Assembly (NCBI GenBank): GCA_004022145.1
Contig: RCNU01000001.1
Source: Paecilomyces variotii
Taxonomy: Eukaryota
Length of the DNA: 64,000 nt
Strand: one strand, 5' to 3'
In this document: positions 1 through 64,000 of the stretch, one piece after another
How positions within the stretch are numbered: position 1 is the stretch's first letter
Layout: the number at the start of each line of letters is the position of its first letter
Notes under the pieces: model-generated
Seen by the model: only the letters and a program-made list of their open reading frames with translations
Told to the model about the DNA's origin: nothing
Database searches by the model: none
Position numbers and translations under genes: made by a program

Positions 1-563
1 ATGAAGAAAAAGGCTTCATTTCTTTTTGCAATCGTCTCCTACCATGCACTAGCAGTTCAGAGTCTATATTGGCCATCTTAATGTCGAAACCTAGGATTAG
101 AGATGCAAAGAAGGGAACAGAACATAAGTATAGAATAGGATCCTCTGGACTGTCTTGCTGAGCCAATGTCAAATGCCATGGTGCACTTTCCCGTTATAAT
201 AACAACCGACATGCTCAGATACTCCGAGTATGTACACGCAGATTGTACGAGCGCTTGCAAGCATGCATACCCTAGTGAAGATAATGATCCAGGCGCAAAT
301 AAGAAATATCTCTGGGCGATGGTTTGTAGCACACCTGGGCACCTGATTGATCTGGTTGGCCCAATCTTGGTTAGATCAAATATTGTTTGCAGCGTTTGCA
401 CCAGACAAGCTCCATCTTGAAGGAGCTTTGACGGTTTGAACGAACAACATCTTTCAGATCTGCGATGAACAACCAAAGTATTCATCGATGACCGTGCTGA
501 GAGAAATATGTTGACACAATACTAACATAAGGGTCACGCCGGCAGTCACTATTCTATCAGAGG

Positions 564-2582
564 ATGTCTTCTGACTCTGACACTCCCATCCACCTGCACG
601 CGGAGCTTCTGCCCAATATTCGACAGCTCACCTTCTACGTTTCTCTTCCTGCAGGTAGCTATATAAGTCAGGATGGTGGCACGCTCAAGCCAGAGATCTC
701 GCTGTCCGAGTCGCGGCGCGCAGTCACAGTGTCCGTCGGGGGAGAAATGGAGACAATGAAGCTTCCCGCGAGGGTCAGCGAGAGTTCTCGATCAGGCCTG
801 CGGTTTCCGGCACATGCTTTCTCGGGAAAACCCGCGGCTATTGATGGCACGAACAGGATGGAATTCTCATTCCGTATGCAGGTGGATAAGGACGAAGTTC
901 CTGGTTTGACAAAGGATGAATTCGTGGATGACTTTATCCCCTGGACGGCAGCGGACATGTCTACATCTGCCCTTGTGCGGTGTCGCGAGTGCAGTGCAGT
1001 GATCTTGGACCCCGGAGAACATACTGAAGGATGGACATGGAAAGATCTTCCTAGTGGGAACTGGGCTGAAATGATGGACTTTTGGCACTGTCACAAGCCA
1101 GATCCACATGAAGGTCATGACCACAAGTCAATAGAGGATTCTAATGCAGTCCTGAAAGGCTATGGAGCCGCGAACCAGATCTCAGCGAGCCCTGGGACGG
1201 TTCTCGTTGATGTTGCTTCATTCCTAGTTGCTGAAGTGGATTGTAATGGTCTGAGAAAGGTAAGAGAAAGGTACCCAGTTGACCATTGTCCTTCACTTCT
1301 ATGGGTCCTCCATGTTCCGTGTACTATGATACCTGAATCTATAACCATGTCATATAGCGCTGCTTGCCGTATTCCGCGTTACATCAAAACTTCTCTGCTT
1401 CCACTATCATACCATGGGCAACAAGAAGGAGGCCTCCTCCACTTCCATGATCTGGCCTCCGATACAATTGCCCGAAATCAATCAATCCATAAATATTCTC
1501 GTTCCAGGTACATCACATCTGTCACAATTTCGAGGTGAGTAGCTGTTGCGAACCACTGGCGGAGTATCCTCTTTGCGGAGATGGATTTCCTCCTTTGGTC
1601 TCTCTGCAGCTTCACGCCTCAGAGATTGTGATGGATTGTTCCTATGGATCGAGTATTTACCGCCTCATCTCTTTCACTGTTGGATTTCTTCTTTTCACAA
1701 CCTGCCCAGAGACATGGGATCCACAGGATTAAGACGAGGTACATGAATGGGCCCGTTAGATGGACACCGCCGGTATATCTGATATAGTAATTATCTCAGC
1801 CATTGATATCTGCAATGAAATTCATGTTTGACTTTAGATCAACTTTGCTTTCCTACAGCTAGTCCATAGAAAGCTAACATTTTTATTTCATAATAGTCAC
1901 AAAATGAGCGTCTTCCGCACACTGGAAACGCTAGGACCCGAGTCTACGTAGAATGTGAAGCCTGTGGTGCAACAATAGGCACGGAAGACGTCACTGCTAA
2001 TGGCTGGAGACTTTTCAAAACATGTATAGCCGTGCAGCAAGAACCAACCTCGATCGCCCAGGAGGCGGGGTCTGAACCCTCAAATCTCGAAACATACCCG
2101 AAGGAGACGATAGTCGGCGCGCAGCTCCTAGAAATGATCGAAAGAGAAGGCGTAAGACGCTTCGTTATTCATTGCGGAGGAAATAACGGACACCTAGTAC
2201 GTTTCCTTCCCCCCCGATCTTCTAAACCAAATCAACACCCCCGGAGAATTACACAGCTAACACTTTCATTCTTTTCGATACAAAGCTCTGGATCTTCAAC
2301 CCAGACATTCGCTACTCCAGCATCAGTCCAAACCACAGCGTGACCTCACAGCGAGCAATGAAAGCATTCTTTCAACATATCTCGGACGTTGAAAAAATCC
2401 TCGAACCCGAACAAGGGAAGCCGGCATCAATGTCTTTGGAGGAGCTGTATCTTCCTCGGGATACTTATCAGGATATAGCTTCTACGCTAAATCGGAGTAA
2501 TGAGATGTTACCGGCTTCTGCTAGGAGTTTTCGTGAGTGGAAGGTCGGGTTCTTGAGTAGGTTGGATGGGAAGCACGCGTGA
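564..2582 (+). CDS. IPA1: HECT-like ubiquitin-conjugating enzyme E2-binding protein (Ipa1/UBE3D family), 3 exons
   Basis: Motif WKDLPSGNWAEMMDFWHCH, CxxC pairs (CREC, CEAC) and LWIFNPD. Intron 1260..1896 (GTAAGA...GCTAAC...TAG) joins in frame; a second short intron lies near 2197-2286. Confidence 0.88.
1416..1746 (+). ncRNA. Intronic box H/ACA guide RNA, snR81-like (predicted U2 snRNA pseudouridylation guide)
   Basis: Hairpin 1 has lower stem GGGCAA/TTGCCC and upper stem GGAGGCC/GGCCTCC around pocket AAGAA(1423-27)/GATAC(1461-65). H box AAATCA at 1475-80 lies 14 nt from the pocket top. A 3' hairpin 1663-1739 is followed by ACA at 1741-43 with the same 14-nt spacing. Confidence 0.8.
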
Positions 2583-3546
2583 TTCGACTTGTATAGGGGA
2601 GTGAAGTGGTGTTCCTGCAAAAATAAGTAGTAGGGACAGTGCCTAGGTGAGAGATAGGCGAAAATAACACGACTTAGCGCCTGGTCCTACATCTTTGAAA
2701 GTCCTTCTGTACCTTTCTGCTTCTTAGCCACAGAGAATTCAATTCCACCCCTATCGGAAGTCCTCTATCAAGTCTTTGTGTATCTTCCGTGCATGGCCGA
2801 AGTCTTCTCTGTGCCCTCTATTCGACTTTCAGAAACATCACACTCTCTTTACCAGAAGTGAAGCAAATATTCAGTTTTAAAAGAGAGATCAAGAAGTGAG
2901 AACATATCTACGTACATCTCCGCCTAATAACTCGGAATGCTCACCTAACAGAGTTTCAGTGCATACCCGACCGTGCTTGTCCCTATTACGAGCTTCGCAT
3001 TGGAAGCTCCTCCGAGGAGCAGCAGATGTCAGATCATGAATGGTGATGATACCTCAGCGGCAGAGATCGACGCTAGGCGTAATGGGCGTTGTGTGAAAAT
3101 TCGGCAGGATAGTTGCACTACTAAGTACGTATGTACATACATAGTCACAACGGCCTACTGTATATTAGTACTGGAGTGATTCTTATACAACCTAATAATT
3201 AATTTTAGTGCCCTTAGACACACTAGTAGTAGTAGTAGTCTTTGGTAGTTACAACTGACAGACTTAATATTATGGTATCTTACAACGCCACGTACTCGAA
3301 TGTGTGTGTGGAGATATGTCCTTCAATAGGCATTGAAGTCTTTTCTAATACTAGATAAAAGGTAAATACCACAGAACTACCGCCCGACTGCATTCCACAA
3401 CTTCTCACTTCTCAACACCCTCACTATGCATTTCGAGATTTACTTTCATTTTCTGAATAGGAGAATTGTAACGAGCTGACTATATCGTGACTCATCGCCT
3501 ACCCTGGTACTATCAAAGATCTGTTCGTGGATGCTTTGCTCGATAT

Positions 3547-4942
3547 TTAGGCCTCGAAAGGAGTCTCGTAAGGAGCCTCCGCCTGCGGAGTGATACGAGC
3601 CAGATGGCGTCTCTGTCCGTCTTCCCAGTCGTAGAGGGCCGAGTGGGCGGTGACACGGTTCTGTAATTGCAGGTTAGCATATTTGTAAACAACAGGTGTG
3701 TGCGAGCACGGAACACGTACGTCCCAAACGACAACGGTTCCAGGCCTCCACCTCACGCGAGCCTGGATGTCCTGAGACAGGGCGATATGGTTGAAAAGGA
3801 ACTGCAGAAGGAAGTCGGATTCCTCCTTCTTGTAGCCAACAATGTAGCGGGTGACTGTCAAAAGTCAGGAAACAAAATCTCTAATCAGGATTTTAGGACG
3901 CTCGTCTTACATTGCGGGTTAACGAAGAGAGCCTTCTCGCCGGTGACCGGGTGAGTGCGGACAATCGGGTGCTCGGAGGTGATGGGTTCACGACGAGCAA
4001 TGCCTCCTCGAGCAATACTGTTGTTGACCTGCTCAATACCGGAGTGGACAGCTCTCAGGCCGTGAAGTCTCTTGCGGAACTCCGGAGACAGGCGGCGGTA
4101 GGCCAGCGCCATGTTGGTGAAGAGCGTGTCACCACCGCTAGTAGGACCGTCAAGCAGGTACAGGAATGTAGTGCCGGGGGGTTGTTTTTCGAAGGTCACA
4201 TCAGAGTGCCATGTCACGGAGTTTGTGTGACTTTCCAGGAACTCAGAACCGCTTCGGTCCTCGGCTCCACGGTGAACAAGATGGACTTCAGGGAAACCCT
4301 TAGGAGCGCCAGAGGTTTGATGAATATGGTGACGGCCGAAGTAGCCGCCGAATTCGACGGCCTTGTCAATAGGAAGATGAGCAAAATCCTGGTCACGGAA
4401 GGCTACGTATGATTGTCAGTCTCTGATGCAAAAGTAGATATAAAGGGAATGATCCCGCACATACCGACGACCTTTCTCTGGGCTACATACAACGCCAACT
4501 GGTCCTTTCCTGCTTTTGACAATTGACTCAGCTGAACGCCGCGGACTTCAGAACCGATACCCGGAGTGAGCTCATCAACCTCGGCCTTTCCCTTGGGGAG
4601 GAGGTCAGGGAAGGAAAGGTCAGCATCCTTTCCATGGTCGTAGTGCTCGAAAGGCTCCAGGGGAGGGTATCTGTAAAAATGTTGGCATATGATTCTAATG
4701 CCCTCCGTTTTGTTTCATGTAGGCGGGAATCTTGACGCTTACCTCTCGGTTTCATTATCCCACACTGGAAGGTAGTTGGGGAAAGATGCCGGGGCCTGGT
4801 TCTCTGTGCCCTTGATCTCCTTGTCGTGGATATATGCCTCACCGTATCCGATGAGGCCTTCCTTATTCCATGATGCGTCGTGCTTTGCCTTGCTCACGGG
4901 TGCAGCCCGGACAGGGAGCGTCTCAACCGCGGAGGGAGCCAT
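3547..4942 (-). CDS. TauD/TfdA-family alpha-ketoglutarate-dependent sulfonate dioxygenase (JLP1-like), multi-exon
   Basis: TWHSDVTFE (HxD), GGDTLF, HPIVRTHPVTGEKALFVN, VVVWD-NRVTAHSA (distal His) and RHLAR spread over exon ORFs separated by short introns. Confidence 0.92.
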
Positions 4943-6860
4943 GACTTATTCAGATCTGGTGTGATTCTGATAGCGACTATGGTATGGAGAAGCTCTGGGG
5001 ATGCTTGGATTTTAGGCCCTAGCCAGCTCTACTTATTGTATCCACGATATCGGATGTCTCGTGCCGTGCAGTACATGTAATTTGCTGCGGGGTAGCAACG
5101 TGGCTTCCTTTTTCCACAATATTTTCCGTTCAATAATTCTAGTAGTTAAGGTGGGGTATCGAGATTATCGATGCTGCGAAGTCAGATAGTTAAAGTATGA
5201 TTTAGAATCCGATTGGAACCATGACTCGCGATACATCCCAGTAATGGCGTGCTAGCGGATGGTGTCTGTTGACGCAAGATATCCGGCTAAATGTGATTGT
5301 GTCAAGAATGTATTGGCTTTTCTATCTGTTATCAATAAATAGATTAGATCAGATTCAACGGCTTATCGTGTTTGTAGACTATGATCTATATTGCCAGTAA
5401 GTGTTAGATGCATACATAACATTCCGATTATATGTCATTAAGCGCACTCACCTGGTATAAATTCGAAAGTGCATGAGGATGCTAGCATAATAGTAGAAAA
5501 ATAAAACAGCAATGACCCCATACTGGTCGTTGACCTATAGTGGTATCTCGATTCGACGGAAAGCGCATAAAACTTCCGCGTCAGATGTCCAACTCAGTGG
5601 AGAGACATTCTGCAAAATAACTTATCTCATGTGCACGAGTATCGAATCTCATGCAAGAGACCTGCCAGAGGAGGTAAAGATAGACGCAGAATGGGAAGCA
5701 GTCCGTACTGAAGGTACAAGAGGTATGGCGTGCTCCAGTTGCGATGTTGCGCGAGCAGATGCAGAACAAGGAGAACGTCAAAATCTCCGCGCCACGCGAC
5801 CAGGGCGGAGCGCCAAATTGATGATTGAACGTTTTCTAATGCATATTTCGACCGGATACTGTTCAACTTTAGTACAGTCACTTTTTAACATGAAGGACAT
5901 TCTTTCCAGGTAGTCAACAGATCGATTGGTGGTTGTTGTTGTTGACTACCTGTTAGGGATATAGTTAGGTAACTAACTACTAGTTAACTAGTTAAGTACC
6001 TAAATGCTGAGTCATCATCATACATGGCCTCCCATGTTTTCTGTACAAGATCAAACAAACCCAAATGTTTGAGCCTGCGCAAGCCTCGATGTCTTTTATT
6101 ATTCGCACGGCCCATGCTTGAAGCTGGGATAGGTTCAGTTAGTTGGACCTCGTTTCGAGAGCATCTCTTTCGGCATGGTTGGACAGGTGGATTCTGCATG
6201 CACTGGAGATAACGTCAATGTCGACGAGCTTGCGTGATCGCGCCGGCCGCTACCTTAAGCCGCATCCTTGCCTATGTACTGCGCTTTGACTCGCTTTGAA
6301 TAACGTCAGTTCTCCTTTGCTGGCGTGCTTTTCTTGCAGATGTGGCAGCGCGGCAACATTGCGCGCCGGAACCTCGCCGCTGCGATGTTCATTATGGTCT
6401 TTTCTGGATAGCGGGTAAAAGCGCCAATCTGACGCAAAGTCCCTGTTCCGGAATGGAGACTCCATGAAGCAATTATTGGGGATTCCTGCAATGGTCTTGC
6501 TCCGAGAAAGTTGGAAGTTAGATCTGTTTCTCTGTTGGGGGTCATCCAGCCGACAGTTACTGGAATAGACGCCTCGCAGTGGGTGGTCAAGGCCTCAAGA
6601 CGGAGTCCTTCAGTTCAGACTTAGGAAAGGGTCCACTATGTCACCATAATAACAAGAGAATATCCCACGCGGCCTTAGCGAACGGCTCCACGTGTGACTG
6701 GTCTGGGCTCCATTTAGATCTAAGAGTCTACAGCGAGGAGAGCCGAACCGATCTTCGATCATTCAAATAGCAAGGCATCCCGCTGCAGATGTTGACTACC
6801 CTGTCCAGTACGCACCCATAGAAGGACGGAAGTCACCTTAGCAGCTACCAGCCAATCATC

Positions 6861-8818
6861 ATGGGCGTGGAAGACTCCAAGGCAGGGTGGACTACATCTG
6901 AGGCCCAGACCCAGAGTGGAAAAGAGCCGGAAGGTGTTGCAGTGACGACGGGTTACTCGTCGTCGGGCTCTTTAGGGGAACAAGACAGGCCAAGAAGAGT
7001 CAAGGAAGGGGCTGCTTTCGAGACGACTGAAGATGTGCGGTTTTACAAGCCCATCCCGACATATGAAGGATTTCACCGGTGGGATCCGGACTTCGAATGG
7101 GAAGAGCACGAAGAGAAGAAAGTAGTGAGAAAGGTATGTATGCAGAAAAGAGTCTACTGTCTTTTGCAGATGTTAATGATAGTAGATCGACCTGCGCGTC
7201 GCTACGTTCGCATGCGTTACTTTCTTTGCGCTCCAGCTTGATCGAGGAAACATCGTGCAGGCTCTATCAGGCAATCTGCTGGATGAGCTTCACATGAACA
7301 CCAATGACTACAACACAGGACAAACGATCTTCTATATTTGCTTCCTGTTTGCTGAACTTCCATCGCAATTGATCTCGAAGAAACTTGGTCCAGACCGATG
7401 GATTCCAATCCAGATGCTTTGCTGGAGTCTCGTTGCAAGCATGCAGGCCTTCCTCTCCGGAAGGAGTTCCTTCTTTGCTTGCCGTGCTCTCTTGGGTGTC
7501 TTCGAAGGAGGATTGTGAGTTTACCAATAAATAATATCGAAACTTTCCAAGCTGACATAACCTAGCATTCCAGATACTATCCTGTTTCTGTCGTACTGGT
7601 ACACATCAAAAGAATTGCCCGTTCGACTGAGTTGGTTCTGGACAACTTACGAGGCGACGTCCATTGTCAGCGCTTTCCTCGCATATGGCTTTTTGCATAT
7701 CCGCAACTCTGACGGCACCGGTGGCTGGCGCTATTTGTTCGCCTACGAAGGGCTCATCACTGGTGTCATTGCTATCATAGCCGCAATCTGGATGCCTCCG
7801 TCGCCTACTCAAACCGCCGGTCGGTTCAGAGGCAAAAAGGGATGGTTCAATGAAAGAGAAGAAAAGATCATGGTAAATCGAGTTCTCCGCGATGACCCTA
7901 GCAAGGGCTCCATGCACAACAGACAAGCTGTCACCCCGAAGCTTCTATGGGAAGCTCTTTGCGACTACGATATGTGGCCCATCTACCTTATCGGTCTCAC
8001 ATGGTGTATTCCTCCAGCACCAGCGCAGAACTACATCTCGCTTGAACTAAAGTCTCTCGGCTTCGGAACTTTCAAGACGAACCTGCTTACAATCCCGGCT
8101 TACGTTATATTCATTATCAACCTTCTGATCATCACATGGGTGTCAGAGCGCGTCAACCAGCGCTTGCTACTTGGTGTAATTGCTGAAGTCTGGAACTTGG
8201 CTCTGCTCATTGCCCTCGAAGTCCTTCCTGCGAATGAGAGTCCGTGGGCGAGATGGGTTGTCCTGATTCTCCTCATCGGAAGTCCTTATGTTCACGCTAT
8301 CATCGTAGCCATTACTTCCCGAAACGCCGGCTCTGTGCGTACGCGAACCGTCGCATCCGCCATGTACAATATGACTGTCCAAGCAAGCAACATTATCGCC
8401 AATAACGTAAGTTTCCGCGCCTTCACCATGCTCTCTCTGTCGTAAACAAAGCTAACACTCATCTCATATAGATCTACCGCAACAATGACAAGCCTCTTTA
8501 CCGAACCGGCAACAAGGTTCTTATTGGTCTCACTGTCTGGAGTGCTTTCCTCTTCGTGGCAGCCAAGTTCTATTACATCTGGCGAAACAAGTAAGTTTAG
8601 AACCTATCCAATAATACCTTTCGAACAATCACTAACTCATCTCCGCAGGACTCGAGCAGAGAAATGGGATGCCATGTCGTCGGAAGAGAGAGACGCCTAT
8701 CTAGCCTCTAACAAAGATGAGGGAAATAAGAGGTACGTCACAATTGAAATTCAGGTTTTCGCTCAAGATATGATCGCTGACTCCTTGATGTAGACTTGAT
8801 TTCCGTTTCGCTCATTAA
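6861..8818 (+). CDS. MFS transporter, allantoate permease/ACS family (Soa1/Dal5-like sulfonate transporter), multi-exon
   Basis: ELPSQLISKKLGPDRWIP, RALLGVFEGG, GWRYLFAYEG and RNAGSVRTRT; many hydrophobic helices; C-terminus LDFRFAH*. Confidence 0.9.
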
Positions 8819-9451
8819 GTACCCCCAAGAAATTTTATGATTCGCGGTGGTGGTGGATTCTATTCACTTTATATAGTACAGAATGTCCTTTTTCATTCTA
8901 GATATCAAAATAGAGTTATATGGAGGTATATAGTCTTGCCCAATGGACACAGAAGTTATGTCATCAAGTATGTAAATGCAATTAACCTTGCATGCTAGGT
9001 GATATATATTTTAGATGATAGGGTAACAGGATTCCCACGTGAATGGTCGACCCACATTGGATGCGTGGAGTTGAATATGTAAAGATAAGAATTCGGACTT
9101 ATTGGCAACAATAAATCTGGAAGAATATGCCACATCAAATAAATTATGATATATGTTGACGTGCAGATGCGAGACATCTATAACCCACGTGACGAACGGA
9201 GCGGAAGAACATCCCCTCCCGGACGAGCAGCGTCCGTGGCTGGAGCTTCCGTCATGAAGCTGCTGCCCAGTGTTGGCGACCACTCGAGACTAGTTAGACA
9301 ACCACATCTTTCACTACCGTACCGCATACTCTTCATTCCTTCGCCAGAGCTATTCCTTCCATAGACAGTTCGGCTTAAGCTCTTGTTTCCGTTTCTTCTT
9401 TTTTAGCATTTCCTCCCTTTGTCCGCTCTAGAGATACCAACGAATACCACC

Positions 9452-10389
9452 ATGGCCGATCTCCGCCCCGTCATCTCACAACTCGAAACGAGCCTAAGCA
9501 AACAACAGCTCGACCAAGCTTTCTCTCTGCTCAGTCAAGCTAAGCGCGCTCTTCTCCAGCAGAATGCGCTGGTCCCTACGCCCTCCACGCCACCACAGCT
9601 GCTCTCGCAGGCTCGACACATTCTCGAACTCGGCGCCATCACTTCCATCCGACGGGCTGACGCCCCTTCCTTCACGCGGTACTACCAGCAGCTGCAGCCG
9701 TTCTACGATGCAGAGAGACTTATTGAGGCGTCAGCAGGCGGAAAGGGTCTGGATCTGAGCTCGAGCCAGCGAAGCAAGATTACGGGTCTTTATCTACTCC
9801 TGCTGCTGAGCATGGGGAATAACACAGATTTCCACATTGTGTTGGAGGGGTTGATTGTTGAGGCTAGTTTGAAGGGAAAGTCGATCGAGGATGACCCATA
9901 CATCAAGTATCCGGTGGAGTTGGAGAGAAGTCTGATGGAGGGAAGCTACGATAAGGTGTGGAGGGAGACGAAGTCGGAGAGAGTCCCGACGGAGGATTTC
10001 GGGTTGTTCTCGAATGTGAGTTTGTTTGTACCGTCTATATACTGGTTTCTATATATATCCTATTATGGGACATGTGCTGATGTCTTTGATAGATCCTTGT
10101 TGGCACCATCCGCAGAGAGATCGCCGACTGCTCGGAAAAGGCATACCCATCCCTCCCCATCTCCAACGCCAAGAACTTGCTCTTCCTCGATTCTGAGGGT
10201 GCTGTTGCAGAGTTTGCACAGGAGCGAGGCTGGGTTCTGCGTGATGGCCGGATATACTTCCCTCAGGAAGCCGAGGAGGGCGCCCAGGCCATCCCTGGAC
10301 AGCGCTCCGAGAAGGATATTCTTGTCGCGAGCGGTACAGTCATCGAGAACACGATTGGATACGCAAGAGAACTGGAGACCATTGTTTAA
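9452..10389 (+). CDS. RPN12: 26S proteasome regulatory subunit Rpn12, 2 exons
   Basis: FTRYYQQLQPFY, GLYLLLLLS, YPVELERSLMEGSYDKV and GYARELETIV*; one intron near 10016-10092. Confidence 0.95.
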
Positions 10390-10665
10390 AGCGAATCTTG
10401 CTGCTGTTGGTCCGGTTTTCTTTTCTTTAAGCTCGGTTCGGGATGTTGTACTCTATGGTTGTTTTCGCAGCATGTTGATCATATCAAGCGACATGACTTC
10501 GGATTAATGATTTCACAGTCCCTTCTATGCTCATGTCGACATATTTCAGTAAGCTTGGTAGTGTCTGGACTGCGCCTTGCATTCAGCTCGCCTTTCTGGC
10601 GTTTCTCCGAGTCAGCGGAAGATTGAAGGCATGCGCAGGCGTGGATTAATGTTCAAGTAGCAAGA

Positions 10666-11970
10666 CTACAAGTCTGCGCCCCAAACACAAACCCTCCGAT
10701 CATAGAAGCTGCTCGAGACGATGAGCAGTTCTGATTCATCAAGATTCTTCCCCCGCCACACATCCGAAGCGTAGTTCATACTCTCATGCTCCGTAAATTT
10801 AGCCAATACTTCAATGCTCCAATCTCCCTCATCCCATCTATTGCAAGAGACCCGCAGCAGCCTCGTCCCCGTATGCATGCAACTAGCAAGTACTAAAGCA
10901 GAGAAGGTCTTCTCTGACGATGTGGAGGAACGTAATATCTGTAACCTCCAAACACCTCCACCAAGACACAACTCTGCAAGAACATTACCTCTCTGCGTAG
11001 CGTGGTATACGCGGAGATACTCATCGTAACTACCTGTCAGGATGAGCGGGGCTCCTTGAAACAATGGGACGGGAAGCGGAAGAATAGAAGTAACACCCGC
11101 AGTATGATGTCTAGCTCGATCAGTATAGTCCAGCAAAGTTGGAGGCAGAGAAGCTGCATCGTCTTCTGTCTTTCCTTCATCCTCACTCGCAGCGAATCGG
11201 ATAGTCCGCAGTGTTCCGAAATCATCTCCAGTGAAAAGGAACGAGGAGAACTTGTCATTGTGGCAATCTTCTTGAAAAGTACCTAAAGCAACGAACCAAA
11301 CTTCAATCTTCTGCTTTGGTTGGAACTGGTGTTCCGTGAATTCTGCTTCCGTAAGGTCATCATCCTTCGTTTCGAAGACGGATGTTCGTCCATCTGAGTA
11401 CGTGACGGCAAATGCTTCTGCTTTCCCAGGGAGGAACTTTTCTGGAGACCAAGCTAGGAAGAGTGCGGGGACACTGGAGTCTTCGTGGACATCTATCGTT
11501 CGGATATGTTGGATTCGAGGGTCACATTGCTCCCCTGTGGTCCTGGAGACGCGGAAGAAAGCAACTGAAGCCGCACTAGATGCGATTCCTAGCAGTGTTG
11601 GATCCCTAGGGTGGAAGTGAAGATCGAAGACTGCGTATGGGAGTGGTACAGTCTGGATGTGTGTCCTGGATAGATGTTGTTAGTTCAATCGGTAAAGCCC
11701 AATAATCACATTTAGTGCAGAGAGAAAAAATAGATAAGACATAATATACACCTACAGATTTCTAGAAACCGGATCCAGCTTCCACAACTGGAGACTTCCA
11801 GTCTTCCTCTGCGCTGTCACATTTCCTTCTTCATCCTTCGTTTCGGATAGGAAGTAGGTGCCCACGACAAAATAACTAGGGTCCTGTGGGCAGAATTGTA
11901 GACAACTTGGTGGTTGGTCTAGAAAGATTGTTGTTGAAGATTTGGGGTGGAGAATGGATTCTTCGACCAT
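10666..11970 (-). CDS. DPH7: Diphthine methylesterase-like WD40 protein (Dph7/Rrt2), 2 exons
   Basis: YFVVGTYFL, HHTAGVTSI, LTGSYDEYLRV, LGGGVWRL, EHESMNY and SSSFYDR. Confidence 0.88.
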
Positions 11971-13042
11971 GTCTGGGATTGAGACTTTGTTGGTTTGTGT
12001 GGTCTGTATATAGATTGATGTTGGGACAATAATGGGAGCAACCCCTCGCGCGGTAAATTGCAAGATATATTTAAAGTTTGGTTGAAAAAATTGAGAGGAG
12101 AGGGGTGGATTGAGGATGACACAACGGGCAGTATTGAGAACAGGGAATTTGAGATGACTTCAAATAAGTAGAAAACAGTGATATTTCTGAAATGAACTTT
12201 TCGATAATAGCCTTGGCCTATCACCAGCACTGATAGGAACAGGAAAACGATCCCAAAAAACGACAGGCGGAAATGTGGGCGGTGAGTGGGGTGCTTATAT
12301 TTAGTAGTCTTTGCGCGTCCGGGGCCAGCTAAGTACTGTAGTCTACTTACTACTGGGTGACTATGCGATTCGTTTTATTTTCCCTGTTCTCGTTTAAGGA
12401 GTACTCAGTAGTATGGCACAAGTATGTACTGTACATGGAGGATGCCAGTCGGAATCAGCATGCTAGTTAAATGATTTACCGTAACGTTCGCAGACACTGA
12501 CCGATCTACCTCCCGTGGCTGTTCCAGAGGAACTGATCAAAGCCTACCCGTCTACGACAGTAATCCTGTCCATTTGGGACGAAGACAAGTGCATTTGAAC
12601 CGGTCACAACACTATCTGGAAGAGCTGGAAGCTGAAGGAAGCTCCACCTGGAGAATGATCTGTTTCTAATCCCCTTTGCTCCCTTCCTTTTAATATTCCT
12701 TCCGACATCCACGACGTCCAATACCTTTCAATCTCAGCAAATAAATCTTAGAGATACGAATGATAGTTACCAAAAGCCTCGTATTAATCTATAGCTTTCT
12801 ATCATATTCGATGACAAACAAGCCTTGGGTCAGTATAGTTATATGGTCGGATCCTGGATTCCACGTGGGGGCCATTTTGCCCCGAGCCGGTCAGCAGCAT
12901 CATCCGATATCACGCTGTCCCTTTACCAGACCACAGTACAACTTCACAGATATTCAGGGAGCTGGCGTCCTCTTCAGAACAGATTTGGAACATATAGTTG
13001 AAGCATTCCTGCACATCCACAATACAACCGCTAATCGCTCAA

Positions 13043-13531
13043 ATGGCATCTGGCGCCTTCTTCGACCCGCTCAAGCTCCTCCGTGTAGCTCCCCTCGTGA
13101 GCAGCACCGCCGCCGTCTGGTTCGCAGTCGATCAAGATCTCTTCCTATCCAACTTCCAACAACCACTACATGAAGACAAGGCGAACGCCATCCTTCCTAC
13201 CTATTGGAAAATCCTCCTTCCCAGGGCACTGTGGATTCTTGGCACCCTGCATACAGTGACTGTGGGTACATCTGTTGCCAATATCGTCCTGCAAGGCGAG
13301 AAGCTTCGCAGCCTGAATGCCACGCGATGGTACTGGAGTGGCGTTCTATTCTCCCTGGCGCACTTCACGTTCGTGCCGTTGGTGATGTACAAGATCAAAG
13401 ATATTGTTGAGGATAATAGCAAGGGCCACAGCACGAAGATTCTGGCTAAGTGGCTTCGTGTTCATCGCATCCGGTCCGTCTTGGTGGATTTTGTTGCTTT
13501 TGCGAGCTTTTTGGTGGCGGCTACAGTTTGA
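13043..13531 (+). CDS. Small integral membrane protein (DUF1772/anthrone-oxygenase-like fungal family)
   Basis: 162-aa ORF with about four hydrophobic segments, HFTFVP and KWLRVHRIRSVLVD motifs; family assignment is from memory. Confidence 0.65.
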   Translation: MASGAFFDPLKLLRVAPLVSSTAAVWFAVDQDLFLSNFQQPLHEDKANAILPTYWKILLPRALWILGTLHTVTVGTSVANIVLQGEKLRSLNATRWYWSGVLFSLAHFTFVPLVMYKIKDIVEDNSKGHSTKILAKWLRVHRIRSVLVDFVAFASFLVAATV

Positions 13532-14141
13532 AGAATTCAAGTGCTGTATGATAATCAGTTAATGCAATTGTCTATGCGTGCTTAAGTAGCTCTAGTAAGA
13601 GGGGTAGCATGGAGATTTCTCGTTCTATTCCAATATACAGTACCAGTAGTTTTTTGAGCTGTAGATCGCATCTCGAATCGGTTCATGGTCCGATTGGACA
13701 GGACATTGCGCGCTGCAATGTTCCGATAGTTCATTGTTTCACCTTTTAATATCGTGGATTTTGTCGGCCTGCTTATCAAGTACAGAGTGTAGGTAAGTAC
13801 CGCACTGAAAATCCTTTGTTTCAACACAGGAGCTTCACCATCATCTGATCAAATAAAGACGGAGCCTCCGGATGCCTACAGGCTGAAACTAGCATAGATA
13901 ATGAAGCCTTAGCTGGTGTTCTAACTAAAATGTCCCGCCAGCTTCCATGATCTTCAACAGACCCGCTTAAGCGGCCCCGTTTAATAATGTAGTCTTAGTT
14001 AAGTATCCGCTTCTTTCTCCAGACAAGCCCGGACGTGCGTGTGATATCACCATGTTTTCTCCAAAAAGCTCATGACAGGAAAACAAAGAAAACTCTCCTT
14101 CTCTATACACTAGATATATGTCTTTATTGAACACATAAGCC

Positions 14142-15324
14142 ATGGCACAATCGCGGAAGAGGCGTGCTGAATCCATGTCCACTGACTCTGGATCCGAAAC
14201 GACGGCCGATCTTCATAATGTCTTGTCTGATGAATCTAGCTTTTACGGTACGGTCCGCTCTCGTCCCATGGCTCTCATAGCACAGCTTGAAGCTCCTGCA
14301 GGCAAAAGCATAGACCAAAGATCTAAACATTGGACATGATATACTGACCAGCGAACGAATAGGCGATTCCGACGAAAAGGAACGTCTCGAAGACCTCGTC
14401 TCCGACTTCGACGTAGTTCATTACTGGGAAACGGTCCATCCACGATCTCTCGCTACTATCCAGTACCGAGCCCAGAAAGCCGCTGTTCGCGCTGCTGTAG
14501 ATGCGGAAGAGAAAACGAAAGCGAAAGCCACCTCCGAACAGCGCAACGCGGAATCACTCGCAGGCAAATTCGAACCCGATACTTCAGAACACTCACAGAC
14601 TGTTAGCACGAATCCAAGAAGGACTCGTCAACCGACGGAATCGGTCGAGGAATTTCTCTCGCGGCTTCCACCGTCTACCACTAAAGCGGCTGCTCCTGTG
14701 GGCCCTTGGATTTACATTTACAACCCTCGTGATAATCCGCATATTGGCTCTGTTTCGACTCTGGTGGCGCGCGGAACAGAGCTTCTTCGGAATTACGAGG
14801 ACAGGAAAGCAGCTCTTGAAGTGGAACATCATAAGACGACGACGTCGAAGACCAAGTCTTCTACTACGAAACCTAAATCGAACGCGGCTCTGGGGCGTAA
14901 ACTCGTTCCGCTGCGTCGGAGTCTCGAAGCGTCGCTTTTTGCTCTCGCGCGTGAGACGGGGGTTATATCAGGGAAATGGATGCTGTTCCCAACGGCGGAT
15001 TACGTCGATGAGGTCTGGGCTGCTGTCGCGCAGGCAACGGCAAATGATGAGCTGGGAGTCGCTGCGAAAGTCGCGACGGATAATGGATCCCAAGGAGGTA
15101 GGTTGGTGGCGATCTACACACGCGATTATGATGATAAGAAGGATGTGAAGCGCGTGTTGGAGAGGTTGGTCGAGTTAGGTCTGGTTGATAGAGGGTCGAC
15201 CCGGCCGATCTACTACAAGTGTGATGCGTATACGTATCTGGATATCAAGAGTACGAATCAGTACGGACTGAAAGCCAGTTTGTATTCGAGCAGGGAAGCT
15301 TTGGGATGGAAGGGTTTAAACTGA
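14142..15324 (+). CDS. DUF1917/BLES03 (C11orf68-like) protein, 2 exons
   Basis: FLSRLPPS, GPWIYI, SGKWMLF, AAKVAT, IYTRDY and IYYKCDAYTYLDI; intron 14248..14362. Confidence 0.85.
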
Positions 15325-15800
15325 TTGACCGAGCTACGATTTCTTGTGGATACTTTGGATTTGGAGTTATGTGGACGGATGGAAGACCATGCTGGATATG
15401 GTTCGATTATTTGGTCTCTGACCTGACTATTCTTCGAGATTGGTACTGATATAGTTCATGTCAGGACAATGGAGCCCTAGTTATTTGACAGACACGTGAA
15501 CGTGCTAGGTGGAAGACACGATCGCTATCCTAGAGCACTTCGATGTACCTGAGGAACTCTAGTGAATGGCTGATTTGGCGGAGACGATCTCTTGCAGCGA
15601 CGTGCGAAGCCTGCCGTCTGTTCATAGGACGAATTTTGGTCTGTCGTGTAGTGAGCCTCCTTGGGGTAGGACTCAGTAGCCATACCAAGTCCTCTAGTAA
15701 TGGAAGGTACTGTGGTCGACTCTTGCGCCGCACGAGCATCGATCGTGTCAAGTCGGATGGTTGGTGAACTGGTTATAAAAACCTCTAGGAGTCCGCCTAT

Positions 15801-16718
15801 TCAATCCTTGCTCTCCTTCTCTTTCTCCCCTTCTTTCTCTTCTTCTTGCTTCTGCTGTGGCTGCTCTTTCATGATCTCCTCGCAGGCAGATCTAACTTCT
15901 GCAACCCCCTTTACTCCTTCCCACTTCTTCAGCAGCGCCTCAATCTCGCTCCAATCCTTCTCCGCGTCCTCCCTCCTCCCTTCTGCAAGAAAGGCCTTCA
16001 ATCTCTCCGGCGTACCCAAAACCCACTTTACTGTCTCCTGCTGATCTCGCTTGCCATCATCCTCCCGAGCGGCCGCTACCCTCCTTCTCTGTTCCTCCCC
16101 CTCCCTGATAAGCCCACTGGCCGTCTCCGCAACAAATGCCACAGCCGGCCCAAGCGTCTTCGTCATAGTCAACGGAGCTCCACGCTCTTCCATGCTCTTT
16201 CGCATTGCCCCGATGGTCTCAACAGCTCGAATAAGTTTAGAGTAATTATCGTACACGAGCGCCTTGCGCTCGCCATCTAGCGTCTTGATGTCCCCGACGA
16301 GGGAATTCTCTGCCTTGAGCACCGTCGAAAGTGACGATGTCGCAAGGAGCTGGTCAATGTATTTCTGCGCATCGAAATTCGGGTTATCGAGCTCCGTGTT
16401 CGGCGTCACCGACGCGGTGTTTGAAATGTCGCCCGCATCGGTGGTTCGGGGGATGCTGCGCGAGCGAAAACCCCCGGGGCCTGCGGCATCTGGTCCAGGA
16501 GGTTTAAGATTATAATAGTCACGGAGCGCGGCGCGATTCCGGCGCTGAGGAGCGGATGGAGAAACTCCACGAGCGGTGGAGGATGTGGAATTCGTGCTGA
16601 GGTAGCCGCCTAGGCTGGCATTGGGGATCTCGACGGACGGACGGCGCGAGGATGACGGCGTGGGCGAGTGTGCGCGAGATGAGGCAATAGATGGACGCGG
16701 AGATGATATCGTCGACAT
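15801..16718 (-). CDS. VPS51: GARP complex subunit Vps51 (Vps51/Vps67 domain)
   Basis: ALRDYYNL and LDGERKALVYDNYSKLI are characteristic Vps51 motifs. Confidence 0.9.
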   Translation of the reverse strand: MSTISSPRPSIASSRAHSPTPSSSRRPSVEIPNASLGGYLSTNSTSSTARGVSPSAPQRRNRAALRDYYNLKPPGPDAAGPGGFRSRSIPRTTDAGDISNTASVTPNTELDNPNFDAQKYIDQLLATSSLSTVLKAENSLVGDIKTLDGERKALVYDNYSKLIRAVETIGAMRKSMEERGAPLTMTKTLGPAVAFVAETASGLIREGEEQRRRVAAAREDDGKRDQQETVKWVLGTPERLKAFLAEGRREDAEKDWSEIEALLKKWEGVKGVAEVRSACEEIMKEQPQQKQEEEKEGEKEKESKD

Positions 16719-17047
16719 GCTGAATGGACACAAGGAGAATCAAAAGCGCAGAGGGAAGTGAAGAAGAAGTGAGGAGTTGACACTGACGAGTCGACGTCGC
16801 AGCTGGCGGTTAAGCTGTGGTCTGTGCTTTCCCCGGATTTCAGGCACGTCTTTTTGCAATCTGCGACATCTTTGTCAAGCAAGTATCTTCCTCTAGCTGA
16901 GAGTCTAGGGAGGGATTCTCTGTATGACCGTTTCTATATTTTAGTACTTCCCAGCATATACCATGTCTTGATGTGCTACAAACAAATCAATTCTACTCGA
17001 ACACGCCACTTACGAACACAACCCCCTCCATCGCCCAATCCCACACC

Positions 17048-17857
17048 ATGTCGATCAACCAAGCTCACTCGCACATCCTCACGCACCTCCAAAACACCAA
17101 ATCCCTCACCGTCTCCGAACGGTGGCTCAGCCAATTCCTCACCTCCGTGAACGCCTCACAGCGCACAATCCCTCTTTCCGCACTGACTCAAACCGCGCTC
17201 TTCCGCATCCTCGCGTCCGATTTCACCGAGTCACTCTCGAGATCAGACTCCTCCGCCCTCCTCCCTGCCGACATATCCGATCCAGCCGTCCAAGAACGTC
17301 GGATCTTGGGTCCCGTACCGGTACAAGTCCTAGATATAGACGATATCGGCTCTAGTCTCTGGAGCCAAGTCGAGGCCATCGAGCGCGTCGAGCGGGGAGA
17401 AGCTATTCGCGGCCGAGAGATCATCCGAACTGTCAACGTGGATGATACGCCCACAGAGGAGCATGATCGATCCACCACGAACGGGAGCTCGAACGCGAAT
17501 GGAGCAAATGCAACGGTTAATCGCACCACTGCTGATCCGGGCTCAAACACTGCGGGAAACGGACCTCATCGTCTCGTATTGCAGGATGCGGCAGGGACGA
17601 ATGTTACTGCCATCGAATTGAAAGCAATTGATGGTATTGGTATTGGGAAATTGCCTATTGGGGCGAAGATGGTGCTGAAGAATGCGACTGTTGCGAGAGG
17701 GATGGTTCTTTTGGAGCCTGAGTGCGTGACTTTGCTTGGAGGGAAGGTTGAAGCGGCCGATAAGGCTTGGAAAGAGGGTTTAAAGGGAAGGTTAGTGGCG
17801 CGCCTTGAGGAGATGCAGGTGGAGGGTCAGAATGGTGATGATAGGATGGAAGAATAA
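17048..17857 (+). CDS. RMI1: RecQ-mediated genome instability protein 1 (N-terminal helical domain plus OB fold)
   Basis: LFRILASDF, VQVLDIDDIG, HRLVLQD, IGAKMVL and RGMVLLEP...LLGGKV. Confidence 0.88.
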   Translation: MSINQAHSHILTHLQNTKSLTVSERWLSQFLTSVNASQRTIPLSALTQTALFRILASDFTESLSRSDSSALLPADISDPAVQERRILGPVPVQVLDIDDIGSSLWSQVEAIERVERGEAIRGREIIRTVNVDDTPTEEHDRSTTNGSSNANGANATVNRTTADPGSNTAGNGPHRLVLQDAAGTNVTAIELKAIDGIGIGKLPIGAKMVLKNATVARGMVLLEPECVTLLGGKVEAADKAWKEGLKGRLVARLEEMQVEGQNGDDRMEE

Positions 17858-18080
17858 ATGGAGTAAACTTTTACGGCGTATGTGAGATGGATTTATGATA
17901 CCCAGGTTTTATATCGCGAAAATCGCATTTGAGATTACGAGTTAATACATATATCTAGTTATAGAGGGAAACGACGATTATAAAATAGAATATTATGATT
18001 TTTATGTTACTCTATTTTGGTATTCTTATAGTACATACATTGTCTACGGTCATGATCACATACACCTCATTGAACCGTAA

Positions 18081-21000
18081 CTACGCAGAACCAGAGAGAG
18101 CATGTCCAAGCTCGTCCCACCCATCCTTTCTCCATGGCGCCACCATGATTGATCTGAACGAGTCTCCAACGCGACCCGTCCTTGCATATGCCAGACTAAG
18201 ATCTGCAGCTTCCAATTTGCCTCTAGGGGGGATATTCTGCAGAGCCGTCTTCACGGCCATCTCTGCGGGATACAGTTCTCCTGAAGCAGCTCCGAGTTGT
18301 ATCCAGCCCTCAGGTTGACCGGGAGTCAACATCACTGATGATGTAGCCTCTCCGATCTGCCTCATCTCCTCTGACAAGTTTGGATCACCTGTGAGTCCCA
18401 ATGCTGACATAACAGTCAACAGTTTGACGACTTTTGCACGTTCGTGGATCCCGACATCATCCCTTGTCCTCATGCTTTGCAGGTCAGCTTCGACGGCGTC
18501 GATCGCATCATCATCAGCATCAAGCAGAGCAATGACGCCAAGTAGCGTGGTGGCTCCAACATGGTCCGGATGAGATTCGATACAATCAAACAGTTGCTCG
18601 CGCGCCACGTTCTTTTCCTCTTCGCCACCCTTGGCCCAGAGGACCTGCGCAAGGAGACACACAACCTCCGGTGAATTATCTGCCTCTTTCAACGCATCGC
18701 GGAACATATCAATTGCCTGATCCATGGATTTCAGGTAGTAGTGCGCCAGTCCCGCCGTCAAGTGTGCAGACAGTCTCAACTTGCGGGTACCCTCGGGATC
18801 TAGCTTCTGGGCGTCCTCGTCGTCGGACAGGTTCAGCGCGGTATCGGCCTTCTCCACTGCCTCTTCAAGTTCGTAACGGGCGAGATGTGTACGAGCAGCA
18901 TCTGCATTAGCTTGCGCGAAACGCAACTGTGCAGATACTGACTCAGTCTCTTCATATTCAGCTTCGACGCCCGAGCACACAGCTTGAAGATTAGTCTCGG
19001 CTACCGAATACTCGCCAATGCGCTCGGCTACAAGTGCGCCGAGGTGCTCGAAAGCTAGATCAGTGGGAACCTGGCAGTGAAGTTGATGAAGCGCGAAGAA
19101 TGGCTGGATAAGCTCCGATATCTCATTTGACAAAGATGTGTCTGTGAGAAGATGGTCGAACAGACTAAGGGTATATTGACGCTTGGCCAGGACGGAGGAG
19201 GCCGGGGAGATTTCAAAGGCATGTTCGAACAATCCTCTAGCTTCTCTTGGATCGCCAAACAGAAGGGCAAGAAATCCTTGGCCAATCCATGCGTGCGCAT
19301 AATCCGGATCAGCCGATTGTGCGCGGGTGAAAGCCTCGTTTGCAAGCTGCACGTCGTTGTGCAGGAGATAGAATGCGCCTAGGTTCGTCCATACTTGGGC
19401 GCTCTTGTCGTCCAGATGGAGACTTCTAACAAATGAGTGCTGGGCAACCTTTGGGCTCAAATTCGTTGTCACCACGCCCAAAGAGTTCCAGAACTCTGAG
19501 TTTCCAGCTTCCAATTCTATGGCCCTCTTAAAGCAACGAATAGCTGCCTTCAAAAACCTTCGTGGAACCTTCTTTCCTCTCTTACTTGGGCCGGAGGACA
19601 GGCATTTATATGCTCGATACTCCGCCCATCCCAGATTGTACCAGCCCACCGCTTGAGCATGGACATCGTCGGCAGAGACTGAAACTGCTCGCTTGTAGGC
19701 GAGTATTGTTGCGTATAGGCATGCATTTGACTGTGCGGAGGCGCCGTCTTCTTCGAAACCGAAAACTGACGAATAATCTCCGCCAAGCTCGTCTATGTCA
19801 GAAAGAATGTCGAAAGCTGTCTCGTCCAGATTGATTGCTAGCAGGGCCGTTACGTCATGGAAGGACAAAAGGGAGGCCTTTAACTTCACATATGAGAAGA
19901 TAGCGCAGGCATCTCCGACCGATTTCCATAAATTGAAGACAGCGGGCCTCTCGTTGGCAATTGATGTAGCAACCCCGATAGCCTTGCATGCAAGCTCAGC
20001 AGCCTCATGAAAAAGGGCAGAGTCCACACACGCCCAAGAGCTTTCAGTAAGGGTCTGTAGGAGCGCTATCGACACCCCAAATTCATTTGGCCGTATCTTA
20101 AGCACTTCTTCATATCTCGTAATCGCTTCTTCATATTGGCCAAGTTCGCGTTTCACATTGGCCAACATATACCGAGCAAACCAGATGTTTTCCTTGTCAG
20201 ACTCTGAGAGCTTGTCTTCGAGCGTCTGAGCGTGCTCGAAGGCCTTTGTGGACGCTATATACCGACCCGAATTGTGGTAACTCTCTCCGAGGCCCACCCA
20301 GGAATGGTAATCCTGAGGAGATATCCTCAGCGAAGCTTGGAAAGAGACGATACTCTTGGAATACTGTTGCTTGTTAATCTGTACTGTTCCAAGTGCTGCA
20401 TACGGCCAGCTATAGCCTTTCCTCTTCGATCCCGGTGCGGGTTTTGCCTTTCCAGAATCGACGACACGCTGTGCTACAGCCTCAACGAGATCCCACTCCT
20501 TCTGGTCCGCAAAAGCTCTCGCCAGCCGTTCGGCAGCCTCGACTTCCGATGATGACAATTCGAATGCTTTGTGAAAGCAGCGTCGCGCTCGGTTTTTGTC
20601 TCTCTTGTAGTCTGCATAGAAAATGCCGAGGCTTGTGTAGGCCGGTGCGTAGTTCATGTTTGCCTGTATGGATGCTAGAAAGCTAGCGTATGCTCCATTT
20701 CGATCTTTCCGTGCAGAAGGTGATGGGTCCAACTCCCATTTGCAGTAGCCGATCCGATACAGGATCTCGGCCTTGAAATCTCGATTCTGCTCCTTGGAGC
20801 TCTGAATCTCTGCCAAGACATCCTCGAGCCCCTGTAACCCGACCTCCAATTCTCCATTAAGTGCCCTGCACCACGATAGCTCACCTTTGATTTTGATATT
20901 GGCCGTATCTCGTTGTAAAGCTCGTTCCAGGAAATCAACAGCTTCGGCAAAGTCTTCGTCGACTTCGAGGATCAACCCAATGCCCAGAAGACAACTTGTC

Positions 21001-22502
21001 GATGTCGGCTTCCTTTTTAAGATGCCTTCGAAGATCTGCTTGGCTTCCGGATGATTCCTAGGCGACTGGTAGGAGATCAAAGCGTTCGCTAGTGTGATGT
21101 TGACCGCATCGGTCGTATTCGGAAGACCCAATCCAGTCAGTTTGACCACATCATTAATATTCCTTAATCCCTTCCGCGCAACATCTACAGCGCTTTGATA
21201 TTCCTCCAAAGTCAGATAGAGTTCGCTCACAATCCGATGGGCGATAATGGAGGTTGAAGCGAGATCAAGTCCTTCAGCCATGAGGATGAGGCGATCCTGT
21301 GCAGCAATTTCACCACTTGTTTCCCCGTTTATCTCTCCGTTGATTTCTCCATTGGCTTCTGCGATTTTCTCTTGTGTCTCCTTGTCATTAGCAACGGTTT
21401 CCTTGGGAAAAGGAGAGATGTCGCTTGTGAGGAAGCCCTGTAAAACTTTGCTGAGCCCGTCCTCGGGGAAGAACTCGATGTACTCCTTTAGCAAGCCAAG
21501 ATCCCAGGCTGAGAAGTCCTCGACATCTTGCCATTCAAGTACAATCTTCCAGGCAAGATCAAAAGGGTGCTTGATAATAACCATATCCTGAGCCATCTTC
21601 AATACTTCCTCTCGCTTTCCTTGTTTTTTGTCCGCCGGCAGAACGGTAAGGAAATCATAGGCACGTTGCAGAAGCTTCTCCTCATACCTGCGGCGGACCT
21701 CATCATCGTTTGACCAGTCAATAATACCCCTGTAGAGCTGATCGAGCTCATTCCGTTGGAAGGCTTCATGCTTGACTTCTTGCGTCACCTGGTCAATACG
21801 TGCGCCTAGCCGTGTCCGTCTCTCGCCGATTTCTCGGTTAATGAACTCTTTCTCCTCTGACTCTGCGATTTCTATGAGACGGAGATAAGTCTGTGAAGGA
21901 TGCGGTAGCCTGCCCTCCAAGAGATCGTAAAGGCTGCTGGTGGGGAGTTGAAGCTCCAGCGCCTGCTTGTGTTGGGAACGAGTCCCCTTCTTCCTTGCCA
22001 GCGTGGTATATTTATCGACTACCTCTTGACATCGGTCACGATCACCACTAGAAACGATAGTATCTATCAGCAATGTTCAGACGGTGGGGGGAAGGATGGC
22101 CAAAGCGGGGTAGGGATACTGCGTACGCATCGGCATAGATCTGAGCAAGCTTCACAGTCGCCTCGCGGTATGCATCTAGCTTGTGGCTTCCTTGTTTCTC
22201 GTATAGGTTCACGAGGCCCTGCCATGCGGTCTTGTCGCTGTCTTTCAGTTTCGTCGCTGCGCGGTAGGCTTTCTCTGCTTCGTCATTCTTGTTCAGTTTA
22301 TCATAGGCGAGGCCGAGAAAAACATGTCTAGCCAGCAATTGCAGTTAGTATATACGCGCGCCATCATCATATCATGCCTCACATACGCATGGTAGTTCTG
22401 TGGTTCTTGCTGGACAAGCTCACTCGCTTTCTGGGCCGCAAGCTCAAAGTCTTTCGAATCCAGCGCAGTCCTGACTGCTTTGAGCGCTGCCTTGCCAGAC
22501 AT
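18081..22502 (-). CDS. SKI3: Superkiller complex TPR subunit Ski3, 3 exons
   Basis: Long TPR protein of over 1400 aa beginning MSGKAALKAV; QNYHA/AWQGL, RCFHKAFEL and AQHSFVRSL; two short 5' introns. Confidence 0.93.
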
Positions 22503-22947
22503 TCTAAATACGCCAGTTATTGCCGGTTCAAGATGACAGTCATGGCCTGCGTCTGGCACAGTTTCGTTGGCTCTGGCGTGCAGAGAATTGCAGCGTGTAT
22601 CCTGTGCAGGGCGAATTCGTGGTCTGTGGAGAACTTACTAGCGATACGTCAGAGCGGGCGGTGTCTCTTATCGTATCAGTCGGAGCCGGATCTCACGATC
22701 CATCTACTTCGTCTCCTGAATGTGGATTATGCTTGCGGCCATGAATGTGCTCTCGTATTCATCGCTCTAGTTCCTATTCATATATCTGATTCTGCCGCCT
22801 CGTATCAAGTAGTCACCGCTGGTCAGGTGCTACATACCGCTGTGCTCTCGGGCGCTCAAGGTCTCCGCCCTTTCGGAACCAGCTCCAAGTACTATCTCGG
22901 CCGACGAACTCCCCTGGTTCAACAATTTCTTTTAACCAATCGTCCTG

Positions 22948-25401
22948 ATGACTGGTTTACGACTGAAGATAGACGGACACAGGTTCCGCGACTCTCAGAA
23001 CCGTGAGATCACCCTGCGAGGCATCAATGTCGCTGGAGATGCCAAATACCCAAAGCATCCTGAGATCCCCTCCTACGTCTCCCAGGACTTCTTCGATGCA
23101 GATAACGTTTCCTTCGTCGGTCGTCCGTTTTCTCTAGAGGATGCACACCATCACTTTAGCAAATTGCGAAAATGGGGATACAATACCATTCGATACATAT
23201 TCACTTGGGAGGCAATCGAACATGCCGGTCCAGGAATATACGATGACGAGTGGATCAGCTTCACGATCGAAGTTCTTCGCATAGCGAAGCGCTATGGATT
23301 CTACGTATTCATGGATCCTCATCAGGATGTGGTAGGTTTGATTATAGTTGCCTGCAGTATTGCAGACAGCACTGCTGACGCTTGAAAGTGGTCCAGATTG
23401 TCCGGGGGCTCCGGAGCCCCCATGTGGACATTGTATGCAGCTGGTCTGAATCCCCAAGCCTTCAATAAGACGCAAGCCGCTCTCGTACAAAACACATGGG
23501 ATAATCCTGCAGAGTTCCCAAAGATGATATGGAGTACAAATTACACACGCTTAGCGTGCCAGACAATATTCACACTATTTTGGGCCGGAAGAGACTTCGC
23601 CCCTAAAGCAATTATAGACGGACAGAATATCCAGGACTATCTCCAGGGTCACTTCATTGCATCGTGCAAGCGTCTTGCAGAGAAGATCCACGAGGCTGGT
23701 GATCTCGAAAGCGAAGTTGTAATTGGATGGGAAAGCATGAACGAGCCACACAGGGGACTCATCGGTGTGCAAGACATATCCATTGTACCCCCCGACCAGC
23801 AACTCCAGCTTGGCACATCGCCCACACCATTCCAAGCTATTCTCACTGGCTCCGGGAGAGCCTGTGAGGAGACTACTTGGGCCTTTGGTAGCTTCGGACC
23901 TCACCAGACTGGTCGGGAACTAGTCGACCCGGAAGGGGAGTCTGTCTGGTTGCCTGCTGACTACGACGACAGCTTCTACGGCTGGAAGAGAGATCCTTCT
24001 TGGAGATTGGGAGAATGCCTGTGGGCTCAACACGGCGTGTGGGATCCTACCACTGATAAATTACTCAGGGCGGACTACTTCGGTAAACATCCTAAGACTG
24101 GTGAAGAGCTGAACTATGACAAGTTCACAAACACCTACTTCATGGACCACTACAGAGCTTATCGAGATGCTATTAGAAGCGTCTGGCCTGAAGCGATCAT
24201 GTTCTGCCAGCCTCCGGTCATGGAGATCCCCCCTAACGTGAAGGGAACAGCGGACGATGACCCCAACATGGTCCATGCAGTCCATTACTACGATGGCCTG
24301 ACTCTCTTAACTAAACACTGGTTCGTCTCTGGATGTCGTCTTCTCACTCCGCTAGACTATTCACTGACTGGTCCAGGAACCGATTCTACAACGTGGATGT
24401 TATTGGCGTCCTTCGGGGGAAGTATCTGACTCCTGCTTTTGCAGTCAAGATTGGGGAGACCGCTATCAGGAACTGTTTGCGAGACCAGCTCAAATTCCTT
24501 CGAGATGAAAGCTTCGACTACATGGGTGAACATCCGCTCGTTTTCACCGAAATCGGAATCCCTTATGACATGGATGATAAATATGCATATAAAACAGGAG
24601 ATTATACCAGCCAGACAAGTGCGATGGATGCAAATCATTTCGCGTTGGAGGGTAGCCAGTCTAACGGGTTTACATTGTGGCTATACATGACACAGGTATC
24701 ATCAGCGACTCGATTCTTGAATGATGAAGTATTACTGACCGCCGTTATAGAATAATCATCAATGGGGCGATCACTGGAACGGGGAAGACCTGTCTATCTT
24801 CTCTCATGACGATCTCGAGCTTCCCGTTCCACAAATATCTCATCGCAGGAACGAATCCACAACTTCCATCGACAGAAGTTCTCCGGCTTATTCCCAAAGT
24901 CAAAGTAACAATGACACTCAGTCGGTGACACCCAAAAATCTTCGTCGGGCTTTGACTTCTCAGTCGATGACTTCCAACCGCTCTCAGACCTCTCCAGAGG
25001 ACAAACCAGGTTTCCGCGCTGCAGAAGCCTATATACGTCCAAGCCCCATTTTCACTCATGGTACTCTATCCGCCCATGGTTTTGACCTCCGCAATTGTAC
25101 CTTTACTCTCTCCCTTGTGGCTGAATCTGCCACGGCAGAACATGCACCAACAGAGATATATCTCCCTGAGTTCCATTTCCCCGCTACAGACACGACTGTC
25201 ACTGTAAGCGGTGGCAAGTGGTCCATCGATAGCCAAGAAATTGAGACTGTGGTTATACAGAGACTCAGATGGTGGCACGGTGAAGGGGAACAGGACATAA
25301 AAATCCAAGGTGTCAAGCGGAAAGCTGGTGAGGCCATAAGTAACGCTGATGAGGAAGGATATTTGGAACAATGCCAGAAGAGTACATGTACCGTGATGTG
25401 A
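22948..25401 (+). CDS. Glycoside hydrolase family 5, endoglycoceramidase-related (EGCrP2/Egh1 sterylglucosidase-like), 4 exons
   Basis: LRGINV, FTWEAIEH, MDPHQDVWSR, acid/base MNEP, nucleophile FTEIG and WNGEDLS; C-terminal GH5_C-like beta domain. Confidence 0.9.
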
Positions 25402-26996
25402 GGACCGAATGCTAGCGGGTACCCTGATAATAACGCGCGTATTGATTTTGCAGCACTGCATTCGAGGACATCTAGAGGATTTTGTCATTGGCGTGCTTTC
25501 GGGTCTTGTAGTTTAAACGAATCATCACTAGTCCTGTCACACTGCTACACTGCACGGTTCCTTCACTGTTTCTGTGTTTCTGTGATGGAAACATGTTCGA
25601 GCCTTATTGTTGGACTATCTAGGTACTCTTCCAAGTAAGATCCTGTGGTCATGGCTCAGATCACGGGCCATGGTCTTTGTTCCCCTCCGGAAGACTCGGG
25701 CCACGACTTCTATTGAACTAGCACCACGGTCATCTACATTCGAGAACGTGAACTAGTCCTGCTCGGGCAAAAATGAGAGGACAGGGTCAGATTCAATAAT
25801 CTACAGTAGAGTTTCAGGTGGTCTCCAGTTCGGCATTTTCCCCTACCGCGACATACTCTTCTAACAATAGTGCAGATACCGTTCTCGAACAGATTGCGTC
25901 TGTACTCGACGACGTTACGAACTATGATAACCGCAACCATGTTCATGATGCCCAGGTCATCAGGATTTGAGATATTTTTCTTAACCCGTACGGTATAGTT
26001 CCCACTGGGAGGCTGAACCACATCATTCTCTTGTATCTACAGTCTCTATTTATATTCATATAAGGAAGAGTAGGAAAGTCAAATTTGCGTGTCTAAACTG
26101 CTTCATAGTAACCATGTACAAGCAATTGTTGATTACTGACAATGACTTGAAGTCGCTGCAGTTATGTATGAGAACCACAGGTGGTAGGTTGAAGTTTTGA
26201 GAAATAAGATTAACTAATGTATGCATATTGTCCATCATCGAGGTAAACAATGAGCGCGGCTAATACGGTCTCTTTTACAATTAAGCTCTTCCGATTGCGC
26301 AAAGACTAGCCGCCTAGGGAGGAATTCCTAGCGCCAGGAACCAGAGCCATGGAAGCGCAGGAAAGTAATTACACAAGGGGATCTCCCTAGTTTGGCATGA
26401 TCTGCATACCAGGACGCCTTCTAGACGGTCACACGATCAACAAGCACACTAGATGTGTCATTAAAAGGAGCAACTATTGAGAGAATAAAGTGGGCTGGTG
26501 GCAATAGTTAGTGGGTGTAAGATAGCGACCAAATACACAGATAATAAGATCCAGTATGAAGGAAGCGGTGTGTTGAAGGACTTAACTACTAACTTCTGAC
26601 GCTGGAGCGGCGAAAGTTATGCTGCGAGCGGAAAATTCTCACAAATCACAAGTCCGGAAAGGAAATGCCAACCGCGTTCCCGTGATCTCCAGTCGCGCGC
26701 CAAATAATCCCAAGAACTCCAACAGCGCAACAGTGACAGGACGCGGGGTTATTATTCACTAGGTCAGCTGGAGAGTTATTTAGATTAAGGAGAAAGAAAC
26801 CATTCATGACTAGTGAAGGTTGGGCATCTGCCTGATGGCTGACTCCGTCGTGTCCGCCTGCTAAGTTCCAACTTTGCCTAACGCCTCTTCATCGTGCGCG
26901 AGGCGGACCATGCACCTGACGTCTCACAATACGAGTTGACAGAAAGAAAGAAGCTTTAAAAAAGTTCATTCAACCCCAGAAGGGCAGGCTTCCAGG

Positions 26997-29900
26997 ATGA
27001 CCGCCAACGGCGAGGGCGGCATGGCTGACATTGTTCGCGCACTGGAACTCATCCACAGCCCGACCTCAACAAACGAATTACGCAAGCAAGCTTCAGCGTT
27101 TCTAGAGTCCCAGAAACAGGACAAATCTGCAGCTCGTAATGGATTTTTGTTGGCATCTCAGACAGAGAGCCAGCCGTTGGTTCGATATTTCGGACTATCA
27201 CTGCTCGAGCATACTTTGCGCTCCTCCGGCTTCTCGCTGTCGGGCGAGCAGCTCACAGACGTGCGAACCATGATCTTGGAGCTTGGGGAGTTGATCAGGC
27301 CTCAAGATCCTACTTATATCCGCAACAAGGTTGCGCAATTATGGGCAGAGATTGCGAAGAGAAGCTGGGCGGTCGACTGGCTCGGGATGGATGAAGTTTT
27401 GGTAAAGCTATGGGGTGCTACTTTACTGCACAAGGAATTTGTTCTATCAGTTCTCGAGACCCTGTCAGAAGATATCTTCTATCGTGAAGATACCATTTCT
27501 TCCTTACGAGGAACGGACTTGAACCGAGCGCTGGTGGAGATCTTCACGCCTTTGTCTGTATTTGAGGAGGTCTATCCGGAAAGAGGGCGCCATGTCGAAC
27601 TTCGATACGGCACTGAAGGATGGCTTGCTAGGACATGCGAGTTCCTCGAGAGTTGTATCCAAAATCTGCAGTCCTCCAGAGAAGCCAAAGACTGTGCACT
27701 CAAAGCGCTTGCGACTCTCAGGTCCGCGTTGGCTTGGTCCATACCCAAAGCTGTCATTTCTTCCAACTCTGTTGCAACAGTCTGTCGTGCTTTGGCTTGC
27801 CAGGATGACGAAGTCCGAATGGTAAGAGCTGGAAATATTGCGCAGTGAAGATTTATTGCTAATCATCCGAAGGCCGCTGTCGAAGCATTGCATGCGCTGT
27901 ACAGCAGATCAAATGTGGAGATCGAAGAGTTCCAGCCTCTTGTCCACATTATGTTCCAGACAGATCATCTGGTTCTCTTGCAGAAGGTGTATGAGTGGTC
28001 AATTGTCGATGCTAATGACATCGACGACACCAGATACACGACATCGAAAAAGCTGTCTGAGGTAGGAAACGAAAAAGAATGTTTAGTAGAATTGTATATC
28101 GCTGACTCTACGGCAGTTGCTATCCTATATTGCTGGATTCCTTGAAGAGAAGGGATTCGATCTTCAGGGAGCATACGCCCTGGATTTCCCCTCTTTTTTT
28201 CAACTTTTGCTTATTGTTCTGCGTCATCAGAGTCTCACCGTTTCGATCCCGGTCCTGCATACATGGTCTCGGCTCCTTGCAACGGACAGAGTTGGGAACA
28301 TGGATGTCGTCATAAGCCTAATCGCCCCGTTGCTGGAGATCTGCATGGAGAGACTTGTGCGCTGGGAGAATCTGCCTGAGGATTCGGATAACCCGACTGT
28401 TATTTTTCTCAACGAGGATATCGATACCGTGCCTGAAAGACATGCTTTTGTCGGGAATTACAGGAGGTATTGCTCTTCAGTTATTGAGACAATAGTGCAG
28501 AAGAGGCCCCATGACGCTCTGCCTCACATTTTGACTCGCGTTGACTTCACGTTGAACAATCTCTACGATGGAGTCCCACCTTTCAGCGGTAAGATTACTC
28601 ACTATGCGGCGTAGACTACGGCTAATACTTTCCAGTCGAAAGCTTCACGAAGACATCGATGCCATTGATGCGGGCAGACACCCAATTTGCAGTGGTGGAA
28701 GCAACCCTCAAGGGCTACGGGAAATGGGTGTCAGCGCACGGAAAGCTTCCTCAGCAGGATGTATGTATTCCATTTGTTTCGCAAGGGCTAATAAATGTTA
28801 ACGTCCGCTCTAGGAACAACAACGGAGAGAGCTGGAATCTGCCTTGGAGTCTTGGTCGCTCAGTTTGATGCAGAGGAATTTCGAGGTTTGTAGATGTGAG
28901 AGTTTCAATGTTACATTTCGATCTAACTTCCATTCCAGGACCCGGTTATAAAGCAACGCATTATCAAATTAGTTGTCGATATATCATCGAGAGCGCTCGA
29001 TAAGACTCCGAGCTTCGCCCTTAAAGTGCTGGAACATATATTGATGACGCATCTTCCCGACCGCCCTGAGTACCCAGCTTATTCCGAGTCTGTTAGAGAA
29101 TTGCATGGTCTCGCGAGCCATGAATTGCGCCGACTTGCAATGCGTTATGCTGACTACTTCTCTGTACGTATCACTTCCCCTACTTTTTTCGGCAGCCTTC
29201 AGCTGACTCCTGGAAAGACATTCTACGACTTGTTGGAGCCAAAGATCAAAGAGATTGCGGCAGCCAACCGGATGGATGACAAATTGCAAACTGAGCTGAC
29301 TTCGGTGCTGCTTATAATCATGTAAGTTATCTTGCTACTATCTCACATTCACTTTTCTCTCCTAACAGGTACAGGCAACGAGCAAGCAATGTCGACCCAT
29401 ATCTCCGGGAGACTCGACTACAGGCATTTATAGATCCAGTACGACAGGCCTGGCAAAACGAAGAGTTCAAATCCATGAGCTCTTCTTTTGGTGGATTCTG
29501 CAATCTTCTCGGATTGGACAGAGTCGGCCCATACATGCAAGCCAAGCAAGCACAGAAAATAGAGGACTGGTCTACAGTGCCTCTAGAAAGCGAAGGAAAG
29601 CAAATCCAGGAAGAGATGTCGGCTAAGTTTCAAGTAAGGTCAATTCTCATAGACGACAGGAATATCCGATTTAACATGTCTACCAGGCACTACCATTGCG
29701 CGGCACGAAGACGATGCTTGCAGTATCGACCGAGAAACTTAAGAAGACCGATCCTGCATACGAGCTTGCTTGTAAACTATGGCACGATACCATTCCTATT
29801 ATTTTACCGACGCTCTTGCAGCTTGTCAGGTATGTGAAGTAATCTTTGCATGTAAGCGTGTATGTACTAATGTATTCCTCAGCCATGCTCATGCCTTCCA

Positions 29901-31203
29901 CAATCCGGCGAACTGGGGCGGTCTCCCGGAAGAAGTTCGAGCAGTTGTAGGGCGAATACTCACAGATCGGTTCTGGCAAGCTGGTATATCAGTTGGCAGC
30001 AGGGATGAATTTTATGCTAGAATCGCATCGTCAAGATCCACGCTCGAGGGATTTGCGTCATCTGTGCGCGGCAAAGTACGAGCGGTCCGAGAAACGTGTT
30101 ACTCGATGCTGTTCAGCATGAGCAGGCTTCGGGAGCATTTCTACGGATTTGCAGAGCTCCCAGGACCGTTATCGGAAGCCTTATTCAAGGATTCCACACA
30201 CCTCTCGTCACACCAATTCTCCGTCCTCCTGAATATCTCACGCTGCTTGATTGATGACTGCCCAGTGAGATTTCGACCACAGTTCTTACCTCCGATGCTT
30301 TCCACGCTTTTCACGCAGATTGATAAAAAAGTCACTGCTGAGTGGGAAGTCATCGAACAACGAAAAGCTGGCCTTGTGGAGGGTGATCTCACGGAGGAGA
30401 TGAAAGATGAGAGCATTCTCCGGCAACTAACCTATTCTGCGGTGATCATGGTTGCAAGCCTTCTTGATCCCCAGAGAGGTGGTAAGTTCCCTGTGTAATC
30501 AGGCGGTCAACCTTCGTCTTACTAACAGATCTCAGATCCGGACGAGCCTGAAGCAAGCGATCCAGGTGCAGCTCCACCTCTCTCAGACTCTATCCGCCAC
30601 TTCGTGCTCTCTTCGACTCCTATTTTAGAACCCGTCATTCTTTTCTGCACCCACGCTTTGCGCATGCGCGACACGAGATGCTGCAGCATCATCACGCGTG
30701 TTATCCGGTCCATCCTGCAAGACTTCGCCCCTCCGCTGAACAGTCCCACAGCGGTGACCATCCGAGAGTTCATCTGCTCTGAAGTTCTAACTGCGTGTAT
30801 TACTTCCGTACACGAACCCTATTTCGTTGACATGCAGAAAGATCTAGCGCAGCTCATTGCCTCCATCTGGCTGCTGTACGGGTCCAGCAGCCAAACTCCC
30901 CGGGCCGTCATGCTCAGTCTTCCCGGAATGACCGAACAACGAGTGGCAAGCACTGAGGCTGCCCTGATCCGATCAACCTCTGCGCGCCAGCAACGCGCCC
31001 TCGTTCTCGACCTTCTAGAAGGTTTGCGCGGCGTCAGCATCTCCGAACAAGGCAAGATCTTTGGCACGCGGGAAGACAGACGGAAAGCACGCAGCGCTAT
31101 GCAGGAGAGGTACATGACGAATGAAATGGACGGGCAGCAGAACACAAAAGTCAACATCGACGACGGTCCTGATCTATCAGGGGTGGCGGACATGTTCGGT
31201 TAG
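26997..31203 (+). CDS. MSN5: Exportin-5/Msn5 karyopherin, multi-exon
   Basis: Importin-beta-like N-terminus (VRYFGLSLLE), YIRNKVAQLWAEIAKRSW, ILTDRFWQAGIS and EEMKDESILRQLT; about nine short introns. Confidence 0.92.
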
Positions 31204-31831
31204 TCTATTCGAATGTGGAAATACTTGATTCTAGCCTGCGGTTGTGGCTTCGGGAAGATGTACGGACGTCCTTATTTTGATGTGCGAAAAGAAAAGACGA
31301 TTTTCCTAACCAAGCGATGTCTTCTTGAGTTTGCATCTACCTGCATCTATCATCAGCGATCTTTTCCTTTCCTTTCCCTGCCTTCTTCCTTGTCATTTGA
31401 AGCAAGCCAACTCCATTGAAAATAGATCCCATGTGCCTTCCTGTGCGGGTGTGGAGGAAGGTCTCGATTGAGATATATAGAAAAAAAAATCTACTAAACA
31501 ATAGGCCATATTTTCCTCGTCAGTATATGAAACGATCACGTAGATGTATTCTAAAACTGTCAAAAACAATCGAATTCCTTGCTAAGCCAATATTACTCGG
31601 CCTTATATACAACCAGCACACATGCTCCGAGAAGAAGATCTCTCCGTTTTTCTGTTAGAATCTAGACGCCGATCATCCTGTGGGTAGAATCGAAGTGAAT
31701 CCCTCCCGTATCATTCACATAATGCCCCCTAAAACAATAGAGATACAGGCTCAATCGCGGGAAGTCTGGCTGCGCGTAGAGGGCAATCCGTTCACTGCGC
31801 AAAAGTTGCACACTATTTACGCTGGTTCCCT

Positions 31832-32535
31832 CTACTTGGAGAGGTTGCTAGGGGTGTATGCGAAGGTGGGACGGATGAATCTGTTTGTTGAAAACATGCG
31901 TTAGTTTCCGATGATCAGGCAACGAGGGCTATAGATAATAGAGCGGGTGACTTCGTACCTGTCGCTGTTGTAGACCTTGGTCTCGGTACCAAGCAGCTCC
32001 TTCTCACGAGCCTTGTCGGCAAAGTATCTTCGGGCCTGGTCGCGGTCCTCCTCGGCCTGGAGGAGAGGGATCAGGTGGATACGCGACCACATCTTCTCGC
32101 GGGCGAGCTCACTATGATCACGGTGTTAGCGATCAAATTCCTCTGTCATCTCTGACTGGCATTGAAAAACATTAAGAGATGATTATGCTTCGGGCCACTG
32201 GCAGAGGCCCAATGGTCCTCAATGCCATATGCTGTACGGATAGGGCGGACCGGGCGGAGAGGATGGAACGAGGGAACGGTTCATACTTCTGTTCACGAAT
32301 ACCGTAGAAGAGCTTGTAGTAGCCGTAGGCCATGATCAAGTGCATTCCGACCAGGTAGTAGACAGGCCTGAAGCCACGAGCGGGAAGGTTGCGCTGTCAA
32401 TCATAAAGCTTGGATTAGCAATGCTCTTCCTTCTGAACCTGACCTGACCCTCAATTGACATCTCAGCAGAAAACTCAAACGTACCTTGTACTGGACAGGC
32501 GCATAGCCTCCGACGGGAGGCAAATCCTGAGGCAT
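31832..32535 (-). CDS. NDUFA13: NADH:ubiquinone oxidoreductase accessory subunit B16.6/GRIM-19, 4 exons
   Basis: [25 protein letters not shown] and WSRIHLIPLLQAEEDRD; introns 32394-32484, 32112-32286 and about 31881-31958. Confidence 0.93.
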
Positions 32536-32789
32536 CTTGGCGGCTGATGAGCTGTGAACGCGGCCTTCAATGCGAGTCGAAGGGTGTTAAACGGTCTCGG
32601 ATATCGTGAGGAGTGGAAGTTGGACGATCAGCATCACGTGATGCCCATTGCGGGATGGGGATTATTTTTCGACTTTCCCCACGTCATTATTGGCTGCCGC
32701 GAGATTTTGTGCAGGACATATCAACGAGTGTCTCCCCACCGCGACGGACTCGAATTTTCTTATCTTCTGGTCATTGCAACGACGCAAAC

Positions 32790-33980
32790 ATGGCTATGGA
32801 GGAAGAAGAGCGGCCGAGAAAAATACAGAAGATTGACCGTGACGAACCCGAATCGTCCCTCATGGATGCGGAACTGGGTCCTGTCATGACTGGCGCCGTT
32901 GAGGCCGGTGAAAATGATATTGCCAGTGAAGATGAGTCGAGAACGGGAACTCCTACGACAGGCAATAAGGATGTTACACCAGACACTAATGATGGATTGG
33001 CTGGGATTCCGGGAGCCACTCCTGGGATGTCGAAGAATCAATTGAAGAAGCTACGGCGCAAACAGAAATGGGAAGCGGAGCGTGATTCGCGCCGAGCGAA
33101 GCGGAAAGAGAAGCTGGTCGCAAAGAGAGAAAAGAGGAGAGCCGCCGCCATCGAAGCGGTCCAGAATGGTGCCCCAAAGCCAGAACCGAAACTGAAGCTG
33201 AAACATCTCCGGTCGACTCTACTGCCCATCACCTTTGTCATCGACTGCGGCTATGACGAACTCATGCTGGATAAGGAGCGCATTTCACTCGCATCCCAGC
33301 TGACACGATCCTACTCTGATAATCACCGGTCACCCTATCGCAGTCATCTCGTTATCTCGTCATTCGATAAGCTTCTCAAGGAGCGTTTTGAAACCGTGCT
33401 CTCGAAATCGCATCTCAATTGGAAGGGTGTGCGTTTCTTTGAGGAGGATTTTGCTCATGTGGCCGAGAAGGCAAATGAATGGATGCAGGGACCTGAAGGA
33501 GGCAAATTGGACGGCGTTCTTGCGAAACACGCAGACATGAAGCCCGAAGATGGAGAGGTCATCTACCTCAGCAGTGATAGTCCGGATACCCTCACGGAGT
33601 TGAAACCGTACAGTACATACATTATTGGAGGATTGGTGGATAAGAACCGACATAAAGGTATCTGTTATAAGACAGCGGTGGAAAAGGGCATCAAGACAGC
33701 CAAGCTGCCAATCGGCGAATACATCCAGATGGCGAGTCGCTCCGTGTTAGCGACGAACCATGTGGTCGAGATTATGCTACGATGGCTGGAGCTGGGTGAC
33801 TGGGGAGAGGCTTTTATGCAAGTCATCCCTAAAAGAAAAGGTGGTGTTCTGAAGGGAGAAGCGAATAAATCGGAAGAGGGCAATGATACCCCGGAGAGCA
33901 AACAGCCGGAGGAGAGCGTGGACCAGGAACAACCTTCCGCTGAGCAGACGACAGAGTCCAACTGGAAGGGCGATCCATGA
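32790..33980 (+). CDS. TRM10: tRNA (guanine-N1 position 9) methyltransferase
   Basis: [37 protein letters not shown] and VIPKRK. The start could alternatively be the ATG at 32796. Confidence 0.95.
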
Positions 33981-34822
33981 ATGATCCACTCAGCAATTCA
34001 CTATAATACCATTCTCGTGAGATCAAATGGGGGCGATATACTACCCTTTACCTGGGTAAAGGGCACGCCCGTCCGCACCTTTCCTAGGCCTGCTAAAGTA
34101 GTGTATGCGAACATATCCCTCTGATGTTGATACCAGCTTTCCGGCTTTCGACGCAAGATGGCCATGGAGTACTCGTCCATTGCCAGAATACTGCCGAGTC
34201 GGGCAAGGTTAACTGCTTTCTGGGTAGGGTTGTTCTCTGACGAAGATCAACGATGATACATCATAGGAAACAGCAAGGACCAATCGCAATTGGACAGAGC
34301 TATCAGCACTGGCGATCACTGGCAATGGTTTTGCTCCAGGGTCTGCACCTGCAATGTATATGTCTTGTGCTTCACCTCTGATACCGAGAACAACCTCTCC
34401 ACAAAGAGGAAAAAGGTAGATTCATTCTATCTAACATTATCCTAGGACATGGACAGCAACATTACCCATGTTCTATAATTATTCAATGCATGAGTAAATC
34501 AGTTCACAGCTGGTGAAGTGATAGACGGCCCAATCTGGTATTAAAGTCGCCACTGGTATGACAGGTGCACCGCCACACTCGAGATGGCCGCCACAGCCGT
34601 ATTTTGCGTCATGGCTCAAGGCAACCGTTGCTGGACAACAAGAGCGGGAGAGAAAAGTTCACGGGTGCCAGGAAAAAATCCATCACGTTTCTTCTTCCTC
34701 ACAAACACCTTCAGGTGATGCATCTGGCAGCATAAGTCTGCATCCGCCTGCCATTCCTTCTACAACAACTCTGTACACCCCGCCTGCCAGTGATCCGCTG
34801 CTTGCAAGGGCAATCTGTCACC

Positions 34823-37407
34823 ATGTTTATGCTCCGAAACGGTAAGTTGCTTCATCTCTGCCCCACCATTCACCCCTCAAGCACAAAGCATAGGGATGCA
34901 CCATTGCGCCACATAGGAGAGAGCTGTGCCGTCCTGCACCCGAATCACACAGCTAACATTCTGCACATTGTTTAGTGAGTAAATTTCTCTTTGGAGACAC
35001 TTCCAAGGAGTCCATCATCGAGATACCCCAGGGCCAGCTTTATCTCGTTCGGCCACTCTCCCCCAAGGGATACTCTGAACTTATCTTCAAGGACGCCGCG
35101 GCCAGCATTCGAAGGACCGGACAAGAGTTTCAGTATCAGCTAGTTGTTCAGAGAGCCTATGAGGAAGGAGAAGAGGAACTTGCGGACGACGAGGACGAGC
35201 AGGGCGCCGCGGACATTCTGGACAAGGACGAGAAAGTCTTCCTGCTTGATCAGAGCCTGCATTTCCGCTCTGAAGTGAGAGAGGGAGGCGAAAAGGTCTT
35301 GGCTTGGAGGGATTTGAGCGGAGACCCCGGCGATCTCTTCGAATTCATCTGTGACTCTTCGATTTCTTCCGATAAGGTAGCGACATTCGAACTCGCTGCA
35401 GTCCAGTGCCAGTACGAGCGAAAGTACAAGAGAAGTGCGCAGAAGGCGACAGAGCAGGAGCTGAAGCAGTTTTCTTTTGAAGAAGAACATCCTATCCCTT
35501 CTGCTAGTCCTATTTCTTCTCCCACTGTCAAGTCCCCTCGCACGCGTTCCCCAACGTCTGGAGAATCTGCCGCCGTCATGGCACGCGATGTCGAATATGC
35601 CCAGTCCAAGGGACAGATTAAGGCTCATACTGCGGATGAACCTACAGCAGCACCGCCTGCTGCTGGGCCCCCTGAAGCGAAAGAAATCCTCGCCAAGGAG
35701 ACCGCCGAGCTTCACTTGTTTGATTTCCCGTCAGGCACCTTCGTTCTGCAAGACCAAGAGGTGACAGCTACGGTCTCAGAGATTGGAACATGGCAATACT
35801 GGCTGCAGATAAGTGGAAAGGACAAGGAATGGCTGGGTCAACCTGTCGTCGCGGACATCAACCCCGTCTTCAATTTCGAGTACCTATCCTTCATATTCAA
35901 CCACTACACGGAAGACGGCTCGGCGTATTCATGGCTGCTGCGATTCAAGGATCAGCCTACGGAAGAACGATTCCAGGAAGGTCTCATGCAGGCACTGTGG
36001 GAGCAGCTGAACGAGATGAAGTGGGTAAAGGTCAAGGACAATGACAGGGAGTACGTTCTGGATGCTTTCCAGGATCTCACAATGGAAGACACTCCGGAAG
36101 AGCAGGAACAGGCAGAGGATGAAGTTGAGCAAGAGGAAGAAGAGGAGGAGGAGGACGAGGGTCAGCGCAGTGAGCACTATGACACGGATGAGGAGGAAGA
36201 CGACGTTGTTACCCGTGACCAGGATGGCAACGTCAACTCCCAGCTTGCCGTAGGCTACAAGCATGATCGATCATTCGTTGTGCGAGGTTCGAAGATTGGT
36301 GTCTTCAAGCACACTCCTAATAACAACCTTGAGTTCTCTACCAACATCTCCAAGGTCGAGACCCCCAAAGGGAAGCTCTTCAGCCCGAAGAAGGTCATGC
36401 TCCACGCGGAAGACTCAAACATGATCCTTCAGAATGCTGATGAGCCTAACTCGCTCTACCGGATGGACCTGGAGTACGGTAAGGTGGTGGATGAATGGAA
36501 GGTCCATGAAGACATTCCCGTCACCAGCTTCGCACCAGAGACTGTGAGTAATCTTTCTGTACACATATATCTAACATGTTGCTAACTCCCTAATCAGAAA
36601 TTCTCGCAAATGACTTCTGCCCAACGCTTCATCGGTATCTCGAAGAACGCCTTGTACCGTATCGATCCTCGTCTGGCCGGCAATAAGCTTGTTGAATCCG
36701 ATCTCAAGCAGTACGTCAGCAAGAACGACTTCTCTGCTACTGCTACAACCGAGAAGGGATACATTGCGGTTGCGTCGAATAAGGGAGATATTCGCATGTT
36801 CGATCGACTCGGTATCAACGCCAAGACACACATCCCAGCTCTTGGTGAGCCCATCATCGGTCTGGATGTCTCTGCTGATGGCCGCTGGGTTCTTGCAACT
36901 TGCCGTACCTATCTTCTTCTGATCGACGCATTGCAGAAGGATGGTAAAAACGAAGGCAAGCTCGGCTTTGAGCGCTCCTTTGCCAAGGATTCGAAGCCGC
37001 AGCCCCGTCGTCTGGGCCTGCAGCCTGCCCATGTCGCGCAATTCCAGCACGAAACCAAGGCGCCGTTGTCCTTCACTCCCGCTCGCTTTAACACCGGTGT
37101 AGACACGAATGAGACGTCCATCGTTACTGCTACGGGTCCCTTCATCATCACATGGAACCTGAAGAAGGTGCTTGCAGGTCGCAAGGACCCTTACACCATC
37201 AAGCGCTATGCAGAGAATGTCATGGCGGACAACTTCAGATTCGGCTCTGACAAGAACGTTATCGTTGCCCTGCCGAACGAGGTCAACATGGTCGCCAAGA
37301 AGAGCTTCAGAAAGCCGACCCGAGAGAGTATTGCCACACCCGTCAGACCTACCAGAAGGAGCTACAACCGATTGGGACGCGACGACATTGTCAATTCTCC
37401 TTACTAA
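34823..37407 (+). CDS. VID27: Vacuolar import and degradation protein Vid27, 3 exons
   Basis: Short first exon MFMLRN and intron 34842..34975; IPQGQLYLVRP, LAVGYKHDRSFVVRG and AKTHIPALGEPIIGLDVSADG. Confidence 0.94.
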
Positions 37408-38282
37408 TGGTGGTTACTGACTGGCGCTGGAGAGACTTTTGACGTCTTCTATGTGGATGAAGCACGATTTTCCTTTTCTTCTTTCTTATCTTGCCCTTTT
37501 GCCCATCGTGTACGGATAACTCATACCCCTGTTGTTTATTTTAGTCTCCTAGGTTTTTTAATCGTCAACAACGTTGGTAGTCCACCAGTGGGTGCGAATT
37601 ACATCGTTCCATGGTTCTGGTTGCTTTCCCAGTAACTGCATTGTCCTTTTCTCTAGTATTATCCCGGGATCTATTGTTATTGAATTACGTTTGGCGTCCA
37701 CTTTCTTCGACCAGGTTTCGGTCCGGAAAGAAGGGGCATATCATTTCATGCCTGCCCATGGAGAAAGATGAAAATATCAACACGGCGAAGTATGCTTTAC
37801 ATTTCACATGCCATAGCAATTTACCTAGTAGGTAGCAGAAAAATAGCAATACCAAGGAAATATTCCCATTGATTCGTAGACTTTGTATAGAAAGCCCCTA
37901 AACTATTTATCTTCGTTCCTCCTAGGAGTATGTAAAAAAAGGCCCAAAACATCTTCCAAGATGATGAAACGCCAGGTTCTTAAATCTTCATCAGTTACTA
38001 CGTACTTCGCAGACTTTTTTAGCCGTCACGCTAAAGTAGTAAAAGCTCCTTTTAGCCCTCAAACGAGAGGGGGGAGAGAAGGTTGGGGAGGTGTTAAGGA
38101 AATATGAAAGTAGGAGTGAAGACGTGGGGTAAGAATAACAAGGGAGAGGGTATTCCTATACAGAAAAAATAATGCGCCCAAGCATTCTACAGAAGCGGAC
38201 GCGCAGCGGGGACTTAATGTGAATGCTCGATCCCATTAATTTGGGGTCTTCTGCAAATCCCTTGTGGAAGTCATCGACATCA

Positions 38283-39481
38283 TCATGCTCCAACGTACCA
38301 CACCTCGACGCCGAGGACGTCAAATTTGGTCCCTTCGTCTGAGAGTGGCTCGTTTCCGAAGGTCTGGCATGAGGCGCTGACGCCCTTTTCGACACTGCCG
38401 TCGAGCCAGAGGCCGAAGTGACCGTCACTGTTATCGTACTGTTAGCTGGATGCATGGATTGGAATCAGGGGGGATTTGAAACTTACCCTCCGCCAACGCT
38501 CAGGAATCCAGTCTCGCAAAATATCATGTAGTCATTCTCTCCGCTATACGGGAACGCCTTGAAGCGGATCCGCTCCGACGTGCTGGTATCACTGCGCATT
38601 GATGCGGCAGTTCCAAGCCTGCTACCTAAACCGTCTCCCGGGGGCGAGAGGAGTGAGTCGTCCTTGGACGATTTTCCTGCCTTCCCAGCTCCGTTTGTGC
38701 TCGTGCCTCGCAACGTCGTGCTGCGATTAGCATTGGTGGTATCCGCGCTGGGCGGCGGAGGCAATCCGGCCCTTTCCAGCATCTCTTCAGTCATGGGACC
38801 GTTATCTCCAGGCTTAGACGACACCAGTGGTGTGGACGCTAGCACACTGGCCCGCCAGAGGAAGCATTCTCCGGTGCCGTAGTAGTGTGGTGCTGGATGC
38901 GGTGCATCAGTCAGATAGGCACCAAACACCGCTCCGCCGGTGGATGAGTCGCGAACGACTAGGACATATCCTGCGCGTTGGCTACGGTGCGAGTACTGCC
39001 TGCAGTGCTCGTAGAGAGTCGCCAGCGATGACCCATCCCGCTCGAGACTATACGCCAGCCGCCATGTGTCGACGAGCTGCAGACGCGGCGGTACGAGCAA
39101 CCTGATCTCCTCCGCCAGCGCACGGGAGAGCAGAGGTGCTGTGTTTCCAGTCGCTGCGAGTGTGAGCGGTGTGAGCGGAGGGGGTTGGAAGGGCGACGTG
39201 GAGCGTTTGGGGTTGAAGACCGTTGTGAAGTCGGTCATGAGCGGTGAAGTCATGCTGTCTGCGGCATTGCGGGGTTTCTGGGTGGAGGTTGGAGAGTCCG
39301 TCAGACGACGGTAGAGACCCGAAACGACATGCGTGACGGGGTAGGAGAAGTATGAGGCCGCAGATTGAGTTCGTGAGGCCGAGGAAGCAGGATGTGGCGA
39401 GTGGGATGCGGACCGTGATGTGGTCGTCGTGGAGAGACTCTGTGGAGGAGGCGACGGACCGCCTCCCTGGGGAGAGGACAT
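38283..39481 (-). CDS. OXR1: Oxidation resistance protein 1 (TLDc domain), 2 exons
   Basis: WRLAYSLERDGSSLATLY, FGAYL, YYGTGECFLW, LSVGGG/DGHYGLWLD, TFGNEPLS and GVEVW. Confidence 0.93.
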
Positions 39482-40943
39482 GCGGACTGGCGAGGTCGTT
39501 CGACGGGATAATCAGGTAAACGAAGTGGGATAGTTGCCAATGGTGGCTCTGAGCAAGATGTTAGAATCCCTGAAACGCAGTAGGATAGATTCAATCGACG
39601 GTGGTGAGTTCTGGCGGTGTCCATATTACGAGTCCTATCGATAACGCGCCCGTTATGTTGGCTACTTATCGCCCTCTCCGCTCCACCCCCCGCCATGACT
39701 GTTTCCGCTGAAGCAGCGGAGGATTGACTCTTGGCCTGGTGAAGTATCGACGTTCACACGATTCTGCTGCCTTCAACGCTTGATATCTAGTATGGTAGAA
39801 TCATGTCGAAGTCACTACGCAAGCACTCTCCTCTACGGCTTCGGTACTCTATTCTATGGTGGTGTTATATTTATCTAAACGCCATATATATATTGAGCTC
39901 ACCAGCTGATATTCTCGGCAGTTCTGTTCCCAGGCTGGATACTGATGGATCTCTACCTATTTCTAGTATCAGGATAATTCCTGAGAAGTTGGAGAGATCC
40001 ACGGAGAGATCCGCAAACGATTTCTAGAAACTATGGTAGTACCCTAGGTTCATAGTAGCTTGAAACTTGATGACATCCGATCCTTCGCTCTACTGGTACG
40101 GTAAAGATGGAATATTTGGAATTATCACGCAATAGCAGTTATTGCTGAATGGACAGTTTTATTTCCAGCCATTCAGCATTTCAAAAGCGTCGTGCAACGA
40201 ACCGGGCAGTGAGCGACCCGCTCTGAGGTCATTCCCCGTCAGGTCAGACAGACCGATCATCATCAAAAGGAGAAGATGCAACATCTCGACAGGGGATATT
40301 GTATCAGACAAGAAGCTGTTATATTCAAGATAATCTTTCCCATGATGTAAGATTCGTCCCTGTTGAGCACGTCCCCAGGTCAAGGTACGGAGAAAATCTC
40401 AGATGTCTCGAATGTAGATCACGTTGATATTACCACCAGCTATTATTCCAGGGGGAGATCATCCATAAGGTCCACTTCCCCAGTCTGCGATCTTGAAACT
40501 TGTAGAATGGCTGGCGACAACTCGTTCTAGGCTTGATTCGACGCTCAGATCGACATCTCCCCTGGCCAGAGATTCAGCATCTGAACACCATGGTCTGAAT
40601 CAGTTCTGGGATCTGTTTGCACAAGTTCTTGATAGACCATTGGCAGTCTCTGAAATATACTGACCCATGGATGTCCCTTGCAGACAGAGGATCCTTTTGC
40701 GTAACAATTATTAATGTGTTCGCCATGACAGCACTGCTGCTGACGTAGAGGAAACGCCATCATGACAGCATCCGGATCTCGTCTCCTGGAGGCAAAGACA
40801 TAAAAGGATGTTGAACTCTGCGCTCTCCGATTCGGCTTCCACAGACACAAGCAAAGCAAATCGGATCTTCTACCACTATCATCGAGACATCGAAATCGAT
40901 CTATACTCACGACTTTCTACGAAAACCAAAACAACAAATCACA

Positions 40944-41292
40944 ATGGCCCCAACTCACTCCGGCGCTGCTCAGAGCAACCCTGGCAACTTCGCCAACCGC
41001 CCCCACGAGGAGGTTGAGAACATTGCCCGTAAAGGAGGTCAGCACAGCCACCAGGGAGGCTTCCATAACATGGACGAGGAGAAGCAGGTATGTATTGAAG
41101 AATGATTTCTGATATCCCCTATTCAATACACAAGAGACTTGAGTCTGACATTTCAAACAATAGCGAGAAATCGCTTCCAAGGGTGGCCACGCCTCTGGCG
41201 GTTCCTTCCAGCCCGGTGATCCTCGTGCCCGCGAGGCTGGCCGCAAGGGTGGTTCCCGCACCGGCGGCGACTACTACGAGCCCGAGGAGTAA
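40944..41292 (+). CDS. Conidiation-specific Con-10/ConJ-like KGG-repeat stress protein, 2 exons
   Basis: Spliced product MAPTHSGAAQSNPGNFANRPHEEVENIARKGG...EKQREIASKGGHASGGSF...AREAGRKGG; intron about 41088..41163. Absent as a single ORF from the supplied track. Confidence 0.9.
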
Positions 41293-42514
41293 ACCTGTGA
41301 TGGCATGAATTGGACCGGGATATGGAGTTCTGGGCACTAAGTCCTGTCTTTCTCTCGGGCGCTCTCTGTACTATATAGTGATATCATGTATATTATCACG
41401 ATCTCTCTCATGATGAATACTTATGACCGGCTTCCAATACAGGCTACTTTCTAAAAGTCAACATATATTATCTTCTCCCATCAAATATCCTTGTTTTTTT
41501 GTACTTTTGAGAAAAAGGAGAAATACTTGACGTTGGAATTCGCTCATGTTGGCTCAAGAAACTAACGTTTAGTGGTGCGGGATCCAGCTGTGTGGGGACC
41601 ATGACGATCGTCGATGTATGTACACGTTCTATATTATTATTGAATGCATTATGCCGAGACGCTGATAATTCTGTCGGGATACGGTTGTACAAAAATTTAT
41701 ACAGGTCCCCTGTCTGCAAAGATAAGCAGAGCATAAAATCAGTGTGGAACCACCGATCACAACTGTCTCAGGTCACTTACCAAATGCATACGGATGACTT
41801 GGGAAATTCATTCACCGTGTTGTATATATCTTGTAATCTCCTGACTGCTCTCAGTGTATCGCACAAGTCCCTTTCACTGATTCCCTTCATTGCCGTGGAT
41901 CACTTCGGCGCCTGCTATGAATATTATGGACTGGATTCGCCGCCAGAAGATGGGAGAAATATTCACATATATACCCTCTCTATCCTTTCATGATTTAAGG
42001 CGTAGCATCCATCGCTCCTGATCCTGATCCTCGATACCCTCTATCATATCTCCTACTCACTCTCTTATATGGCAGAAAATGGAATAATGTTCGTCTCCAG
42101 TAGCGGAAAGCAGATCTCGGCGCCGTGTCTTACTATTATATATTTGAGAATTTGAGACGTTGGTATCTGTCGTCCAAAGCGCGGAAGCATGGCCTGATTT
42201 GAACCGCCTAGCTGATTTCTAGATTAGAAATTTTAAGATTCAATTTTTCTTTGAATTTATTTTCTAAAAAAATTTAGCTTGTTTGGCTGTTGGTTACTTA
42301 GTCAATCTTTGTATAAAAGAAGAAAAGCGCTCAGTGCTGCGGTCGCGCGCCAGTCGCGTGAATTGCTTCTACTTAGTTCTAGGGCGTTTTGAATCCATAT
42401 TTATCTTCTATAGCTAGCGCCCTGTCATCTTGAGACATCAGTTGCCTCTATATATTATACTGCCCAGAACAGTTGGGTTCAAAAAACCCAACTATCACAA
42501 TAACCGGGATCAAA

Positions 42515-43270
42515 ATGGACAGTGTCCGTTGGGTGAGTTGTTATATTGCTCCTTCCCCTCCCCGGATTGTGCTGATTGTATAGTGAACAATGTCCATGAT
42601 ACCGTTGATCGTGATTCCTCCCCTGAGGAATTAGAGGCCGAATCAAGTGCAGATGAACCTCCCAGCGGTGGTCGCAAGCGTCGCAACGATTCCGATATTG
42701 CATTCCTGAGTCAAAAAGACATGCATTCAAGAACTTTGATGACACAAGAACGGCAGAGATGGAGAGTTGTTGATGACAAGACGATCTGTTTTCGCTCTCA
42801 TTAACATCATAATGCATCAAGTCGCGTAATATTATTCTACAGATACTGAAACATCCCGTCCCAATTTATGATCTCCACCCATACTAAGAGATCGAGATCC
42901 CAATGTCCGCTAATACGAGGGAAGTCCGACCAGCGATGACCCAATGCAGGATATTGGACTCTCGCATCATCGATACCCCCGACCGGAAGTTGGGCCGTCA
43001 GGCCACCGAGGAGCTGGGGGGCTCCGTAAGTAATTGGCGCCTCGAACAGATCGAAGTTGCCCATATCATTCCCTTTTCTATGGACAGACAGAGCGGCCAG
43101 TATCATTTTATGTTCTGGGTACTCTTCTTTCAGGTCAACAGATTCTCGTGCCCTTCGACAATTCGGATGTTTCGATGATGTCCTCTGAGGACGATTCGCC
43201 GAGAATTTTATCAGCATTTTTGGACCGCAGACCGAACAGATGCATGGAAATGATAAATCTTTGGAAGTGA
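42515..43270 (+). pseudogene. Degenerate fungal HNH-nuclease-domain gene (HNH_2-like)
   Basis: IEVAHIIPFS motif near 43050-43080; upstream acidic/basic region in a separate short ORF; stops and frame breaks; intron-like signals at 42533-42583. Confidence 0.6.
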
Positions 43271-43753
43271 CGGAATAGAAGTCTGTCAGAACTTATCAAC
43301 ACTATCCCGATGTGCACAGAAACCGAAAACACTATATCAGACCTAGGGGCCAGACCTCTAAGGAGTTCTCCTTTTTGGTCAAGTCGTGCAGTCCACTTCC
43401 GTTACATTATATATAAGAGAACTATTATCCCGTTATTATTCTGATACATACTCCGAGAGTCTTATGCATGAATCCAAGACTCGTGCATATCCAAAGCAGA
43501 AGTTTGTACAGTGAGATCTCCAAGTCCAACCTCTCCCATTCGCCTTTCCCACTCTATTCAATATCAACAGTCCTAGGCTGATCTACGCTTTCGCTTGCTC
43601 AACAGGTGATTTCGGCGTGGGTCGGGTAACAAAGCAGCTAGATAGGTATAGAATTCCCCTTCTTCTCTGCCTGAGCGCTTCCTTCGTTTATTCTTTTTCG
43701 TGAAGCATCCTTCGTCCCTTCAAATCTCTTCTGCTTATTACTCTTGCTTCATC

Positions 43754-44061
43754 ATGGCATTTGCTTTGCGGCAGCTAGAAGCTGATCTCCTAGCCTGTGG
43801 CCAACCGGACTACATCATTCGAACCACTTCTTTGGTAAGTTTTGAGCAAACGAACCCAGATGCAGGGACTAACATGAGATAGTCCACTATTGGGGACGAC
43901 GAGATTCTATCTCCTCGATTATGGTACGTTGTGGTCAAGACGTTATACTTAACGGTACTCGCCGATTACCGCATTATAATGCCAATAGCAAGCAATATGA
44001 ACAATCAAAAGCTTGCCTTGAGTATCAGAGGTGGAGAGTTGTTGACGACGACACGGTCTGA
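43754..44061 (+). pseudogene. Three-exon short gene or truncated paralog of the upstream HNH-like gene
   Basis: Introns 43835..43882 (GTAAGT/ACTAAC/TAG) and 43924..43988 give a product ending ...CLEYQRWRVVDDDTV*, which matches QRWRVVDDKTI in the 42.7-kb fragment. Confidence 0.5.
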
Positions 44062-44959
44062 CCAACACAACAATTGTGATACCAAGACGACACTTTCAAA
44101 ATGGGTTTTCAGTGGCTCGATACCACTGTAAAGGTGATGGAGACGGTTGCTGGGGGGGCTGTTCCTCCTCAACATCGTGGTGAGGGGGGAAGGGGGACAG
44201 TGAGGGTATGGCACACATATCCGGGTGCGACTGTGGAGGGCCGCGAAGGCCTTCATAATAACGGCCGCCATGCTTGAAGAGGCCCCGGCGGAGGGGGGGG
44301 GGCTCACACCAGCGTCGAGTTCACACTTATGCGCAGTGCTGGTGACGAGTACTTGTTCGCTAGAGATGAACTCACAAACAACAGGCATCGAATCAACTTC
44401 AAGAGCAATCATTGGAGTCGCCACATACAACGCACACATGAATTGTTTCTCAACCCAAGGACGCGACTTTCTCGATACAGACCAGTCACCGAAATTTAGA
44501 ATGCGAGCTTCAACTCCCCCGAAGCATACGATCTCTATTGAGCTGGGTTTCACTCTCATTAACATTCTACGTATATAGGTATCCTTCAGAAACAAGCAAG
44601 GCACACACCCTTGGTGCCAGTAATGGGCCAATAGGAAGCACAACGAATGTCTTTCTTGCACTCAGTAAGTACTTCTTAATAACATTCTCTACTACGAACA
44701 ATGAGATTGTCAGTATTAGTTTGGTTGATTTCCTTATTGCTTTGACTTTGACACCCTTAACTGGGATAGTGCAAGAGCAATGCTTGATGTCAGTGTTGGA
44801 AACGCACGCATTAGAGCACGAAGTGATGGACAATTTCGTATCATTAGCAATGAGATGGGGATTGTCTCGTCCAGCTGCAGTCAATATGTCGTCCGATACA
44901 CAATCTAAGTCTGATACGAACAACAGTGACAGTGGCTTCTTAGATTTGGAATGTGCGAC

Positions 44960-45296
44960 CAAAAGATATGCCTTCCGGGGAATACAACAATCCTGGGGCA
45001 TCTCGGAGATGGAAAGGAGAGTCCGCCTTGAGGACAATATCATTGATGAGTTGTGCAAAATCACCGCTGCTCGAGAGCACTTCCGACTGGGAAATGGAGT
45101 CTTGATAGAAAATCATGCAAACTCGTTAGACGACAAGCCAGAAAAAGACCCCCAGTCGAGTTCGCGACCCTCAAGGCCTGATTCCTTTTTCATCCATCAA
45201 CGAGGCAATGATGTGAAGTCCGTTGTCATGACAATCGAATACAAACCACCTCACAATATAATACCCACTCCAAAGATTGGCCTGCTGGTTTCCTGA
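44960..45296 (+). pseudogene. Fragment of a fungal PD-(D/E)xK-like domain protein
   Basis: IIDELCKITAAREHFRLGNGV...NHANSL...SRPDSFFIH...TIEYKPPH resembles, from memory, the RPD...VEYKPPHKL motif of fungal nuclease-like/kinase accessory proteins. The ORF stops shortly after the motif. Confidence 0.55.
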
Positions 45297-45702
45297 GCGC
45301 AACACATACTAAGAGGATTTGCCGCATTCGCTGACGAGCTTATTTAGAACTGTTGTGGCTATGTTTCAAGTCATCACCTGCAGAGCTTTCAGACAATATA
45401 TACATACATACAATAACCAATAGCTACATGGAAAGACATCATTTGGAAAGAACAACTGTTCAAAAAAATGGCTTCGAATGGAATATATCGCAACAATCTA
45501 CTTCAAGTCTGCAACTTCATCTCATCCTCATAATCACCGTTGATTATTTCTAACTTAATAACCATTGAATCTCGATCTAAATCCGTCCATTACTTTGTCA
45601 ATATCGTTCTTATGGCTTCTATATGGAACGAGGTTCAGAGTGTCCACGGTCACGTAAATAACACTTCTACTTTACCTCCTTTCTCTAATATTCGATCGTC
45701 CG

Positions 45703-46020
45703 GTGCTGGATAAGTACGAGCTTGCGTTGAATCACCACTTTACCGTCCCAATCGAACTGGATACCGTACGGCGACAGGCCGGCACGGATGAGGTCTCCAT
45801 CCAGTTCAAGCGGGCCCTGGATAATCTTTGGGAGGACTGCGTGACCCGGGAGGATTGGGAATTGTTACTCACGCGGACCGCGGCGGCAGTGCCAGAGGAG
45901 ATTCCCCGGTTTCGCGATGCGTTGCGGATTCTGCCCACTACTTAGGAGGTTGGTCAGCGCATATAACTATAACCACGAGGTCATGCGTGATCTACGCCGG
46001 CCCGTCATCAAGATTATGCT
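45703..46020 (+). mobile_element. PIF1-like helicase remnant (Helitron/transposon-associated type)
   Basis: IELDTVRRQAG...FKRALDNL...DWELLLTR...FRDALRI, then a stop, and NHEVMRDLRRPVIKI downstream. This resembles the PIF1 region after motif III; no Walker A is present. Confidence 0.65.
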
Positions 46021-47125
46021 CTTTCTCCTGTTGTAGTGTGCGACTACTTAACGTGTGAGCAGCCGTCGGTTTTAGTTTTTTGTTCGATGGCTACGTTTTC
46101 TCTCTGGGTTTTGGTGCGCTTCAGCGCTCCAGAGCTTAGCTTCTTCCAGATCCAAATCTCAGATAGCCATTACGACCCCAGCTATGGACTTTTACCAAGT
46201 TATCATCTCCGGGGCCACCAAAGGTTCACACGCTTTCTGGAAGAATCGTTCAGAGATTTTGAGAGAGACAATAAACAACAATATGCCATGGTGGGAGGTA
46301 TAACTGGAGACATTATCGATTGGCATGAGTTAGTTATACCTGTTCTTATAAGGCTTACGGTATCAAAGCCTGCGCAGATCAACAAGCAAGGTGACTCCTC
46401 GAAAAGCAAGCAAGCGAGGACACGGCCAGAAGCGCCGTATCACGCAAGAGCAGATATCATCAGTATCTCGCGCCAAGAAACGGGTTAAGGTGGAAAGGGA
46501 CACGACGGCGATCTACCTAAGGTATGGACCAGATGACCTCGCAGGTCAAGATTGGAAGGATGAGATTCTTGAGCCTGTGAAACGGCTAGAGCTCACCCGC
46601 AATTCAGCGACTCCCAACATGCATGAAGCATATTGGGTTTGGCATTTTATCACCACTGCGCTTCACACTGTAAGACCGAAAGACCCAGAGGAGCAGAGAC
46701 GCCGCTGAGAATGCGGCGGATTTGCTACCCCCGGCTCTTCCAGATCGTTCACAGGTCAGCATTGCCGACGAGCAAGTGCTCGGTAACGAAGGCAAGTTTA
46801 AAGAATGGACGACACTCGCAGGCAAAAGTGTTTTGCAACAGCGACCTTTACCTGAACAGCGAGTCCATTGATTGATCGTCTGGTGGAAATATTTAAATAT
46901 AGTATGCATTTCCTCATAGTACTCGACTGGCAATATCATAACATAACACGTGACGCCGCTCAATGTGTCTATAGAAACAGAATAGACAGTAAAAGTGCGA
47001 AAATGCTGTGTTGAGAGACCGTAACGAAACCAGCACACGGTTGGCGGAAGGGTATTTATGTACTAGAATAACATGAAGGAGACACAGTGGTATTTAGTAT
47101 CAATATCGGGGAAGAAAAATCGGTA

Positions 47126-48825
47126 CTACCTGGGACGCAAATCAACAACCTCAAACTCCAATCCCTTTGCTTCGAATACATGTCCAGGACGTAATGCATC
47201 AGTGTAGATATTTGTTTGGGCATGCGGATGGAAAAGACCTGTCTGTGTACAGCTCAGGATCGACTTCAGCCCCGGAGGGTCTGTAAGTCTGAAGACGCCC
47301 CAGTCTGGATCTTTGCTAGGAGCGCAGACGATGGCGATGCTCTCCGGAAGCATCACCTGGTAACCACTGTGGGTATGTAAGTCTCTAGAACTCATGAAAC
47401 AAGTCTGAGTTGGGTGAGTGTGGATCCAGCCAAGTACCATGAGGTCTTCAGAGTCACAGTAATCGAAAACGGCGGATTCATTGACCGTCTCACATGTATC
47501 AGACGTTGATTCTTGTTCAGGAATAAGAAGTTTAGAAACGAATAGCGCGTTTGAAATCAAAGTCCCACAGAGAATACCGCAGGTTTCCAAATTCCTGCGA
47601 GTATTGTCGGACGCCAAGGATAAGAAACGAGTACGAAGAGTTGGTGGAAGGAAGACCGTGCGTAAGGGAGTCCCGTTCTCGAGATAAGCAGACGGTTTGA
47701 ATGTAAATGTCGAGGGGTTTAAATCGGATTGCGAAGCAGCAGCGCCTGCAACCGGTGTTCCTTTCTCTGGCAAGGGGGGCGGCGACGATAGTTTGCCAGG
47801 ACGAGGAGGCAGGTCAGGCACTGCGGGCTGTGCCTGATGGATAGTCTCCTTCGGCGGGCGCTCAGGAGGCGCAGATAGCTCACTGTCGGATTTGTGCGGC
47901 TCCGTAGGGACCGGATATACATCAGGCTGCCGATGCTTGGGGACAGACGGGTACTTGTATGTGGACTGTGAAGCTTGAGCGGAGGGCCTTCGGATGGTGT
48001 TCTGGACGTGGTCATTCCTCGCAGAATGCGGCCTGTTGATTGCCTGATGGTCGATGTTCATTCTCACTTCCTGAATTCGCCTGCTAAGATCATCATCCGC
48101 TCCTCGACCACTCCTGTTGACTCCTTGCCCCCAGTCATCCCACGCCCCAGCTATCCGTCGCTCTTGGCCTTCTTGACTCGATATCTGACGGGATGCATTC
48201 CGCACAGTTGCCCTCCGGTCTAGCTCCTTCTGTGCCAACCTGACAGCCAGCTCTCTATTCTCCCCTGCTTCTAATGGTTGTGGAACCCGGGTGAGGGCGG
48301 GATCAGGCGGTAGTTGATTCTGTGAAGGCACGGTATCGCTCAGTGGTGTCGGTGTCGATTTTCTAGTCTGGCGTTGCTCCATCAATTGGGTATACCGCTC
48401 GTAACGTTTGTTGATGCGCGGTTTCAAGAATTCCAGCTTCTTGAGATTCTGTTTCACATCTCTCTCTGCCTGAATCAGCGCCTTGCGGTTGTTCGGTGAC
48501 TTCGCTTCGGGGTGGTCTGCAAGGTGTACCAGCACAAGCTGCGCATGTCTGAAGAGCAACAAGTACGCCTGTTCATCGTGACCTTCGCTTTCATAGATAC
48601 TGGCCTGTAAGATAGGAAACCATTAGACATTGGGAGGAACAGGTACTGGGAACATAGCAACAACGGGGGTCCAACCTCTTTGAGAAGAGATGCTGCTGAC
48701 CGCAACCAATATCGAAGGGGTATCATTGGGTTATATTCATAATCCTGGGCCATCCGGGTAATTTGTTCCACGCTCACCGGGACTGAGAAGTCACTGCCCG
48801 CAAAGGCAGGCTGCTGTGAAGCCAT
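47126..48825 (-). CDS. AMSH/STAMBP-like JAMM deubiquitinase (Sst2-like), 2 exons
   Basis: N-terminal USP8_dimer/MIT-like region, LETCGILCG, GWIHTHPTQTCFMSSRDLHTH and FHPH. Confidence 0.95.
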
Positions 48826-49491
48826 TGCAGCGGGGTACCGCGCGGAGCTCTAGGGAGCAATCGACAGTGGTAGTAGGTAACGAAAGAGAGCTCTACCAGG
48901 CCGTTCAGAGTCTTAATCAGAAGCACACAGACTATATCACCGGATTCTCTTCGAGCAGTAATTCAGCGGGACAGCATGAAGGTGTCGAGGCGCATAGCAT
49001 CCAGGCTGCCGCCAATTCATCAGAGTCTCGTGGTAGACACCGTCAACCGAGGACCCTGGAAGCAGAGGCAAAAAACACAGAGCTGCACAGTCTCCGGGAC
49101 ACTGGAGATGCGCTCCAAGAACATATTTCGACGAGTGTGCCGAGAGTTGTTAACGCTGCTGGTTGTTGATCTGGACTCTGGAGGGACGACGTCGGTTTCC
49201 CGCAGTGGAGCCCATCGGCGGAGCTTCGAGAACATCCAGAAAAGCCCCGGACTTTTCTTGTCGACCGCGATAACTTGCGACAAACGAACAGCTGCAGCGC
49301 TCACCACGGCCCAGTTTGAGCCAACTGAGGCAATCGTGGAGCAGACTGGAGAACTTGCGATTCTTCAGATAACAAAGCTGTCTCCCTAACACTGTGCACG
49401 CGTCTTCGTTTGGGGCGGCTGGTACTCCGGCGTCCTACGCGGAGAACTGGGGATACGATCTGCTCGAGATCAGGGCCTGTTCGCTATAAAA

Positions 49492-51452
49492 ATGCCTAAG
49501 CCATCGAAATGGGCGCGCTCTCCGAAGTATCCTCTTACGGAACATCTCTACCAAATCTTGTACAAGCAGCAAGCAGGGAAGAGACTTCCGCGATCACATA
49601 TCGTGAGTGAGAAACTCTGTGGTAAGAGCTGCCCGTGATGCGACAACTTCTACAAAGGTCATATCTAATTACCAATGTCCATGCAGATGATGTCCTTAAA
49701 CAACTATCCCCCTATCTGCTGAGGAACAAGCCCACGGATATTGTTGACCTCTTGCCTGGTGACGGCTTCTGGTCTTCCAAAGTCAATAATTTCTTGAAAC
49801 CAAGACAACATTTATTATTCGAATCCGAACTCCCAATATACGGGGACATGCTGAATCAGCTTGCCGCTAATAATCCGTCCTACAAAATCATCGAGATTCA
49901 GCATAACTGGGTTAATGAGGATCACTGGAACACGATATTCGCGCAACACTTGCCGGTGCCTCCACCAAATACTGCGGACGGTGTCATAAATGACAGTCTG
50001 TTGGTCCTTGCAAATTTGACCTACTTCGTCCCGAAGGGCAGCCATTTCACCCCGTCTCGAGAATGGGCCCACTTCATGTCAAAGGCTCTAAGGGGACTGC
50101 AGTTCCACCGTTATGGCATGGCTAGGATCCTTGCTTTGATGCCGACGGAGGAGGGTCATCTAGTAATGCCGCGAAGCGTCTTTGATCGCAAAAGGCCTGC
50201 ACTGCTGACGGAGGCGATCGGCAAAGTAGCATTCAGCGTTGCAAATACCACCGACGGTGGAGCCTGGACTAGACTGAGGACGTGGGATTTAATGACAAAG
50301 AGCGCTAGTCGCGCTGCTGAGAGAGCTGCCGAGCAGAAGGTCGAAGTGATCGAAGGGCGGGAACACCCACCGATCCTGATGGCCCCCGTGAGTGCCGATC
50401 CGGGCAAGAAGCCAGCTCCGCATGTGCCTCGTGTTAGACACGAGTGGCAGCAGAAATACATCGAGGTCTTGGAACTAGTCAAACAACGCGAAGCAGAATT
50501 GAAGGCATCAGGCTCCCCTCCCGGGAAGGACAAGAGGCTCACTGCGCTGCATCAACATTATAAACGATACCAGGTTCAACTGAACCAGGATAATCGGCGT
50601 TGGTTTGGTCGGATCCAGTTAACAGAGAAACAGGGTGAAATCGATGAAATGGAGAGAGAGCTAGCTCGAGCAGCAGCAAATCCCCAGACAGATCCGCAGA
50701 CACTCAAAGATTTGGACTCCAAAATTGCTTTAATGAGAGCGGACTGGGCTAAGATGCGCGAGGAGCTTGACTACGTGGTACATGAACGAGCCGATCTCTA
50801 TATAGACGAAATGCGAGCAGCTTTGAAGACTGGGAGTCTCGATGATGCTGTCCTTCTTTGGGACCGCCGTCCCTTCGAACCACTGCATATCAAACACGAT
50901 GAAATCTATCCTGTGGGAGCACCATGTACTATGATATATTTCGAACCGAACCGCGATTCACCGTTGGTGAAAGCCCTAGAAAGCATGGAAAGGGGCCGCG
51001 AGAAGCATGACTTGACAGATGTCACCGAGGAGATCCTCTCCGTGGTCGGAATGCGCAATTCGCTTTCTGTCAACGAATTTCTGAATGCCCTGTTTCCGGA
51101 ACGACCCATTAATGACATTGTCAAGGCAGTCCCAAGTTTGGCGGCACTGGCTTCCAAGAGACTGAAGAAGGACTTTGACGGTTCGGTCAAAGGCTCAAAT
51201 CCTCAGGAGACGGACCCGATATACACTTACCAAGAAATCCTCGATTACGATCTGAGCGACGTAAGGATACGCAGCGTTCCTCTACTTGTTCTATGGGACC
51301 TTATCTTGGAATATAGCAAATGGCCAGCCAAGGCTACTTCCACGCGACGCATAAACACCATTCTGGGTGGTTCCATGACGGACTGGCAATCAGCCATCCT
51401 CTCATTCAACTTTAAGGCCGGCAAAGCTTCTGGGAAGGTGGATGTATTGTGA
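49492..51452 (+). CDS. MTF1: Mitochondrial transcription factor 1 (KsgA/Dim1-like fold), 2 exons
   Basis: RSHIVSEKLC/DDVLKQL across intron 49622..49686, DIVDLLPGDGFWS, NDSLLVLANL, FHRYGMARIL, WDRRPFEPL and MIYFEP. Confidence 0.78.
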
Positions 51453-51953
51453 TGACGCAGTTGTCTTTTTTCGCCGTACCCCATTCATGTTGCATCAATG
51501 GACTATAGATATACAAAGCTTTGTCTTCTTTAAAGCATATGTATTCACTGGTTGCTTTTATCTATATTCATGTACATTATACCCCCATTTTTGTTTCGGA
51601 TTAGATGATCTTGCATACAGGAGAAAATGTACGTTCAACGATTGTGTTTGCAATCAAGGGTAGGGCTCTACAGATCGAGTGCCAGATCTAAGTATGTCCA
51701 GTTTTGCGATGCTCGGTAAACTACAGTGCAGATGCAATCAGAGACCGAGTGAGAGAGAGAAAGAGAAAAAGTCCCATTTTTTGTCTACCCTAGGTACATC
51801 AAAGAGAAAGATAAAGAAACCAGTGCCCATCCGAAAAAAAGGTGAAACAAAACGCTCCTGGATCAATAAGGACAATTCGCTGTAAATAGGGAGAAAGAAA
51901 GTGAAGGCATAGAGAGAAAAGCCCCCATCAATAACCTTTGCCATGGACCCAAA

Positions 51954-53144
51954 CTACCTCTGTGGAGTCTTATCGCGCCAGTTCGGCATCGTCATCATGT
52001 GCCAGTACCGACTTCCATATGCCGAGTTGGTCTTGTTCTGGGCTGCATTCGCTTTCTTTGCATGTTTTTTAACAGGAGAACTTTGCTGGCTACCTTGAGA
52101 GTTGTCTATTTCAGTGCCAGTTTCACCATGCGTTCTCTCCTTCTTTGGGGATCTCTTGCGACCCCGGCGACCTCGAGCAGTGCCATTGTTTCCTTTCCAA
52201 CTGCCATTAGACTTTCCATGTACCAAGGAAGGACGTTCTCCAGATGCTGACTTCTCCTCAGAAATGCGATTTGTATCTTCAGTGGACGAGCGAGGTCTTA
52301 GATTTCCATTGCCAGAAACATGCATGGGATTCGTAGAAAGGGTATTAGAGGCCTTCACAGGCGCTGAGCCGGGTGAAGTTGTACCTGAATTTGGAAAGCT
52401 TATCACATCTTTCTCGCCGATGCCTATAATCTCCCTGAGGCGTGCAACTGCGGCGTCCATGCTGCTGGTCGACAGCGAACTTTGTCCATGAGAGCGGGTA
52501 CTGACACTTTCAAAACTGAATGCGGTGGTTGGTGAAGAGGACACAGTGGTAGGTAAAGATTTTACAATAAGCAAAGGATCATCATGTCGAGGTACTTCGG
52601 GTCTCGTGGCATATGTTGGGTCAAAGACTGTGGCCTCTGGATTAAGAGCCTCTGCAGTGTCAACGATGCATAACTTGGGATTCGAATTGCAAGAACGATA
52701 AGGTAGACCTCCGGCTGTGCTGTGTGGTAGACTGAGGGCAGATGTAGGTCGGACCTGGTAGCGATGTCGGGCTGGGGAAGGCAGAGCGCCAGGGTACGTT
52801 AAGCAAGACTTTCGATCATCTGTATGGGGACTAGACTTGTCGCTCTCCTCTGAAACACTTCTTTGGATAATGTCCAAGTTCGAACAGCAATGATAACAAA
52901 CAACGTCGTATTCTCCAATTCGAGGTACGGGGACAAGGCTCGCTGGGCCCATCGATTGAAACAACATCGGGTCGCTCCAATTCCAATTTCCAACTTGTAG
53001 CCAAGATGGTAGCTCGTCAAGTGCTACTAAGGGAACAGCAGTATGGTCAGGGCGAATCACAAAGAATCGAGGAAATGGCTGAGTAGGATATGGCATCATT
53101 CCCTGAACTGGAGGGGCAACATCGGTAGGAATATAATACTGCAT
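51954..53144 (-). CDS. Hypothetical protein; N-terminal RFFVIRPD..VPLVALDELP motif, disordered basic C-terminus
   Basis: 396-aa ORF. The motif resembles, from memory, the conserved N-terminal segment of some Pezizomycotina CCCH zinc-finger proteins; no CCCH finger is visible here. Confidence 0.7.
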   Translation of the reverse strand: MQYYIPTDVAPPVQGMMPYPTQPFPRFFVIRPDHTAVPLVALDELPSWLQVGNWNWSDPMLFQSMGPASLVPVPRIGEYDVVCYHCCSNLDIIQRSVSEESDKSSPHTDDRKSCLTYPGALPSPARHRYQVRPTSALSLPHSTAGGLPYRSCNSNPKLCIVDTAEALNPEATVFDPTYATRPEVPRHDDPLLIVKSLPTTVSSSPTTAFSFESVSTRSHGQSSLSTSSMDAAVARLREIIGIGEKDVISFPNSGTTSPGSAPVKASNTLSTNPMHVSGNGNLRPRSSTEDTNRISEEKSASGERPSLVHGKSNGSWKGNNGTARGRRGRKRSPKKERTHGETGTEIDNSQGSQQSSPVKKHAKKANAAQNKTNSAYGSRYWHMMTMPNWRDKTPQR

Positions 53145-53175
53145 TGTGATCCTTGGACGTTGGGCTGCTGTTGCC

Positions 53176-54216
53176 TTAGAACTGGCCAGAAAGGGTATCT
53201 GAGCTGTTGCTCTGACTGTCCTGTTCTATGGACGCGATGCCTTGCCACAACCTTTGTCCACTCGATGAAACAGGCGCAGTTGGAGGTCGCCAAAGTCCTT
53301 CAAATGCCTGTGTACCGCCAGGAGCAAGTAGATGCGGTATACTGGACACCAACTCGTGACTTTGAGGACTAGCAAGTGGAGAAATTGGCTCGTGATAGCC
53401 AAAGAAAGTCAGCCCGTAACCTGCGAGTGGCACTGTATCAAGCTTCTCAGTTGCCAGTGGCACGCCTTCAGGAGACTTCGAAAGAAATGGACTAGGGGCC
53501 TGCGAAGATGAAGGGTCTATTTCTGACTCCTCTTTCGGTGATTCGTTGGTAGAGGACTCCTCTCTCTCGGTAGTAGTTATTGAGAAGTTCGTAACGTCAG
53601 AAACCTTGTCAGGTCTGGATTGTCTGTCCCAGTCACTAGTTTCAAGAACTTCGATGTTTGGGGTTTGAACACCAGAATCTGCCAACTCTGGAGAAACGTC
53701 GACTGCCCAAAAGTTGTAAGTGCACCACCCCTGTGGGAAGACGCGAGAAAGACGCTTCTCTCCACCGCTTTCAATACTTTCGTTTACTTCTCGAAGAAAC
53801 TGTCTAGGCTGGTATGTGTAGGGGACTTCAAAGTCAGGTTCGCGATACTGCCACAAGCCGGGGTCTGAAGGTGATCGTCCTCTGCTGGTATTGAGTGACA
53901 AGGGGTGCTGGATGACCTCCGGACACGATGTTATTTGCTCTGGTTGGTGAAAGAACCACTGATGCTGAGGACTCAACGGTGGGAGAGCTAGCTGGTAAAT
54001 CTGCGTATTTGTCCAGTCAATTAATGCCGGATGGGTAGGGTCTTGCTCCCTGAAATTTCGGACAACGAAGTCTTGACATCCCGGCGGCCTGGGTAGAACA
54101 TCTATGTGCAGATTAAGGGTACGGCCATACCAGACGTTCAAGAGCACCAAGGGTAATATTCTGCCTCTCTCACTGGGCGATATGTAGTTTCTATGGAAGA
54201 CGTTGAATTCAGTCAT
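53176..54216 (-). CDS. Hypothetical protein, Ser/Pro/Glu-rich
   Basis: 346-aa uninterrupted ATG-initiated ORF preceded by a pyrimidine-rich leader on the minus strand; no recognised domain. Confidence 0.6.
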   Translation of the reverse strand: MTEFNVFHRNYISPSERGRILPLVLLNVWYGRTLNLHIDVLPRPPGCQDFVVRNFREQDPTHPALIDWTNTQIYQLALPPLSPQHQWFFHQPEQITSCPEVIQHPLSLNTSRGRSPSDPGLWQYREPDFEVPYTYQPRQFLREVNESIESGGEKRLSRVFPQGWCTYNFWAVDVSPELADSGVQTPNIEVLETSDWDRQSRPDKVSDVTNFSITTTEREESSTNESPKEESEIDPSSSQAPSPFLSKSPEGVPLATEKLDTVPLAGYGLTFFGYHEPISPLASPQSHELVSSIPHLLAPGGTQAFEGLWRPPTAPVSSSGQRLWQGIASIEQDSQSNSSDTLSGQF

Positions 54217-54933
54217 GAAGGGTCACTGGTGAAGATATTCTGGAACGAGTGTAGCAGCTGGACGATTTGGAAGCGATCGAGTAGAGAGCTATCAAGATAA
54301 TTGTTGTAGATGATCTGAGTAGAAAGAATGAAGCCAATATGTGTGTGAGTCTTAGGAGGAAGAAAGTCTTAGGGGGAAGAAAAGTGAAGCTCACTTCTTG
54401 TAAGGAAGAGGTGGCGGGTCATTGCTTCCCAAAAAGGAAGAACACAAATGATGGCACAAAGCCAGTGTAAACATTGTGAAGGAACGCTGCGGGGTGGGTG
54501 CATTTCCCATCCGTTCAGTCTGAATGTTGAAACACTCCAAGCAAGAAGAGCATTCTCTACGATAGCATGGTTAAAGCCAGTTTTGCTGAACGGTCTAGAG
54601 TATCAAGGAACATCGCCTATCATCTTGGTGCAAGTAATTCGCAGAAGCGCAGCCGACAAGACCGACGGCTTCCAATATGACTTCTGACAACACACACACT
54701 AAGCTCGAAGACATCATATGGGAACATGTGGATCTTATACGAGATAAGTGTCTAACAAGACTGCCAATCAACCACACACACAACCAAACTATTTCATTCC
54801 GGGTATCTCTAGTATCCGCAAGTATAAAGAGGCAAGATAAATAAGGTAAATAATACACCAGAGAAGCGCAGGAAGATGACCAAAACAAGACCTCGTGCTA
54901 GAACACAACACCAACCAGCATCCCACTTCACGA

Positions 54934-56163
54934 TCATGAATCAACCAGGGACAGCCAGTCCTGAGCATTGATTCGGTCATTGGGGTCCTTAGAGACAGCT
55001 GGCTTAAGCGTCTTCTCCACAAGTCCGTTCCGAGGAACACGGGAGCCATTCGGCCCTGATCGGACATAGTCGAGCACTCGATGGCCATCCCGCGACATAG
55101 CAAGCCTCTGCATGCTGTTGAGGCCAGGGTATAAGAGCAGATCCCCTGTTGCGACAGCTAGAAGGGTCACAGCAAGTGAGAAAACATCAGATGCCGTCGT
55201 AGAGATCACACCTGGAGACTTCAGTGACGAGACAGAGAGCAACTCAGGGGCCGTAAAGGGAGGCGTCAACGCAGACATCGCCGTCGATGGGCTCTTAAAC
55301 ATGGCGTCTGGCGAGAAAACATGAGAGGAGGAAAAATCGACAAAGATAGGGTCATAAGGGAAACAATCATCGTTGTCATCCTCTTCGTTTTGGCGGGGAC
55401 GGAGCAAGATGTTGTGTGGTTTTATATCTCCGTGAACGACGTGAGCATGATTATGCATCCAGTCGAGACTTTCGATCAGCTTTTTTGAGAGATCCCGCCA
55501 CTGCGAGATTCCCAAGACAGGATCGAACATAGTTCGTGTGGAGAAATTTTGTCGAGCCGTGGAAGCTCTATATTCGATATATGTCGACAGTGCCAAAGGC
55601 ACGGCACTCATAACAATGGAATGGGAGCTGGAAATATAGCCATGGAACTGTATAATATGACGCTCATGACCAGGAGTACGGTTGAGATGGGTTAGTGTCA
55701 GCGCCTCCGCCTGGAGAATGGAATGAGCGTCCCGACGTATAGGTGTTTTCACAGCCAGCACGCGGTTTGCAGTCGCTGGGGATGCTGGCGGCGTTGACCC
55801 GGATGTCTGCGATGACGAACGAGACAGGGCCATGTAAACGACGCTCCATGCGCCACGACCATACTCCATGAGCCTTCCCGATGCATCTCGCCGTAACTCC
55901 AAATCCTGCAGGAACTCCAGAGGGACCGGAAGACGTTTTGAGGAGCGCTCGATCTTTCCAGCTTCCAGGCAGTTGTCGAGTGGTGGAGGCGACTCATATG
56001 GACGAGTGCAACCGTCTACCAACCGTGGAGAACCCTTGACACCTTCATTAGTTGGTGTCCCGGGAGGCGTTAGATGTGATAGTGGTGCATGCTGTGGTAG
56101 TTGCAATTTCCCATCAGGACTGGTTTGCAGCGCTAGCTGGACTGGCGGATGTTTTGCCGCCAT
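54934..56163 (-). CDS. Divergent Ser/Thr protein kinase
   Basis: YGRGAWSVV, LAVK, HGDIKPHNILL, DFS in place of DFG, TAPELL and SDVFSLA. Confidence 0.9.
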   Translation of the reverse strand: MAAKHPPVQLALQTSPDGKLQLPQHAPLSHLTPPGTPTNEGVKGSPRLVDGCTRPYESPPPLDNCLEAGKIERSSKRLPVPLEFLQDLELRRDASGRLMEYGRGAWSVVYMALSRSSSQTSGSTPPASPATANRVLAVKTPIRRDAHSILQAEALTLTHLNRTPGHERHIIQFHGYISSSHSIVMSAVPLALSTYIEYRASTARQNFSTRTMFDPVLGISQWRDLSKKLIESLDWMHNHAHVVHGDIKPHNILLRPRQNEEDDNDDCFPYDPIFVDFSSSHVFSPDAMFKSPSTAMSALTPPFTAPELLSVSSLKSPGVISTTASDVFSLAVTLLAVATGDLLLYPGLNSMQRLAMSRDGHRVLDYVRSGPNGSRVPRNGLVEKTLKPAVSKDPNDRINAQDWLSLVDS

Positions 56164-56577
56164 CGATGGAGCCAAGTATATATTGGCGAAAATAATAATT
56201 AGAGTATTAAAACAATAACCAGAAGAGGACCACAGTGCTCTTTTGTCTCCAGCAAAGCTTCGAATCAAGCAAGGCAGCGATGAAGTAATAGTATGTAGGC
56301 GTCACAGGCAGGCGAATCAACATATGACATAAGAGGCCCGCGGCAGCAATAATTAGTTATTGTATTATATGCCAGTTGGGTTGAAAGAGCGATGCGTCAG
56401 TCAGAATGACACGGCAGGAAACACGGAGAAATGCTCTGAAAGACGACAAACTGCATCGTCTGAAAGTGAAAAGAATTATCGATTTAAATCGAAGGTGGCA
56501 AGCATGCGTTTGCTGGTGTGGGTGAAGTTCGGCGCTGGCGGAGAGGAACCGCCACAGGGTATCCGGATCCAGAACCA

Positions 56578-56794
56578 GATAAGTAGAGACTGGCCAGCTT
56601 TGGCGTAAGCTGGCCGCGCGTAGACGGAGTTATATCGTCAAGCTGGAGAAGAAGAAAAGAGAAAAAAAGCCCTGATGCTCAGTAAATGTGGAAAATCCCC
56701 AGATAAAGCAGGAAAAAAAAAAGGTCGTAAGGAACCAGGGGCACAGATAGGCTGGGCGTTCGTTAGGGCGGAAGCAGAAACCTGGATAGATAAG
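56578..56794 (+). promoter_or_regulatory. Cluster of GATA sites upstream of the kinase gene
   Basis: GATAAG 56578, GATAAA 56702, GATAGG 56746, GATAGA 56785 and GATAAG 56789, all on the same strand within about 220 bp. Confidence 0.4.
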
Positions 56795-59394
56795 TCAAGT
56801 CAGTCGAGACAGCAGGCGCTTTTTGACTTCACCTCGCAAGTCGCTTTCTCTGCTCAACGCATCATCCATCTTCCTCCCTACTGCACTTCTTTTCCCCGCA
56901 ACGCACTCCGTCGTCTCCATCATCTCCATCATCTCCCCTCGCCCATACTTCAATTACGCAGCTTCCTGCTCATCCAGGCACGAGCATATTAAGGCCATTC
57001 CTCGTTCTACTGGCGCCGGGCCGTTGAGAATGCGGGCCTAGACAGCGTGCCAGCAGTCACCAACAAGCATTGGATCGAGCCTCGAATGGACGCCTGGTGG
57101 AACGATGTCACTTGCGTTAAGCCACCAACCCAATCTCCAGCAGAAAAGAGACGAAAAGAGTCGAGAGAAGGCTGAATTGGACCAACGAAGAACATCAATC
57201 ACATCGCGCCCCTCTGCCAAGAGAAGCCGGTTATCTGAATCGAGAAAGCTCGATCCGGCCAGCGAAGCTCGAACTCATCAAAGTTGTCAAACTCATCTCC
57301 GCCCTGTCAGTGCTCTCGAGATCTGCCGGCCATTTCGAGGCGCTAACTAACTATACTCCGTACGTTATTATTCATTCTCGACGATTTTTTTTTTCGCGGC
57401 CGCCCCCACTGATCGTCCGCCGTAAAGGCAGACACCCAATCTGCAGGAATGGACAATACGGCTGATCGTCATTATGCGCTCACGAGACTGGCTTCTCCTG
57501 TTAACTGCTCGACTAAAGAACCTCACCAAAAAACAATCATGACGCGGCCTGCAGTACAGAAAATCCAGGAGGTCATTACGGCGGTAAAATATGGCATGTC
57601 CATCGCCGATGCCAATATACGCCTTATTCGGGGTCGAGCCGACTTGCGGGCCGCGTACCACTCAGTTGGGTTCAAGCTCAGAACAGTTCGAACCTAATAT
57701 GAAAATATCTACTTCGTAGGCGACTGGACCCAGGGTTCTATTGGCCGCGCGGAGTGTCGCCGTCCGCAGTAACCATCCTTGGTTGTGGAACATGAACATG
57801 TAAAGGAAACGTCGATGCGAACTTCCACCTATGCTTTTGTCTGTTTATCTATACCATGATCACCAGGGGTTGAAGCGCCCGCAAAGGCCGGAAAAGCCCT
57901 GAAGACCCTAGCTAATCACCCGTTCCTCTTATCTTCCAGGCGCTAAAACGTTCCTTGGCCATTTGGCGTGCAGCCAAGTGCAGTGATATCACCTGGCCTG
58001 TGCTGAAGCGCAATCTCCGGTAAGTGTCTAGCTTGAGTATAGAGCAGATAGTGACGCCCGAAGGAAGCCCTGCATGAATCCTAAGGGGCAATCCGGCAGT
58101 TAGTTTGGACAGCAGGGCGGAGACTTGACCATCACCATTAATGGCCAAGACCTCAATTTTGCTGGTAGAACGCGCACAGACCCGTCGGCCAGGGACAATT
58201 TCCGTCCGCGCCGTATTTACACCAGACCAAATAGAGACTTTCAATCATAAAAGCGGCCGCACAGTCAAAGTGAACAGGACGTTAATTCGAGACATGGATT
58301 AGTATGAGATTAATTTTAGTTTCTCAACGTGGCGAGAAGTAGAGGCTCCTTGAATATGTGATACATAGTAGTCAGCCCTGGGATCTGAAAACCGTTGAGA
58401 ACTATATGTGGGATAAAGTAGGTCGCCTAATCTGAATGGCCGTCCGGATCTGGACCAGTCCTTTTGAAATGATCTTCTTCGAATCTTTCTGGCGCAGTAC
58501 ACACAAAGCATCGAGGTGCTGTAGGCAGTGAGGCGGCGACCCTTTGGACCTGCATGCATTTGACTATAAACAAGCTTCTCTTGGAAATCCATGCACCTGT
58601 TATCTTGACATTGACGATCCTGTCTGATATCTGCAGCGAATTACCGTTCGATAGGGAGAGCTTTGGCCTTGACCCCGGACGAACCATGTCGCCAATAGAC
58701 CAGGTAAATCAGTGCCCGAAGTATTACTCGGTAGTAAAAGGTACGAAGAGGCCATGTACTGTACGTACCTAGAGAGCGGCGACTTGGCGAAAGAGCCCCT
58801 AGGGCTGATGTATGTACCAGACTACCAGTAGGTTCGTCTTGCTGCCTCCGCACTTGGCAAACAAGTGATCACGATAAGAAACACGGCACGACGGATGATC
58901 TTCTTCTCCCTTCTCTATTCAAAAACCACATGTACTCCGTATTCGCTCGGTTAGTTCCGTTATCTCGCTTATTTGCAATCCGGTCTCTAATTCGAGGGCT
59001 TCTCATATAGTCACATGCGGTCGGTCTGCCGTCTAGATTTTGATAGCGCACCGAAAGGATCCGATATGGAGTTTTCGGGTAAGTATTGTAGATTATGTCT
59101 GGGAGCACTCAATTAATAGCCATTCCGACGTAGATAGAAAATGTGAATGGATCAGCATAGATAAAGATGATGGGAGTACATATAACCATGTCAAGATACC
59201 GGGTTTGGAATAGTATCCTACCTCATACTCATATGGAGACAGAAAGCAGTTCGATACCTCTCCTTGCTGGGTTTGAAAAATCCTACTAGATAGATCGATA
59301 GTGCCAATACTATAGTTACTCCATATAGCATCTGAATGATCGCTAATCACGAATCTCGGATATACTACTACCACCACACCCAACCCCCCATTAT

Positions 59395-60105
59395 TCACCC
59401 ATCTCTCTCAACAAACACCTTCAAATCACCAACCCACCTCTCGAAACACCCTTTCAAAAACCCCCCATACAAATACCTCACCACATAAGCCAACACCCCC
59501 CTCTGCGCCTCCCAAGTCCGAACCTCAATCCATCCTCTCTCTTCCCCATCCAGCTCCTGAATCTCATGCACCCTTTCCGCATACAAGAACCACGATGAAA
59601 CAGCACCTTTGAAGCCACTGCCGTAATCACTAGACCAAACAATCCTCGCAATGCGTCCCCCCACTTCAGAACCAGCGTCTGGAGAAGGGGGCTGGAAATC
59701 CGAAATAACAAGATGTACTTGTGTCGTACGTCCGGGGTTCTTTGGATCCATGAGCACGTGAAACGTCGCTTTTGTACCGGGGTTGAGGATGGGAGATAGA
59801 TTCTTCTTCTTATTTTTATTATTTAAATTGTCGTTATTACCATATTCGTTGCTTTCATCAGGGTGAGATGATGATGATGATGCTGCTGCCGCCGCGTCGC
59901 CTATGCTGGGATCCGATCGCGGCTGCTCCCTGATTGTGACGTGTGGAATGAATGAGTTCCATTCTGACCATGTGGACGTGTCGATTAAAGTATTCCAGAT
60001 TCGTGAGATGGGGGCTTTGATGCGTGTTGAGCTGGAGATGTGGAGAATGACTTTGGATGATGGGATAGTTGGCGCGGGCAGAGATGAGAGATCCCGCTTG
60101 GACAT
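59395..60105 (-). CDS. SRPBCC/START-like (polyketide cyclase-like) protein
   Basis: IKAPISRIWNTLIDTSTWSEWNSF, AERVHEI, TWEAQRGVLA and a C-terminal helix ending DLKVFVE. Confidence 0.82.
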   Translation of the reverse strand: MSKRDLSSLPAPTIPSSKVILHISSSTRIKAPISRIWNTLIDTSTWSEWNSFIPHVTIREQPRSDPSIGDAAAAASSSSSHPDESNEYGNNDNLNNKNKKKNLSPILNPGTKATFHVLMDPKNPGRTTQVHLVISDFQPPSPDAGSEVGGRIARIVWSSDYGSGFKGAVSSWFLYAERVHEIQELDGEERGWIEVRTWEAQRGVLAYVVRYLYGGFLKGCFERWVGDLKVFVERDG

Positions 60106-60559
60106 ATTTGGAGTTTAGTTATTCGGAGAATTGAATTGGATGAGCAATTGAACTACTGACAGGTTCTAATTGTTTATCGTGCATATGGATGGCATTTGGA
60201 TGTATCTGAGTTCTTTTTGGAAGTTGGTTAGATAGTGTTTCAGCTTAGAGTGGGGGTCTGCTCGAGTCATGTCATGTGGACTGTTTAGTTTACTGTCAAT
60301 GTAGCAACAATGGAATGGATTTCACCCCTTCTCATTATTTCAAGCAACGCCTTGGCATTTAAAGATGACAGCAAATATACGGCATCGTTGTAGTATTGTT
60401 GAAAATGGATATATGAATTGTGGAATCGAATGTGTAGAGATACTTATCGTTAATTATAATCTTATCCATTACCAATTAACTAGATAATAACTCCTCAATA
60501 TGTAGCTCATGTCAACACGTCCAAGACAACCGCCTCGTCACCAATCCTCGCTTGAATTC

Positions 60560-62209
60560 TTATTTACCTGCCTTTCCTGGCGCCACGGAATTCTTGTAAT
60601 AGTGAATCACTTTCGTGTTACAGTAGGAAATCAATCCAGCGGTTCCCCATTCTCCACCAATGCCACTCTCCTTGTGGCCGGCAAGGTAACCAAGCGGATG
60701 GGGCTTCTCGAACGAATTAATCCAGATAGCACCAGCCTCGATCTGGTCGGCTATCCGGTGGGCGCGGTCGAGATCGCTAGACCACACTGCACCTCCAAGT
60801 CCAGTGTTGGTGTCGTTTGCGCGTCGAATGGCCTCTTCTTCGGTCTTCCAGGATAGGACGGGAACAATGGGGCCTTGTTTTTTACGTCAGATTCTTTGTG
60901 TTCACTGTAACAGAATGAGGGTGGTAGGAATATTTCTTACCGAACGGCTCCTCCTTCACAATCTTCGAGTCGTCAGGCGGTCTGTCAATAATAGCAGGGT
61001 TGATAACAAAGCCATCCTCGTCCTTTATATCCGCACTTCCAAGAGCAAATCTGTACCCATTGTTATGGGCATCCAAGAAAAACTGCTTGACAATATTATA
61101 CTGCATCTCATTCTGCACCGGTCCTAGCATGTTGCCTGAATCCGGTGCAGACGAACTGACCTTCCATGACTTGACCACGTCAGTCAGCGCTTTCAGGAAT
61201 TCCTGATAGATGTCCTCGTGCACATAGAGTCGCTTACTAGCGACGCAAATTTGTCCGGAATTGAAGAACGAGCCTAGAGCCACTTGCGAAGCGACGTAAG
61301 GAACATCCACATCCGGACAGATGATACTGGCATTATTCCCACCGAGTTCCAGCGTAACGCGCTTGAGGGTCTTCGCTGCTGAGGCCATGATCTTCTTCCC
61401 CGTTGAGATAGATCCAGTAAAGCTGATTTTATCAACATCGGGATGGTCGCACAGTAGCGGCCCCATTTTATCATCACCATTCAGAACCTGGATGACACCC
61501 GGAGGGAAAATGTCTTTCACCATCTCGGTGAATTTCAAGATGCTGTAGGGGGTAAATGGAGAAGGTTTCGTGATGACACAGTTTCCTGTGATTAGAGCAG
61601 CGCCAATCTTCCCCATGGCAAGGACCAGCGGATAGTTCCAGGGACAGATTGCAGCTACGACGCCAATTGGGACGTAGCGAAGAGTCAGTCTCAGTTCATC
61701 ATCCTCATGAGTGACTTTGGCTTCCAGTTCGGGATGGTTCGCTTTAGACGGAGATAATCAGTATTTTGCTTTTCATTCCTGGATATTGGAAATTCACACT
61801 TACAATGAAAGTCCAAAAATCCCACCGCATGGTCCACCTCCAGGGCTCCGAATTGAATCTATATCCAATTTGCATCAGCACATCTACTAACCTCCTCAGC
61901 TTCTAGGTTCGATCGTACCGGTTTACCACCCTCCTGCATAATCAAATGCGCCATCTCATCCTTTCTCGCCAGCAGGGCCTCCTTAGCCCGCGAGAGAAGT
62001 TTTGCCCTCTCACTCCATGGCGTCCGCGACCAAGCCGGATACGCTTTCTTCGCAGCAGCAACTGCTTCGTTCACATCATCTGCAGTCGCAACGGGAACAT
62101 CCCAGAGTGGTTTCTTGGTAGATGGGTCGATTCCGTGGCTGATTTGGGCACTGGAGCGCGTCTCCCCGTTGATGATATTGCTGAAAGTGGAGAAATTGAT
62201 AGATGCCAT
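60560..62209 (-). CDS. Aldehyde dehydrogenase, 4 exons
   Basis: ICPWNYP, KPSPFTP, FTGSISTG, LELGGN, NSGQICVA (catalytic Cys), EEPFG and GHKESGIG. Confidence 0.96.
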
Positions 62210-63904
62210 TGCGGGATGAGAAGAGCACGGCCGTCCCTGATCGTTGAAGACAATTGCTATTTCGGTGTTACAAATTGGTGAGGGGAGATTTTCCTTTCCG
62301 GTTTTACAGTATCCAATGCCTGTCTTCAGTAGTGATGATCCATGAGTCGCACAGTGGCTCAAGGCACGCCAGCATCAGGAACGGGGTGAACAAGAAAAGT
62401 GGAAAGGGGAATCTACCTATAGTAATTAGCCTCTCTGCCCCGCGAGATCTGCGAGCTCTAGCTCGAAGTCGCGACGCGCTGCCCCTCACTATCTTCCTCA
62501 TGAGTTTTCACAACGGAGCCTTATGTGGAGACGGCTGTTCAGCGTAAGTAGAGTCGCTTCACCACAAGACGTGGGACTCGATCCTCTTGATTGTTGAAGT
62601 AGTTAGTTACCTCTTACTGCATTACTAATAACATTGTTTCGACAATCATCTATATTCTCTCAAAAGGAGACTCGAGGTTTCAGTACTGCACCGGTCCTGC
62701 ATGAGGATTCGAAGATCACTCCCCCGAACTGAATAGCCTGAGACGCTGGTGCCTTTACTGAACACTGCATTTCGACAACTGTATACCATAATTAATAATG
62801 GTGTAACTAGGTACTCCAAGTATCTAACTTACTCTCGAGGAGGAGAGAAGGCTCTCCCCAAACCACCCCGCCGATGACATCATAGCTGAATGCCCCACAT
62901 CCATCATCCTCATAGAAGGGATTCTAAATGTACGATATCTTATAGATAGTAGTTATTGCATATTCCAATGGCACTTCTTACAGGGGATTTTGCCGTAAGA
63001 GCATAAATAAGTAACTAAGATCAAAACTAGATATATCAAAGGACAAAAAAAAAAAAACTTAATCATAAAGACATGTTATTTAGACACCCCGTAAATCAGT
63101 GGGGAAACATACATATGGTGCTACCTCTCCAGGATCGGGTTTTTAAGCCTAATTATTCTTTGACAAGGGGTATGTATCTAGGGAATATTATTGAAATTCC
63201 CCTGTACTTGGAAGTATCCAGGTTGTAATGTCCAGACACGAAGTGGGGCATCGTGTACATATATCTATGCGTGTTCTCAAGAAGTAGTATTTAAGACTCG
63301 TGTAGTGGTTTTGGTGCTCCCGGATACACGTTTAGCCGGTCGTCAAATGGGCCAACTGCTCAAACGTTTGGTGTTTGATAATGTGGTATTGCCCCATGAT
63401 AGACGGCTGACGCTGCAGGTTTAGCGGGGTACCGGTCAGGTATCTGTGCATATGATTTACAAAGCAACATACAGAATGCATGGACAACTACAGTATATGG
63501 AAGAAAAAGTATAATGAGAAGTGGGACATGTTCGTTCATATGGCAGGCATTGATTCAAAGGAGTCAAGTGTCCGCAGCTACCTAGGGCCACGCAGCGCTC
63601 ATCCGCATGCTCATCATCGTTTCGTGCTTTTTAGTGAAACTACCCCTGGGCTTCCCCGAGCGCTGTCTCCAAAGGCACGCCAGGAAGCACCAAAATAGAT
63701 AGCGATCTATGGGCTATGTACAGTTCATACCACAGGTAATCTGAACCTGAAAGAAATCTAAGTAGTGGAGAGCCAAGACTAACCCAGTAGCAATTACATG
63801 CAGTAGTCTTCCATCTAGTCCTCGCACGTCAAGTAACTAGAACGCTCTGCCTGCATCTGACGGCCACAGGCACCTGCCAACGGAAAGAAAACCAATCAAC
63901 GAGT

Positions 63905-64000
63905 TTACAGCTTAGCCTTGGCCAGGTTAGCCTTGAGTCTCTTCTCAACGGCAGCCATGTACTCCTTGGTGGTGACCCAGGCCTCACGCTCCTTGCGGCC
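63905..64000 (-). CDS. IDP1: NADP-dependent isocitrate dehydrogenase, 3' end only (gene runs out of the window)
   Basis: The reverse strand translates GRKEREAWVTTKEYMAAVEKRLKANLAKAKL*, matching the recalled C-terminus of Aspergillus NADP-IDH. Confidence 0.85.
   Translation of the reverse strand, partial: GRKEREAWVTTKEYMAAVEKRLKANLAKAKL

Follow-up and report, generated by a model that had tools for sequence, protein, structure and literature searches.

The locus examined here lies in a 64,000-nt stretch of DNA (the window) and consists of a three-exon gene whose first intron carries a predicted box H/ACA RNA (Table 1). The three exons scored 171.7, 60.5 and 75.9 bits, respectively, with Pfam PF09814 (cut-off 22) and together cover profile positions 1-369, which places the predicted protein in the HECT_2 / IPA1-UBE3D family. 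Since the exons match consecutive parts of the HECT_2 profile, intron 1 hides no exon, and the same arrangement of the flanking exons bears out the original prediction of a 637-nt intron at 1260-1896. Intron 1 begins with the donor GTAAGA, contains a branch-like GCTAAC at 1872-1877 and ends with the acceptor TAG; intron 2 is 89 nt long.

Table 1. Features of the host gene and of the RNA predicted in its first intron (window coordinates).
Feature	Position	Strand	Basis
Exon 1, host gene (HECT_2 / IPA1-UBE3D-like)	564-1259	+	Pfam HECT_2 E 2.9e-50, profile positions 1-194
Intron 1, RNA host, 637 nt	1260-1896	+	Sequence; Pfam profile continues across flanking exons
Exon 2, host gene	1897-2196	+	Pfam HECT_2 profile positions 203-277
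Exon 3, host gene, including stop codon	2286-2582 (Pfam-matched coding 2286-2579)	+	HECT_2 profile positions 285-369
Predicted box H/ACA RNA, ~331 nt	1416-1746	+	Ends inferred from 5' stem base and ACA + 3 nt
5' hairpin	1416-1473	+	RNAfold; covariation over 54 distinct copies
Lower stem of 5' hairpin, 6 bp	GGGCAA 1416-1421 / TTGCCC 1468-1473	+	Sequence
Upper stem of 5' hairpin, 7 bp	GGAGGCC 1428-1434 / GGCCTCC 1454-1460	+	Sequence
5' strand of 5' pocket, CAAGAA; AAGAA pairs U2 U44-U48	1422-1427	+	AGAA in 54/54 distinct copies, AAGAA in 49/54; yeast U2 letters
3' strand of 5' pocket, GATACAA; GATAC pairs U2 G37-C41	1461-1467	+	GATAC in 53/54 distinct copies, GATAT in 1/54
H box AAATCA (ANANNA)	1475-1480	+	A at positions 1 and 3 in 54/54; 14 nt from upper stem in 53/54
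Middle domain, long imperfect hairpin	1490-1659	+	Folding, comparison with relatives
3' hairpin	1662-1740	+	Fold; lower-stem covariation
Lower stem of 3' hairpin	1662-1670/1732-1740	+	Covariation, 33 distinct copies
Upper stem of 3' hairpin	1677-1688/1716-1726	+	Read by eye
Pocket strands of 3' hairpin	5' CTTTCA 1671-1676; 3' GATTA 1727-1731	+	
ACA box, 14 nt past upper stem of 3' hairpin (spacer 1727-1740)	1741-1743	+	ACA in 33/33 aligned 3' hairpins

The 5' hairpin is not a chance product. The minimum-energy structure given by RNAfold for the 1416-1473 region is exactly the hairpin of Table 1 (-24.1 kcal/mol, z -3.9), and none of 200 shuffled sequences folded as stably. We also scanned for AAGAA, a stem-loop and GATAC in which both the upper and the lower stem have 5 bp or more and an H box or ACA box follows 13-16 nt further on; the window contains one such site, which is the 5' hairpin, and none occurred in 200 sequences of 64 kb simulated with a first-order Markov model. 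The 6-bp and 7-bp stems, the AAGAA and GATAC strands and the ANANNA box 14 nt beyond the upper stem, as originally read from the letters, were all confirmed at their positions and agree with the RNAfold structure.

The relatives used for comparison were 80 metagenome loci encoding proteins 31-60% identical to the host protein. In 71 of the 80, nhmmer detected the 5' hairpin within this same intron, downstream of exon 1; this count includes one locus (L069) whose contig ends within the hairpin region. Four of the nine loci without an nhmmer match lie on contigs that stop short of the intron, and another four have a variant hairpin, recognized by eye. The predicted RNA has been retained in this intron by many fungi that are distantly related to one another.

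Covariation was analysed in 54 distinct copies of the 5' hairpin and 33 distinct copies of the 3' hairpin. In the 5' hairpin 88.0% of the cells are paired, against 76.4% in shuffles, and the cells with changes on both sides number 100, compared with 37.5 in shuffles; neither value was reached in any of 500 shuffles, and slid controls gave 25-50% paired cells. Changes on both sides occur at 8 of the 13 pairs. The letters that stay fixed are those of the unpaired pocket (AGAA, GATA), while the stems covary. The pocket lies 14 nt from the H box in 53 copies and 15 nt in one. The last position of the H box is A in 33 copies, G in 18, C in two and a gap in one, and the position that follows is A in 53 of the 54. 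Alignment of the host intron in relatives had been proposed as a check of the prediction, with loss of the pocket or H box from orthologous introns as the outcome that would speak against it. Instead, the stems covary and the pocket, H box and spacing are kept, AGAA and both H-box adenines (A1 and A3) being present in all 54 copies.

The order of elements in the predicted RNA is 5' hairpin, H box, variable middle hairpin, 3' hairpin and ACA box. This is the hairpin-hinge-hairpin-tail fold, with stems supported by covariation, plus an extra middle hairpin, which brings the count to three versus the textbook two for box H/ACA RNAs. The predicted RNA measures 200-239 nt in most relatives, and the middle domain is enlarged to ~170 nt in the window and in one relative (L001). 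The apex of this domain (about 1565-1588) holds a motif retained in all relatives, and the only pairs that RNAalifold found in the domain on a MAFFT alignment were four at the apex. We considered whether the 1490-1659 hairpin is a repeat or transposon and rejected this, no second copy being present within the window.

In the lower stem of the 3' hairpin, the only element of that hairpin that RNAalifold recovered from MAFFT alignments, 93% of the cells are paired and all five pairs are changed on both sides among the 33 copies. An ACA stands directly 3' of the hairpin in every one of these copies, and the 3' end of the RNA is predicted. The ACA triplets at 1697 and 1712, near the ends of the RNA-library contigs described below, were dropped as candidates for the 3' box because they lack conservation in L001, whereas the one at 1741-1743 is conserved in 33 of 33. 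The size of about 330 nt given in the original prediction agrees with this conserved ACA. The second pocket, in the 3' hairpin, is less conserved than the 5' pocket, and the fold of the 3' domain is tentative, since in some relatives the minimum-energy structures pair the region after the H box with the strand before the ACA box.

The two strands of the 5' pocket pair with U2 snRNA on both sides of U42-G43 (yeast numbering), leaving both nucleotides unpaired. For this comparison we used nt 31-78 of yeast U2 (PMC4712673), assuming that U2 of this species is identical there; the same 17 U2 letters are found in an intron-U2 snRNA mimetic (PMC12342898). Against the yeast letters, the geometry claimed for a U2 Psi42 guide, with UG unpaired, holds in every copy: 32 copies form 5+5 contiguous pairs, 18 form 6+5 and four form 4+7. 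All 54 copies, with 10-11 pairs to yeast U2, exceed the experimental minimum of eight given for guide pairing in excerpts of PMC6049503. A motif search detected no U2 gene in the window (one mismatch allowed), in the 80 loci or in a collection of genome contigs, and the literature consulted contained no map of U2 pseudouridines for any filamentous fungus.

We estimate at about 80% the probability that 1416-1746 on the plus strand is an intron-borne box H/ACA guide for the U42-equivalent of U2, the filamentous-ascomycete counterpart of the snR81 5' pocket. The hidden intronic H/ACA RNA with a U2-matching 5' pocket, as originally proposed, is supported by the conserved intron, the covarying stems, the invariant pocket and the conserved H/ACA boxes. 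From the anatomy, the conservation with covariation and the fit to U2 established here, we infer how such an RNA would be processed, bind proteins and take part in catalysis. Intron 1 of the IPA1/UBE3D-like pre-mRNA would release the RNA for assembly with the Cbf5/Nhp2/Nop10/Gar1 proteins, and the 5' pocket of the RNA would pair with U2 on either side of U42-G43, directing the conversion of U42 to pseudouridine. In function it would also correspond to the U2-Psi42 pocket in the 5'-terminal stem of Xenopus SCARNA15.

A broader version of this reading, which we regard as rather unlikely, would have both pockets act on U2 and would have the fixed intronic residence and the polyadenylation inside the intron couple guide output to the expression of a regulator of mRNA 3'-end cleavage. 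In the fungal U2 fold, the 3' pocket would fit the junction between the loop and the 3' strand of stem-loop IIa; this site and a site in 5.8S are possible candidate targets of the 3' pocket. Sites in the U6 3' region and in LSU were also considered, and these fit poorly when the upper stem is closed by its C-G pair. A search of the literature text for stem-loop IIa of fungal U2 retrieved nothing relevant.

The fit to U2 could also be coincidental, the RNA being a genuine box H/ACA RNA whose 5' pocket serves some other RNA, be it rRNA, a different snRNA or an mRNA, or which has a chaperone or processing role. The 3' pocket is already without an assigned target, and in 32 of the 54 copies the contiguous pairs number 5+5. 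We nevertheless consider a different target improbable, since the pocket letters are invariant down to 31% host-protein identity and match a U2 segment that is identical in yeast U2 and in the mimetic. Four relatives (L005-L008) in which the 5' strand of the pocket is weakened carry GATACTA in place of GATACAA, a change that accompanies the loss of a pair on the other strand and restores two pairs specifically with U2. The same pocket letters stand, moreover, in the Rfam consensus of a Drosophila U2 guide family.

At gathering scores, Rfam yielded no match in the window and none in the 20 loci examined among the 80. The best match was to RF02667 (PsiU2-38.40.42), below threshold and outside family membership (22.3 bits, E 0.17, cut-off 88), and covered the 5' hairpin only, with the 3' hairpin of the model skipped. 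One relative (L066) had no RF02667 match and only a chance match to a lncRNA. The search for snR81 suggested with the original prediction gave no match at gathering score in the window, and of the five Rfam matches with E no higher than 10 in the region 1200-1960 none was to snR81; the RNA does not qualify as a member of the snR81 family. The description "snR81-like" is limited to function, because neither sequence nor structure gave a match to snR81.

Like snR81 of S. cerevisiae, the window RNA belongs to the box H/ACA class and has the U2 pocket in its 5' hairpin with U42/G43 unpaired; excerpts of PMC6049503 give 7+7 contiguous pairs for snR81, against 5+5 in the window RNA, and state that the 5' pocket of snR81 guides U2 Psi42 and its 3' pocket 25S rRNA U1051. 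Unlike snR81, the window RNA has an extra middle hairpin and resides in an IPA1/UBE3D-like intron. According to passages of a large fungal snoRNA survey, snR81 is confined to the genus Saccharomyces (PMC5824354), and in the Candida parapsilosis group it went undetected, according to passages of PMC5033589.

The 5' pocket in the Rfam consensus of Drosophila scaRNA:PsiU2-38.40.42 reads ACAAGAA...GAUACAAU (GAUACAA(U)), with letters identical to those of the window pocket. This RNA guides U2 positions 38, 40 and 42 and is described as a similar triple guide in the relevant passages of PMC5733568, which also associate the 5'-terminal stem of Xenopus SCARNA15, a vertebrate, non-eutherian RNA, with U2-Psi42 guide activity and report that SCARNA4 rescues Psi42 in yeast without snR81. 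The other pocket of the animal guides serves U2 38/40, whereas the second pocket of the window RNA reads differently. S. pombe pugU2-43/44 (SPNCRNA.1709) is likewise a fungal box H/ACA guide for the region of U2 that recognizes the branch point, and was found by sequence search after surveys had overlooked it; it differs in targeting the neighbouring uridines 43/44, in using its 3' pocket and in its non-intronic position downstream of RPC10 (excerpts of PMC5473140). For the Cm40-Psi41 site of S. pombe, the excerpts of PMC5733568 name no guide.

In the Neurospora crassa survey, as far as its excerpts go, only two of the cloned H/ACA RNAs are intronic, among them the 201-nt orphan Nc ACA9, and no pseudouridine sites were predicted on snRNAs (PMC2780460). 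Nc ACA9 is close in size to the 200-239 nt of most relatives; if it is the ortholog, the RNA has already been seen and its U2 target has not. Excerpts of the fungal surveys (PMC5824354, PMC2780460) indicate that a Psi42 guide has so far been known among fungi only from Saccharomyces, and the window RNA offers a concrete candidate for filamentous ascomycetes. Identical pocket letters would then serve both fungi and insects, a known mechanism being extended and not a new one proposed. The conserved host intron provides a landmark for annotating the RNA in further genomes.

RNA libraries from two studies contain two contigs, 314 and 304 letters long, that map within the predicted RNA (at 1421-1719 and 1422-1706). 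Their starts, which carry no loose end, are at most one base apart and fall 5-6 nt inside the 5' stem; the contigs stop at about 1706 and 1711, some 35-40 nt before the predicted 3' end. These contigs weakly hint at expression of the predicted RNA; they are assemblies from libraries that may contain DNA, and their strand cannot be read from the contigs themselves. The mature ends and the strand are thus predictions. As a separate observation, the high-coordinate end is followed in both runs by the same side of the adapter, which is no more than a hint of plus-strand RNA. Runs X12 and X14 have no contig on the exons or the remaining intron, where uncovered parts are uninformative and are not taken as a sign of a free RNA.

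A further contig, from run X6, is about 2-3% divergent from the window. It reads without splicing from exon 1 as far as 1839, where non-templated A's follow, and therefore points to polyadenylation inside intron 1. Together with the absence of a spliced joint from four RNA runs, in which uncovered parts are uninformative, and with the tie of the host protein's family to the 3'-end cleavage factor CPSF73 in excerpts of PMC11331416, this would suit a cis element of the host pre-mRNA that controls splicing or premature polyadenylation, perhaps by sequestering U2, in place of a stable trans-acting RNA. We hold such an element to be quite improbable: it would not need an H box and an ACA box, each placed a constant 14 nt from one of two hairpins with pockets, and GAUAC/AAGAA pairs with U2 37-41 and 44-48, unlike branch-site pairing, which would involve the branch-site-binding letters.

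That the guide-like structure is a hairpin formed by chance within a long intron, or a snoRNA copy that has decayed and lost its function in this species, is barely credible: the ~170-nt middle domain here and in L001 could reflect an insertion into a formerly compact RNA, and no Rfam family matches at threshold, but none of the 200 simulated windows yields such a hairpin, the boxes, stems and pocket letters are all intact in the window, RNA libraries contain the region, and in the comparison with the X6 contig 2 of 331 positions differ within the predicted RNA, compared with 11 of 249 in the rest of the covered intron (Fisher p 0.003).

Our analysis supports a newly found, widely conserved box H/ACA guide for the branch-point region of U2 snRNA, with a conserved host intron; modification of U2 itself is predicted from base pairing. 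The host exons, at 564-1259, 1897-2196 and 2286-2579, cover positions 1-194, 203-277 and 285-369 of the Pfam HECT_2 profile. Since these parts are consecutive, 1260-1896 is a 637-nt intron without a hidden exon, which upholds the intron 1 proposed in the original prediction. Yeast Ipa1 is presumably a member of the HECT_2 family. Human UBE3D, a stabiliser of the cleavage endonuclease CPSF73, is of this family as well (PMC11331416).

The 5' hairpin lies where it had been predicted, with its stems, pocket strands and H box in place, and that observation is confirmed. The minimum-energy fold calculated by RNAfold is the same hairpin (-24.1 kcal/mol, z -3.9), and none of 200 shuffles was equally stable. 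We also scanned for AAGAA, a stem-loop and GATAC, requiring an upper and a lower stem of 5 bp or more and, 13-16 nt further, an H or ACA box. The window of 64 kb has one such site; 200 first-order Markov simulations of the window have none.

Coordinates of the features of the predicted box H/ACA RNA in the window
Feature	Position	Strand	Basis or remark
5' hairpin lower stem	GGGCAA 1416-1421 / TTGCCC 1468-1473	+	sequence
5' hairpin pocket strands	C-AAGAA 1422-1427; GATAC-AA 1461-1467	+	sequence
5' hairpin upper stem	GGAGGCC 1428-1434 / GGCCTCC 1454-1460	+	sequence
H box AAATCA	1475-1480	+	14 nt past upper stem
3' hairpin lower stem	1662-1670/1732-1740	+	fold
3' hairpin 5' pocket strand CTTTCA	1671-1676	+	fold
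3' hairpin upper stem	1677-1688/1716-1726	+	fold
3' hairpin 3' pocket strand GATTA	1727-1731	+	fold
ACA	1741-1743	+	directly after third hairpin

To collect relatives, metagenome contigs were searched with the exon-1 protein, which gave 80 loci with 31-60% identity to the query. An HMM of the 5' hairpin found it on the coding strand just past exon 1 in 71 of them. Among the nine loci missed, the contig stops about 60 nt or less from the exon in L046, L058, L067 and L070, and a variant hairpin is visible by eye in L032, L034, L059 and L060. These variants carry an extra nucleotide at the pocket top, or TATAC replacing GATAC, and would leave three U2 nucleotides unpaired, not two.

After removal of identical rows, 54 distinct copies of the 5' hairpin, including that of the window, were aligned. 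The predicted structure gives standard pairs in 88.0% of the cells of this alignment, compared with 76.4% in shuffles (0/500 reach it), and only 25-50% of cells are paired when the partners are slid by 1-3 columns. Changes on both sides affect eight of the 13 pairs and 100 cells, a number that none of 500 shuffles reached (37.5 expected); two relatives, L006 and L008, are misaligned by one column and both weigh against the structure in these pairing counts. The 5' pocket strand reads AGAA in all 54 copies (AAGAA in 49), and the 3' strand reads GATAC in 53 and GATAT in one. Positions 1 and 3 of the H box are A in every copy, and the 14-nt spacing from upper stem to H box is kept in 53. The stems thus covary in orthologous introns and are free to vary, and the antisense letters are fixed, a pattern characteristic of guide RNAs.

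In the usual geometry of H/ACA RNAs, the substrate segment on the 5' side of the target binds the 3' pocket strand, and the segment on its 3' side binds the 5' pocket strand. In yeast U2 (nucleotides 31-78; PMC4712673), U42-G43 are flanked by GUAGUAUC and UUCUUUU, and the same 17 letters are found in an intron-U2 snRNA mimetic (PMC12342898). GAUAC pairs with G37-C41 and AAGAA with U44-U48, leaving U42 and G43 unpaired, so that the proposed pocket fit holds against the printed yeast letters, with 10-11 pairs in all copies. Contiguous pairs number 5+5 in 32 copies, 6+5 in 18 and 4+7 in four, all above the experimental minimum of eight given in PMC6049503. The 4+7 arrangement is that of L005-L008, where CAGAA or TAGAA on the 5' strand loses one pair and GATACTA, replacing GATACAA, gains two pairs specifically with U2. 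These data support the interpretation as a guide RNA, and we consider it probable (about 0.8) that it directs pseudouridylation of the U42-equivalent of U2.

When folded, the intron forms three hairpins, of which the first is the 5' hairpin, the second is long and imperfect, and the third occupies 1662-1740. Together with the ACA, the first and third delimit a predicted RNA at 1416-1746, about 331 nt long and in agreement with the ~330 nt anticipated. The third hairpin, as modelled, is shaped like a second pseudouridylation pocket, with 14 nt from its upper stem to the ACA. HMM matches to this hairpin in 42 loci and the window, less duplicates and L077, whose contig ends early, gave 33 distinct copies. 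The ACA is invariant in all of them, all five pairs of the lower stem are changed on both sides in a helix that is 93% paired, and the whole tested 3' structure is paired in 80.5% of cells versus 60.1% in shuffles (0/500 reach 80.5%). The hairpin and ACA are often visible by eye in loci without an HMM match. In some relatives the minimum-energy fold joins the segment after the H box to the strand before the ACA, as an alternative to the predicted 3' domain. The 3' pocket strands vary more than the 5' pocket (GATTA in 13/33 copies, GTTTA in 7/33).

With the base of the 5' stem and the third nucleotide past the ACA taken as ends, most relatives have an RNA of 200-239 nt; those of the window and of L001, its closest relative, are about 330 nt long. 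This difference falls within the middle domain, which separates the H box from the 3' hairpin. This domain is ~60-100 nt in most relatives and a long imperfect hairpin of ~170 nt in the window (1490-1659) and L001 (about 1366-1535), with no second copy of the long hairpin within the window. Its apex, at 1565-1588 in the window and aligned with that of 30 relatives, has conserved pyrimidine-rich and GAUGG-type motifs in every relative, as well as a short covarying stem, AUCC/GGAU in the window and ACCC/GGGU in others.

At Rfam gathering scores there were no matches in the window or in the 20 of the 80 loci that were submitted. A permissive search of 1200-1960 gave five matches, the best of them to the family of Drosophila scaRNA PsiU2-38.40.42, with 22.3 bits (cut-off 88) and E 0.17; this match is absent in the relative L066. 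The score itself is not significant and the weight rests on the pocket: the alignment is confined to the 5' hairpin, where the consensus pocket, ACAAGAA...GAUACAAU, has the same letters as that of the window, an identity that lends independent support to the U2 target. PMC5733568 associates U2-Psi42 guide activity with the 5'-terminal stem of Xenopus SCARNA15, and describes the SCARNA15 found in most non-eutherian vertebrates as a triple guide resembling the Drosophila RNA. Yeast snR81 forms 7+7 pairs with U2, as described in PMC6049503, whereas the window copy forms 5+5. The label snR81-like holds in function, the RNA being a counterpart of the yeast snR81 5' pocket and of the animal scaRNA Psi42 pockets. 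Nothing can be claimed about common descent: Rfam gave no snR81 match in 1200-1960 even at E up to 10, and no gathering-score match in the 20 loci.

A fungal snoRNA survey lists snR81 for Saccharomyces alone (PMC5824354), the Candida parapsilosis group yielded no ortholog of it (PMC5033589), and among the predictions of a Neurospora survey there were no snRNA pseudouridine sites (PMC2780460). S. pombe had no known U2 guide before 2017, the one then found serving positions 43/44 (PMC5473140), and its U2 carries a Cm40-Psi41 dinucleotide (PMC5733568). We found no description of the present RNA in the searchable literature on fungal snoRNAs and U2 pseudouridylation guides, and this literature as a whole points to a gap. 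Nc ACA9 of N. crassa, a 201-nt orphan, intron-encoded H/ACA RNA (PMC2780460), could be its ortholog.

RNA libraries from food-fermentation metatranscriptomes contain the intron: part of it is present in 19 of the 24 rows of a library search, with seven on record as RNA. Contigs of four runs from four studies were compared over 300-2700. From run X12 came a single contig, 314 letters long and placed on 1421-1719; since its last eight aligned letters also fit the following adapter, the insert probably ends near 1711. The single contig of run X14 has 304 letters, covers 1422-1706 and then runs into adapter. Both lie inside the predicted RNA. Their starts differ by no more than one base and show no loose end, and they stop 35-40 nt short of the predicted 3' end. 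They are a weak hint of a discrete RNA, as assemblies in which DNA is possibly present and ends and strand are unreadable. Run X8 gave an unspliced contig on 303-2351, and run X6 gave contigs on 550-824 and 993-1839. No spliced joint was found in any of the four runs.

The longer X6 contig extends from exon 1 into intron 1 without splicing and terminates in non-templated A's, about 93 nt beyond the predicted 3' end of the snoRNA. The A's indicate polyadenylation within intron 1 of a gene whose family is linked to the cleavage of mRNA 3' ends. A cleaner point comes from the X6 sequence: of its 18 differences from the window, two are in the 331-nt RNA, versus 11 among the remaining 249 intron positions that it covers (Fisher p 0.003). 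Across the four runs, the sole differences within the predicted RNA are at 1490 and 1654, in all runs, and at 1631, in X8, X12 and X14 and not in X6. All three belong to the long middle hairpin; two of them, at its A/U-rich base, disrupt predicted pairs and are not compensatory.
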